This document shows, piece by piece, positions 1 to 64,000 of a stretch of 64,000 bases of DNA. Every line of letters begins with the position of its first letter. Position 1 is the first letter of the stretch. Location: assembly GCA_046563655.1 (NCBI GenBank), contig CM102286.1:5394001-5458000 (forward strand). Reading direction: 5' to 3'. The translations under genes and the position numbers were made by a program. Origin of the DNA: Yuukianura sp. NJ FZ-2021. Its lineage: Eukaryota. The notes under the pieces were generated by a model. That model ran no database searches. It saw nothing but the letters and a program-made list of their open reading frames with translations, and was not told the origin of the DNA.

Positions 1-51
1 TGTCAATCAGCTTCCCGTTTCTGTACCAGACAACGTGTGGAGGAGGAGTTC
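1..51 (-). CDS. Sidestep/nephrin-family Ig protein, internal exon (second half of Ig domain 2; runs off the window start)
   Basis: Acceptor tatttgcag, phase 1. Translates (G)TPPPHVVWYRNGKLID, continuing in frame from the exon at 5279-5389 (..LHCHVKG|G). Confidence 0.85.
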
Positions 52-2228
52 CTGCAAATAAAAAACAAGCGATGAAAACAGACGGAAATCAAGCACGGTC
101 CAGCGATATTGCGACTTTCAACATAGTAGTTCTCTACGTTGAAAAAAACGAATCACAAGTCATCAATCAATCCTCTTTCCTCGAGTTCTCTCCAAAAAAC
201 GACTTTCAAACAAGATAAATGTAATGAAGATATAGGGAAATCAATTTCTTATTTTCCAAAAGAAAAGTCTTCGTATACTTGGAGACATTCATTTTCATTT
301 ACGGAGTTGAATTTCAACTATCAAAGTCTCTTTTTGGCAATGTGACTTGCCTTTGTTTCCTTTTCCTTTGGGACTTGCAAAACTCCCAAATGAAATGGAC
401 AAACTTTTTACACCAAATTCTTTTTCTAGCAAATTTTTTCTCTTCTTTCTTCAGCTTGTTTAGCTTTCTTCGTGATTTTATGTTGCTTTTTCAGGATATT
501 GCGTTGCTTTTTTAGCATGTCTTGCAAATTACTCGTGCTACACATCGGAAATCAAAAACTGCCGCCGATTCAAAGTTAGGCCCATAGTCAAACAAAGTTT
601 GTTGAAGAGGTGATTGCCCTCTCCAGAACAGTCTTCTTCTGGCTGAAATGGCGCACGACCTCAATTACCCTGTCATACGTGTGTCCCCCATGTGAAACCA
701 AGTTTTGTTGGACAGTTTCCCTAGAAATTGTGATAGGAAAAGTTGAGGCTTTTGGAGACAATTTTGGATAATTTTCTCAAGATGTGAGCTAATCCATTTG
801 GAAATGGGGAGAGTTGGACTTGGCGTGTGCTTGGACAGTTCTAGGACATCGTCCGTGCTTCATACAAGGCCATTGTCAACACATGGCAACGCAAGAGGAG
901 ACATTGCCAAAGCCTGACACTAAAAAGTCCTAATGGCGACAACTCTAGCCGATTCCTGAGACGTACTTTTATTTTCGTCCATTGAAAGAAGAAGAAAGTG
1001 ACGTGGACGTGTGCGTAGAGCACTAGGAAGGTGAAGATTGAATCCCTTGTCTAACCTCTATTAGACATCCTGAAGGCATTATCCCCTGATAGAAAAACTT
1101 TGAACATTTCTTAAAAAACGAAAAAAGAATGGAAACGGTTTTGTAGTAGTAAGTAACTGGTGAAAGTAAAAGCTATAGGCAGTTTAACTTAAGAGCTGGT
1201 GGGAAATCCTCAGCTCTTCGTCCCACTCTGACTTTGTACTTAATGTGAAAAGTATTTTTAGTAAAGTAAAGGCACTTGGAACTGTTGAGACACTTAAGTC
1301 TCTTCCCTGATTTGGCACCCACTTTTCTCGCGCTCAATGTCTATACAAAAATTATATTGAGCCTCGGAAGTTCCATTTAGTGTCTAATGTTGTAGCATCC
1401 CTTGGGTTTTTATTCAATTGAAACTTTTTTTTTCGTAGAAACGCCGAAAAAGTATTGAATAAAATTGCTCTTCTCAAATTGCTCACCATACTTTATATGG
1501 TTCCCTCAAGGGGCTTCTGCTCAGTCCAAAGGCCTCTTTCTAAAAAAAAGACATTTCCCTATTTCAAATCCTTAACGACTTGGGTTTTGTTCTTTGAAAT
1601 TGTAAAAAAGCTTTTTTGGAGCCAACGGAAATGCTCGTGCCCGAACAATTTATTCCTTCTTTCTATGTCGGTTCTGTTACTATGTTATGCATTGCCTTTA
1701 GACTTTATGATGGAAGAAGAAGCATTTGGATTGGTCGAATGTAAAGCAATGCTCTGGCGGTCAATCAGAATTTCACTTATGAAAACTGATGTGTTTTACG
1801 TTGGTTCTGAAAAGAAAGTTTCAGCTTTCACCGCACACTCTTCTCCTTTGCAAAGTTTCTTTTTAGGTTAGACAAAATTCCTCCAGGACTTGGCATTTTT
1901 TCAAAGAAAATTTGAAAAGAAAACGAGGCTCTAAGGGAATACGGTTATTTTAAACTACGTTGAACTACATTTTACTACAAACAAAATGAACTCAAATGCA
2001 TTATTCAAATTTGTATAAAGTGCAAAAGTACAACGCTTGACTATACTGTTACACATGTAACGTTCTGTAACAAAAGGAAGGCTTTTTATAAATATTAATA
2101 ACCTATCATAACCTTTTGTTTCGGATTCATCACCAAAACGAGTACATTTGAATCACTAAAAAAACGTATTAGAAAACCCATAGTTTTGAAATTGCAATTC
2201 TGAAATGTGAAATGTAAAATTTTAATTA

Positions 2229-2371
2229 TGGGGGGAGAACTGCTCAACTAGGCGGGATTGCTAACTGATAGAACTGGTAATATGAATGTGAAATTTGTGT
2301 AGAGCAGTGGACCTTATCTTGTTCGAACAGATTTCAACCATGTTCAAGACTTCTATGTAGTTCTCCCCCCA
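2229..2371. mobile_element. Short non-autonomous element (MITE-like), 143 bp
   Basis: Perfect inverted repeat TATGGGGGGAGAACT (2227-2241) / AGTTCTCCCCCCATA (2359-2373). Can be read as 13-bp TIRs flanked by TA on both sides. No internal ORF. Confidence 0.55.
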
Positions 2372-5278
2372 TAGTTTTCTGGAAGGGGACTTTATTCACT
2401 CCTCCTTAGTTTGACGAGATGGTCGGAAGTTGAAAGTGTTCTTTAAAAGATCTTAATGGAGCAAGGTGATGATGATATCAACGGAATGGTGCGCTCGCTT
2501 TTCCTTTCCGTTTGAATTTCCCGCACATGCATATTTGACTAGGGATAATAGGATGGAACAGGGAGTCGGAATCGATGGGAATGACGACAGTAGATAAAGT
2601 TCCTCCCGCCCTCAGACACACACATTATGACTATTTCAGAATCCATATTCTACATGCACATGATTTCCCATAATGGTCCAAAACCAATTTCAAATCAAAT
2701 GTATTTTCAGTTGAAAGAGAAAGTTTAGTTATACCAACACCCGCTCTGAGTACATGAGGCGTCGACTTATCATTACGCCTTCCCTTCTCGATAGCATCGC
2801 AGCACTAAAAATTCTACATCTCTTCCCATCATCTTTATTCATTTCATGTCATTTCCGAAAATTTCAAGTCCGGAACCTTCTGGAAATTCTATTTGAACAG
2901 ATGAAGGAGTTTCGAAATTTCAAAGAGTAAAAAGTGCTCCTCCAATCCTTTGGGAATATCAAATCTGTCAATATTCTACAAAAGTGAAAGCGTCAGCAGT
3001 AGATTACACCTTGCGGCTGCGCAAGAAAAAAAACAAGGAATTTTAAACAAGGTCAATGAACAGAACACTGTTGCTGGGGACAAGGTGAGGGAGAGTAAAA
3101 ATGACTAAAAGTTTTGTCGTGTGCTAGAACGAATGGGCGGTAAAGAGTCGTTAATATGAATTGTTGCCTTGAATTGTCAAGATTACGATTTACGCCTACT
3201 AGAAACGAAGAAAAAACTAGAAAAAGCGTTCTAATATTTTTGGCACGAACTCAATGATTATGAATGTATTGAGCAAAAATAGAAACGAACGGGCGGGCAG
3301 ATGGATTTTTGTTTTCTGGAAGTAGAAAGTTGGCGGTTTGCCTTTTTCGTAGAAAAATTTGTGTGTTTGGTAGGCATGAACTTTCTCCATTTTTGCGGAT
3401 TTGCTCTCTTTTTTGTGAAGGCGTGAGTTTTGAATTGACATGTAATCAGAAAGTAGTCTTCAAGGAAAGGTACGTATGGCGCGCACGGATTCGAAACTTG
3501 TCAGTTCGTTTTTCTACATGCCAAAAAATATTTTTTATGTCGAATCACGACATAACTTTCCTATCTTATCAAAATCAACCTCACCAAAGATAATTAGTAA
3601 GTAGCAGAAATGCCTATGGGCGCACAGAAAAAGTTTGTTGAAATAGTTTTCAAAATTCTTTTCAAAAGTTTGTAAGACATGCAACAGTAAATCCAGATGA
3701 CTCGATGTTCGTCAAAACCAAAAATTCGCGTTTCGATTTCAAATTGTAGGTCAAAATTAATTGGTTTTATTTCCAAACTTTCCACATCCAAAATTGATAT
3801 AATTGCTGAAAATTTTGATAACGTAGAATGGGTTTCTACTTCTAGTTCCTAAGAACTTGAATGACAACTTTAACTAATGGTGGCAACACACTTTGTCTAA
3901 AGAAACAACAATGGCAAAGTGTTGATTTGTTGGTTTTAGAGTTGGGCACGTCTTTTGTGGCTTTCTAGAATTCTTAGCCTTTGTTCCCTGAATTCCAATG
4001 TTCCAGTAAGTGCCATCAGTTCTAAATTATGCACATTCATTCTTGGTCTAAGAAGAAACTATTTGCTAATTGTGACTGAACACCTTTCACTTTAGTGGTT
4101 TGGCATATTGGCTTCCTAAGCTCCACCAACTTTGAACAAACGAAACAATGCGCAGTTAAATTCCATAGAAAGACCTCTTAAGTTATGTTTGTTCCAAAGT
4201 GCTAAAACCCAAAGAACATTTGTCATCTAAGAGCTTTGTAAATTATTTGGCAACCATTTTGAAACATTCTACCACACCATTGTCTCTCTGTCACCTTTTC
4301 CTCCTTGTACTTCTGATCCTCTAAGAAATACGGTTTGTCTAAAAGACGACAGAAACAAAGGCGGGAAAGTTCTCAACTTGAGACAAATTCACACAAATTA
4401 TCTCAATTTAATTTTGCAACAACTCAGGATTTCTGAGGTGTGACGTCCAAAGATGGCTGCTCTGCTTTGTTTTAAAATTTTAGAACAAACCGTCACACTT
4501 GAAATTTTTAGAACAAAACGTCATCCTTTCCCAACGAATTCCTGTAGGTCTAAATCCAGTTTTATTGAATTTGGACTAGAAAAAGTAGAGCCTAGAAGTG
4601 CAAAGCTGGAGAAAGTGGGACTTTCTCTACAATAAAAGTCTAAAAAACAGAAAGGGAAAAGACGCTGAAATAAATCTTGAGGAATTGAGAGCATTTAGTG
4701 TCTTTTATTTACAAAAATAAATCATCTGTGTAAGCATTTGGGCAAGAATCATCCTGATCCTCTGTCGTGTGATACTTTGCAAAAGACAGAAGAAAAACCT
4801 AACAATTGGATCACACTATCCACAGCTAGACAAGTTAGGAGCGGAGGTGGGGAATTAGATGACAAACAATTCGAGAGCTTCCGAGTGGAAAAGTAGGAAA
4901 AATGGACCGAAGGTGGACCCATAGATCTTCTTTTTCCACACGGCCAAAAAGTTACCACTACTAACAAAACCGCCTTTTTGCAAAAGAAAAAAAATGAAAA
5001 ACTACACAAATATTTTCCTAAGGGACAAACCATGGTTGTGAACAATAAAAAGAAAGTGGTAGAGGAATATCTTTCCCTTAAATTCCAGTTGACAAGACCA
5101 TTAATATCTTATCCCACTTTTTGGAGTTGAAGTACCGTGAGAATCGTTGTAATTTTGAAAAGACAATTTCCAAAGGCTTTCTCTTTTGAAATTTTAGTCC
5201 CTATTAATATTTAATTTAAGAGTTATAAGGCCTTCTGAAGCATAACAGTTTCTAAAAAACAGCTTTTGTTGAACTTAC

Positions 5279-5389
5279 CTCCTTTGACATGGCAGTGGAG
5301 CGTGAGCGGAGCTCCTTCAGTGTATGGCCCAACAAACAACGTCCGCTCCACCCCTTTGTCGTCAACAATAAGTGGCTGCTCGGGTGGTA
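5279..5389 (-). CDS. Sidestep/nephrin-family Ig protein, exon encoding the first half of Ig domain 2
   Basis: 111 nt, phase 1-1, acceptor tttgaatttag, donor gtaagt. Translates (V)PPEQPLIVDDKGVERTLFVGPYTEGAPLTLHCHVKG, the typical Side-family 'GPY.EG..L.L.C...GG' motif. Confidence 0.9.
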
Positions 5390-8300
5390 CTAAATTCAAA
5401 CAAACAAAAAGTCCAATGATTAGGTTATCAAATAATACAAAGTCTATATTTTAAAACACTGAAAGTTGACACTCCTTTCCTTAACTTAGTTTATAATTGC
5501 ATAGTTGAATTAAATTACACTCCTCCATATAATTATAAAACACCTTTCACAATAAAAGGATATTGATGGTAAGGTTGCTGTTTATTGTTTAAAATTCTCG
5601 CAGTAAAGCATAAGGTCAAAAAACGACATTGTCCAAAATTTCACTCAATTCAGTGAAAGCATTTTTCCGTAAGAGAAGGTTTTCTTCTCATAATTATTAG
5701 ACACCCCATATTTTCAAAAATTCGATATTGAATTAAAAATGACACAGTGCCCATTGTACCCAGAAATTGTTTAGGTCATTATCTAAGCCTTTGGTCCCAT
5801 TTTCGCAGAAATTTCAGACGCTTCTTTTTACTTTCTAAAAACCAAAGATACCCGAATCCGGGTATTTCTTTTTTCGAGTTTCTACGCGGTTTTATGTTAG
5901 ACTATGCTAAGTGCATGTTCCGGTTGAAATATCGGCTAGCTAGTTCTGACGAAATGAGATTTCCATTTATATTTTCATCTGTATAGTATAAATGTTAGAA
6001 TCATTAAACCGAAATCCCACTTTCTTCGGCAGATTGCGTAAGTCAATGATACAGTCTGTAAGGATTTTGGACTCCAAGGATTACATATAGTGAAGTTAAT
6101 CCAAATTTTGGACAGCAGCCTAATTTCACTCCATGATATTTCCGCTTTACAAATTCAATTAGACTTAAAACGTCCTGCATATGCACCAAAGCAAGCATGA
6201 ATGTAGTTCCGAAATATTCTGCATTCAACTTATGCCCAGTCACTATAGGAAACATTTTGAAACATAATGCACATAATGGAGAAAGCAAAATGGGAATCTG
6301 CACGCCATTGCCAAAACAAAAGCAACAACATTTCGAACTCTTGTTTTTCTTCTCATTACCATCTTTTCAAACGGGAAAACTTTTCTTCACTTTTACTAGG
6401 TTAGAGTTAGGCACATCCCAACATATGCCGCAACAACTTTCATTGCCTTGGTGGCGGGAATAACTTTTCAATGCGCAACAATGATTATGTGCCAAACTAA
6501 GGCCTTGGAGTCCCTTGGAAGATGAAACGCATCTAAAGACATGCTGAATTCTGTCGGGGAAGACTAAAAGCGACTTGCCAATGCTCGTTTGAACATTCTG
6601 TTTCGATGCACAAAGACATTATGCATATCACCATGCCTGTTAACTGCATATTACGTTTCTCTACCAGACCTAACCAAACCTAACATAAAGACACCTAAAT
6701 CAATAATAGAAGTGGTGGAGGAGACAGGATGGGAAAGCATAAAGAAACCTATTCTCTTCCGAACCATTGACTAGGGATATTGAACTGCTCCAGAAACATG
6801 GCACTAAATGGATCTTTGATTTCATGGATTTGATGGATTAGCAAAAATAAATGTTGCACGAGGGAAATGATCGAGCGGATTCAGCACTTAGGTGTAAGTG
6901 CTTATCTTTCTTGTTACGAAAAATACGATTCTAGGTAGTTGCTCAACACCTTTGATGAATAAAACACCAAAGTTAAAGTGACTCTCCCCAGTCTACTGTA
7001 ATTTTTTTGGAAAAAGACTTTCTCTGAGCTTCTTAATTAAAAGTTAACCTTCAGTGCATCAAACGCTTGCTTTTTAACATGGGAGTGCCTATTTTAACGG
7101 CAAGTACACAACTCTTTCGACTTTAAGTTGAACCAAGGTTTGTAAACAGAAAAATAGTTTTTCTTCAACAGGTTAGGCAATAATTCAAGCGTTTTAAATT
7201 TTGTTCAAAAATTAGCAAAACGGTTCACCATGCCTTCCTATGGTAATGATTTATATGCAATCAAATGGGATTGGGCAAAAATTGGGCGAAAAAATTGTTT
7301 GGAGCGAATTTTTTCGTAAACAGGACTTATTGCCAAACCTCTTAAAGCATTTCGTTGCTATAGAAACCTTGAAGTTGAACCTTGACCTTGGAATTTAATT
7401 CACCCGTACTTGTGTAAGTCATCATCAGTAATTCGCCACACAAAATTCTCTTTTAGCTCGAAACTTTCAATTATTTTAAATGTGTTTCAAAACTGTAATG
7501 AGTGTCCCAATGTCGAAGACTTTAATTTTGGCGGTTTGCTTTGTTTTTGACACTTAACGTTTAATGCATAGCCTAAAGTTGAATTATGTTTAACCAAATA
7601 AACTCTCTCCTGGTTTTGTTTTAAACAAAACAAGTTTTCTGTCCTCCCTTCAAATCCCAAATCCTGTCAGTGTTCTTAGCACTAATCTCCTGTTTGGTAC
7701 AGTTTTCTCTCTGTCGTGGTTTGATTACGCCGAGCGACGTCTAGTCATAGACTTTCCATAAATCCCGCGGAAATTAATGCTAGAAAGCTCCTCTACTCCA
7801 CATGAATGAGCACAAGCGACTGCAGCCGCCGGATTTTCAAATTTAGACAAGGAAAGAAATTCATATGAAGTGAAGGGAAGAGGGGAGAAAGTATAGCTTT
7901 CACTCGCGCTGCTACTTTGAGTTGATTGAAAGGAAAATCTTTTGCGTTAAGCTAAAAAGATTAAGGCGGTCAGAGGTTTTGTGATGTGATTAGTAAAGGA
8001 AGCTCGGCTGGTGTTTTACTTAAGGCTGTTTGCTGCTATTTCAGAATTATTGAAATGATGCAGATGATTCTAGCTCTCGTTTTGTTTCTAAAACAAGGCT
8101 TTTGCTGTCTGGAGTCTCAAAAAAGATCCTATTGTGTTTTTGTCAAGTCAATCAGACAGCTTGGAAGTTTTCAAAACTTTCGTTTTCTAGAAACTTTATG
8201 CAAACACAAATTGGCCTTGCATTTTAAATCAAAGAAACAGAGTGTCACTTAACGCCATTCTATTTTAAGCAAGCAGCTCTGCTGATTTATATATTAAACA

Positions 8301-11300
8301 GCAGCTTTTGTCCCTTCAAGGCATAGAATAGTTAATTTTAGACTTTAACGTGGAGAAAGTACGTGGGAGAGTTATTTATTTTCTTGAAAATTCATCAACT
8401 TCAAACATCTTTGCAACAAAAGCTATCTTACGCTAAAGTTTCCGGTTTGTTAGTGACGAACAGCCATTCAGTTAAAATATGAACAAAATGTAAATATTGC
8501 CCTTTGACCTCCTCCTCTTTGCTCCTCTCAGAATTAGAATTCATTTCTTGTGTATAATAATCCAATTTCGAGTTAAGTTATGAAGTGCGGAAGCCTAAAT
8601 TGTGAATTTTGAAATTTAAAATAATGTGCTAGTACCGTGTTTACTTTACATTTTGTGCTCATACTCATATATGGTTTCCTACTCTGAAATTACATTTTTC
8701 TTCGTCAGTTGTCACACTTTTGAATCCGTGTGCTCTTGGGTTTTAGTATTCTGGTGACCGAAGGAGCAATGGAGAGAGAAAGTCGTTGTGAGTTGTGAAG
8801 GGAAAACCTAAGCTAACTTAGGCTAGGCATAGCTGGGAAAGGGCCCTTTTGAGCCTTGTCACTCCTGTGTTTATGGGAAATGGCTAAGTGTATAAGGGAA
8901 AAGGAGGGCCCTTTAATGGTATGCTCATCATGTTTCAACGTAATACGCTGAGTAGCTTTTCCATTTTCTGGACCACCAAAAGATGGAAGGATTCAGAAAA
9001 CTCAACACGTAGTCGTCCCTTGACTTCATGCACTTATACAACTACAACCACCACCATCTCCTATCCTTTATAACTTCAACTTTTTGGCGTCCGGGTAGGT
9101 TCCAGAGGGAATCGGCAGTGGAAGGGAAGTTTAAAAACTTGGAACTTAGAATTGAGAATCAAAACACTTTGGGTAAAGCTAAGGCCAATTCAGCACTTGT
9201 CGTAGTATCTAAAACTTGGTCTGGGAAATTCCACGGAGAGTGTCCAAAGTTTGGGCAAAAGTGGCTAGGAACAAGTCAACTTCACCCGCCCACACCAAAG
9301 TCCAAAGCTGACAGTGGACATTCCGCCTTGAAAATGTCAAAAAATACTTTTATTGTCAAACAGGTCACGAAATAGCTTTTTTCGAGTTCGAACTTCTGAA
9401 TTTTTCAAGCAAACAGTGTCCTGTCAATTATTTTATTCACGCTTCGTTTTCAACTAAATTAAAAAAAATGCTCATTTACGTTCGATTTTTGGTTACGACG
9501 TCTCTTGTGCGTTTTCAAATTTTTTTTGAAAAGGGGAAATTTATGTCTGGATTTTCGACTCGTGTTATCCCGATTGCTAAAAGAGGTTCTTACAGAAAGC
9601 CAATGTTAGCTGATTTATGAATTGAAAATGTCCAACACCGGATCGCTGACATAACCGAACTGAGTCTCAAGATATTTTTATCTTTTCCCAAGAACATGCA
9701 TCTTCCAGTGCAGCACTTTGAAATAAGTGTAAGTTGAGTCAATTTGTTCAAAGTGCAGGGCATGTGAGGGCCATAGTCGACGAAATGGCCTCCAATTTAC
9801 ACTGAAATCCCAAGAATTATCTTCTAAGGAATCCTACTTGGATTATGGGGGGACTTTGGTTGCCTTTTCCCATGGCCAGAACGTGTGACTTTGTGTAAAG
9901 TGATGCAATGCAGGTGGCGGACACCGTGGTACCGTCAGTGGTAAGCAGTACTATGGGGCGTAAAATATGACTCAATGCACTCTTCGATTCTGCTTGCCAA
10001 GTGAAGTCGTTCTCCTCTGATTGCTTTCTTTCTCACACGCAGATCTTTTTTGGCGAAAAGACCATTCGTTTTCACCGCACTTTTTTGGGCCACTTTCCCG
10101 CTTTTTTTTCGTTCAGGGAAAAGAGAGAAAAAACTACTTTTAACTTTCCCGCTTCGTGAGATAAATCTTAAGAAAGTTGTGTTAAAATAAGCATTCTATC
10201 TTCCGAGCAAGATTCATTTGGGAGACGCTCTTCCACACTTTCCAGTCCCCTAATTTCCACAAACACTTCCAAGCCCTGAATCCATTTGGGTACTACAAGA
10301 AGTAGAAGATGCAGAGAGGAAAGTGGCTTTAAGGACTGCCGGAACGCTACAGTAGCCATTAAACTCTCAATTTCTAAATAAAAAACAAAGAGAAACAACA
10401 AAACTTAATTTTATGAACCTAAGGGACTAGGGAAGCTGGTAGTTCATTAATCAAACAACAAAGGATGGTGAAAGTACTTTAACCTGAATTAACTATTGAC
10501 TGACTAATGTTGAAAAAAGTTTTTGGGTTAGAACATTAATGCAAAAGACTTTCACTTTAGCAACAACTTTGATGCCCTTAATCATTTCCTTGTTTCTACT
10601 TTCTACCATGTGAAAGTCATAAAATCAACCTTTGTTCAACTTTTTTAAAAAGTAAAGCCACTTTATGTAACTTTTTGGAACGTTGTTTCAAAATTGTTTT
10701 ACTTTTTGTTCAAACAGAACAAAGACAGGTGGAAAGAACATCACATTTATGGTTTTATTTTCCTTTCAGAAAAGTTTTTGGCCAAATTGAGAACTTTTTT
10801 AAACATAAAATGAAAATGTTTGAAACATTGTTCATGGACTGCACAAAATGACTAGTTTGAGAGTGATTTGATTTTGAGTGCTGTCATAAATTTTAGATTC
10901 AAAATTTAGTGTCGCACCAATTAGCGGAAATCTCTGTATTTATGGAAATGAAACCCACTTTCATTTTCGTGGGTGAAATTTACACCACCACCGTAGTGTT
11001 TCTACTATGAATTCTCTGCAGAAGGGAGAAACGCGAGGAGAAAGTAAGAGTTATTTTGTAATTCCAGTATAATAAAGTTGAATGACAGAAGGTTTTCGTT
11101 GTATTCATTCAAAGTGAAAGCGCCTACAAAAGGAAACTGAAATTGCTTCACTCATTTATCTGTCCCCAGTTCGTCGCAGAAATCGTCATCCTGTTTCCCG
11201 TAGGTTCGGAGATGGAAGGTTTAGGTTGTTCGCAAGAAGAAATTGAAGACAACACGACTCTCCCTGGGAGTCAAGTCTCTTCATTCTTCCTTTTCCTAGA

Positions 11301-14300
11301 ATAGTTCCTTAAGGTAATTCACTTCATGACATTTGAAACTTTATGTAGCTGGAGATATAAGAACCCAAATGAGAAAATGAAATCGAAAGTTCCGTGCACT
11401 AGCGTTCCAGTGAAAGTAAAAAGAGAAAGATGAGACGTGAGCATTGGGCCATTTGGTTGCAAAAACTTAAGATCCCTTCTCGGCATTGACACAGTTCCAA
11501 AAAGAAGCAAAAAGAATCATCCTTCCAGGCAAAAAGTCCTTTACGTGTTTCTGGATGGCCCCTTTCTCTTGGGAAACATGAGGTCGGAGACGCGTATTGA
11601 GTTCCAAGTCTAATGTCTCCTTAAGGACCGTCTCTGTCACGTATGTCACATCCTAACATCCTAAACCAATGTACAGGAACCTTATAATTTTCACTACACT
11701 TCGATACACTTTCTTCACAAGGATCTGCATAGGGCTAACAAGGACGTTCCTGACAGTAGTTTTCTCCAATATCTAAACTAATGTGTCCCAGAGTCTCTCA
11801 GTAACAAAGTCCAATTTGAAATATAAATGGAACAGCAATTTCGTTTTTCCGTCGAATTCATAAGGAAAGAAATCGAAGAAAAGGAAACAAGCGTGTCGAT
11901 TCGTTTTTCAAATGAGGTTTCAGTTCAGTTTAGGTTGAAATTGGCACCGGTGGAGCCTAAGCGGTGGTTGTGGCGGTTCCATTCAAATGTTCCAAAGTCA
12001 TTAGGAATTGGGCAGCAGTTATGGGAGCCATAACTTGTGTAGAAGTACAATGTAGGCGACTAACCCTTTGCCTTTGAATCGTCTTGCGCCGAACAATAGT
12101 TGTCATTTCTTTCTCTCCGTCTCAACCTCGAACTGAAACAAATTGGTTCTGAGGACTTGAATACCTGCAGAAGCGGAACAGAAAACGACTTTCCATTTGT
12201 ATGGTCAGTGAACCCAGCGAAGAGGATTTCTCTTATGTAAATCCTAAAAGCAAAATCCCATCTTTTGCTCAACATGTGCCCAAACGGATCCTAGGATATG
12301 CCAAACTATTAGAACCAACATGGCAGCGGCACAAATGCTCTAGATTCGGCTCCATCAAATCGAATCTAGCGCAGAACGAGAAAGCAAGTCAAATTGAGCT
12401 TGGTCTGATCTGGAAAGATGACAACGGTTTCAATTTGATGCAGCGGTTGCTAGTAACTAGATGGAATCAAATCCGTCGTAAAATTTCGTTGGGCCCATAA
12501 TACTTTCTAATCCACAGAGCAACAAAACGAAGAACAACCAACCATTTTTGAACTGTGTTCGTGAAGTCAAAAGTTTTTTGGCAAATGAACGTCAACAACA
12601 AACACGCATACACAGTAAACTTTTAATGTTACAGTTTACCTCATAAACTACTAGACTACTTTTTCAAAAAATTTAATTCAATTTTGGCAAACACGCTTCG
12701 AAATGCTATAATATGCTTCGTTTTTTTTACTTCGCTTTACGCTGAATCCTCGACAATAAAATTTTGCAAGGAGCAACAAATAGTCATGCAAATAGTCTCA
12801 AAAAATTCCCCGTTTAAAAAACTTTGTTCGTACGCAAAATTGGAAATGTTTATAAATTATAAACTTTTATCTATTAAAATAAAAAGTATTGCCTACTGAT
12901 TGTCACATTTTGGAAGGATGAACCTTACAGATTTTCAGAATTCCGATGCCGAATTTACTAATCAAGTTAGTTATCCAAAAAAAAACAGAATCATATGCAA
13001 AGTGCCAATTAACGATTAAAATGGATCGTTTTTGATAGCTTTAGTTGTGGCAGGAAGTTACAAGTAGATGTGGCCAATTTGTACTTAGTCTTCGCATTTT
13101 TTCCAGTTGACAAAACCAGACAAGAGCCTTCAAAGTCAAATCCCCGGCTGATTCGGATCTGCGAAAAGAAAGCCGAAAGGAGCTAACAGGCAGATTTTAA
13201 GAATCCAACTGCTCAAACTCTCAACATTTTGAGACACAATGAAACTTTGCTCATGCAAATTCTGGAGCGATTGAAAAGGAAAGTTCTTCGTATTTCACCA
13301 AAGCAAGGAGGATGAGCAAGTAAGAAGTAAAAGCAGCGAAGCAAAGACAAAAGTCTTCCTTTTGTTCAACGCTAAGCGAATTTAAAATTAGTTTCATACA
13401 AGATGGGAAGATGCCTCGACTTTACTAGGGATCTGCAATCATTGATTTATGATAAGTCAAGACTTTCTTTTCTCTTTTTCAACTAAAAAAAAGGAGCTAA
13501 AGCAGAAGCTGTAGAGAGAATTAGAATGAAATTAATCATTGCCTAGCACATGCTTTTCACAATTTTTTTTTCAACAGCAAACCAGCCGTAGTACAAGTCG
13601 CATTTTCTCCATCATCTCCTTGACGCTATCGCTGGAGAAAGCTGCTTTCTTAACTTTACAGAGAAACTATGTTGATGACTTTTTAATTTTACAAATTGGA
13701 TTTTCTTTTCAACAAGAAAGTTTTTCCTTAGTTTTTTTTCCAAAACATGAGCTTTAGTTTATATCATGGCATGTTTTTTTTCTGCTAATACATGTGTTAG
13801 ATGTGACGCAGTTGTGACACTTGTGCCAACTTCTTGGATAACTTTTTTTTACTCAAATAGAAAAACTTGGCACTGATAAATTATTAACCAAAGTAGAAAA
13901 ATCTTTTAGGAGAAAGTGAATAAATCGACACAAGTCTAGGTTCCATAATTTCCAGAAAAGGTTCAAATGGCTTCTGTCTTCCAAATAAAAGTGAAAGTGA
14001 GATCCAAGGCAGCAGGTAAGTAGAGCAAATATTGATGGGATGGAATTAGATTGTGGATTGTGAGAGCAGAAGAAGAAAAACACAAGAGAAAGAGACAGTG
14101 TGGGAAATACCCGGAAGTAACAATAGACAATGGGCTGGGATAATACTCAGATAGTGTCAGATGGAAAGGACTTTCTTAAGGAAGAAAGGGCCCATTTTCC
14201 TTGAGCCTTGAGAGATGCTCCCTTTGCTGTTACTTTACTTTAGGGAGACTCCCTTGTTCACTTCTTGGATGGAGGAAGAAGGAAAAGAAGGAGATCGATA

Positions 14301-17300
14301 CAGAAGGAATTGCCAAGTTCCTTTTTTCGCACTGGCGAAAAGCAAAGAGACATTACTCTGGTTGGTAGTGAGTGGTGCCAGAGTAGTACCAACAAAGTGC
14401 TGGATTTCTAATGCCACGTCCTCCGACCAATTTTTCTTTCCTTTTTCGAAATAAAAGTTTGTCTTAAGGTGTACTTTTTCAAAATCCATTTTTTGAGAAA
14501 AGTGTGATAGCATTTGAGAATGAGAAAGCGTCGAGACGGAGAAAGTTAGTAAGGTGTGATTCACATCTTGGCAGCTTTGATTTTTTACGTTTTTCATTTT
14601 ACATTTTCAATTTGTAAAATTAATGCAAAAGATAAAGTAAGCGGAAAAGTGATCTAAAACCATGTATTGGCATTTGGAGGAATTGTGTTTTTATTTTCGT
14701 TTACAAAAAATATGAATCGATTTGTTGATAAAAATTTGTTCAAGCTTTGCCTAGAAACTTTTAAACTCCAACAGTTTAGTCAAAAAAAATAATTTGTGTC
14801 AACCATGTAAGTGTTTCGGCAAAAACACCTGAATGAGTATTGTGTGGGCAGAATTTTTTGAATTTTGAAGCTTGGGTGAGGAAATTTTGGCACGAAAATT
14901 TACTTGAACACCAACATGAAATATTCTGCGGTTAGTGTACTCCCAGTGGACATCAATGCCGAGATAGGTTTACTACCGCCATTGTACATACATATATGTA
15001 ATGTAATGAATCGATTCGTCAGTATGGAGGGGAAAGCCTCAAGCGTGTCGAAAACTCGATCCTTCATCATAAAGTTCTCACCTGAGCGCTGAATTCAGGC
15101 TCTTCCATCATCCAGCAAAGGAAGAGCGTGACAGGTTCGTAGAAATGAAACCTTCCACTTCCAGTCTTCTAATTCAATTTGATATGCTAAAGTTTTTATC
15201 ACACAGAACTAACCGTCTGATCTTCCAGACGCCTCACACCTTTCACCAATGTCGACACAAAGTCCTCCCAAAACCCTTAACCCATTCTCCTCCAATGGAA
15301 TTGCCAGATGAAAAGTTTGTGAAACTGTAACTAATGCAGCTCTTCTAATGAATAGTGATCACTGACTTGCATGAACAGTTCCTCCACAACTAATCCACAC
15401 AGTTCACACTTGGAAAGGAAACGAATCCGAGGAAAGTTCTGTATTTACTACCACTTTCAAACTAACTAATTATTATTTGAGCCTCTAGAATCGTTAACTT
15501 TCAGTTAGCAAGCCTGTTTTGAAACAGCAACTCAAAACGAAAACTTTACCAAGAAAGAAAGTATCAAAATTTCTCAAATTTTGAAAATTCATCCTTCATG
15601 ACTTTGTGTTGTACAAAAAACTGCATGTCTATAAACTATAGTCTATTAAATCTATTCATTGGAAAATCGTTTCTTCACTTGCTTTTTAATTTGAAACTTG
15701 CATGAGTTGGCCAAGTGAAAGCTGCTGACATTTTGAAGTAAATGATCACGTCACGCGCCAGTATTTTTTGAGCGTGTGTGTCTTTATATTGGTTCCTTAA
15801 TTATAAGCCAATGAGAATTAAATTCGTCGTAACGCCCAGATTGCATTTTTTTAATCTGGCGAAACGCCTTTCATTTCAACTTTCATCGTTTGGAAAAATT
15901 GCACTCACGAAAATTCCCTAATAATTGTTAAAGCTCGGACGAGATTAACGTAATAACATCTAAAGCATAAAGTATAACCTTTGCCGTTAGCTGTAAGACG
16001 TGATGTGACAAAAAGCTTTTACACAAAAACGCTTATTATACAATTAAATCGTTGTAAATTTAAATTTTATGCATTAAAAGACAATTTTAGCGCCGTACCT
16101 ACGGTTATGCAACATTTGAAATGAGTTGCATTCGGAAATGAAATGCATCTATGACATAAACATAAGTTACTGAAAGTTTGTGCAGTCAAAGTGTGCAGAG
16201 TTAAATGGAACGAGTTAAATAGAGTAACTATTATTCTTGGAACTTTAAATAGCGCATACTCTCGTTTACAATGGTTTCAGTTGATTTTCAAGATCCGACC
16301 TACATTGCATTGTGAAACTCTAAAAAATCAAGTTACAGTTGCATAGTAGTATTTACGATACCCATTGTTTAAGAGCTGAAAATGTATGCGTGATGTCCGG
16401 TTAGACAAGTCTGAAGAGTTAAACTTTATTGACCCTCTGATTACCGCTTGTGGTTATGAATTACTTTGAGCGTGCGGGAAATATAAAATTGGGGTTAAAT
16501 GACTACTAGTGAAAATGGTGGAAAGGCTTAGAGGGAACTGATGCAGGGTCATGGCAATGTGTACACATAAGTTGAGGTCAATTGCTATTTGCTACATAGG
16601 CTTGCTTAACCTCCCTTGTTTGTTTTTGCACACGATCCAAAAATTACACACATTTGAAGAAAACAGGCGCAACACGGTAGTGCTTTTGGGACGAAAAGAG
16701 CGATACAATGTTTTTAGGAAAAACCTCCAGGTCGTAAAACACGGTGGAGTTCAGGGTTCAGCTTTCGTTAGTTTAGCAACAGCAAAAAAAGTTTTATGTA
16801 ACCTACCTAGGGGAAGTGTAAAGTGAAGGTTTACTTTCTCCCAGAAAACTACCTTAATGTAGTTCCAGTTTTTTGAGTTGGTAACCCATAAGTACTAGGG
16901 TTTTAGTTCTCCAGGAACTTTAAGAAACCTTAACCTTATGCACAGGACAAAGTTAGGAAGGAAAAGATGTTGGGTAGAGATAGAGAGAGCTCTTCTTTCA
17001 CTTACTGTGCAGAGAAAATATTGTGATTCTACTTTCTCCTGTCGCAGAACCAACTACACTTGTGTATTTCTTTTTAGAACTCTGGGAGCTTAAGGACGCA
17101 GAATTGTCAGTTCAAAGTGTTTTTGATGGACTATAAAGACCTTATTTTATTGCACAGCTCCAGTTCAAAACTACTTTTTCCATTTGCTTTGTCTTCTTTA
17201 TTCACTTCCACCTTTGGACTTTATGCCTTTAGACTACTACTTTCACTCACACCATCTGCTTCTGTGACTCTATTTCAAGTTAGCGTAGGTTTTACTTAGT

Positions 17301-19732
17301 CTATGACTCACTCAAGTAATTTTTGTTCTTGATCCTATGAGCCAAAACTAAGTTTTTTAAAGTGAAGTCTTAGAAAAGTGTTGGGAACTGTTGCAATTTG
17401 CAAGGGAAAGTTGACTCTGTAGGCTATTTAGGTTTAATTTTAATTTCTTCTGCGTTTCCTTCCAAGTGACACAACTTTAGACTCAAGCCTTAAGGAACCG
17501 TTAAGCCAAATGTCTTTTTTTAAATTTCCTTTTTTTTCTCAAATTAAATGCAAGTGAGATTGTGTGCCAAGAGCAAGTGGGAGTAAAGCGAATGAATGAG
17601 ACACATTGGATTTGCTACTTGAAAAGTCATTGAACCCAGACGCTCGGAGTAATCTAAAGAAAAAGTTCTTTAGTATTTAATTAAAAAGTTAGAGGAAAGT
17701 GAAGTAACTGTGGTGGATTGATGCATTATCTTCCCCTATGTAGAAGACATTTCTAAATTTAACTGCTTCCGTTATCGGAAAAAAAGAAGATTGAGAATGT
17801 TAGTTGTGGTGCGTTTTAAGAATCCAAACGACTTTTCTCAGAAACTGTTCGTTCCATCAACCCAGTTGGCGTGTGAGAGAGTGAGGGTGACCCTTAGATT
17901 ACGTCTTCTGCCATATAGTGAAAGTGGACTTTGGGACGAGAGTAAGCGGCCCAGTTACGTGACACATTTATGTGGCAATAATGCTGAAATACGAACAGCC
18001 TCCTTTCTCTGCTGCCACTAGTGTGCAAATGGGCTTCCCAGTAAGAACCACATTACAGAATTAGCACCAACCTAACATTAGTAGCTGGACAATGGGTTCT
18101 GCTAGAGAATGCTACTACTATGGATCTTATTCAATTGAAATGTGACCACTTCTAACTTTCTCTCAAGTACAGAAACACTAATTGAGTGGGAACAATGGAC
18201 TAAACAAAAGTGGGTCATTTTCATCCAAATTGACCTTCACATCACAAATTCCACGCGCACAATTTTGCTTATACTTTTGGAACGCATAGTGAAAAGTGTT
18301 TTCCAGCCACGGCTTAATATATATTAGCTAGGAAAGCAATTTGGGAATTTCGGTTTTCACTTTGCTACATATAGAAAGCTCTAATGTTAAAAATTTGAAG
18401 ACACCAACACCAACATTCATTGAACGGTGCAAAAATTTTCCGAGTTTTCTGATTTTTTTTGCTTGTCAAGTTATGTAATTTTTGCAAATCAGCTTCAGAA
18501 GGTTCAGGCACCAATGCTTTGTCAGATAATAAAAAATTATGAAAAATAGAGGAAATATTTTTCAGAATAGTTTTTTTTCCTCTTTTCATTCTCTAATGTG
18601 CTACAAACAATTCTCAAGCAATTTTGAACAGAACTTTCACCGAGGAACGCTTTAAATCAATATTTTCGTTCTACCTTAAGTTCGTTCTTTAGTGAAGTTT
18701 TCTGAAACATGGTTTTCACTTTTTTTCTTCAAAAGTAACTCAACCGTAAACAATGTTTGTTGTCACACGTTCAGCTCTGCGTTTACTAACACTAGGTAAC
18801 GTACTAATGGTACGTAATGCTGATGCTTTACTTTTCATTTCCTAGCGAACATAATAAATCTCAATATTTAGAGCTCCTTTATTTAAATTTTCGTGTTTTC
18901 TTTTAAGTTCTCTTTTCCTGTGATTTGGAATTTATGGAAGGGGCAATAAGGGTAGTTCCTGGACGAAGTAGGGGGCAGTGGGGAAAGGAATTATGAATAA
19001 ACTGCCGCTGGAAGCAATTGAGCCAAGTTAATAAATCTCATTTCCAGTGTCTTCATCTGATGGTGAGGAGAGGGTTCCTTAGGCTTCCAGAACTCCATGG
19101 AAACAGGTCCTTCCCGGGGTCTCATTAATGGAAGAACTTTAATACAGACCCACTTCCACAGTTCCTCTGCAGTTCTGCTAAGAACTCCCGGGCTTTCTCC
19201 CACTTCTTCAAGACTCACGCCTAACGCCACCATGGAGGCCATGTAATTGTCTCCAGTGGCTCAAGACAGTTCAAATGCTCAGACAAACCCCTATCTACGC
19301 AGTTTTAATTAAACAGACTTCCATTTTAAACAAAAATTCTAAGGACTCCATGGCGTCAGTTTTTTTCTTACAAAGGAATTTGGTGTCAAGACCGTTGCTG
19401 CTGTTTACGGTAGCCATGTCGGATGAGGTAGATCTGTCAACAGTTGACACTATTTCAAATGTAAACTAATACAGTTTAGATCTCATCAGAATTCGCAGTG
19501 ACAAAACAAATTAAGAGTATTAACGCGATGCGTATTTTTAAACTTTGTAAACTTACTTTTTTGTAAATAAGCGTATATTTATAACCTGCAAAAGTTAGTT
19601 TTGAAAATCACACCTCGAAAATCATTGTTTGTCAAATGAACACGAATAGTGTCAACTGAATATGTGTCAACTGTAATTACATAATTATAATCAACTGGTT
19701 AATTTGACATTAGATGTATAAATTGAACTTAC

Positions 19733-19941
19733 CGATGACTGTGAGGTTGACCATTGAGTTTCGTGTTTGGGCCACTCGGAAGTCAACTCGACAGCGATAC
19801 ACGCCTTGGTCCTCAAGTACAACATTTTCAATGGTGAGCAGCGCAGGCCGAACGCTGGAGTGAAAGTAGGCGCGATTTCCAAAAACATTTTCGTCAGACC
19901 ATCGCTCAGCCTGTTGAAACGACCTGTCTCTGGCGTCCACA
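19733..19941 (-). CDS. Sidestep/nephrin-family Ig protein, exon encoding the second half of the N-terminal V-set Ig domain
   Basis: Acceptor gttttgtag, donor gtaagt. Translates VDARDRSFQQAERWSDENVFGNRAYFHSSVRPALLTIENVVLEDQGVYRCRVDFRVAQTRNSMVNLTVI, containing the Side-family D.G.YRCRVDF...TRN..VNLTV signature. Confidence 0.93.
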
Positions 19942-21809
19942 CTACAAAACCAAAAACACTATAGGTTTATTTCATAAATTTTGAAAGTTGAAACCGCCTA
20001 AGATTATGTGAGCGGCTTGACTAATTACAAACTGCAACAATTTTAATAACTCCCATGCTCCTTGATTTTTCAAGGAGTTTGTTGAATGTAGATATCAAAG
20101 GCAGTTGTCAGGTCGTGTTTCCATAATTTGGACACATTGTGGGCAGCCCGGGAATCATGAAATTCTGAAAGCGCTTAGACCACACGCCTAACTTATTTAA
20201 GGAAGGCTCGCACGCACTGATCAATAAATCACGTCACCCTCCTTCAACTTTCTCTTCAAGGAACTTCTACGCCCATAACTTCACCCTGTCACGTAAACTT
20301 GACTGCTCATAACTGAGGACTTAACTAGTCCTAAATGCTCTTCTTTTAGTTCCATCACATTTCACAGCACTTTTTACTGTAAGAATTCAACAGAGAGTTT
20401 CTTAACACAAACAAGTTCTAGTGAAAAGTTCTCAACAAAATTGTGATCCCGTTGAGATAGGAAAGATCTCAGAGTGAGAGTGTGTAGAGATCAGAGAAAT
20501 TTTTGGTTGTTTGAACTAATCAAATAATCTTGTCTGATTCCCTCCATTTAATATTGATGCTTCCACTCTCCTATTTCTAACACATAAGGATCCGTTCTAG
20601 AAAACACTTTCAAAAGAAGTTCACGATCCTGGAGTCAGAAATCCAATCTCCAGGATGAAATCGGTTAGTGCAAGGAGACCGTACGCTACTGGGCTCTACA
20701 AAGTCAGGATTCGACTCTACTGTAATGCTATTTCTGCTTTCTCCGTTTCATAATCTTTCTCCGCACTATGCTGAACTCGTTACTTTCCAACAGCATAACA
20801 CAACCTAACCATAACATAGAGAAAAAACTCCGAGGGTCACTGTTTGAACTGACGTCACACTGAAGTGACGCTTATATTTTATGCATGCCTTGAGCAAAGA
20901 AGCCAAGGACTATCTTAAGAAAGACAATAGGCGTTGGAAATAGGCACGTCAAATTAAATCTTTTCATCCGATTTGCTCCGAGGCTTTGCTTAAATGGACT
21001 CAATTTCAACATGTCTACATCCTTCCTGCCGCTGATGTTCAACAAAAGAAGCTTCCCTCACATAGTAGGTTCAACGCCAAAGGCGGTCTATTCAAAGCTA
21101 ACTTCTGAGAAACACGCATGTTTTTAAAATCTTTTCTTTTTTGAAAATTTGTATCCAATTCCCTCTGTGAAATTTGACTACGCCTGCCGGATGAAATCCA
21201 TCCAAGGCTTTCCGAGATCCATCAAAAACTGACGCAAATTCTTGACCTTTTGTCACTGGTTTTTCGAGAATCGTGAAACTGATACATTTTTTAAAGAAGC
21301 ACACTACTTCTTTTCATCTTTTACAAAAGATGTGCTGGCATATTTTTGATTTTGAAATGAAAAAGAAAAAACTCGAGACAGAACAAGTGATGGGCTTTGT
21401 TGAGCGTAAATAAAGGGGATGATCTAGATACAAAGTTAATCTTTCATCTTTCTCTGCCAAAACTATGGCACTCTTTCTCCATATAACTGTCAGCATCTTG
21501 TATTTTATGAAAAGAAAACACAAGAAACGAATACCCCTTTCCCCAGTGAAATTCAACCCAAATTTGGAAAAACCAACCAAGCTATGGGCTTTCTCCTGCT
21601 TTAAAAAAATACACTTTATTCGCTTATCTCCTGGCGATGAAATCCATTCCAACAAAAATTTTTAAAAGTGAGCCACTTTTCCAATTTACGATCTTTTTTG
21701 ATACCTAGGATAGAATTTCTTGCTCAGTTGAGTTTTAGTTTCGGGAAACAGTTCTTTTTGCATGAATTTGAATAGGTTAAGTGTGGTCAATGACCTCGAA
21801 TGACCTTAC

Positions 21810-21960
21810 CTGTAGATAGGCCGACCCAAGTCCTCTCTGTACCAGAGAACCAGAATGACATCGTCGTCGGAGTGGCGGGATGTGGGGTCATTAGGAATGG
21901 AAATATCACATGGTAGGTTAGCAGTTTCCTTGATCACTGCATGTACATCATTCAGCGGTA
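21810..21960 (-). CDS. Sidestep/nephrin-family Ig protein, exon encoding the first half of the V-set Ig domain
   Basis: Acceptor attatttcag, donor gtaagg. Translates PLNDVHAVIKETANLPCDISIPNDPTSRHSDDDVILVLWYREDLGRPIY(S), with the LPCD..LVLWY..G.PIYS.D.R motif. Phase 2 fits the exon at 19941. Confidence 0.92.
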
Positions 21961-24900
21961 CTGAAATAATATAATACAAAAATATTTATTAAGAAATTAT
22001 CAATCAATACACTTCAAAAGCTAAACAATGGTCATTATTTTCCTCGCAATGTACATCAAACCCTGAATTAGACTTTCGTCTCACCCTGCAATTTGTTAAA
22101 ACAACTTAAGTACCAGTTGCAGCGCATAACAAGACAGTTAATTGGTAGTATTTTGTCGTTATACGGTACATGTAGAACGTCTTTGTTTTCTCCTCAAGTA
22201 GGTTTATATTTAAAATGTTTTGTTTTGGGGGCATATGCAAAGGTTACTGGAGTGAATAAACTGCTCCAAGTGCTGAACCATGTCATAACGTTGTAAGACG
22301 CTGTGAGGAAGTTACATAGCATACTGCCTGGAAGTTTGTTTTACGGTGCTTTGCAGTCTTCCAAGAAAAATGTGGCATAAACTAAAGCACCAACGGGGAC
22401 AAAGTTTGGCAGACTCGTAGGGAAGACGACAGAATCGATCATGACTTCTTAAATTACAAACAGCAAGGCTGCACTGCAACCACTTTCTCCGTCTGCCGCT
22501 CTTGTTTTTCGCATTGAAGCATTTCTACAATCTCACAGCACATACAAATTTCTAAAGTTTCGAAAAAAAAAGGTTAATTTTAGGCTTTTTTTAGTGAACA
22601 ATGTAACTTGATTGATTACGACTTTTTTTTTACTTTTCACCTTTTTTTACTTTCACTATCCCATTGAAATAGAAAATATTAAAATGATGCTCCCAAAACC
22701 TTTGGCCAGGCCACGCTAAGGTGAATTACGACGTAGGCTTTGATTAGTTTAAATTGTAATACGTTTTTATTTTTGTCGGCTTTAGACGTTGTGGGCTATT
22801 GACGTTATCGACTTTGGGATTGTCGGCTTTTGAAATTTTCAGCTATGACCTGGAACCAACTTGGATAGGCTACCTAATATCGTGTACTACTATCTCATCT
22901 GTACTGTTCGAAGAGAACAAAACACAGAACTGTGTTAATCGAATCAAACTCCAACCTTGGTGTGAGTATCAAAGGTCAAACAACTTCCAAAGTTTACTGG
23001 CACTTGTTTAGGAAAATGCTAAAACAAGTGAGGTAGATTCATAGTATAATCAAATCATTAGATCTCATTTCTCCCTCCCATTTCCAACACAGATCATCTC
23101 CTCCATCAAATTCTAAAGATCCACTTCAAGTGAGAAAATGAAGCAGGCTCAATTAATTATTAGCCAAACATCAAACTTGGAATGAAGGTTTCCTGAGTAT
23201 ACTTTAGTAAACCTAGCCCAACTCTCAGAGGTTTTACTTTCACTTCATTTGTGTACTAAAACAAAAGAAAGAGTGAGAAAACATGGAAACCTAAGCCATG
23301 GTAGCTGTTTTCCCACTTTCTTCAAAAACTCTATTTCATTTACGAAGGGAGCCAATAACTTTTAGGCCATTGAATTTTAGAGTTTAATTTCAATTTAACC
23401 TTTTCACTTAAACGCGCCTAGATGCTGCTTAACCTTCTGCTTTCTTTAATAAAATGCACTTTTACTTCCGTTTTTGTGAAGTTTCTGCTGAACTACCGTC
23501 TTGTTTTTATTAACATTGGGAGAGGGTGGAGATTAATGTGCTAATAAACCAGCAGTCTCCCCGTCATGAGTTGTCGTAGTACATAAATCGGGACAAGAGC
23601 CAAATTAGTTGCCAATTGTGACGTGCGTTGTTGTTCCGGTTTGTAAAAGAAGGAAGCTTTTAAATAGAAGTTTTCTCCATTGCAAGGCGGGAACTTCCAG
23701 TCTGTTAATATACATAATATATTGAGCAATTATTCTGCATGAAACAAGTGGAAGTTAAAACCACTAAAATTTTACGCCAGACTCGTAAAGTAAGTTAGGA
23801 GGCTCCTCTCTCCATTTCGCCTATGCTTATTATGTCTCTGACGCTTTTTAGAACTGGGTAGGTTAAGTCTAACACAACCTAAAAACAGAAACTTTCTCCC
23901 GCCCAAAATGACTTCGACTTTGGAATTCCAACTTTCCAAAGAGAAAGCAACAGCAGTATAGCAACTGCAACAGCAGCTAGCTTTCTCCTTTGTTTCCAAA
24001 AATAACTAAAAGTTCAGTGACACATGGTTTCTGGCACCAAATGCTTAAAACCCAACAAAGTGCAAACTACAATGTCTCATTACATGAACTTCCAAAAGCC
24101 ATTCCTTGGGAAAAGTGAAATGATTTATTTGTTTTTCTATTTAGAGAGAGCTTAGCACATTCAATTTCATTAAGTACAGTCTTTAGACCCACAAAACTTT
24201 CTCTTCCAAATTTCACATAACTTCGTTTGTTCTATAAACTACGCCTGAAAGAATTCCTAAGTTTATGTAACATAAGCTGTTGCTTAGTTATGTGTTGAAA
24301 AGTGTTGACTTTACTACACAATATTTTTGAAAAGTATTAAAACAATAAATTGAAAAGGTCAAAATTGCCTTTTCGGATTTTGGTTGATTCAAGCTGAAGA
24401 TTACACGATTTGTTCATTTTGAAAATTATTAAAAGACAAAAGAGCCTCCTCTGCTTGTGCGCTGGAGCTGAATGAAAGCGTTTTAATATGGAAATTGCCA
24501 TGTTATCCACTTGAGACAGAATCTGATAAGCTGAAAACTCCGAGAACAAGTAAAGGACTTGGGACTGGAGAGTGATTAATTTAAGATAAAACCAAGCTCT
24601 AAGGCTAGGTTGAAACAAAGTTAGGTTTCTCCTTGAGGCCAAGGTTTTTCAAGTATGAGCTCACCTTGTTTCAAATAAGACTAAAATTCTACTACTATTA
24701 GCTCAGCATATAGTTAGACCAAAGACGCAAAAACCACACCCATACGTTGTACCCCAAGGAAATTAAATCCGCAAAAACTTAAGTCAAAGTTGTGACGGGT
24801 GTGACCAACAGTGCTGAAATGAAGACAAGTCCCAAAGTTACACCTAAATAAGGAGACTAAAAGTTCATGCGAGTCTAAAACTTTTCCGGAGAGAGAAAGC

Positions 24901-27900
24901 GAGTTGAGAAACTTTGTGGCTAATACCCCAAGGCATTACAATACGATTCGGATTCCAACTTTTATCCTATCATCGTTCTAACATATCCTAACTTCTCTAG
25001 ATTTGTACGCTGCTAGTTACAAATAGACTTTATCAACTCAAATCTGGAACTCGAATTGCACGAACCGGCGCCTGAGCAATGAGCTCAAGATCTGCTAAAA
25101 TGGTCTCTACGTATTACTTCTGTTGTTTTTTTTTATGTCGTGCTGCAAATTTGTGTAAACTAGCACCAACGTTATGGCGCTCAATTTGTTGTGCAATCCG
25201 TTGTGTTATGTCAGTGCAGAACAGTTAGACATTGAATAAACTGATCCCAAACGTACAATGATTTCCATAATTATTTATGGGTTCCTTTGCTGAACATTTT
25301 TTTCCATTGCTGCTCAGTGCTCCAGACGACCGATTTGCTTACGCGAGCGCGTTAAAGCCTAAGATTTCTCTTGAGAGTTTAACTTTCTCCGTCTCCACTT
25401 TCTTCTTAATTTTCATCATGCAACTGGGACAGGACATAAAAGCTTAATTATGTTTCCACCCCTTCACTGCCATTAAACCTACACAACAACTTGACCTTTA
25501 CCATTCCTCAAATGTCATTCAATTCAACTGGTTCTTGAATTGCATCGCATCAAATGTCGTACAGTACAACCTTAATAACCACATAACTAAAGTTTGTTTC
25601 TAAAATTAACAACTGTAACATAGTCAAACCACCGGCTTTCACAAACTTACTTTTTTTTGTTGAAAGAAATGGACATAACAATATTTTTGAGAACAAAAAA
25701 AAATTGTTCACATTATTGGGATTGGTTTGCAAGCGTTTCAACGTGTAAATGTAAAAGAAAATCAATTTGTATAGATTTTGCGTTTTTTTTTTTTAGAATT
25801 CTACGGTTTGCTGTTGTACATTTGCTAGAACGTTGCGGTATGGTTAGGTTAGTTTATGGTACTACGTCTCTGTTTAGTTGTTTGGGTGGCTTGTAATCTT
25901 ATGTTCTGGTTTTGGATTAATATCGATCCAGAGCAACATTTTTTTTTTGGAGAAGAATTGTAGATCAAGTTCAAATTAGACTAGAGGCTGCGTGAAATGT
26001 AAACGGGAAGAGCGAGAATTTATGGATTCATTTTAATATCCCACAGAAACCACACGTTGCTTTCACTGGGAGCTTCCTGTCTAATGCAGTTGAAATTCAT
26101 TTGATGTGTCTTGATATTAAGCATTCCTCCGAATTTGTGCAGTTCCTACAAAGTGCCCACTTGAGGAGCATTTCCCCCACCACCCAAAATACTTCCTTCC
26201 CACACACCCGTAACTCAATAATTTAACACTGCTCCATGCGGTGCGTCGGGTAGCCTTCTAAGCTAACAAAAACTTTTAAAGAAAAAATTGTGGTTAAACT
26301 CAAAACTTTTGTTTTTAAACTCAATTTCTGATGCATTTTCACTTCAATTAGCAAATGGACGCCTAAACTTAACTTTTAGAAAAACTAAACATCCGGGCCG
26401 GATTGGATTTCGGTTCCATTCAGAGGAGAAATGGGTCAAAACGCTCTTAACTTTCCAAGGAGCCCAAAAGTGTTACGCCAAATAAATGTTTACCTTTGAA
26501 CTTCCATGCTCCCCTTACTCTATAGCTTAACTTTCTTTGAAAGCCGCCTTTCATGTTACGGTTTGGATTCATTTCCCAACATCCTCATTTGTAATCGATT
26601 GATGCTTAGCACGAACATACAAGACATGGTGACACACAAAGTTACAACAGCAACATAACCCTATACAGTTACAGTGTAACTGCTTATATACATATGTCAC
26701 TTTAGAGTAATTTACGACCACTATATGTTTTCTTTTCACGTTAACCTCCCTCCTATGAGAAATTCAAAACTTGCATCTCATAAAGCCTAATGATTATTTG
26801 AAAATAAATATTAAGAGTGGGCGGTTGTAGAACTACAGAGTGTTCAGGGTGTCACCAAATGCCATTTTCCCATTGTGCTTAATGAAGGGCCCATATGCGT
26901 GTTGCCCTTCTCAAAACAGCCCGCTTTGTTCCTCCTTTGGAAAATAAATGTAAGTGTCCAGTAATCCAGGACGGGGGGAAAAGGGCGGGAGAATGGTGGA
27001 AAATATGGCTGCCATAATTCAAATCAGAGCGGGAAATGGGAAACTGTTTCAAAAAGAAGAGAAAGTTCTTTGTTCTTTAGTTTTAGTCTTCGGTTGGTTT
27101 CAACTTAAAAGTCTCCTTCCCATTCTTCTTTTGAGAAAATGATTCATAGTCTGAGCAAAGAGGAGGGAAGACAACAAAGGAGGACTCTCTGGACTTATTT
27201 TCAGTTTGCATACTTTCACATTCTATGCCAAAATATAATAACCTAATGACTTTGAAGAAAGGAACTATGTGCTCAGGTAGGCGCTTGACTTTCACCTTAC
27301 AGCACAATGGAGCACAACTTTTTCTTTCAACTTTCCAACTTTGTAAGAGAAAAGAAACGCCTTTTAATTTTTCCACCCAATCCGTCATTTCTTTCTAACC
27401 TTTGTGACTTCAACCAACAATTGAACTTTTTCAGAATGAGAAATTTCCAGTTCCACGCAATTCCACTTTCGTTGATTAAGTTACGTTTCTCATTTATGTT
27501 TCTTTGAAATGGAATTGTGTTGGTACTCTACTCAATTATACTTCGATTATTGTGCAATGTTTACGCCTCCTCTTTTCCCAACTCAATACAGTTCTACTAT
27601 TGTTAGATTTCAAGTAGATTGCCATTTGATGGAAACCATCGAATGTTTACCATTTTTCCTATTCCTAAAAGGAAAAACTTCTCTTTCCAAATTGTAATTC
27701 AACCCGTTGTTTCCAGTTCCAGAGAAAGTTTTAGGATCCAGTATCCAAGTATACTGGTGAAACGAAGTACAAAAATTCAGTACTTTTCCTTTTCGTAAAC
27801 TCAATTCCTAATTCTAGCTTTGTCTCGAGGGATGAGAAGTCAAGTGGAGTAGATTATATCAATTGTATGTCCCCTACTCCATCCTTTTCTCTGCCTGCGC

Positions 27901-30900
27901 CATCCTATGTGTCTTTTCTATTCACTTGAAATCAGATACTTCGGTTAGTGATAAGATTCGGGGGAAAAAAGAGTGACGGGTAGAAAGTGGGCAGACAGGA
28001 GTCGGAGATAAGTCTAATAATGTATCCGATTCGGGGCCAGAAGGAAGGGCAACTCCTGAAACCTTAGGTTCTTCCTCCTGTCTCTTTTCCTTTCAATAAG
28101 TAAACTTAACTTGTCTTCTCGTCAGGAGTCAATTGCATTGAAGTTAATAGAAATACCAACAAAAAAGTTTGAAAAAACGAAAAGAAAATGGAGAAAGTTG
28201 GGCATTCCTGAGGTTTCAATAAGGTCCGATCGATGGTGACTGAGAAAACATATTTCTCAATTCAAAAACAAAATTTCTTTAAAAAAAAATAGAAAATTAA
28301 ATTTTGGAATTGTAAGTCATCTCTTGTTTTCTTTGAAATGAGCGAGCACCGGCGTAGTAGCAGGAAGTTAACTTATGTCTCGCTTTAGAAAATAACTGAG
28401 TGCTCTAAAAGATTTTTAGTTTTCAAACGATTTGCGCAAGTCTTGAAAATGAAACCAAAAAATTTTGAACTCAAAAAAACAATTAAAAAAAAAAGATGAA
28501 GCTGAACTGTGCTTTTTTTGAACTGAAGTTTAAGGTAGCTTTCCCCTGCTTTATTTTTGGTTAGGTTCTATTTTTGGCTGGAAAGAGATGAATGTGCTGG
28601 CCAGTTAGGATTGTTGACGTTTGGACGGAAGGGATGGAAGAATTATTACAAAAGAAAAGAAAGCTATGTTCCCAATGGTTGAATGGGCGGATAAGTCTCC
28701 ACTGCTTTCTTCTTCCCACTGGTGGATGTGATTTCCAACGATTGTAAAAGCGGTCATTCAAGAAACTGTTTAGACAGACGCACTCGCCTATTGATGACTC
28801 CCAGAGAAATCTTCGGTCGGATTCTAATGGACATAGTTTTCCTGCCTACCACTTTTATGGTAAAAGCTTTTCATATTCAGTCAATCTCCTCCCAAACCAT
28901 TTCTCTAAATCTTCTCCCTGCTTTGGAAGAAGTTTTGGTAACGCACCGGAAAAAAGAAATGGGACTTCACGGCGGAGGTTGTGAATCGGCGGATTTTTCA
29001 AATTGAAAAGGTTTATTATTACGTCCAGAGTGCATTAGACTTGTATTTATTGATAACTCTCAAATATTGAGTTCTGATGGTGGATGGCAGGAGAAAGCAC
29101 TTACTTTCTTCATCTCGTTTTCTCCACTCCCAAACAAACTACACCTCATCTTTTATCCATTCCCTTCAGCACGTTTTTCACATTCCATTATTTGTATACC
29201 TCAATCTCTACATCGCTTTTCGGGGGAGGTAAAAGGAAAAATCATGTCGTTTAGAAAACATAGCCCGACCAAATAAATTTTTTGTTGTAAACTTTTTTCA
29301 AAAGGAAAATATTTTCATGAGTAGAATTGAGTAGAAAGTTTCATAAAATTAAAAAATAAATACATAGCGTTGCAGCAAATTAATTTGCCTGAAAACATTT
29401 TCTGAGTCAAATAGTGCTACAAGTTTAGCTTCGGTTTTGAAAAGAAAGTAGGCTATGCAAGCAACTTTAACAAATTTAAAAAAAAGTTCCCTCAGTTTTT
29501 TTTCTGGTGAAAGTTGGAACAATGTAATGGAAGGCTTTACATCCTTTTTGAAAATTTCCAGCTTGATTTCCGTAACTTCGCAGCAGTTTTTTTTTGCAGA
29601 AGGCGGGAGAGCGTACTTCCTTCCCCGCCCCCAAAAACCTTTCAATTTCAATTAGAGACAAAAAGTTTTGAGTGCCTCCCTCCCCCTCTGTGCTCTGCCT
29701 AAACTTGGTGAAGGGAAGAATAAAAGGGAGAAAGTGCATCAAAATCACATTACACTAATTTGGTCCATTTGCACCGGAGGCTGCTGCTACAGTAAAAGAT
29801 GAAATGGACAGAAAAGGGAACAGGACCCAGAAACAGCCTCAACTGCTACTGTGGGCTTTGCTGGTAATAAGTATTGAATAGAACAGGAGCAGCATTTGAA
29901 CAATGAAAAGAACAAAGGAGGAAACAGAGTGGAGCGGGAGAGAAAACGTGAACAATTTGAATTTACTTTCTTCCATTCTAATAATATTAGGTTTTACATT
30001 ATGCTTTTCCTGTTCTGTTTCTATGGCTTTAAAACGTATCGCAGTACTCCCTAACCTAACTGTACATTGGGAACCAAAAAACTTGCCATTCCCTTGCCTA
30101 AGTTATGCTTTCTCTACTCTGCTGTATTTGATTCCATCAAAGTGCAGATGAGACTTCCAATTCCCAAACGCTTTCTCTAACGTCAGGCCCAGTGAGTTTC
30201 CAAAGTCTGTTTTCTGTTTTCTCTAAAACTAAAATCTAATCCAGGGAAAACAGGAAAATGGTCTACCAAGTTTAAATTTAGTATACTAACCTAACCAATT
30301 CTTCTGAACCTTATGTTTGAGAGTGACTCTCGTTTGGCTTTCCTTGCACTTGCAGTACTCTGCAGTCCTCCTGTTTCAAGTCTTTTTCGCAGGATGTTCT
30401 CTGTCTCCAAGGACCCTTCGGAGCAACCAACAATTTAATCGAATCGCATTAGCTCACAAGGCTTAATCGAAAAATTGAGTTTGAGCAGAGCTCTATTGAT
30501 CGTTCTGTACGTCTTCCTCTGATTGACTTTGGATTTTCTCCCCTGTATTTTTGTACTTCCCTAGGTTATGTAAGGCTAGGTTTAGGCTATGATCTCTTCT
30601 TATATGCTTATATGTCCAGAGAAATCTTTCACCAGCCTCCACACTCTCACTAAAATGATATAACAATGAGATTTTAGTACTCAAAGAGAACAAAAGATAT
30701 TTTGTTGAAAAAAAATAGTACAAAAAATATTTTGTTCCAATTAGTTCTTTGTGGAACTAAGTCGTCCAGAAATTTTTTTTTGTGTACTAGCTCATCCATT
30801 CTCCCAAATAAGAGTGAAAGTTGTGAAAGAAAAGAATTGGATTGGAGTATTTTTCTGTGTTCATCTACTGGATTTATTCATTAGTTTTTGGAAGTGAGTG

Positions 30901-32869
30901 GAATGGGTGGTGGAAGATAAGAATTAAGAACTTTGGCCCTGTGCTGAAAATAAAAGAGAAAGTTCAGAAAGAAAGTTAGCGAATCTCGGCTGAAGCTTGC
31001 TTTCGACGGAGGATGAACCTCCATCCGCCTCCAGCAGCCTCCGACAAGATATTTGCTGACTTTCTCCCCTTCAATGAAATTGAGAACATGGTTAGGTTAG
31101 GCTGGGAAGCTTAACCTAACGTTGTAGCTTGGTTTCCTAGTTCTTCTTGCTCTGTATATTTGCTCTCCCGAATCAACACTTCCCTCTGTGCTTCTACATC
31201 GTTGTTTCTTCCTCCTCTTCAACAGAAACGAAGTGATTGGTTTTGAAAAGACGATTTCCAGACCAACCTCGACTAACTGCAAAAGAACATCCTGGAAGGA
31301 AAACATGCTCCTCTCTGACTATGTAACCTCCGGGAGATGAATCGATAACACTGTGTGAGGAGAACCAGTTGTCCAGAACCACCGAGGAGGTGGTCAATCC
31401 ACTTAATGACTCTTGTTTTGCTTCCACCATCTGCAGATATAGTAGCTTTGTCCAAAGATACGCTTATGTTGCTTCGAGATGTCAAAGATTAAAAGTCAAC
31501 TACTCATTACTAGCAGGGAGTGACCGCTTGCAACGCTTCGTAAAAAGGCGCCAAAATGTAGGTTGTCAGGAACATAACATATACCATTTCTAGCGAGTGT
31601 CATGAAAAAAATTGACGAAATTTGAAAACGTCAAAATTTTTCGGAAAAGTTGCAGCCCTTTGATCTTTTGTGAAAGTTTGTTTGAAAATAGTTGTAACTA
31701 CCGTTTTAGACAATTTTTTAAGGTAATCCAGAACACCTCTCACAAAATGTTAAAAAATGGCATTGACTAGTTTGTAAAAGCAAAATTGGAAATGACTTAC
31801 TTAGAGTAAAGTGAAGTTTAAAAAAAAATTATTTTGGATGTGGTGCAAACTACCGTTCAGAAATAGCTTGGACATTGTTCAGACTCGCTACATGAAAAAA
31901 AACTGTCGGAGGGAATAAAAGCATTTTGGATGGCTGAAACTGAAACTTTCATGCCATTTCATAGTCATCAACCTAATTTAAAGTAAAGTGAAAGTACAAA
32001 TACAATTAAATGGTTCTAAACGTATTCATATTTAGCAGATTTAATAAAGGGTCCAAAATTGTGAATTTCGTACAATTTCTTCGGAATAATTCTAAAGCTG
32101 ATTCAATTGGTTCTATACAAAATGTTTCGAGAATTTTAGTTTATCTAAAAAGAAAGACGCACACCCTTGGTGGAACTACAGAATTCAATTTGATGCTTAA
32201 TTTGACAGTTGATTTGTCATGTCCTCAGAAGTGCGAATAATTGTGCGTTTGTTGTGTGAAGAAACTGTGCAAAATGAACCAAGGAGTGACTTTCAAATAA
32301 TAGCTACATCTTATCGCCCTTTGCTGTTGACACTCCTGGAGGATGTCACCGAGTTGACAACCGTAGAATGACAAGGCGTCACCCCCTTCTAATTCCAAAC
32401 CCAACAAAGCAGAAACTGCATTGTGCCAGTCTAACATAGTCAGCCCTGTTTGGAAAGCAGAAAAAAAACAAGGTCACACGAAAGGTCAACCAAGCACATA
32501 CGCTGGTGACGTCATTGACGGGCCCCTTCAGCCTAACATTTTATATTTGAAGTAAGTGTCACATACACGAGAGGCTTCAATGGATCGACCCAATTTCAAA
32601 AAAAAAGTTTTGCAGAGCTATAATTTAGTTTAAAATTTAGTTTTGACATTGGAAAAAGGAAGTGAGACGTGCAACTTTTTTCAAAAGCAGTTGGCCGTTG
32701 ACCTCGAAATCTTTTTTGAACACAGCCGCCTCAGAAAGTCATTGTTGAAGTTCAAAATTCTATGGCCTTGTTTGTAACTCTGTTTTCTGTGACTTCCTTT
32801 GAGTCGGAGGTTCATTACCCACTAATGTATTTCCCATTTGAAGATGCCCCTCGCTGGGAAGTGAAAAGG

Positions 32870-32902
32870 TTAGGTTTAGGTTAGGCTAAAGTTAGGTTAA
32901 GG
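32870..32902. repeat. Short degenerate (TTAGG)n tract
   Basis: TTAGG at 32870, 32876, 32881 and 32892. TTAGG is the widespread arthropod telomeric unit. Confidence 0.5.
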
Positions 32903-35900
32903 GAAAAACTCAGTCAAACAGAATGGCCACAAAGAGAAAGTCACACTTCCCCCTGCACTCGTCTACTCTGGTTAGAGCCAAATGTCACGCAGAGTTTTAA
33001 TGAAGGGTGTCACCGGTGCTGAACAAATGTTAGCTTTTTACAATCTAAGAAATTTTCTAAAATAGAACAGTTTTTAAATAACTCCCGTCATTTCGCTGGG
33101 TTCAGTCAAAAAATGATGAACTCTAATACAGCCGTAATTATGGAAAGTGGAACTATGAATTAGAAAGTCGTGGCTTGAGGTTAACTTTAAGGCGGGAAAT
33201 TTATGAATTTTACAGTTTGTTATGTCGTTTTATCAACCTTTAAATCCTAAAGAGAAAGTGGATCCACCTCCGTTTCAATAAAGAAGTCATTTGAAAATTC
33301 GTATGGAACTTCATTCAACATTGTCGGAAATTTGTCACGCCTCTCGTGAATCTTTTAACTTGTCATATCGTCGTTGTCCAAATGACTATAATATGTAATC
33401 AATTGTATTCTTATTTTGCAAATTGACACCGTAGTCATCCACGTAATATGCTAGGCAGCATTCATTGGAAAAACTAAACCCATTAAGTAACTAGAACATG
33501 CAGAACATACAATCTTCTGCATGCTGGTGGATAAGTTCCGACAGGCATTCAACAGCATATTATTATGTCACATTAAAATATCGAAAAATATTGACATCCA
33601 GTAAAATCATCACCAAGCCTGGTCGCGAAAAAAAGAAGCAAAAATAGCCGCCAGAACTAGTGAATAATTCAGGGTGACCTTTGAATGTTTGCCGTCAATC
33701 GAAAACTTTAGTCTTATGCCCTATTATTCTTTACTGCGATTAGGCAACAAACTCAGACTAACTTGAGCCTATTAAGTTGAACTGCCAATTTTCTTTTCAA
33801 AATCAACTCGTTTTCAAAACCAACAAATTTTAGTTTTTGGCAAAATATAAATTGGCCAGTGTCATTGGTTCAGGTTGTCAGAGGCGCTGCAAATACAATC
33901 AAAAGTGGAATGATAAGATGCATAATTTAAAGCAATTTAACCAAGAAATTGTCGTTGCTCAAGTTTTTTTCGCTTAAAATAAACTTCTTCGAACGAAATT
34001 CCTTTTTAATTTAAGTAAAATGTTTTTGGAAAAAGAAGTTGAGAGTCCACGTATTGAATTAATGACAGTTTCCGGGCAAGTGGATTTCTTGTTCTAATAA
34101 TTTCCGAGACTGCACTTTAGATAATTAACTTGCGTGAGCAGGTATTCTACGTTCCTTCCTTTTTAAAAAAAAAACTAGGATGAAATTTTAAAGTAGTGGA
34201 GTTTTTCTGTTTTCTAGAAAATCTAAAAGTTGGCTAACATTTTCTAAAGCCGAACCAACACTGCTACTTTTTATACTCAACCAACTGGAAAAAAAATTTA
34301 CTCTGCCTTCCCCCGTTCTGCTTTCTCGTTTTTCCGTTCGAACTTTTTTCTACTTTTTTGTAGTTAATTTCCTCTACTAGGAAAAACACAGCCTAAAGCA
34401 ATTTGAACAAAAAGTTTGAAAATTAGCAAAAAAAAAATTTTATTGTTGTTGTAAAAATCGATTCCCGTTTCTAGCCTAGTTCACTTCCTGGGTCAATTCA
34501 CGAAACTTTTTTCTTGAAGGAATTAGGCTAATCGCCCTTCCCGCTTTTCTTCTGAATACTTTTCCAAAAAGTTTTGTCAAACGGCTTGTTTGCATTTGTG
34601 CCTTCTGAGTCAATTTACTTTTTAGCCATAAGATTAATGTAGTGGAACGAGCGGCAGAACCTCCCCAAGTAACATAAAAACATATTTTGGAGAAATTTTA
34701 TAATTAACAAGATTATATTTCATAAAACAAAAATTGTTCATTTTTGTTCAAAGAGTTTTTGAGAATAATGGAGAGAAAATTAAAAAATTGTTCGAGTGAA
34801 GAAAATTCTTAATTTTTAATTTCAAATTTATTAGTTTTTCAAATGTTTTTGCGGAGGAGGAAAGTGCACTTTTAATTTCCAAAAGTACTATCAGTGTTCT
34901 GCAGCATTAACTTTTGGAGGGTTTCGGTGGAGTGAAAGCATCATAGAAAAGTCTTTAGAAATAAGTAGTGTTATTCTAACGATCAGAAAGTTGGGTTAGA
35001 TGAACGTTCCCTAGGAGAGTGTTTAGGTTATAAAATGTGATTTTTATAGTTATTCCCCCTATAATTCATGGACCAATATCAGCTTGCTAACTGGGCCCAT
35101 ACACTTTTCTCCCCTCCAAAAGTCCACAGATCATAAAGAAACAAGAACCGTGAGACGTGAAATGGTTTACAGGCTCCCGTAATGTTATTGTCACGTCAGA
35201 ACGTTCAGTATTGTTTGAACCGAAACAAACGAGGTCAAAGACCTTGATCCTCAGATCATCTTTTCAAAGTGGGTACAAAATGGATTGAATCCCAAAGTGA
35301 TTTGATTCAAGTCAACAAATTAGATATTGATCTCCACCTTTCTCCTTTGAGTGTAACACATCCAATTGTATGACAACTTAACTTGCTCTGAAGCCTATAA
35401 AAGTATTCTGTACTCTGGAAAACTACAGAGTAGATCTGACCTCAAAGAACTTTTGAGGTCGTTGACCTTCTTAGAAGTCAACCTGGAACCACTCTGTCCA
35501 GTGTCTAATATTTCTTTTCATGTGGCTCTTGCACTTTAGTTGATTCATGTACCTTCTTTCCATTTTCGAAGCAAAAGGACCAGAATAACTTTTCTTCTGG
35601 TCTTGCTTTGTGCCATGTGAGGCTAAACAAATAAGGAGAAAGCATTGTTGAACTGCCTGGGAAAGTGGAAGTTGGTGTCTAACTTTGTGCATTTGTTACA
35701 TTACTGAAGTCAACAAAGTGTGACAGAAGTGCGGAATATTAGACTTTGGGCTCTTGAACTCTGGGTGTGGAGAGGCACTTTCTGCACACAAATCCACGAC
35801 AGAGACGACGTGAATCCAATCACTCTCCCACCACACTCAACTCACAAAAAAAAAACACAATTTCTTCACCACATGCTTTCTTTCCATCAATCTATGCAAC

Positions 35901-36728
35901 TTTCTCCACACCACATCTAAAAATACACATGGGAATTCAAATATTTTGAGGAAAATATTTTGAAGCTAAGCCTGGCTCAAACTCTAACCAAGACAGAAAT
36001 TAACAGTACAATTTTTTACTTAACATTATGTAAAATATGTTGCTGAAATCATGTTTATAAATTGTTATTTTAGACACTTTTTTTTCTAACGTTTTAATGA
36101 AATTATCCAATGAGAAAGTATTTCGAAAAACAATTTTTAGTACATATGCTGTTTCATAATGCAAATGCGTGAATCAGTCTTAACAAATTCAAACCCGAAA
36201 AAAAATCAATGAAATGACCTATAGTTGTGCAACTTTATGTTCAGAAATAAAACCATGATCATTTAAGTTATTATTGTCGTAAAAAGAATTTACAAATTTA
36301 TGAAACCAACCGAAAGTAGAACATGTACAATAATTGTTTAAATTGGTAACATTTCCATATTCAAATTCCAAATCGTGTAACTTTTGAAGAGGCATTTGGA
36401 ATTGATTGCCTTCAATTTGAACCAGAGCTGTAGCAGTAAAACCCCACAAATTTTTTGTTTCTCCAAGTTGAAACAATGGACTGGAAAGAAATTTAGCTTA
36501 GAGGACTCATAACAATAGAAATATTCTTTTACTGTGTGTATCTCTCCGCTCTGGTTTTTGCAACCAAATGGCTGTTAGCCGCCGTTCGTCGACTTTATCT
36601 TTTTATTATGACATGCCGCAACAGTAGAAAGCAAAAGTAGAAGAGTAAATTTTGCACATGAATGGAATTGGACTAAATCTGTGGACGCCTCGGAACGTTT
36701 TGCATGTCTCCCTATTACTTAAGGGAAG

Positions 36729-36745
36729 GAGAGAGAGAGAGAGAG
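36729..36745. repeat. (GA)8 microsatellite
   Basis: Direct reading of gagagagagagagagag. Confidence 0.9.
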
Positions 36746-39700
36746 CTTAGCTGAAAAAAAATTAGGCCGTGGGGACAATCTCTTTTGAAGAGAGGCGACG
36801 GGTGAAAGCGAGGGAAAGTTGGAAGAGTGGATTCAAAAATGGCGCGAGAAATAAATCAGAAAAGCACACACGCGTTTCAACTGGATTGGTATGAAGAAGG
36901 AGACCAAAAAGCATACATTTCATAGTTCACAATAACACAGTAGGTAGTACTATAGTGTAGTATTTTCTAAGTCAATCCACCAAAAACTTTCCTTTCCACT
37001 TTTCTTGTACTTTCTTTTACCATTCAAAGGAATTCCACCAGCTAGAAGCCTTACACAATAGAAATTCAATAATTCCGTATCATTCGAAACCTACACATAA
37101 CCTGACTTACTACTAGAGTGCCAGGTTCTCACAAAGAAGGAGAGATGTAATAAGACGTAACTCTGTGTAGCTTGTTCGTCGAAGAGAAAGCAATAAAAGT
37201 AGCAAAACAAAGATACACATAACATACAAATGTAGGAGGTGCATTCTCTTGTTCTACACCACTGCCCATATTTTTCAGAACTTACGAGATACTACCAGAC
37301 AGATTCATAGAAAAGAAGTTTAGATCCGGAAACAATGTAGCGAACGGAGCATCGGAATGTTTTATGGGATAAATTTAAAATTGCTTTCTCTTCCTAATTC
37401 ATTTCTAGAGAGAAAAGCAGGAGACAGTCAAAGACTAGCGGATAAACGTTTTCCGTTTACTATTGTTTTTAGTTCATTCGGAAATTCCTAATACGTAGAT
37501 TGCTTTTTTACAATGAAGAAAATTTCATGGATAGCCTGCATGGATGTACAATATTAGAAATACTAAACGTAGAGCTAGTTTCAAAAACAGAGAAATAAAC
37601 GTTATGCGAATGAAAAATTACAGCAATTTATACTTGGAAACAAAAATGGAACGCGCATTTGTACAAATCACACAGGAATTTTTTGTATGTTTGCTTGCTT
37701 AAGTTATTGTTTGTTTTTCTGAACTGTTTCTGGACTTTTTCATAATAATACGGAATTTAGAAATTTTGAAAATCCCGCTTTGAAATTGTTGAAACAAACT
37801 ACACTCTTCAAGCTTTTTGAAGAGCTGTTTACTTTCGCTTTCTTTTTTAACTGAAACGAGTAGTCGATGATTTTTTGAATTCCCGCCAAAAATTTTAGAT
37901 CCGACAAAGAAAAGTGGTTGGACGTTTGACGCAAGATGAGATTTGATGCTGCTGGAACTTAAGGCGACTGGTGATGTCAATATCCTAATAGGTTTGCTTT
38001 CTCCATTCCTTTCAGCCTAATCTGATTGAGACGGGAGAAAAGCATTAAATTCAGTTTTGCACTCAATGCATTATGTATTTATGATTGTAGGAGTTCAGGA
38101 TTGTGGAGGAGGGGAGCAAGTACTCTTTATGCGTGGGGTCTAGTAACATCTAACGGCATGCGTTAGGGGAGTATCTGGAGTACATTAAACAAAACGGGGA
38201 AAGCAACAAGGAGATGAGAGATATGCTTTGATGCAGAAAATTTCAAAGGAAGACTTTCAAAGGCACAGGAATGTCAACAATAATCTGTTACCTTATTAGG
38301 AAGAAAGCAAAACTTAAAAAGTCACCCTCTTTTCCGTCATTCAAAATTTAGAAAACTCCCTTTGCTCTGCTTTTTTCCGTTTTCGTTTTTTCTATACGCT
38401 TTTATAAGAAAAAAAAAGAAATTGGAGGAGCAGGTTGCGACTTTTTTCAAATGTCACGTTCACTTTGCATTGAAATCCGGCAGACTTTCTCTTCTCTCTT
38501 GTACTAAAAAACCCTCAAACTTAAACTCTCTCCTTTTTCCTGACTCTTCTACCACAATTTCCGAATTAAAATGTCTCCTACAGAGCTCTCAATTTTTAAA
38601 ACTAACTTCCCCTCTCCTTTGAACAACTTTTCAAATCTTTCCCTCCTTCCCACCACTCCTCCCAAACTAAAACCATTATCCACTGGGGAACGGAGAGGGA
38701 GAGAGCCTTTTTACAAATCTTTTCCAAAAGCCAGGAGAAAGTTGGGCTTAGGCGCTTAAGTGAATGAAGGGGAAATGGGCCGATGACTTTGCAGGGCTCA
38801 GTGCCTTCGTAAGTTAGCCTAGGATAGGTTAGGTGGAAGCAAGGAGACGAAGGGAGGGATTTAGACTCAGTTCTCAGCCCAAAGGGAACTTCCAAATCAT
38901 TGTTTTCCCTGTTCTGCCTAACTAATTAAGTTAAAACCACAAACTAAATTCTTGGCCTCGAGCCTTCATCTCACCGGATCTGTCTGAAGACGAAGAAATA
39001 ACCAAAAGAACTTGAGCTAAGCTTTATCAGTTTAAGATCAAAATCTTAGGAACCACAAAATCCTAAGTAAAGCTTATTTTTTAAAACGAACCTAAACTGC
39101 TGGATTGCAATCATACTAATGTTTGTTTTGGTTTTATATCAAATTTGAGTATTTAGAAAGCTCAAAAAACAACTTCAAGGAGATACAAAAACAACGACAA
39201 TATTCAAAGTAAACAACAAACGTTCTTGTATACCTGAAATTCACAAAACTCACAAAATCAAAATAAAAGAAAAGTGAAAACTATGACTTCCAAAGTACCG
39301 GCAAACCTAATCGTTGTACTGCATTGAAAGAATTTCTATATGCTTTTGAAATCTTGAATTTCCAAAATTGTGAACTTCAAAATCGAGAGAAACTTGAATG
39401 TAGTACTAAGACGAAGTTTGCAGTTTGTTGACTTTTGTTTTGGATTTGAATAAATTGGACTTGAAATGCAGTTGAGTTTTTTTCGTTTCAAAACTTTTTT
39501 GAATTCCCAATTTGTTCTTTAAAGAAATCAAAATTCAGAAAGCGAAGGCTGGAAATGAAACTAACAGAAGCGAGAAAATAGAAATACTCGTAAGAAAGGG
39601 AGGCGTTTGGTTATGAAATCTCTTTGTTGTTTTTCTTTTGAAAAGTAGAGCAAATAAAAAGAAAAGCCTTTGAATAGGATTAGATTTGAATTTGTTTATT

Positions 39701-40169
39701 TATGAATGTTGATCCGCATAATGATCTTCCCTCGTCTTATTATTTCCATTTCCCATGTTCTTTTTTTTCGCTCCCTTGAAACCAATTGCTTTTACTTCAT
39801 TTTCTTTGACAAAAGCTTTTCCCAAAAACCAAGCCCCACAACGCCCAGGATTTTCTGCTTTTACTTTCCCTTCGAGGCGGGAATGGAGCATTCATTAGAG
39901 AAAATAGAGAAACTTGAGATTCACTTTTATTTTTCTGCCGGAGGAGGCTGCAGAACTAAAACTTACGAACAGAAAACAAACCAGAAAACACAAAACTTCT
40001 TTCTCTTTTTCCCTTTTTTTGAATCGTTTCAACTCAAAGTCAGTCTCGTGTTCTAATTACAGGGCGGTTTCATAATTAAAACTAATGAAGCCAAAAGGAG
40101 AGAATGTTTGAAGAAAAAATTTACCAAAAATAAACAATTTTTTTTCCTTTAAATAAGTTTTTGGCTTAC

Positions 40170-40308
40170 TTGATTTTATTCCGTCCGCAACGGGAAACAG
40201 GAGCAGAAGACCGACGACTTTCACCAGCACTTTCACTAGTCCAAGTTCACTGAGCTTGTGTCCTTCAAAAGTTGGCGGGGTTTTATCGGTGCACGTTTTC
40301 CGTTTCAT
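40170..40308 (-). CDS. Candidate first coding exon (signal peptide) of the Sidestep-family gene
   Basis: AAAAATG start. Translates MKRKTCTDKTPPTFEGHKLSELGLVKVLVKVVGLLLLFPVADGIKS with a hydrophobic core and a plausible A-x-G cleavage site, then a phase-1 donor A|gtaagc that joins in frame to the exon at 21960. No homology support. Confidence 0.5.
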
Positions 40309-43300
40309 TTTTAATTTTCACTAACCTTTCCCCAAAAATTCATAATTTTTCAATTACTATTGATTAGTCAGCGGTGCCTTATTGGTCAATTTAGAATATA
40401 CTACAACTTGAATTAGTAAAAGTTCGAGACTTTTTGGTCGTTTCTAGTAGACCTTTCTATTGTTTCTAGTTTTGTATAAACTTTTTGTAAAGTTTATTTG
40501 TTTAACAGAAATTATCTTTAGAAACGGGAACTAAACTGTTTGAACTGCAAGAAAACTTTCTTCTGACTCTAGAAATGGACTGGAACAGGAAGAACCAGGA
40601 AAGAAATTGTCATAATCATCATCTGTCAATAGCAAATGGCTCGATGCATCTCTTGTTCCATGATCTCAATTCATTTCTCTGTCAGAAGCACCACAAAATC
40701 ATAGAGGGGCTGTATGATTTAATAAGTTCCAAAAATATTACAAATTGCACTTTCAGCTTTCCTCTGCTAAAAGAGAAAGGAATCACTTCAAAGGAAAATA
40801 AATTGTTTTCCAAGAGGTTTCAATTTGTCCACTTCTACGGTTCCAAACTTTTTGATGACGGCACAATGATGACACTGTCTTTTGAGGTAAAGGTGTAGCT
40901 TACTTGTAGTATGAGTCCGTTGTCACTATTAAGTCCACCACATGAAACAAGAACGGAAGGAACTGATGCGTGACACGATGTGGTTTCGTTTATATTGGCC
41001 CTTCGTTTTCACTTTGTTTGTTTCGAGCACCAGGGCGTCAATTGTTCAGTGTCCTCTTTAGGTGCTCAATGGGCCTCGGATCAATAATAAACCAAGTAGG
41101 CAGATAGTTCAAACCACTTAATATAATCATTTAGTAGGTTTTGGAAAAGTTGCTGTAGCTCGGCCCTTATGGAGCTGTGTTGTTTGCTGTATGGCCGTTT
41201 TTCACTAACTGAAAATATTAGGACGTTCCGTTGGTTTGAACAGAAAAGTGCTCAATGACCTGAGACTTTCTCTGCACTCCCAGTTTTATAGTCTATCATT
41301 TACTGTCCACTCCATTAGACTTTGGATCTGTATTTTTTAGCTCACAGGAGGAGTCGGAGTAATCGTGGCTTTTAACAATAAATTACAAGGAGTCCAGTGT
41401 ACACCAACTCCAGGGAGTTTCTAAAACGCTGTAACATGAAACACACGTTTAAAAAAACCTTCCCCCTTAACTGCTGTAGGAAGTGATAGTTATCTTTGGC
41501 AGAAAGAAGGAGGGCGATTCAATTGAATCAGGTTCGTGTTCAATGTTCAACTGTCCCCAACTACATAATCCAACGACTTCCAGAGTTCAAAGGGCTCACT
41601 TCAATTATATAAATAATAAAAATAACTGGGCGGGTAACTTTGTATATTTAGAAACGGGCGTTATAGCTGTTTTTGTACAGTGCTGCACGAGTAATAGTTG
41701 ATGATTGAAGAGGGGATAATGAATGATGATGAATGCTAATTACTGTATACTCAACTGATTAAGAGCTGGATGGAGCAGGGTGAATTTTGATGACGATGGT
41801 GACGACGACCACCCTCACTGGGAACACGGAAACTAGCCATTCAGTCCAATGGAAAAGGGGGAATCGCTTTTTGAAAATGTTTCTTTTTCAGTTTTTTAAA
41901 AGAAAGTTTTAAGTTGGGAGTTGTGAAGTCGAGTAGAGTGTGGCATGCTGGCTTGTTGGAGCTTAGGAGACACGCACAGACGGAGGACTTGATAGTAGTG
42001 GCCGGTGAAAGTGAAAACTTTTCTAAAGTAAAGTTGTTGACTGAGAGGAAGGTTTTGGTAATCCGGAACTTGTGGCGGTGGCGGTGTGACCTGGAGTGGG
42101 ACGTTGGTTTTCCAGAGTAAGTCCTTCGAGGGTTCCAGCTGCTTTTGAACTAGACGCTGGAAGGCGCTTGACTTGTCCTTTTCCACGGTGTTCACAGTGT
42201 TCCACGGTGGTTCGCGAGGCGGTACTTGGTTCCTGTTCGACCTTTCTCTGGCTGCTCTTCAAAAGAAGAGAACGCAAGCCCATTTCGGCCTTCCTTCACA
42301 TTCACTCTTGCTTTCTCCTGCTCTCCACTCCTTCCTTTTCAAATAAATATTTAAATGTTCCAGCGTGCCTTTATCAAATTATATTTTCAAGATTACAGAG
42401 GAGATGATGACAACAAACTACCAAACTTTTTTTTAGATGTATGTTGTTAGTAATATAGTTGACTTTTTAAGTTAAACCTAATATTTAACCGAATTCCCAA
42501 ATATTAGTTTCGTATCGAACAAATTTTACTTCAGTTTCACATGCACTAAATCAGTTTGTTTGAGTACCTTTTAAATCAACTGGCGGTTGATAATTTAAAC
42601 TAAGTTACTGGATTGGGTCAAAATTGTTAGTGTAATTTCTATTGTAATCTTTAGATTTCGTGTAGGTGCTGTATGTTAACGCCTGTTTTGAAATGTTTGA
42701 AATTTGGAAAGCTTTTAAATTCAGAATTTGTAAAATTTTGACGGTCACTGCATAAATTTCACCCATAAGTCTAACTGTCAATTTATTTTTCATCTATTTC
42801 AAAATATGTACAAACAATGGCGTCAATTTCCAAAAACTTAAATGTCCAAGTTAATCCCTTGAACAAAATTTTGAAAACTAAAAGTAATAAAAATGTTTTT
42901 TAAATGTAGCTGGACTAGCATATCCTATCCCGGAATGCGTAACTTACATTGTTTTCAATTCCACGGTTACAGTAACGCTGAATTTAATTTAAAAATTCAA
43001 CATTTGATTTTTGATATGCCGCCGGAGCAAGGCGAAAGGATCAATTTCCAAATAATTACTTTTGTGTCGACCAGAATTTGAATGGACGCTAATCAAGTGA
43101 GAACTAAGAACATGGAATACTGGAGGAGGGGAGCAGCCTGGAATTGGCACAGAATCCATGACACTTGGGATAATCGTTATTTACTTAATTTTGAAATAAG
43201 GGTAAAGTCAAGCGCACATTTATTGCTCAGGGGACTTCATAATGGAACAGCCTCTTATGAAGATGGAGTTCAATTTGATTTTGAATCTACACAAGGAGCG

Positions 43301-46009
43301 ACGAGATACTTTACCTAATGTTCCATCAACATTTATGGTTATAGGAAGTCGATATGGAAGTTAGGGAATGCGGAGCATACTAAACCTCGTACTCATTTTA
43401 CACTAACAACTGAACTCAACGGCACTTTAAATGGGCAAGTCAACACGACTTTACGCCTGTGCTTGACGCATGTCACTACCTAATTTTTGTACATACCGTT
43501 CAATTCATGTCACCAAATTTCGGGGTAGCAATTACACCCAAACCGCCCATTGTACTTTCTCCAAACAATGCTTGAGGTCAGTGACCTCAAAACTTTAAAA
43601 TTTAAATTTTTCCGTTGCTTGAACCTAAAAACACAGTAAACAACATCGGTGCCTAAAATATCGACGTTTACTAAAATGTTATTGCATCTGCATGTCCTAT
43701 GCCGAAATCTGCTCAAATAAAAGTTCACATCATTTTAGCTTTCAATTTGTTACCAGTTTGTAAAGTTAATGAAGATTTGCAAAATTTCAATTGAGCTACA
43801 CGAACCCGTAATGCTATGTTTATTTCAGCTTTGTGAACCGTGTAACGCCCATATTACCAAACCAGAAACCCATTTTTTCTACTTTCTTGTAATTTTTTTT
43901 AGTTAGGAGAGCCAGCCAAGATTTTACGGAAACTGCAATGCTGCATCCGTCTCACCATGATTCATCCAAACTTTCCTCAAAAAGCCATTCTTCATCCCAC
44001 AAAAATAATTTCAAGCTGTCGTGTTTTAGGAAAGAGAGAAAGCTACGTTTCTTAAAAAAATAGTGAAAAAGTGAAATAGGGAGAAAACAGAAGAAAGATA
44101 CTTTCTCCCATCCAATTTTCAGTTTCGGGCAAACAGCTCCAAAAAGATAGGAGAAGAAGGTTTCTTGCATCGTCTTCCTTTTTGGATTCAAAAGTAAAAG
44201 CACTAGAATTATTTTTTGCTTCCCGGAGAGCGACATAGAAAGTGCTGCACGCACAGCTTTATTAACGTTTTCCGTCCCACCTCTTTAACAATTTTCATAA
44301 AAAAAAACAACGAGAGCTGTCACTTTTTCAGGTAAGATAATGTTGTGAATTATTCATTTTCTAAACAAATTACTTACATTAGTATCGTAGTATAGCAAAT
44401 TATTAAAACAACAATGTTTATTTTTTGCTTTTTACACACAAAATTTTCGAAAAAATGTTGTATTAACTTAACATCAATGAATGATTCGATTCTAATACTT
44501 CTTGAAGGCCATGCGGGTTGGTTATCAATGTCGATATTTGTTTAACCTAACTCCTTTTTGCATCTTTTGAACATAAAAAGCATCCCGCTTTGAAAATCAG
44601 GGCAAAAATGGGACAGGCGGTGAAAGTAGTGGTTCGTTTGATGTCAACTTTGCCCGTGACTTTTGGTTTTTTATCAAAAGAAAGTGATTCCCACAGTAGT
44701 TTGTTTAGATTCGATTGGATATCTTTCACTTTGTTGTTGTAAAGAAAGTGGATGGTGACGGGGCTGGAACTTTACCAAGTGTCAAGGACTTTGTCGTCGC
44801 TGGAGAACTTTCTCCCTTAATTTCAATACCGTCACGCCTCTTCTGTCGCCTCACACTTTCTAGTGACACTCCCGTCGTAAGTAGTGGTGTAGTTATTTGT
44901 TGAAAGTCCACGCCTATTCCATGCTCCTCTGCCTGGCAATGTATTGAATGGGAACATGTATTAGTAGTACCTGTGGCGTATTATCAAAAATATAGTCACA
45001 TTCCCATGCCATTATGATGATGAGTTTTTTTCACCTGACAGGCTCATGGATCTTGTGGAGAAAAATAGCGAGGCTGAAGTGAAAGCAAACTTTCACTCTG
45101 ATAAGCTCCAGCTGACACTTCTCTCTTGATTACATTTTCCCCAAACTTTCATTTCCACTACAAAAAAATGTTTTCAAGTCGGGATATGGAAAATAACACT
45201 TTCTATGAGAGCTTTAATTCGCACTTTAATAAGTAACCGTGGATTAGTCAACAACTAGTAGTCGCTGAGCATAAATGATGAAATGTCGAGGCGTGCTTCA
45301 GCGAAAAAAGCGTCTTCAACTTGTTACTTCTTCAAAAGTGCAGCGTGGCGTTAATTGAATTTCCCCAACTAATCAAAATGTCCAAGTTCACATGAAGCGT
45401 AAACTAATCGTAAGTGTCGCTATCGATCATATAGCACCAAACTGGTGCAATTCTACCTCGTGACGTCGGGCTGTCGTTCAATCGATCCGATTTTTCAAAC
45501 CTTGAAATTAAAAAGAACCGAAAAATAATCATAAAAATAAAATGAAAGTGTGGCGAGAAAAAGTAGATTAGGAAATCTTATTCAGAATCCACAGCTTGTT
45601 AAGTTTCTGAAGTGGAGTGAAAAGAAGTTTAGCGCAGATTTCCTTGGGAGCTTTCGAATTGCAAAAGTGACCCGCAAACAAAAGTAGAAACGCGAAGTGG
45701 AAGTGGAAGAATAAATCACGCAAACCTTTCCAGAGAAAGCTTTCAGCTTGGGCAGTGATTGATTTTGATTATGCTGTCATTCAGTCAAGTAGGATTACGT
45801 TTTTATTTCAGTGAAAGAAATGTAATTATTATGTTGGCGCGAGATTAATTTTATCTTGAGTAGGTTAAAAAAAAATTAGCACGAGACGCTAAAATGGCTT
45901 TCTCGCTTTAAGACTTACTTACGTTGAGTAAACTTAAGACTTTAGTTATCACATTATTCGCAGTTTTGCGAGCTTCGACCTTTACAATCCGCCTGTACAC
46001 TAGCATGAA

Positions 46010-46531
46010 TTACTTCTTAGCAGATGACGACGCCGCAGCACCGATTGCTGAAGGCAACACTCGAAAAGCCTTTCCATCCAAACTTGCTCTTTCCTTGGCA
46101 GTATTTTCATTCGCTTCGTTGATACTTTTAGTGATTTCAGCCCGAAGTGCGTTCGCCTTCGCATCATGCTTCGGTAGAGCTGGGCGATCTGTATCAAACG
46201 AAAGAAGAGATGAAGTAAGGTAAACGCGATTATAATTGCCTAACCTGGGGGGGAGTGGGTCTAAAATTTTGGTCCCTTTAACGTGAACGACCTGCCCGAT
46301 ACCGTGTAAGATTGGGCCATCATATAATGACCTTTAGAACGAAAAGGAAAACATTGTGGGCTCTTAATGGGTGTATATTTTGCGCATCTTTAATATTACC
46401 CCGTCTCGGGTGACCCGAGTCGAGTCCTTACTTTTCTTTTGAGCAGTACCAGACTTCTTCTTCTTGCTGATGTCCTTCTTGACCTGATTGAGCGGCTTGC
46501 TAGTTTTGACCTTCATTTTCCCTTGTGGCAT
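46010..46531 (-). CDS. Small basic UPF0390 / DUF2462 (C19orf53, Leydig cell tumor 10 kDa protein-like) protein, 92 aa, 2 coding exons
   Basis: Exons 46432-46531 and 46010-46188 (phase 1). Translates MPQGKMKVKTSKPLNQVKKDISKKKKSGTAQKKNRPALPKHDAKANALRAEITKSINEANENTAKERAS...AKK*. The MPQGK.KVKT start and 'ITK.IN...E.....RA' helix match my recollection of the family. A 5'UTR intron is likely at ~46562-46630, and AATAAA lies at 45802-45807 (-). Confidence 0.8.
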
Positions 46532-46639
46532 GTTGAATGGAGGTTTGAGTCAGCCAACAATCTGTTGTAATAAAAGCAGCCTTTAGTGTGAACATACCAC
46601 AATAACGAATTTATGTAAAACTTTACTTACCGATTACAA

Positions 46640-46860
46640 AATGTTTAGCGAAGAGAATGATCGAAGATCGAATAAAGAGATCAGTCTTTTAGATGAATTC
46701 ACCGTGAATTTAAGATTGGCTAGACTCAATAACTAACCTCGATTTTAGCAACGCTGTTATAAAATAAACGTGTTGACGGCAACGATTAAACTTTTATCAG
46801 GGAATAGTCGAATTAGAAAATTAAAGTGAAACGGAAACCCATGTGTTTCATGATCTTCAC
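46640..46860. promoter_or_regulatory. Probable divergent promoter region between the UPF0390-like gene (-) and the methyltransferase/lines unit (+)
   Basis: Inferred from the head-to-head arrangement and splice-site polarity switching across this interval. No core motif firmly identified. Confidence 0.35.
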
Positions 46861-48586
46861 GGCACACAATCTTGCCGTCGCGCTGCTGCTGGTCCTGGTG
46901 TTGGTGTAATTCGGAATTTGCAATGCCTGGGGTCCATAAACTCAGCCGTTCTCAATGGCAATATTCCAAAAGTTCCTCCGAAACCATTTTCAATTGCACT
47001 AAACTGAATCTGTTAATCTCACCGTACGTAGTCACAGCTCAGCCCCAACCAACTTAGGTAACCTAAATAATATTTGCTCAGTGATGACATAATTAATACA
47101 CGTTAGTTATTTCACGCCTAAATTTAGTAAATTTTGATCTATTCATTTAATTATACTCCTTCGTCGGGTCCTTAGCCCACGAAGAGAAAGTTGGAGTAGT
47201 GTAGTGTCACGCCTAAATGAATCGGAATGCAAGACTATGATAATTTAACGTGAATGTGTTAAAATTATAAAGAGTATTTGAATTGTTGCAATTGAAATTT
47301 GTAATACTGTTTACTAGTCAGGATAACGTAACTAAAAAGTCGGATTAGCTAAATTTAATTTATGGTGGCGAGTGGTGGTTTAATTTATGGTGGTAAACTT
47401 TGCGTCAAAAATCTCGGAATTGCAATTTGGAATTACAGCGATTTGCATTTTACTACAATATGGCAATATGAGAGTGAGAATGCGAAGGGTGTTCTGTTCA
47501 TCTTCATCATGAGATGAGATGAGAGGCCCAACAAGAAAGAATTCGGAGTTTTTTTTTATGTGAATGTCGAACGAATGTGTAAAAGAACAGAACATTGAAG
47601 ATTGAAGCGGAGTCCCTTCAAAGAAGAGTTGTTGACCTTGATCATTTCAAAAGGGCACCACCACAAGAGAAACCCAGAAAAGGTAAATTCCCATAAGCTA
47701 AAGCTATCAAAGATAGATATGCCAAAATAAATATTCTCGTGTCTATCATTTTTTGTGCTTCAGCAGGCCCTCTGCCCCGTTGTTCCGCTGCTGCACAGAA
47801 AGTCGGTGATACAGCAGCTTTTCTCGGCTGAAGCTCAACAGGAACCCTGCCCTTTTCTTCGGCTTCGGCATCTTATCCGTTTTGTTGCTACAAGTCGAAG
47901 CTGGACTTCGTCTGGTCTTTTGGCAGCTACGCAGTGCTTGGCAGGGGTCTTCATCTGGGAGCTAGGATGTAAGCAATGAATGAACAATGATCTTGAGTTT
48001 GGGCAAGCACACGCTGAGTCTAATCATTTCCCTGCCTTTCCTTTGGTATGCTACGTTACAGTATGACGGACTGACTGGATGTAAGTGTTCATTGGTTCAG
48101 GGCCCTACAGTTGTAGTAGTCGTGTGCCCACGATCTCAAGTTGAACAAAGCGAGTTTCCGAGAATCTTTCGCCTTTCTTCAAGGGCCCTCCTTACACCGC
48201 TTATGCTAAGCACTCGCCTCGAGCTCTGTCAGTTCTAAGCTCATGCCGCACGGCATAGGCACCCAACGGAGGCCCTTTACGAACTTTCTGCCCTTTTTTA
48301 GCCTTTAGCTAATCCGGGCTCGTCCTTCACCGTCCCTTCATAAAGCTCGAAAGTCATTCCCGTACTGTTCATCTTGATCGTACTTGGTGAAGCCGTGCAT
48401 TTTCCAACTACCCAGCCTCTTCTTTGAAACGTTTGTGGTGTTGCGGTGTTTTATGGATGCTAGTTGAGTGAACTGTTGTTTTGTTTGTTTCCAATTCTGC
48501 GTGTGACTATTTCATTCTTCTTACAGGAACTGAATAATTTCTCGAATAATGTTGTATAACTCCATCCTCTACTCTTGTGCTTTGTA

Positions 48587-49900
48587 ATGAGACTGTTTGG
48601 ATACGAACCTTCCACAAAACAAGTACTTCTCTTCCTTGTGCCGACGGCATCGATTGGTAAGGACTTAAAGGCAGAAGTATCCAATCATTGTATCTTATAA
48701 TACTTGACAAGAAATAAATGTTTTATATAGGAATAGCGTTTGCCGGACGCTTATTATACGGAAAGCTACGTTCAGTTTTGGACTACGAAATTAGCGGCAC
48801 GGAAGACTTGGAGCTACCTACAGCACTTGAAAACGAATATGGAGATTTTCGTGCTAGATGTCGTGAGGCTGACGCTGAAGCGTCGGAGTACTTGAGTTCT
48901 CTTCCGGAAGAATTTTTCCAGTTCAACAGTAATCTAACAAATCTTGTTCTGACGAGTTCAAAAAATCAAGTAAGCATATCAAATCGTTTAATTTTTTGTG
49001 TTGACATGCGTTGTAAACCAATTTGTACCATTTTAATTCAGCCCAAATTTCGACGAGCCTTAGTCATCGGGAGCTCCACTTCTGGCTTCGCGTTTGAATT
49101 ATCGAAACATTTTGCTGAAGTTAAAGGAATCGAAAGCTCTTTCACAAAGGTTGTCACGTCTTACCAGTTTCAAAACGCAAGAAATATTTCGTACTTTTTT
49201 CCATTGGAAGGAAATCATTTTACAAAACGGGTCACCCTCAACAACAAGGATATTTTTCAAAAGTTCAAAAATCAGCTCAAGGTGAGTCAGTATTTTTTAA
49301 AAGCTACTCGCATCTCGTTTATTTTCTCGTAGAACATAAGTTTGTTCTTGTCCTTCCGTTTATAGAATGTCCAGCCATTAGGAAATGTGCAAATTGTTAA
49401 TGCCGATCCTGACGCACGATTCTCAATCAAGATAGGCGTTTTTCACGCAATTGTTCTGTTTTCGTTGAATACTCTGAACAATCCCGAAGAATTGCTTTCA
49501 GCGTTACATCACTTCGTCGAACAAGATTGTTTTCTTTTCATAGTCTCTGACTATAACTGGTCACGATTTACAAATAGGGTAATTAATCAATATTGAAGAA
49601 GTGTATATGCGACTCGTTCTTTTCCATCTTCCGAATCCGAATCGTACATAACTAATTTTGTTTCCTGTTTGTCAGCAGCATCTTGGATTTCCATACCCGG
49701 ATGTCACAACTACATTCGACTTCCTGAAATTGATACTGCAGAAGAATTTTAGTCTGGAAAGTGCGGTATATATGCCAGGCATCACCCCTGTATCTCTTCG
49801 GTCCTGCACTATTCATAACTACCACGTCACTACATGGCGCCGATTAGGAACTACTGTTGATCCAGATGCCAATGACACATGTGACGCTGATTTCGACTGA
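48587..49900 (+). CDS. Divergent class I SAM-dependent methyltransferase-like protein resembling the OvoA C-terminal (mercaptohistidine N-methyltransferase) domain, with an N-terminal hydrophobic anchor; ~328 aa, 5 exons
   Basis: Exons 48587-48656, 48731-48969, 49042-49281, 49366-49578, 49676-49900, all GT-AG and frame-consistent. Motifs RRALVIGSSTSGFAFELSKHFAEVKGIESS, SYFFPLEG, LNTLNNPEELL, FIVSDYNW, TTFDFLKLIL and HVTTWRR parallel the remembered OvoA C-terminal pattern RALDLGCAVGR.SFELA..F.EV.GID.S / Y...EG / LIDRL..P..FL / I.SPYTW / TT...LK.IL / T.WRR. Confidence 0.75.
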
Positions 49901-49973
49901 ACCAATCATCGCAACTGTATGATACTTGTGTGGAAGGGTGAGAAGTTACTGGCCAATATTTTTGAACTTTAAA

Positions 49974-52043
49974 ATGGAAGGTCCAATGGTGAAAAGACCG
50001 AAGTTGATTCCAGAATCAGCATTCAATAGTTCTGATTGGTTGAAGTGGTACGATAACCTGGAAAAACTGCAAGCAAAACTGTTAACTGGTTGCCTATGCC
50101 AGCTACACACAATTGAGTTACACAGACCAATCTTTGCCTCCTTACTCGAATCCAATGAAGCAACTTCAAACGTCGACTTTCCGTCAAAGTATACCCTCCA
50201 ATTCGTCAGTACTTTAAAAATTCTTTGTGAACTTGGTGTTAGCCAACGTGGTATTGGCTTTATTTGTCCCAAAGTTTGTGAAACTGTTACAACTGTATCC
50301 AGAGACGAAGGAATCTGGGAAACATTGCTACAGCTTCTTGGATCATCTGACAAATTCATTTCCTACGTTGGATCAAAGTGCCTCACCTCTCTCCTACTTT
50401 GGACTAAAGTCCCCAGTATCAGTCATGTTTTTGAGGAGCTGCTGCATTCAATAGTTACCGAAACTAGAAATCCACTTCAGATCGCTCACAGTCTGGAAGT
50501 GTTTCGTGGGATAATTGATCACGCTGATGAAGATGAACATCCATTGCAGCTACTTGGAAGTGGAGCGTACGGGAAAAGTAATCCGAAGCCCCAATGTGTG
50601 AAGATAGAAATTGACGAGTCGGAATCCGACATTGAAGTAAAAGACGTTTGTATCACTGCCCTAGAATCATGGTGGACACGGTTGATTACAAAATTCAAGC
50701 ACATGCTATCAAATTACCAAGAAGATTATGAACATTGTATTACAACCTTCCTATCTCTCTGGCAGAGCATTGTTTCTGTCAAGTCCAACCTTAACGTCGT
50801 CGACACGAAGCATTTCTACTTACAAGTTGACTCGTTTGTGTCTCATCTAAACTCGGCTCTACCTTCCACGTTATGGAAGAAACTAATTGACGTTTTCAAT
50901 GAGATTTTGTGTTACGGAAGCACTCTCTCACTCCAAGACTCCCTTCCCGAAGAACCTTGTGACCTTGCTCACCTAATTCTTCGGCATGTCAAAAGTCGGC
51001 ATTTTCTCCAAGGAATACCATATTCCCGCTCATTTACATCTTTTGGCGGAACTTCATGGACAAAACCTACCGACTCGGCGTGGGAGAGTGATTCAATTTC
51101 AGAAGGGAGTTTTGCAAGTCAACGCCAATCACATGATTCGGTCCAGTCCATAGCATCAACATCGCCAAGGTCAACATTGCGGGCACAGTCATCCGGTGCC
51201 AAAAGCTTGCCAACCACATCCTCCGCAAATACAAGTACAGAAATTGCGTCAGCATCGGCACCACTATCTGTAACTATTCAAATTGGGATGACTCCGTTTA
51301 TTGTGCATGAGGAATTAGAGCCATTGGATGGTGGAGATCGACCTCTACTTCAGAAAGTTGTACTTTTGATACTGAAGTGTGTTGCAGTAACAGTTAGAGA
51401 AACGAAGGAAGAAGGAGATAGCAGTGACGAGGAAGAGCCAGAAGATGAAGAAGATGCTGGCGGAGGTCAAAGGTCAAGTGGGGACTCTGATTTCAACGAC
51501 ATGGTTATCATTGAGAAGTCCGTTCGTGAGGTTTTTAGCTGTTTGGATTCATATGTCAAATCAATCCTTCCATATCATCCTGCCATGCCTCTCTGCCAGT
51601 GGATTGTGAAATTATTTGAAGATCAAGATGACGTTCTCGTAGAAGGGATGTTGTGTGCCCTGGACAGTTTCACTGCATTCATTGGTAGGATTGACATTAC
51701 GACTGATTTTTATCAGCAGTTCAATCCCGTGTCAACGTTCATGGCCTTTGCAGACACAATATCCGAAGACAAGTCCGTGCTGATGGATTTGTTGATGGGA
51801 AACGAAACCAATTTCCTACTCTACCTCCTTAGGTTACTCAAGTATGTCACAAAGAATTGGGAGAAATTTACCAGTACTTGCGGAAGAGATGTAGGGAAAA
51901 TTGTAGGACTTTTTATTAGACTAAAAATAGCGCTGGTAAACAGTCCTCATTTTCCGTATAACATTGATCCGATTATACGTTTGCTAGAACGGTGTGAAAG
52001 CAGTTACGAGTCCTCCAGTAGTAGTGTTGCTATCATTTCTTAA
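49974..52043 (+). CDS. lin: Protein lines (LINS1 homolog), intronless, 689 aa from the first ATG
   Basis: Long single-exon ORF. The true start is probably AAAATG at 49974 (MEGPMVKRPK), not the TTG at 49926. Lines-family motifs: ILCYGSTLSLQD.L.EEPC.LAH, DR.LLQKVVLLILK.VAV, LF.DQDD.LVE.MLC.LD, DLLMGNETNFLLYLLRLLKY, FPYNI.P..RLLE.CE. Confidence 0.93.
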   Translation: MEGPMVKRPKLIPESAFNSSDWLKWYDNLEKLQAKLLTGCLCQLHTIELHRPIFASLLESNEATSNVDFPSKYTLQFVSTLKILCELGVSQRGIGFICPKVCETVTTVSRDEGIWETLLQLLGSSDKFISYVGSKCLTSLLLWTKVPSISHVFEELLHSIVTETRNPLQIAHSLEVFRGIIDHADEDEHPLQLLGSGAYGKSNPKPQCVKIEIDESESDIEVKDVCITALESWWTRLITKFKHMLSNYQEDYEHCITTFLSLWQSIVSVKSNLNVVDTKHFYLQVDSFVSHLNSALPSTLWKKLIDVFNEILCYGSTLSLQDSLPEEPCDLAHLILRHVKSRHFLQGIPYSRSFTSFGGTSWTKPTDSAWESDSISEGSFASQRQSHDSVQSIASTSPRSTLRAQSSGAKSLPTTSSANTSTEIASASAPLSVTIQIGMTPFIVHEELEPLDGGDRPLLQKVVLLILKCVAVTVRETKEEGDSSDEEEPEDEEDAGGGQRSSGDSDFNDMVIIEKSVREVFSCLDSYVKSILPYHPAMPLCQWIVKLFEDQDDVLVEGMLCALDSFTAFIGRIDITTDFYQQFNPVSTFMAFADTISEDKSVLMDLLMGNETNFLLYLLRLLKYVTKNWEKFTSTCGRDVGKIVGLFIRLKIALVNSPHFPYNIDPIIRLLERCESSYESSSSSVAIIS

Positions 52044-52185
52044 GGACCCTACTTACGATTAGTTAACTACAGCAGTGAATCCAAATTATTTGTTATAATT
52101 TATTCATCTTCCACGCCAAAATAGCAAAAATGCATGAAGTTTTTGCGAACTATAAGGTTGTGCAATTTTTGGTAACAGCTAAGTA

Positions 52186-52191
52186 AATAAA
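52186..52191 (+). terminator. Polyadenylation signal for lines (possibly for the whole methyltransferase-lines transcript)
   Basis: AATAAA about 140 nt after the lines stop codon. Confidence 0.55.
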
Positions 52192-53919
52192 AGAACCTAA
52201 AAAGAATTCACGACTTTCGTGCAAGTTAACTTTATTTTTGAAGATTATTTAGTTGCTAACATTTAGGAAAACGCAACGATTATGTTAGGAATACCATCGT
52301 AGCGATAGTTAAACTTAAAAATTGTTAAACTAAAATGCCAATTTATTGATATCTGCAATGGAATTACCCAACGCGCCTCGAGAGATTTGTTTTGGTTTTT
52401 AAATGTTAATGGCGCTTGTGCTAGAATTTCTTTTCCTTTTCATCTCTTCGACTTCTCGTGTTTTTCTCTTGGTTTCTTTTCTGTTCTGTTCGTTTTGTAC
52501 TTGTACTGTGATGAAGGTCAAAAGTTGCACTTGTAAGGTCGAAGGTGGAATCATTTTCTGTTTTTGCTTTAGGATACTACTCCAGTATTAAGTACTGGAC
52601 GAGAAAAACAGTATTTTTGACTATTTTGACATCATAAGGTTACCCAAAAACGAATGAAAGGTTACCTACCGGTGAAGGTGATGTGAAAGGTACGTTCTCA
52701 TAGTTTTTTTTTAATTTCGTTGAACTGAACTCATTATGCTCATTATGCTGGAAGTTATTAGAAGAATACTATGTATTTTTTTAGGTAGTTCGTTAATACA
52801 TGATTACCAATCATTTTGCAGTAAATACTAATTATGTTTATGTAGTTTTGAAAATTAATTTTTAATATGCTTGTAGGTTCGCTCTCATCGTCGGACATCG
52901 CAATCAATGGGGTCAGAGCAACACCTTAAATTTCTATCATTTCTGAGGTTGCAAGGTCACACAATCTTCACAGGCCGTGGCCGTCATTTTCGAACGGGAA
53001 CTGAAGGTATCTCCAACTCACGTTCAGCTTATCCATTAATTCCACAAGCAAAATGTTTTGGTAAGAAATGAACAGACTGCTTTGGTAAGTAAAGCAGCAG
53101 TAAATGTCGTAAATGTTTCCGCAACATTGTCGCTTCCCCATTTGTGCACATTCCCATCCTACTAACCAATGGAACATAACAACTGGCGTCACAGTCCTTG
53201 ACCCTCCAAAGAGTTGACTATTCCTAATTCCTGTATTCCTAATCCTAATTCCAAATTGGTATTAGTGTTAACATGAATAACACGTAGGAGGTTGAAATTG
53301 GAATTTCTAGCCTTTCCTTTGCAGTGTCACACTAAAAATCGTTCAGTAGGATTCAGTTAGACCCTAATGTGTATGTTTCCTCAAGTAGTACACACTTCTG
53401 GGATTTTATTTCTCGCAATCATTCTTATAAGTTAGTCTACTAGACTACTTATCAAACTATTATTGTATGTCAACCAACTTGGGTCAAGGTCAGGCAGAGT
53501 TACAGCCAAAATGAACGGGCGATACTGAGTTGATGGAAAGTGGTTCACATTGAGACTGGGATCTTTTCAAAGATCACTTCACTACTACTGTCAAACTTAA
53601 TCTCCTCAAGTGGCAGCTCTTGCTGGAGATGGTAGTAACTCATACTACTTGAACACTTTAATAGATGACCACTCGGCTGTTATGTTGCAACAAATAATTC
53701 CCCTGCGTTTAACTTTACTTACTAATGGTCTCCCAACTTCCTAAACCTTGAATCTCAGTTTTTCCTCAGCCAGTCTTTTTACAATCAGGGAGTTGTTCAC
53801 TCGTCGCAACTGATTCCAAAAAATTCTGGAAGCAAGTCCCAAATCGAACAACGCAGGAGATTAACCCAATACGGAAATCATTCTCGGTTCTGCGCCAGGA
53901 AAAGTTGAAGTATTTCAGT

Positions 53920-56900
53920 ATGGCAAAAATTATTTCTGGTACCGAAGTTTCAAAGTAAGTATCCACTTATATTTTCATTAAGATTTATAACGACATGTTT
54001 CCATTTTTTTAAAAACGTATTTCATGTCTTTTTCTCACAGGCAAATCCAACTGGAACTCAAAGATGAAGTGACGAAAATGATGGCGGAAAACAACAACTA
54101 CCGCCCGGGGTTAGCCATTGTTCAAGTTGGGGGTCGTGAGGATTCTAATGTCTACATTCGAATGAAACTCAAGGCTGCTACAGAAATTGGAATCGACGGT
54201 CAACTCTTTAAGTTTCCTAGAACAATTACTGAGTCAGAGGTTTGCTACGATTTCTAAAACGTTACATTATATTTGAGTATAGGTCAAGTTACTCCGAATT
54301 CACTCGTAATTTTATTAATATTACGATGTAGTTGCTGGCCGAGCTGAACAAACTCAACAACGACCCAAAGTTTCATGGAATCATTGTACAAATGCCGTTG
54401 GATGTGGACAACCCTATCGACTCTCATAAGATTACTGATGCGGTGGATCCTGGCAAAGATGTTGATGGGTGAGGCTAACTGAAATATGATAAGAAAGAGT
54501 TATAAATCTAATCGTAAGTATCATTTAAGAGGGTCAGTGAAAGACGACACTCTTTTGCACCATCATAATCATTGAGTTATAACGTCTTCTTCCAGTGTAG
54601 TGTGATTATTACATCAAAACACTAGCAAATGAAGAATGTCTATTGCGCAATTACTGAAAAGATATTTCTGTTGGTTCCGTCGTAGGTTGTGTACAATCAA
54701 TGAAGGTCGCCTCGCAACTGGAGACATGAAATCAGGTTTCATGCCGTGCACCCCCTTCGGTTGTATTGAATTGATCAGGAGGTAAGAGTATACTGCTGAA
54801 TAGAAAATTGAATATGTTTACGTTCTTCAAAATGTTTACGAAATGAATTTTTGAATTTAGAACAGGCGTGCCGATTACTGGGTCAACTGCAGTGGTGCTC
54901 GGGAGGAGTAAAATTGTCGGAACTCCGGCCGCTGAGCTTCTCAAATGGCATGATGCGACTGTCACCGTGTGCCACTCAAAGACTAAAAATCTGAAAGATG
55001 TTGTAAGGAACGAGATTAAATATGATTATTTTTGGCATACTTGCGTAACTGGATTAAGACTAAGAAAGTTTGTGTTGCTTGTTTCAGGTAAAAACTGCTG
55101 AAATCTTGGTTGTGGGAATCGGTAGACCTGAAATGGTGAAAGGTGACTGGGTGAAACCTGGTGCAGTTGTAATTGACTGTGGCATCAATGCAATTCCTGA
55201 CGCCACCAAGAAGAGTGGCCAAAGGCTTGTCGGAGACGTGGCTTACGAAGAGGTTAGCAAAGTAGCTGGATATATCACCCCGGTTCCCGGTGGCGTCGGT
55301 AAGATTTACATTGAAAAATTGCGTTTCTCTATTATTATTTTTTAAATTACGACGACTCGTGCTAATTCTACTTTTTTTTCTCTGAAGGTCCTATGACCGT
55401 TTGCATGTTGATGAAAAATACCGTGATCTCTGCCTGGAGGGCCCTGAAAGAGCATGGCAGCGGTTCTTGGAACTTGACTCCACTATCAATTCATCCAAAA
55501 GATCCTGTTCCAACGTAATATAAAACTTAAGTTTACATTTTCAGATAATACTCCGCCGTTGCCTCTCTTTGGACGACTATCGAATCGAAACGGGAATTGT
55601 CATTAATCTTTTCCCAAATCGAATCTGATTGTCCGGTATTCGTGCTCAAACAGTGTAGTATGTAGTGCTCAGATTCATTCAGGAAATAAATAAGGCCAAT
55701 TATCGAAACACCCATGTTTTGTGTTATTTCTGACTAAAAGTCTCTTGTGTTCCTTCATCCTGCTTCCTGAATTGACGCTCAGTTGTTCCACCTTGCTTTG
55801 TTGTGTCGTTTCAAATCCACGTTTTTCAAATTTTATTTCAAATTGATTCTCATATTTTCAGAGACCTTGAGGTTGCCAGATCCCAGACGCCAAAAGACAT
55901 CACAATTTTGGCGAAAGAAATCGGCATTTTACCAGATGAATTGGAATTGTATGGGACCAGAAAAGCCAAAGTCTCACTCAATGTTGTGAAACGATTAAGT
56001 GGGAACAAAAACGGGAAGTATGTTGTGGTCGCCGGGTAAGTTATCACAATTCGTTAATTAGAACCATGAAGTGCTACTGCTAAAACAACGGAATTGTACT
56101 TTTTTTCAGAATGACGCCTACTCCACTTGGCGAGGGCAAAAGTACAACAACTATGGGGCTGGCTCAGGCTCTCGGGGCGCATTTGAAGAAAAACGTTTTC
56201 GCTTGCATCCGACAGCCTTCTCAAGGTCCAACATTCGGCATCAAAGGTGGAATTTATAACTTAGGCACAACTTTATGCAAAAACTATCAATTCACGTAAA
56301 GTCTAAAACATGTTTTTGCAGGCGGAGCTGCCGGAGGAGGTACGGTTGCTTGAGTTAAGTTCAGCAAACGACATGCGTAAAATGTTGAATGAATTCCAGG
56401 GTACTCTCAAGTCATTCCAATGGAGGAGTTCAATCTGCATTTGACCGGTGACATCCATGCAATCACGGCAGCCAACAATTTACTGGCTGCTCAAATTGAC
56501 ACTCGCATGTTTCACGAAAAGACACAGAAAGATACGGCTCTTTACAATAGACTGGTTCCTGGAAAACCCGGGACGCGGAAATTCTCGAACATCCAAGTTA
56601 GTGCCGTAAAATTGCAGTGCGTTGTTATGTAATATATTAAGCTGGAATCAGTCATTGTGTAATTTTTTCCCATCTGCAGCTTAATAGACTCAAAAAGCTT
56701 GGCATTATGAAGACTGATCCAGACTCGCTTACTGATGAAGAGATTACGCGATTCGCACGACTTAACATCAATCCTGACACTATCACTTGGACACGCGGTA
56801 CTATAACTAATTTTTACAACGAATAACAACTTTGTGTAGTGAGTCATCTTGATTTTGCGCAGTCTTGGACACGAATGACAGATTTCTACGTCAAATTACT

Positions 56901-58516
56901 GTGGGTCAAGCATCAACTGAGGAGAAACATGCACGCTCTACGAGTTTCAAAATTACCGTCGCGAGTGAAATCATGGCTGTTCTAGCTTTGGCTAAAGATT
57001 TGAAGGATATGAGAGAAAAACTTGGTAAAATGGTTATAGGGAGCGACCACAATGATAACCCAATTACAGCAGAAGACTTGGTATGTTTTTGCAAGCAACT
57101 AGTTTTAAGTTGTCTGCTTGCTCAATTTGCTTGATCTTGATCGTAGGGGGTGTCTGGAGCGTTAGCAGTTCTGATGAAAGATGCTATTCGACCAACGTTA
57201 ATGCAAACTTTGGAAGGAACCCCCGGTAAGTTTTCAGTACTTAACCATACCATAATATATTAGGATGGCCGTCCAAGTTAGATCAAATTCCAGTTAGTTA
57301 GTATTATTTGCTGCAGTAATTCGTTTCTTGTAGTCATGGTTCACGCTGGACCATTTGCCAACATTGCCCACGGTAATTCCTCCATTGTCGCTGATGAGAT
57401 TGCACTAAAATTGGTTGGCGAGGAAGGATTCGTGATCACGGAAGCTGGATTTGGGGCAGATATTGGTAAAAATCTAAAATATTTTTAGTTTAAGTTTCCA
57501 TTTGATACATCTTGAACTTTTCTTTGTTGCTAAACAGGAATGGAAAAGTTTATGAACATCAAGACGAGATATTCAGGGCTCCGTCCATCTGCTGTCGTAA
57601 TTGTGGCTACCATAAGAGCGTTAAAAATGCACGGGGGCGCTCCAAACGTAACTCCTGGAACCCCATTGCCTGCAGCGTATTCTGAGGTATTCAGTGCACA
57701 AGTCTAAAATAACTTTTTTTTTTTAAATTACTACGCAGTTGTCTACTATTGCAGGAGAATTTGGATTTTGTGCGTAAAGGTTTCGAAAACGTTAAGCAGC
57801 AAATTCAGAGTGCCAACAAATTCGGCGTTCCTGTAATCATTGGACTCAATAGGTTCAAGTAAGTTGAAAACTTTGTCATACTAAAACCGGAAAATATATG
57901 AGTGACCTACGACCTATTCCTCTCATTAGGACGGACACAGCGAACGAACTCTCTCTGGTCCAAAAACTGTCTCTAGAATGCGGAGCTTTCGATGCAGTTG
58001 TAACTGACCATTGGTCTAAGGGTGGAGCCGGAGCTGTGGATTTGGCAAACTCCTTGATTAAGGCTACAAGTGCACCAAATGATTTTAAGTTCCTGTATGA
58101 CTTGTCTTTACCACTCGAGGAGAAAATTAGGAAGATCGCCTGCGAAATCTATGGAGCGGATGATATTGAACTATCGGAAAAAGCTGCATCCAGGATTGCA
58201 CTCTACACAAAGCAAGGCTTCGGTAACCTGCCAATCTGTATCGCGAAAACGCATCTCTCGCTTTCGCATGATCAAAATTTGAAGGGCGCACCGAAAGGAT
58301 TCAAGCTACCAATCAGCGATGTGACCGCCAGTATTGGAGCAGGGTTCATCATTCCATTAGTGGGAGCCGTAAGTTTTGTTATCATGTAAACGGAAATCAT
58401 AGTGTTAAAAGCGGCGTATTTTGTAGACGCCTACCATACCGGGTCTCCCCACTCGTCCGTGTTTCTACGACGTCGACATCAATCCAGAGACAGAAGAAAT
58501 TGAAGGATTGTTTTAA
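53920..58516 (+). CDS. pug: C-1-tetrahydrofolate synthase (trifunctional dehydrogenase/cyclohydrolase/formyl-THF synthetase; pugilist/MTHFD1), 19 coding exons
   Basis: Exons 53920-53954, 54041-54239, 54332-54468, 54686-54781, 54861-55002, 55088-55298, 55388-55514, 55862-56035, 56110-56246, 56322-56339, 56400-56596, 56680-56797, 56863-57080, 57147-57225, 57334-57465, 57538-57686, 57755-57858, 57930-58368, 58427-58516. Motifs [86 protein letters not shown] and C-terminal IEGLF. Confidence 0.97.
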
Positions 58517-58560
58517 TTTATTGTCAAAATATCGCGGACACTTTCGATGCAACAAGACGT

Positions 58561-60305
58561 TCAACAAATTACTTTTTTGGCAGCTTGGAGTATATGCTTA
58601 TCCAATTGAACTAAAAACCAAACAAATAAAACTGGATTAGTTTTACCAATCAATCGCTAACCAATCCCTATTACTACTATTAATACTTTCACGTGGGAAT
58701 AAGTAAATAAGTGAAGTTAACTTTAGTATGTCCACTTACATATTTTCGACTTTCCGGGAATCGGGATAGGAGTTCGAAGTTGTTTTGGATTCGCCAGAAT
58801 AAGCACATAAGGGTCAGAAACTTCCCCGTTTGGGTACAATTCCAAATACTCTTCCTGAGGAATGCAATCCAGCAAATCCAAGCATCCGAGTAGCACCCCA
58901 GTTGGGTAATTTGATGGAAAGCCAACATCTGAAATACAGAAAGCAATCAAATTGTTTAATGAAAAATCACTATTCTATTTCGTTCAATATGTACGCCATA
59001 TTTGTTAGCTTGAATACCTCCGACAATATGGCGATAACATGCCTCGACTTGAGACGTGAGCTCTGGTGTAGGTGGTTTCTGTCCAGAACAAATCCAGAGA
59101 CGTCCTCTTACTGGTGTATACCACGACCTTCCCTCGAACCTGTTGAAATTTAAAAAATTTGGATTTAAAGAAAATGAGTTTTTAGTTTATGGTTATATGA
59201 TATACCTTTTAATGCCTTCAATGATTAGTGTCGCATAAGGTTGAGAAACAGACAGACAATTTCCAACATCCACCATTTCTTGAAGCTCTGGATCTTGAAG
59301 TCTACTCGACCAGAGTACTGTATTTGAAACGCCAGACTTTTTGAGGCTACCGAGGAATTCCGGTTTCATGAGTTCAACTCCCTCACTTGTATCTTCTCGC
59401 ATTCTGTCGTCGACTTTCGGTTTTGCATTTAGGAAACTCAGGTCCTCAAATATTCTCAACTCAGGTACTTCCTCAATGATTCTTCGGCCTAAATTAGAAA
59501 AATACATGCGAATGCGATGTAAATTCGGTTTAGGTGTAGGATTAGGACGTACCTGCGAAATCAATGGTTACTTTCGTTTTGCGCTTCAGTCGATCCTTTG
59601 CTTCTTGGTATGCTGTCTTTTTCTCTTTCATAACTTTTTTCTCTTCTTCTGATAACCAAGGACTCTCTGTTGCGAAGTAATCAGACTGATCATCAATCAC
59701 TTTCGTACGCCTGGCACTTGTACGATCATACTCCAATAGCCGTTCTTTCGTGGCTTGGGCTTGATTCTCTTGCTCTTGACGCATAGCTTCTTGTGATTGA
59801 TATTGCAGTTTGTTGTATTTTGCAATTAATCGCTGCGCTTCCTTGGTATTCCCAGCTGCCACTTTTGCTCGTTCATCCTTACTCATTACCTAGACACAAA
59901 TTACTAGTAGTTTTAGGATAAATCGTACTAATTTACAAGTTCTTTCATGAGACCAACTCACAACGTCACCGCAAAACATGCAAGGTCCAGCCCCTTCTTG
60001 AATGCAGACAATCCGACCACATGATAAACAATTGTTTACGAGTTCATGCTTCATTGCCAAGCAGTCGCATCTTTGACGTCCTAAGAATAGAACAAAAGTA
60101 CACTTTTTGATAACTATATAAAATTATTTTTTCTAAAGAATTGCATTAAATATTAGCTTCTATTATTCCTTAAGAACTAAGAACAGTCGTAGTTTTATCT
60201 TTTATGTATTACGGATGATAAAATGGATTGTTTATACGAACCTGGAAGAATAGGTGCTGGTAAAGAAGCATTAATTTTAACAAACTTTGTCTTTTTTGGT
60301 GGCAT
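58561..60305 (-). CDS. TRIP4: Activating signal cointegrator 1 (ASC-1/TRIP4): C2HC5 zinc finger plus ASCH domain, 7 coding exons
   Basis: Exons 60242-60305, 59962-60080, 59553-59889, 59206-59488, 59018-59139, 58740-58928, 58561-58610. Motifs CDCLAMKHELVNNCLSCGRIVCIQEGAGPCMFCG, LLEYDRTSARRTKVIDDQSDYF, VTIDFAGR, CLSVSQPYATLIIEGIKRFEGRSWYT..RGRLWI, YPTGVLLGC. Confidence 0.95.
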
Positions 60306-63300
60306 TCTATGGACCGAATTCCCACGTGTACGGGACAAATCTTAGCAGCTTGTGATTGATCTGTCGATCGGACTGTTGACAAGTTTTTTTCGAGTTCAGT
60401 TTCGATTGATTTGAAGGATTGTTATACATATGTAGATTTGATTGACTGATTTTATGCTGTTTGCTGATAAAAAAAAAAACCTGTCACCCATCACCTGTCA
60501 TTCAAGTCAGCTGTGCTGTGTGAGCCTTATTAGCCTTGCCGAAATATTTGAGTTTGACGGATTCGAGCTTCGCGCCGTTAATCCGCGCAACGCTGACCGA
60601 AAGCAAAATCATTTGTGCGTGTTCACAGTGTTTTTGTTTGGCACGTAGTCGGTTTGACAAGTCTATACAGTACTGGCCCACTACTACGAATACAAGCATA
60701 TTGTAATCCAAAGCTGAACTGAGCATGTGGCTGTGGCATGGCGAGTTGAATTAAAACAATTGTTCCACAATTAAATTATTTGAAATAATCGATTGTCCGT
60801 GCGAAGATTCTGTAAAAAAAATTTGTTCCCAAAGGTGTGTTAAATAATCCCTAAACAAAAGGGATTTAACTTTTAAATATATGAATTTATCAAACACCCA
60901 AGACAAAAACGAGCTTAAAACTGATTTCAGCACCCAAAGATGTTGAAACCATTACTAACTCTGTTTCAGCTATTTATGCGACCAGTGTATTTTTTTTCTT
61001 GCTAGGTAGTGTTGAGCGACAGTTGGGGTTGGGGTCATAGCCCCACTTGGGGTTGAAGAGGTCAGGGTCACACATGAAAGGAGACACTCTCAGCTCTCAA
61101 TTTTCTGAAAGGAAAAAAAAAGAATGATCGGAATATGAGTACGCGTTGCGTTCGAAGAGACTTTAAACAACATATTGGCAAAGACTGAATGCGCACCAAC
61201 TGTCGGTTTTCTGTCATTCTGAGTTTGCATCATCCCAGATAAGTCACTACCAAATATGTCAGAAACTCGGGAACTGATCCAAGATCGGTAATTGAGATAC
61301 AAGAAGGTGTCGGTTCGGTAATGTACACGTTTCGCCGGAGTTTATGGTGGAGAAATTACGGTTCAACGCTTTTTTCACAACTCTAGCACTAATATACACA
61401 GTGTTGGTGGACGCTTAAACGTCCAGGTGGTTTAATTGCCACTTCCACTGCATAATCCACCCCCTGGAAGAAACGCACCTGAAATGAATTAAACTTTTAG
61501 TGGATGGAAGAAATTAAGAATTTAACGCAAAATTTAAAAAAAATCGAATTTAAAATTGCAAAATAATATGGAAAAGAGTCTCTTTCATCGTTAAAATTAA
61601 TTGTTTAATTAATACTCATACAAAACCTATATTTCCTTCGTTTTTGTAGGCTATTTTGAATTGTTAGGATTACTGTATTTAAATAATTCAAACCCTGCAG
61701 GCAAAGCTCCGCCCCTTTTGATTCATCCATTTCGTCCATTTCTTTTACTGGATACCCTGCCTGTCGTGGATGAAATGTCGAAAAAGTGGATATCCACCAA
61801 CACTGAATATACACTAAAAATAATCGATATTTCTGTCTAACGTTATTACTCAACTGGCAACTATTTACTAATTGTAAGCTCGATGTGTTGAAGTGTTGAT
61901 AATAAATTAAATCTGAAAAGTTCGCCGCACGCAGCTATACCGTTCGAATGATTCAGCGCATGATTATTTCCGGTATGTGCACACTGAGTACTCGTGATGG
62001 CTTTGAGGTGAATCATTCTCGTCTTTTCTCTTTTGTTTTGTTCATAAGATTCCCATCACTTACTTTCCTTGCCCCTCGCCTCGGGTCACTCAGCTCTCGT
62101 CGTCGACACTATCTTCGGAGTTTGTTTACCCGGTTCGTTGTTGTAAATTAAGTAAGTGACTTTTACTACGTAGTCGCAAATTTGCATTGCATTGCATTCT
62201 TATAGTAAGTTGATATTTAAGGTTCTAAAAGTAAAGTACTGTTGCTGGGTAATCTAATACATCAATCTAACAAAATTTTATTTGCGAATTGTCTTCGTGG
62301 CCGTGGATTGAAAATGACGATTCTTCTAAGCTTTGTTGTAATAACACTTTAGAAAGTTTGTCGATACAACGTTTAGGGACAACAGTTTATTGTACTATTT
62401 TTTGCGTAACAGTTTCTTCAAACATACGTTCCTCATCACTCGATCAATCGACATTCAGGAATTGGTTTGTTTGTAATAATGTATTTATTTAAGTTGATAT
62501 TTTTTGAAGCACTGCTAACGTATTGTGAAAGCTGAATTGTTTTTGTCTGCTTTGAACCCACTAGGAACAAAGCGACCAGCACAAACAACCAGTCACCTAA
62601 ACTTTTTTGACGTTTTATACTAATCTTATCTACATTACGTGGACGTCGCACGAGTGGACGAGTGGAGGGCGTTTTTACTGATCGTTTCGAAGTGCTTTGT
62701 GAAGTTCAAGGTGGAAGTCAACCCAATCAGCTTCATTCCTTCTGGGGTCAGAGCCGTTTTTGAATCTGGTAAGTCAGAATTAATGAATAGAAGACTCCGG
62801 GGGAGTACTAAGTAAAGATTTGATGATGAAACGGAAAACATTGGTTACGTGTGTATTACTTTTACAGGTTGGAATGAATCAAGCGGTATATAGAGATGAA
62901 AAAACGTTAAGTCTCGACTAAAGGCGGTAAGCTTTACTAACCATTAACCATTCTATTACATGTTACAGTCATTTCCATTTGATATCTTTTTGGATTGGTT
63001 ATAATCATGATTCACGACTAGGAAAGTATCAACATAGGAAACAGAACTACTGATCGTAATTAAGTCCGTCAGGGTTAGATTTGAGACTAACGATAAGTAC
63101 CGTGTGTTCTATTTTCCATTCCCATCCAAACAACTTTTTGTAGTTGGCGTTGGTGATTCGGTAGTCACGGATCAGGTTAAAAACTTCATGTTCTTAGAAT
63201 CGTTTTCAATGCCAAAGGAAGACGGAGTACTTTTGCTATACCTAGTACTCAAGCCCTGCGATTTAACCATAAAGTTATTTTTATTAAGCTGGTTTATTTT

Positions 63301-63814
63301 TGGGTTGGACTTGACGTGGCTGTGAAGCTCCTTTCCTGGGATTGAGGATGTGAAGCCCTTAGCCATTTCTTGACCGCCCCTTTGAATTTAATGGCTATTC
63401 ATATTTCTCTTATCTGGTGGCCAGCACACTTTTAAAAATATCTAGCTAATTTTGGAAACAAAGGAATCGGACAGACCTAGGGCAACTTATTTGAACAGAG
63501 CATGTTAAAAAAAGTCGCCAGAACAAATTTGAATATTGAGCTGAATTTAGTTTCCGGACATTCCCCCGTTCAGAATCACTATCTACGACTTTTATTTTGC
63601 CCTTTGAGCATTGCCAGTAAAATACTTTCTATTTGGTTGCCTCCCAGACTCACACAAAAGAAAAATTCCAATTCAAAATGGTTCTTAGATTCCAAAGGTC
63701 GTTATTAAACTTACTATTTCACAATTGATTTAATAATTATACTTCGTTTGTTACGCTACGCAGAAGTTTTATGTGTCTTCTTGTTTCAGGTTCCACTCAA
63801 GGTATCAACACTCA

Positions 63815-64000
63815 ATGCGGCTACCATCTCTGGAAGTGTCACATACGACGACGGGTCATTACGGGCCACTCATCAACAAAATGGATAACTCCGTCAAGGA
63901 TAGCAATGGAAGCTCAGGTTATGTGTACATGACGTCTCCGATTAGTATGGCCGAACCGAAGCCTTTGGATTTAAAGCTAACAAAAGAATTAGAAGATGCT
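63815..64000 (+). CDS. hrg: Canonical poly(A) polymerase (hiiragi/PAPOLA-like), N-terminal part, runs off the window
   Basis: Exon begins after acceptor ttgtttcag (63789), with in-frame ATGs at 63815 and 63881. Translates ..MDNSVKDSNGSSGYVYMTSPISMAEPKPLDLKLTKELEDA, matching the PAP N-terminal 'TSPIS.A.P...D...T..L...L' motif. Confidence 0.75.
   Translation, partial: MRLPSLEVSHTTTGHYGPLINKMDNSVKDSNGSSGYVYMTSPISMAEPKPLDLKLTKELEDA

What the first reader, a model, noticed from the sequence alone, without database searches (positions are those of the whole stretch)
48549..52191. Apparent bicistronic methyltransferase-lines unit with stop-start coupled uORFs before both cistrons
Seen: the methyltransferase stop (TGA 49898-49900) and the lines ATG (49974) are on the same strand 73 nt apart. 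The gap has no AATAAA/ATTAAA and no pyrimidine-rich splice acceptor, and the first AATAAA I found downstream is at 52186. The two frames differ, so this is not readthrough. The gap is mostly filled by a 17-aa ORF (49919-49972, MILVWKGEKLLANIFEL*) whose TAA sits 1 nt before the lines ATG (TAA-A-ATG). The methyltransferase ATG likewise overlaps the stop of a 12-aa uORF (48549-48587, MLYNSILYSCAL*) as TAATG. Known: UAAUG overlap is the termination-reinitiation geometry of influenza B M1/BM2. Inference: a cellular polycistronic mRNA may make the dose-sensitive regulator Lines by ribosome relay through short ORFs. Caveats: TAATG arises easily in AT-rich start contexts, and there is no exact UGGGA TURBS core (only TGGAA at 49931).
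Basis: partly seen in the sequence, partly recalled or inferred. Interest (0 to 1): 0.75.

Follow-up and report, generated by a model that had tools for sequence, protein, structure and literature searches.

The report
Springtail methyltransferase-lines linked gene pair
A methyltransferase gene and the developmental gene lines sit 73 bases apart, as they do in related springtails, and probably share one messenger RNA end, an arrangement well known in flies, while the proposed ribosome relay through tiny reading frames is not conserved and is probably chance.

Summary
All coordinates check out. The genome is springtail-like. The upstream gene is a five-exon, probably membrane-anchored relative of the ovothiol (OvoA-C/OvoM) methyltransferase. 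The downstream gene is a single-exon lines with a conserved start.

The adjacency is conserved: two metagenomic relatives keep the order with gaps of 148 and 225 nt. No AATAAA/ATTAAA lies in any of the 3 gaps, whereas 7 of 8 control gene ends have one within 217 nt. A transcript spanning both genes is therefore likely (about 0.7), but no RNA was available to show it.

The relay is not supported. Stop-start coupling occurs at 0 of 3 testable starts in relatives, and 12% of arbitrary ATGs show it. There is no TGGGA near the stop and no unusual structure, and the methyltransferase stop is 73 nt from lines, beyond TURBS range. Out-of-frame AUGs are not depleted, though in-frame Met is scarce.

Best reading: an ordinary arthropod dicistronic-type locus, with Lines made mostly from a shorter or alternatively spliced mRNA. 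The scan noted other such pairs in this genome, not this one. Aside: the genome holds a complete ovoA.

The parts
47600..48430 (+). Probable non-coding spliced leader (donors 47683, 47969, 48081; acceptors 47763, 48301); boundaries and promoter uncertain
   Evidence: Splice-like sites; no convincing Pfam hit in the 21+2 open frames of 46587-48511 scanned (one sub-threshold hit at E 0.16); no Rfam hit; single copy in the genome. Inference only.
48510..48526 (+). Strong splice acceptor of a 5'-UTR intron; makes MT coding exon 1 an internal, skippable exon
   Evidence: Highest acceptor score in the region, 8.0; L002 has candidate acceptors 46-55 nt before its MT ATG
48549..48587 (+). uORF1, 12 aa, TAATG overlap with the MT start; not conserved
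   Evidence: L002 has no ATG in the 200 nt before its MT start
48587..48656 (+). MT exon 1 (start codon, hydrophobic anchor begins)
   Evidence: N-terminus aligns with L002 and Allacma fusca P0054
48731..48969 (+). MT exon 2
49042..49281 (+). MT exon 3 (degenerate SAM-binding glycine motif)
   Evidence: TIGR04345 E 3.4e-10
49366..49578 (+). MT exon 4
   Evidence: TIGR04345 E 1.4e-4
49676..49900 (+). MT exon 5 to the stop; spliced product 328 aa, stand-alone OvoA-C/OvoM-like class I methyltransferase
   Evidence: orthologue P0054 matches OvoM 9bxl, OvoA 8khq, OvsM 9bxh
49866..49922 (+). Out-of-frame 18-aa ORF crossing the MT stop; its TGA overlaps the uORF2 start as ATGA
49901..49973 (+). 73-nt gap between the ORFs; no poly(A) hexamer, no acceptor, no unusual structure, no sequence conservation
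49919..49972 (+). uORF2, 17 aa, weak start context (T at -3), stop 1 nt before the lines ATG; position not conserved
   Evidence: last uORF ends 10 nt (L002) and 91 nt (L003) before lines
49974..52043 (+). lines (LINS1 orthologue), single exon, 689 aa, start in strong context (A at -3, G at +4)
   Evidence: PF14694 E 1.6e-69; start Met aligned in 7 of 8 homologues, the eighth being N-terminally incomplete
52186..52191 (+). AATAAA, probable poly(A) signal shared by both genes
   Evidence: first canonical hexamer after the MT stop (+2286) and after the lines stop (+143)

Best explanation
A conserved springtail tandem pair with a shared 3' end, of the commonest fly 'dicistronic' type. Shown: two real genes, same strand, 73 nt apart, same order and short gap in relatives. 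Inferred: the MT gene has no poly(A) site of its own, so its spliced mRNA runs through the intronless lines ORF to 52186 and is structurally dicistronic; on it lines is mostly 3' UTR. Inferred, weaker: Lines protein comes mainly from a second mRNA that lacks the MT start, begun at a promoter in the 3' part of the MT gene or made by splicing the upstream leader past MT exon 1, and is started by ordinary scanning at its strong AUG. The two uORFs are lineage-specific: uORF2 (weak context) is mostly skipped, uORF1 at most dampens MT initiation. They are not a relay.
For: Order MT-lines with gaps 73/148/225 nt in 3 of 3 springtail-like loci, while lines-MTHFD1 spacing is 1.9 and 3.4 kb. Canonical hexamer within 9-217 nt at 7 of 8 control gene ends, against first hits at +2286, +1241, +438 after the MT stops. 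The MT CDS keeps 11, 15 and 7 internal ATGs, with out-of-frame ones at or near expectation (10 vs 10.4, P 0.52; 11 vs 10.1, P 0.73; 7 vs 10.9, P 0.07), which argues against scanning through it. In D. melanogaster only 45 of 159 dicistronic pairs are exclusively so, and 3' genes usually have their own promoter or a splice form that disrupts the 5' ORF (examples). Lines leaders outside springtails also carry 3-6 uATGs (L005-L007).
Against: No RNA evidence for any isoform. No fly-type core promoter motif recurs in the MT 3' region of the three loci, so the internal promoter is assumed, not found. In-frame Met is scarce in the MT (7 of 1,306 internal residues in four orthologues; 3 of 800 in ten further fragments) and MT starts have weaker context than lines starts, both of which favour scanning through the MT ORF. 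Six of the eight poly(A) controls are lines orthologues, so not independent; L002 has AGTAAA and AATAAG in its gap.
Confidence: 0.45

Rival explanations
1. Exclusively dicistronic mRNA read by leaky scanning plus serial reinitiation: some 40S subunits pass the modest MT start (helped in this species by the overlapping uORF1), translate short out-of-frame ORFs inside the MT CDS, resume scanning and start at the strong lines AUG, giving a little Lines tied to MT transcription.
For: Internal Met at positions 287 (window); 79, 243, 288, 294 (L002); none (L003); 292, 321 (Allacma) (output). Against the 2.06% rate of the window's MTHFD1 exons, P = 0.009, 0.22, 0.001, 0.03. In-frame AUGs would trap a ribosome in a long ORF while out-of-frame AUGs open only 1-18 aa (window) and 1-27 aa (L002) ORFs. 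MT starts have G-3/T-2/A+4, lines starts purine-3/G+4, the pattern reported for algal bicistrons (abstract). Gaps lie in the -34 to 319 nt range of exclusively polycistronic fly loci.
Against: Out-of-frame AUGs are not depleted, and many have a purine at -3; 7-15 AUGs must be passed, plus a uATG-rich leader. Against the same-locus lines Met rate the deficit is P 0.07, 0.79 and 1e-4; the monocistronic-looking OvoA C-domain of this genome is also Met-poor (3 of about 255), so this may be a family trait. Orthologues are not independent samples.
Confidence: 0.25
2. Two separate monocistronic genes packed head to tail: MT ends at a non-canonical poly(A) site in the gap or early lines sequence, lines starts from a promoter inside MT, and spanning RNA is only rare read-through.
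For: Many arthropod poly(A) sites lack AATAAA/ATTAAA (own knowledge); variant hexamers in the L002 gap and around the L003 MT stop; ATTAAA inside lines at +438 (L003) and +1241 (L002) could serve MT alone; an embedded promoter alone would keep the gap short.
Against: The window has none of 15 hexamers from 49850 until AATGAA at 50154; the variant sites are not at matching positions in the three loci.
Confidence: 0.22
3. One reading: ribosomes finishing the MT ORF are held on the mRNA, reinitiate at uORF2 18 nt on, then at lines 1 nt after its stop; uORF1 couples likewise into MT (TURBS-like termination-reinitiation on a cellular mRNA).
For: The geometry exists, with an extra ATGA junction at 49919. 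An ATG lies within 20 nt of the MT stop in 3 of 3 loci (+18, -8, -4). Taken at face value the two exact junction types together are rare (0.029 x 0.021).
Against: An ATG lies within 20 nt of 51% of 1,130 arbitrary stops, so 3 of 3 has P about 0.13. Coupling at 0 of 3 testable starts in relatives. No TGGGA in the spliced MT plus gap of the window or L002; one at -424 in L003. Folding z-scores +0.99 to -0.71 in 8 of 8 segments. TURBS needs stop and start within about 20-30 nt; MT-lines is 73-225 nt. TAAAATG is simply an A-rich start context. The junction classes were chosen after the fact.
Confidence: 0.05
4. Fusion protein, readthrough, or an operon resolved by spliced-leader trans-splicing.
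For: Short gap; moderate acceptor-like AGs in the L002 and L003 gaps (scores 1.5, 1.7).
Against: Frames differ in the window; no acceptor and no poly(A) signal in the window's gap; springtail Lines homologues begin at the same Met; a search for Collembola with spliced leader listed 3 papers, none on this by title or abstract.
Confidence: 0.03

Closest known systems
Drosophila melanogaster dicistronic loci (FlyBase R6.04; Crosby et al. 2015, PMC4528330), especially those whose 3' member has an alternative promoter or a splice form disrupting the 5' CDS (e.g. lat/CG34315, Menl-1/Menl-2, MED9/CG42518 in File S1)
   Same: Two unrelated ORFs, same strand, stop-start distance under 320 nt, apparent shared 3' end.
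   Different: No spanning cDNA here. lin itself is not in File S1 (whole-word search for lin, CG11770, FBgn0002552, the last two identifiers recalled). The 5' gene is a 328-aa multi-exon enzyme with 11 internal AUGs.
TURBS termination-reinitiation (influenza B M1/BM2, caliciviruses) and the SART1 UAAUG junction (as reviewed in PMC10275272)
   Same: A UAAUG overlap and a stop 1 nt before an AUG occur.
   Different: Both junctions follow short uORFs, not the long ORF; long-ORF stop is 73 nt from lines; no motif, no structure, no conservation.
Leaky-scanning bicistrons of green algae (Duenas et al. 2025, PMC11892635)
   Same: ORF1 start context weaker than ORF2; in-frame AUGs scarce.
   Different: Out-of-frame AUGs are not depleted before ORF2.
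OvoA C-terminal domain / OvoM / OvsM thio- and selenohistidine N-methyltransferases (TIGR04345; PDB 9bxl, 8khq, 9bxh)
   Same: Sequence and predicted-fold homology over the whole domain.
   Different: Stand-alone, N-terminal hydrophobic segment, glycine motif lacking the acidic residue, below the family cut-off (84.6 bits for the Allacma orthologue against 170); the genome has a separate complete ovoA. Substrate unknown.
Drosophila Lines / human LINS1 (substrate adaptor for Hyd/UBR5 degrading Bowl, inhibited by Drm; PMC11368183)
   Same: PF14694 above cut-off; orthologous.
   Different: Here placed directly behind an unrelated methyltransferase; no MT match in the 257-827 nt available before the lines match in L004-L007.

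Membership tests
Fly-type dicistronic locus | Two conserved protein-coding ORFs on one strand with a short stop-start distance | tested here: met
   73/148/225 nt; both proteins conserved
Fly-type dicistronic locus | A processed mRNA that contains both ORFs | not testable with these tools
   No RNA run was listed
Fly-type dicistronic locus | No poly(A) site between the ORFs | tested here: inconclusive
   No canonical hexamer in 3 of 3 gaps vs 7 of 8 control ends, but variant hexamers in L002 and L003; motif evidence only
TURBS termination-reinitiation | Stop of the long upstream ORF within about 20 nt of the downstream start | tested here: not met
   73, 148, 225 nt to lines; limit. Met only towards short ORFs (+18, -8, -4), which has a 51% background
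   No TGGGA in window or L002 MT mRNA plus gap; L003 only at -424
TURBS termination-reinitiation | [quoted passage not shown] | tested here: not met
   z from +0.99 to -0.71 in 8 of 8 segments
TURBS termination-reinitiation | Conserved stop-start geometry | tested here: not met
   0 of 3 testable starts in relatives
TURBS termination-reinitiation | Downstream translation depends on upstream termination | not testable with these tools
   needs reporters
Leaky-scanning bicistron | Weaker start context at ORF1 than ORF2 | tested here: met
   By eye, 2 MT starts vs 3 lines starts; no species-specific Kozak matrix
Leaky-scanning bicistron | AUG depletion before ORF2 | tested here: inconclusive
   Out-of-frame not depleted (P 0.52, 0.73, 0.07); in-frame Met low but family control also low
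SL trans-spliced operon | Poly(A) signal plus splice acceptor in the intercistronic region | tested here: not met
   Neither in the window's gap
SL trans-spliced operon | SL RNA genes in the genome | not tested
   Only 44-54 kb of the window was scanned against Rfam
OvoA (bifunctional ovothiol synthase) | Methyltransferase fused behind a sulfoxide synthase | tested here: not met
   All three frames are closed between the 48526 acceptor and the MT ATG (sequence); the N-part matches elsewhere in the genome with its own C-domain
OvoM-like stand-alone methyltransferase | TIGR04345 score above the curated cut-off | tested here: not met
   39.9, 21.5, 11.5 bits per exon frame; 84.6 for P0054 vs 170: homologue, not equivalog
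Lines/LINS1 | LINES_N domain above cut-off | tested here: met
   235 bits vs 25; LINES_C 22.5 vs 27, below cut-off

The most novel reading that the evidence does not exclude
Across Collembola, Lines is made only from an MT-lines mRNA, by ribosomes that cross a 1-kb first cistron with 7-15 AUGs by hopping through short out-of-frame ORFs. Selection would purge only in-frame AUGs from the first cistron, and species-specific uORFs at both starts would tune the Lines dose. That would be a cellular long-first-cistron case solved by serial reinitiation, with a testable sequence signature for the many fly dicistrons that do not fit simple scanning.
Probability: 0.2. Interest if true: 0.65.

Novelty: new member of a known kind. 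Interest (0 to 1): 0.3.

Why it matters
As most likely, it adds one conserved, apparently unreported gene pair to a class that covers 2.5% of fly protein-coding genes, and warns annotators that the MT and lines models share a 3' end. It would matter more if long reads show no lines-only mRNA: how ribosomes reach a second ORF behind a long AUG-containing first ORF is open (Crosby et al. note most fly pairs do not meet scanning requirements), and this pair offers three natural variants and a titration-regulated protein (Lines against Drm) as read-out.

Tried and rejected
RNA evidence: no RNA holder listed for 46600-52300, so no reads were laid; this says nothing either way. More relatives: Lines alignment found nothing in genome contigs (96 candidate stretches) or viral contigs (50). 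MT homologue searches by word index found none or only the query, so Orchesella and Folsomia adjacency could not be read from accession numbers. Split-OvoA idea (MT as the detached half of ovoA): rejected, the genome's ovoA has its own C-domain. Hidden third ORF or RNA in the 46.6-48.5 kb leader: no Pfam, Rfam or paralogue; longest ORF 83 aa, unspliced. Apparent likeness of the uORF2 end to the L002 uORF end: gap alignment no better than shuffles, but introns and 3' UTR controls are also saturated, so power is low. Synonymous constraint in MT exon 5 (window vs L002): 8 of 19 identical codons against 41% gene-wide, none. Promoter motif scan: nothing shared. Retrocopy origin of intronless lines: not supported, since full-length unspliced Lines ORFs also sit on long non-springtail contigs (e.g. 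P0011, P0030; inference from contig length). Long proteins P0065, P0066, P0068 as Met controls: rejected as spurious matches. The L003 null used a wrong frame and is replaced. In one search loci L034 and L035 overlap, so its 'own paralogue' tally and Fisher test double-count and are not used. An attempt to collect real start codons from long ORFs gave only 4 candidates, too few, so the null rests on all ATGs.
Full report
Observation. Every coordinate in the finding is right: uORF1 48549-48587 overlapping the methyltransferase (MT) ATG as TAATG, MT stop 49898-49900, a 73-nt gap, uORF2 49919-49972 ending one base before the lines ATG at 49974, and the first AATAAA at 52186. One more junction was missed: an 18-aa out-of-frame ORF from 49866 ends in ATGA on the uORF2 start. 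The window lies at C4:5394001-5458000 of a 98.7-Mb, 22-contig genome. The closest named Lines homologue is from Orchesella dallaii (44%) and the only full-length MT homologue found is from Allacma fusca, so the organism is springtail-like.

The two genes. lines is a single 689-aa ORF matching PF14694; its first Met aligns in 7 of 8 close homologues, the eighth lacking its N-terminus. In Drosophila, Lin is a substrate adaptor for Hyd that degrades Bowl and is displaced by Drm; hypomorphs act like dosage-dependent tumour suppressors (PMC11368183, passages), which gives modest backing to 'dose-sensitive'. The MT has five coding exons with GT-AG introns of 72-97 nt and gives 328 aa, 59%, 37% and 35% identical to the L002, L003 and Allacma orthologues, with a hydrophobic segment starting at residue 13. 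Its exons match TIGR04345, the OvoA C-terminal domain, below cut-off; the Allacma orthologue matches OvoM, OvoA and OvsM structures, and by language-model features a mostly chordate cluster of stand-alone proteins. It is not a detached half of ovoA: the genome has a complete intron-containing ovoA 5.2 Mb away. Its substrate is unknown; small-molecule N-methylation is my guess from homology. A very strong acceptor at 48526 shows that the MT start exon is internal, behind a probably non-coding spliced leader with no Pfam or Rfam match.

Conservation of the pair. A metagenome scan gave six Lines loci. The two springtail-like ones, L002 (73%) and L003 (44%), both carry the MT directly upstream with the same four intron positions, and L003 also keeps MTHFD1 downstream. 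Gaps are 148 and 225 nt, while lines-MTHFD1 distances are 1.9 kb (window) and 3.4 kb (L003). Two more contigs of 4,628 and 8,558 bp seem to carry both MT exons and lines, inferred only from equal contig lengths in one source. The other four loci (L004-L007, more distant arthropod-like Lines) show no MT, but their upstream sequence is short.

Is there a spanning mRNA? No RNA could be examined, so this is inference. Absence of a hexamer in a short gap means little alone (10.7-31.7% of random stretches of these lengths have one), but gene ends do carry them: 7 of 8 control ends within 9-217 nt, against first hits at +2286, +1241 and +438 after the three MT stops, the last two inside lines. Six controls are lines orthologues, and variant hexamers occur in the L002 gap and at the L003 stop. 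I put a substantial spanning transcript at about 0.7.

The relay. Among 6,519 ATGs with leader-like GC in 264 kb of this genome, 12.4% have a uORF ending between -4 and +2 and 21% within 10 nt; the exact classes are 2.9% and 1.4-2.1%. In relatives the coupling is absent at 3 of 3 testable starts: no ATG in 200 nt before the L002 MT start, last uORF ending 10 nt (L002) and 91 nt (L003) before lines. Lines leaders without an MT neighbour also have uORFs ending 14-55 nt before the start (L005-L007). The gaps do not align better than shuffles. TURBS reinitiation follows a long ORF, needs stop and start within about 20-30 nt, an 18S-complementary motif and a structure (PMC10275272, passages and section 13). 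Here the long-ORF stop is 73 nt or more from lines, TGGGA is absent near it, and no segment folds better than shuffles (8 of 8). In favour of a loose relay, all three loci have an ATG within 20 nt of the MT stop, but so do 51% of arbitrary stops. I give the relay 0.05.

How is Lines then made? Scanning through the MT ORF predicts AUG depletion (PMC11892635, abstract and outline). Out-of-frame ATGs are at expectation in the window and L002 and only slightly low in L003. In-frame Met, however, is scarce: 7 of 1,306 internal residues in four orthologues, one only in their first 240 residues, and 3 of 800 in ten further exon fragments, against 16 of 777 in MTHFD1. This is what serial reinitiation or an exon-1-skipped mRNA would select for. 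It is weakened by the low Met rate of lines in the window and L002 lineage (1.3%, 1.0%), by 3 of about 255 in this genome's OvoA C-domain, and by shared ancestry. In flies, 114 of 159 dicistronic pairs have a monocistronic alternative, the 3' gene usually from its own promoter or a disrupting splice (PMC4528330, section 6; File S1 parts 1 and 3 of 6 read). I therefore rank a lines mRNA lacking the MT start first (0.45), exclusive dicistronic scanning second (0.25) and fully separate genes third (0.22). No promoter motif was found to support the first.

Novelty. lin is not in the FlyBase polycistronic list. Searches for Collembola or Folsomia with polycistronic, operon, dicistronic or trans-splicing, Collembola with spliced leader, springtail with long-read or bicistronic and Lines terms listed no paper on this pair by title or abstract; the library lacks most subscription papers, and genome-paper supplements were not read. 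Earlier notes of this scan list several other dicistronic candidates in the same genome (unchecked AI notes) and nothing on this locus. Interest 0.3.

Noticed in passing
G000:C4:229839-232646 (-); loci L008, L034, L035: A complete, intron-containing ovoA (sulfoxide synthase TIGR04344 E 3e-102 plus methyltransferase TIGR04345 E 8e-45) in a springtail-like genome. PMC8623360 (passages) says ovoA was thought lost in most terrestrial arthropods and does not mention Collembola; searches for ovothiol with Collembola or springtail listed 1 unrelated paper and 0 papers. Origin (vertical or horizontal) not tested.
   Followed up: partly
G000:C2:2053605-2055004 (-); loci L011, L012: A second, weaker match to the sulfoxide-synthase model (E 1e-16), possibly an EgtB- or formylglycine-enzyme-like gene.
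   Followed up: no
window 48587-49900 and orthologues: In-frame Met is nearly absent from the first 240 residues of the springtail MT family while out-of-frame ATGs are normal; unexplained.
   Followed up: partly
L003:1565-1702: In this relative the MT stop overlaps an ATG as ATGA and three short ORFs follow one another 4-5 nt apart, ending 91 nt before lines.
   Followed up: partly
window 49936-49943: A donor-like site (GTGAGA, score 3.3) lies in the gap; no counterpart in L002 or L003 gaps.
   Followed up: no
window 46367-46531 (-) and 46750-48430 (+): A small basic-protein gene (weak DUF2462 match, E 0.15) diverges from a 1.7-kb single-copy, partly GC-rich, apparently non-coding region with splice sites and many short ORFs, including a 22-codon hydrophobic one at 46840 (read from the sequence).
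   Followed up: partly
window 53920-58516 (+), 58900-60250 (-): MTHFD1 (C1-THF synthase; PF00763, PF01268) follows lines here and in L003; a TRIP4/ASC-1 gene (PF23134) converges on it.
   Followed up: partly
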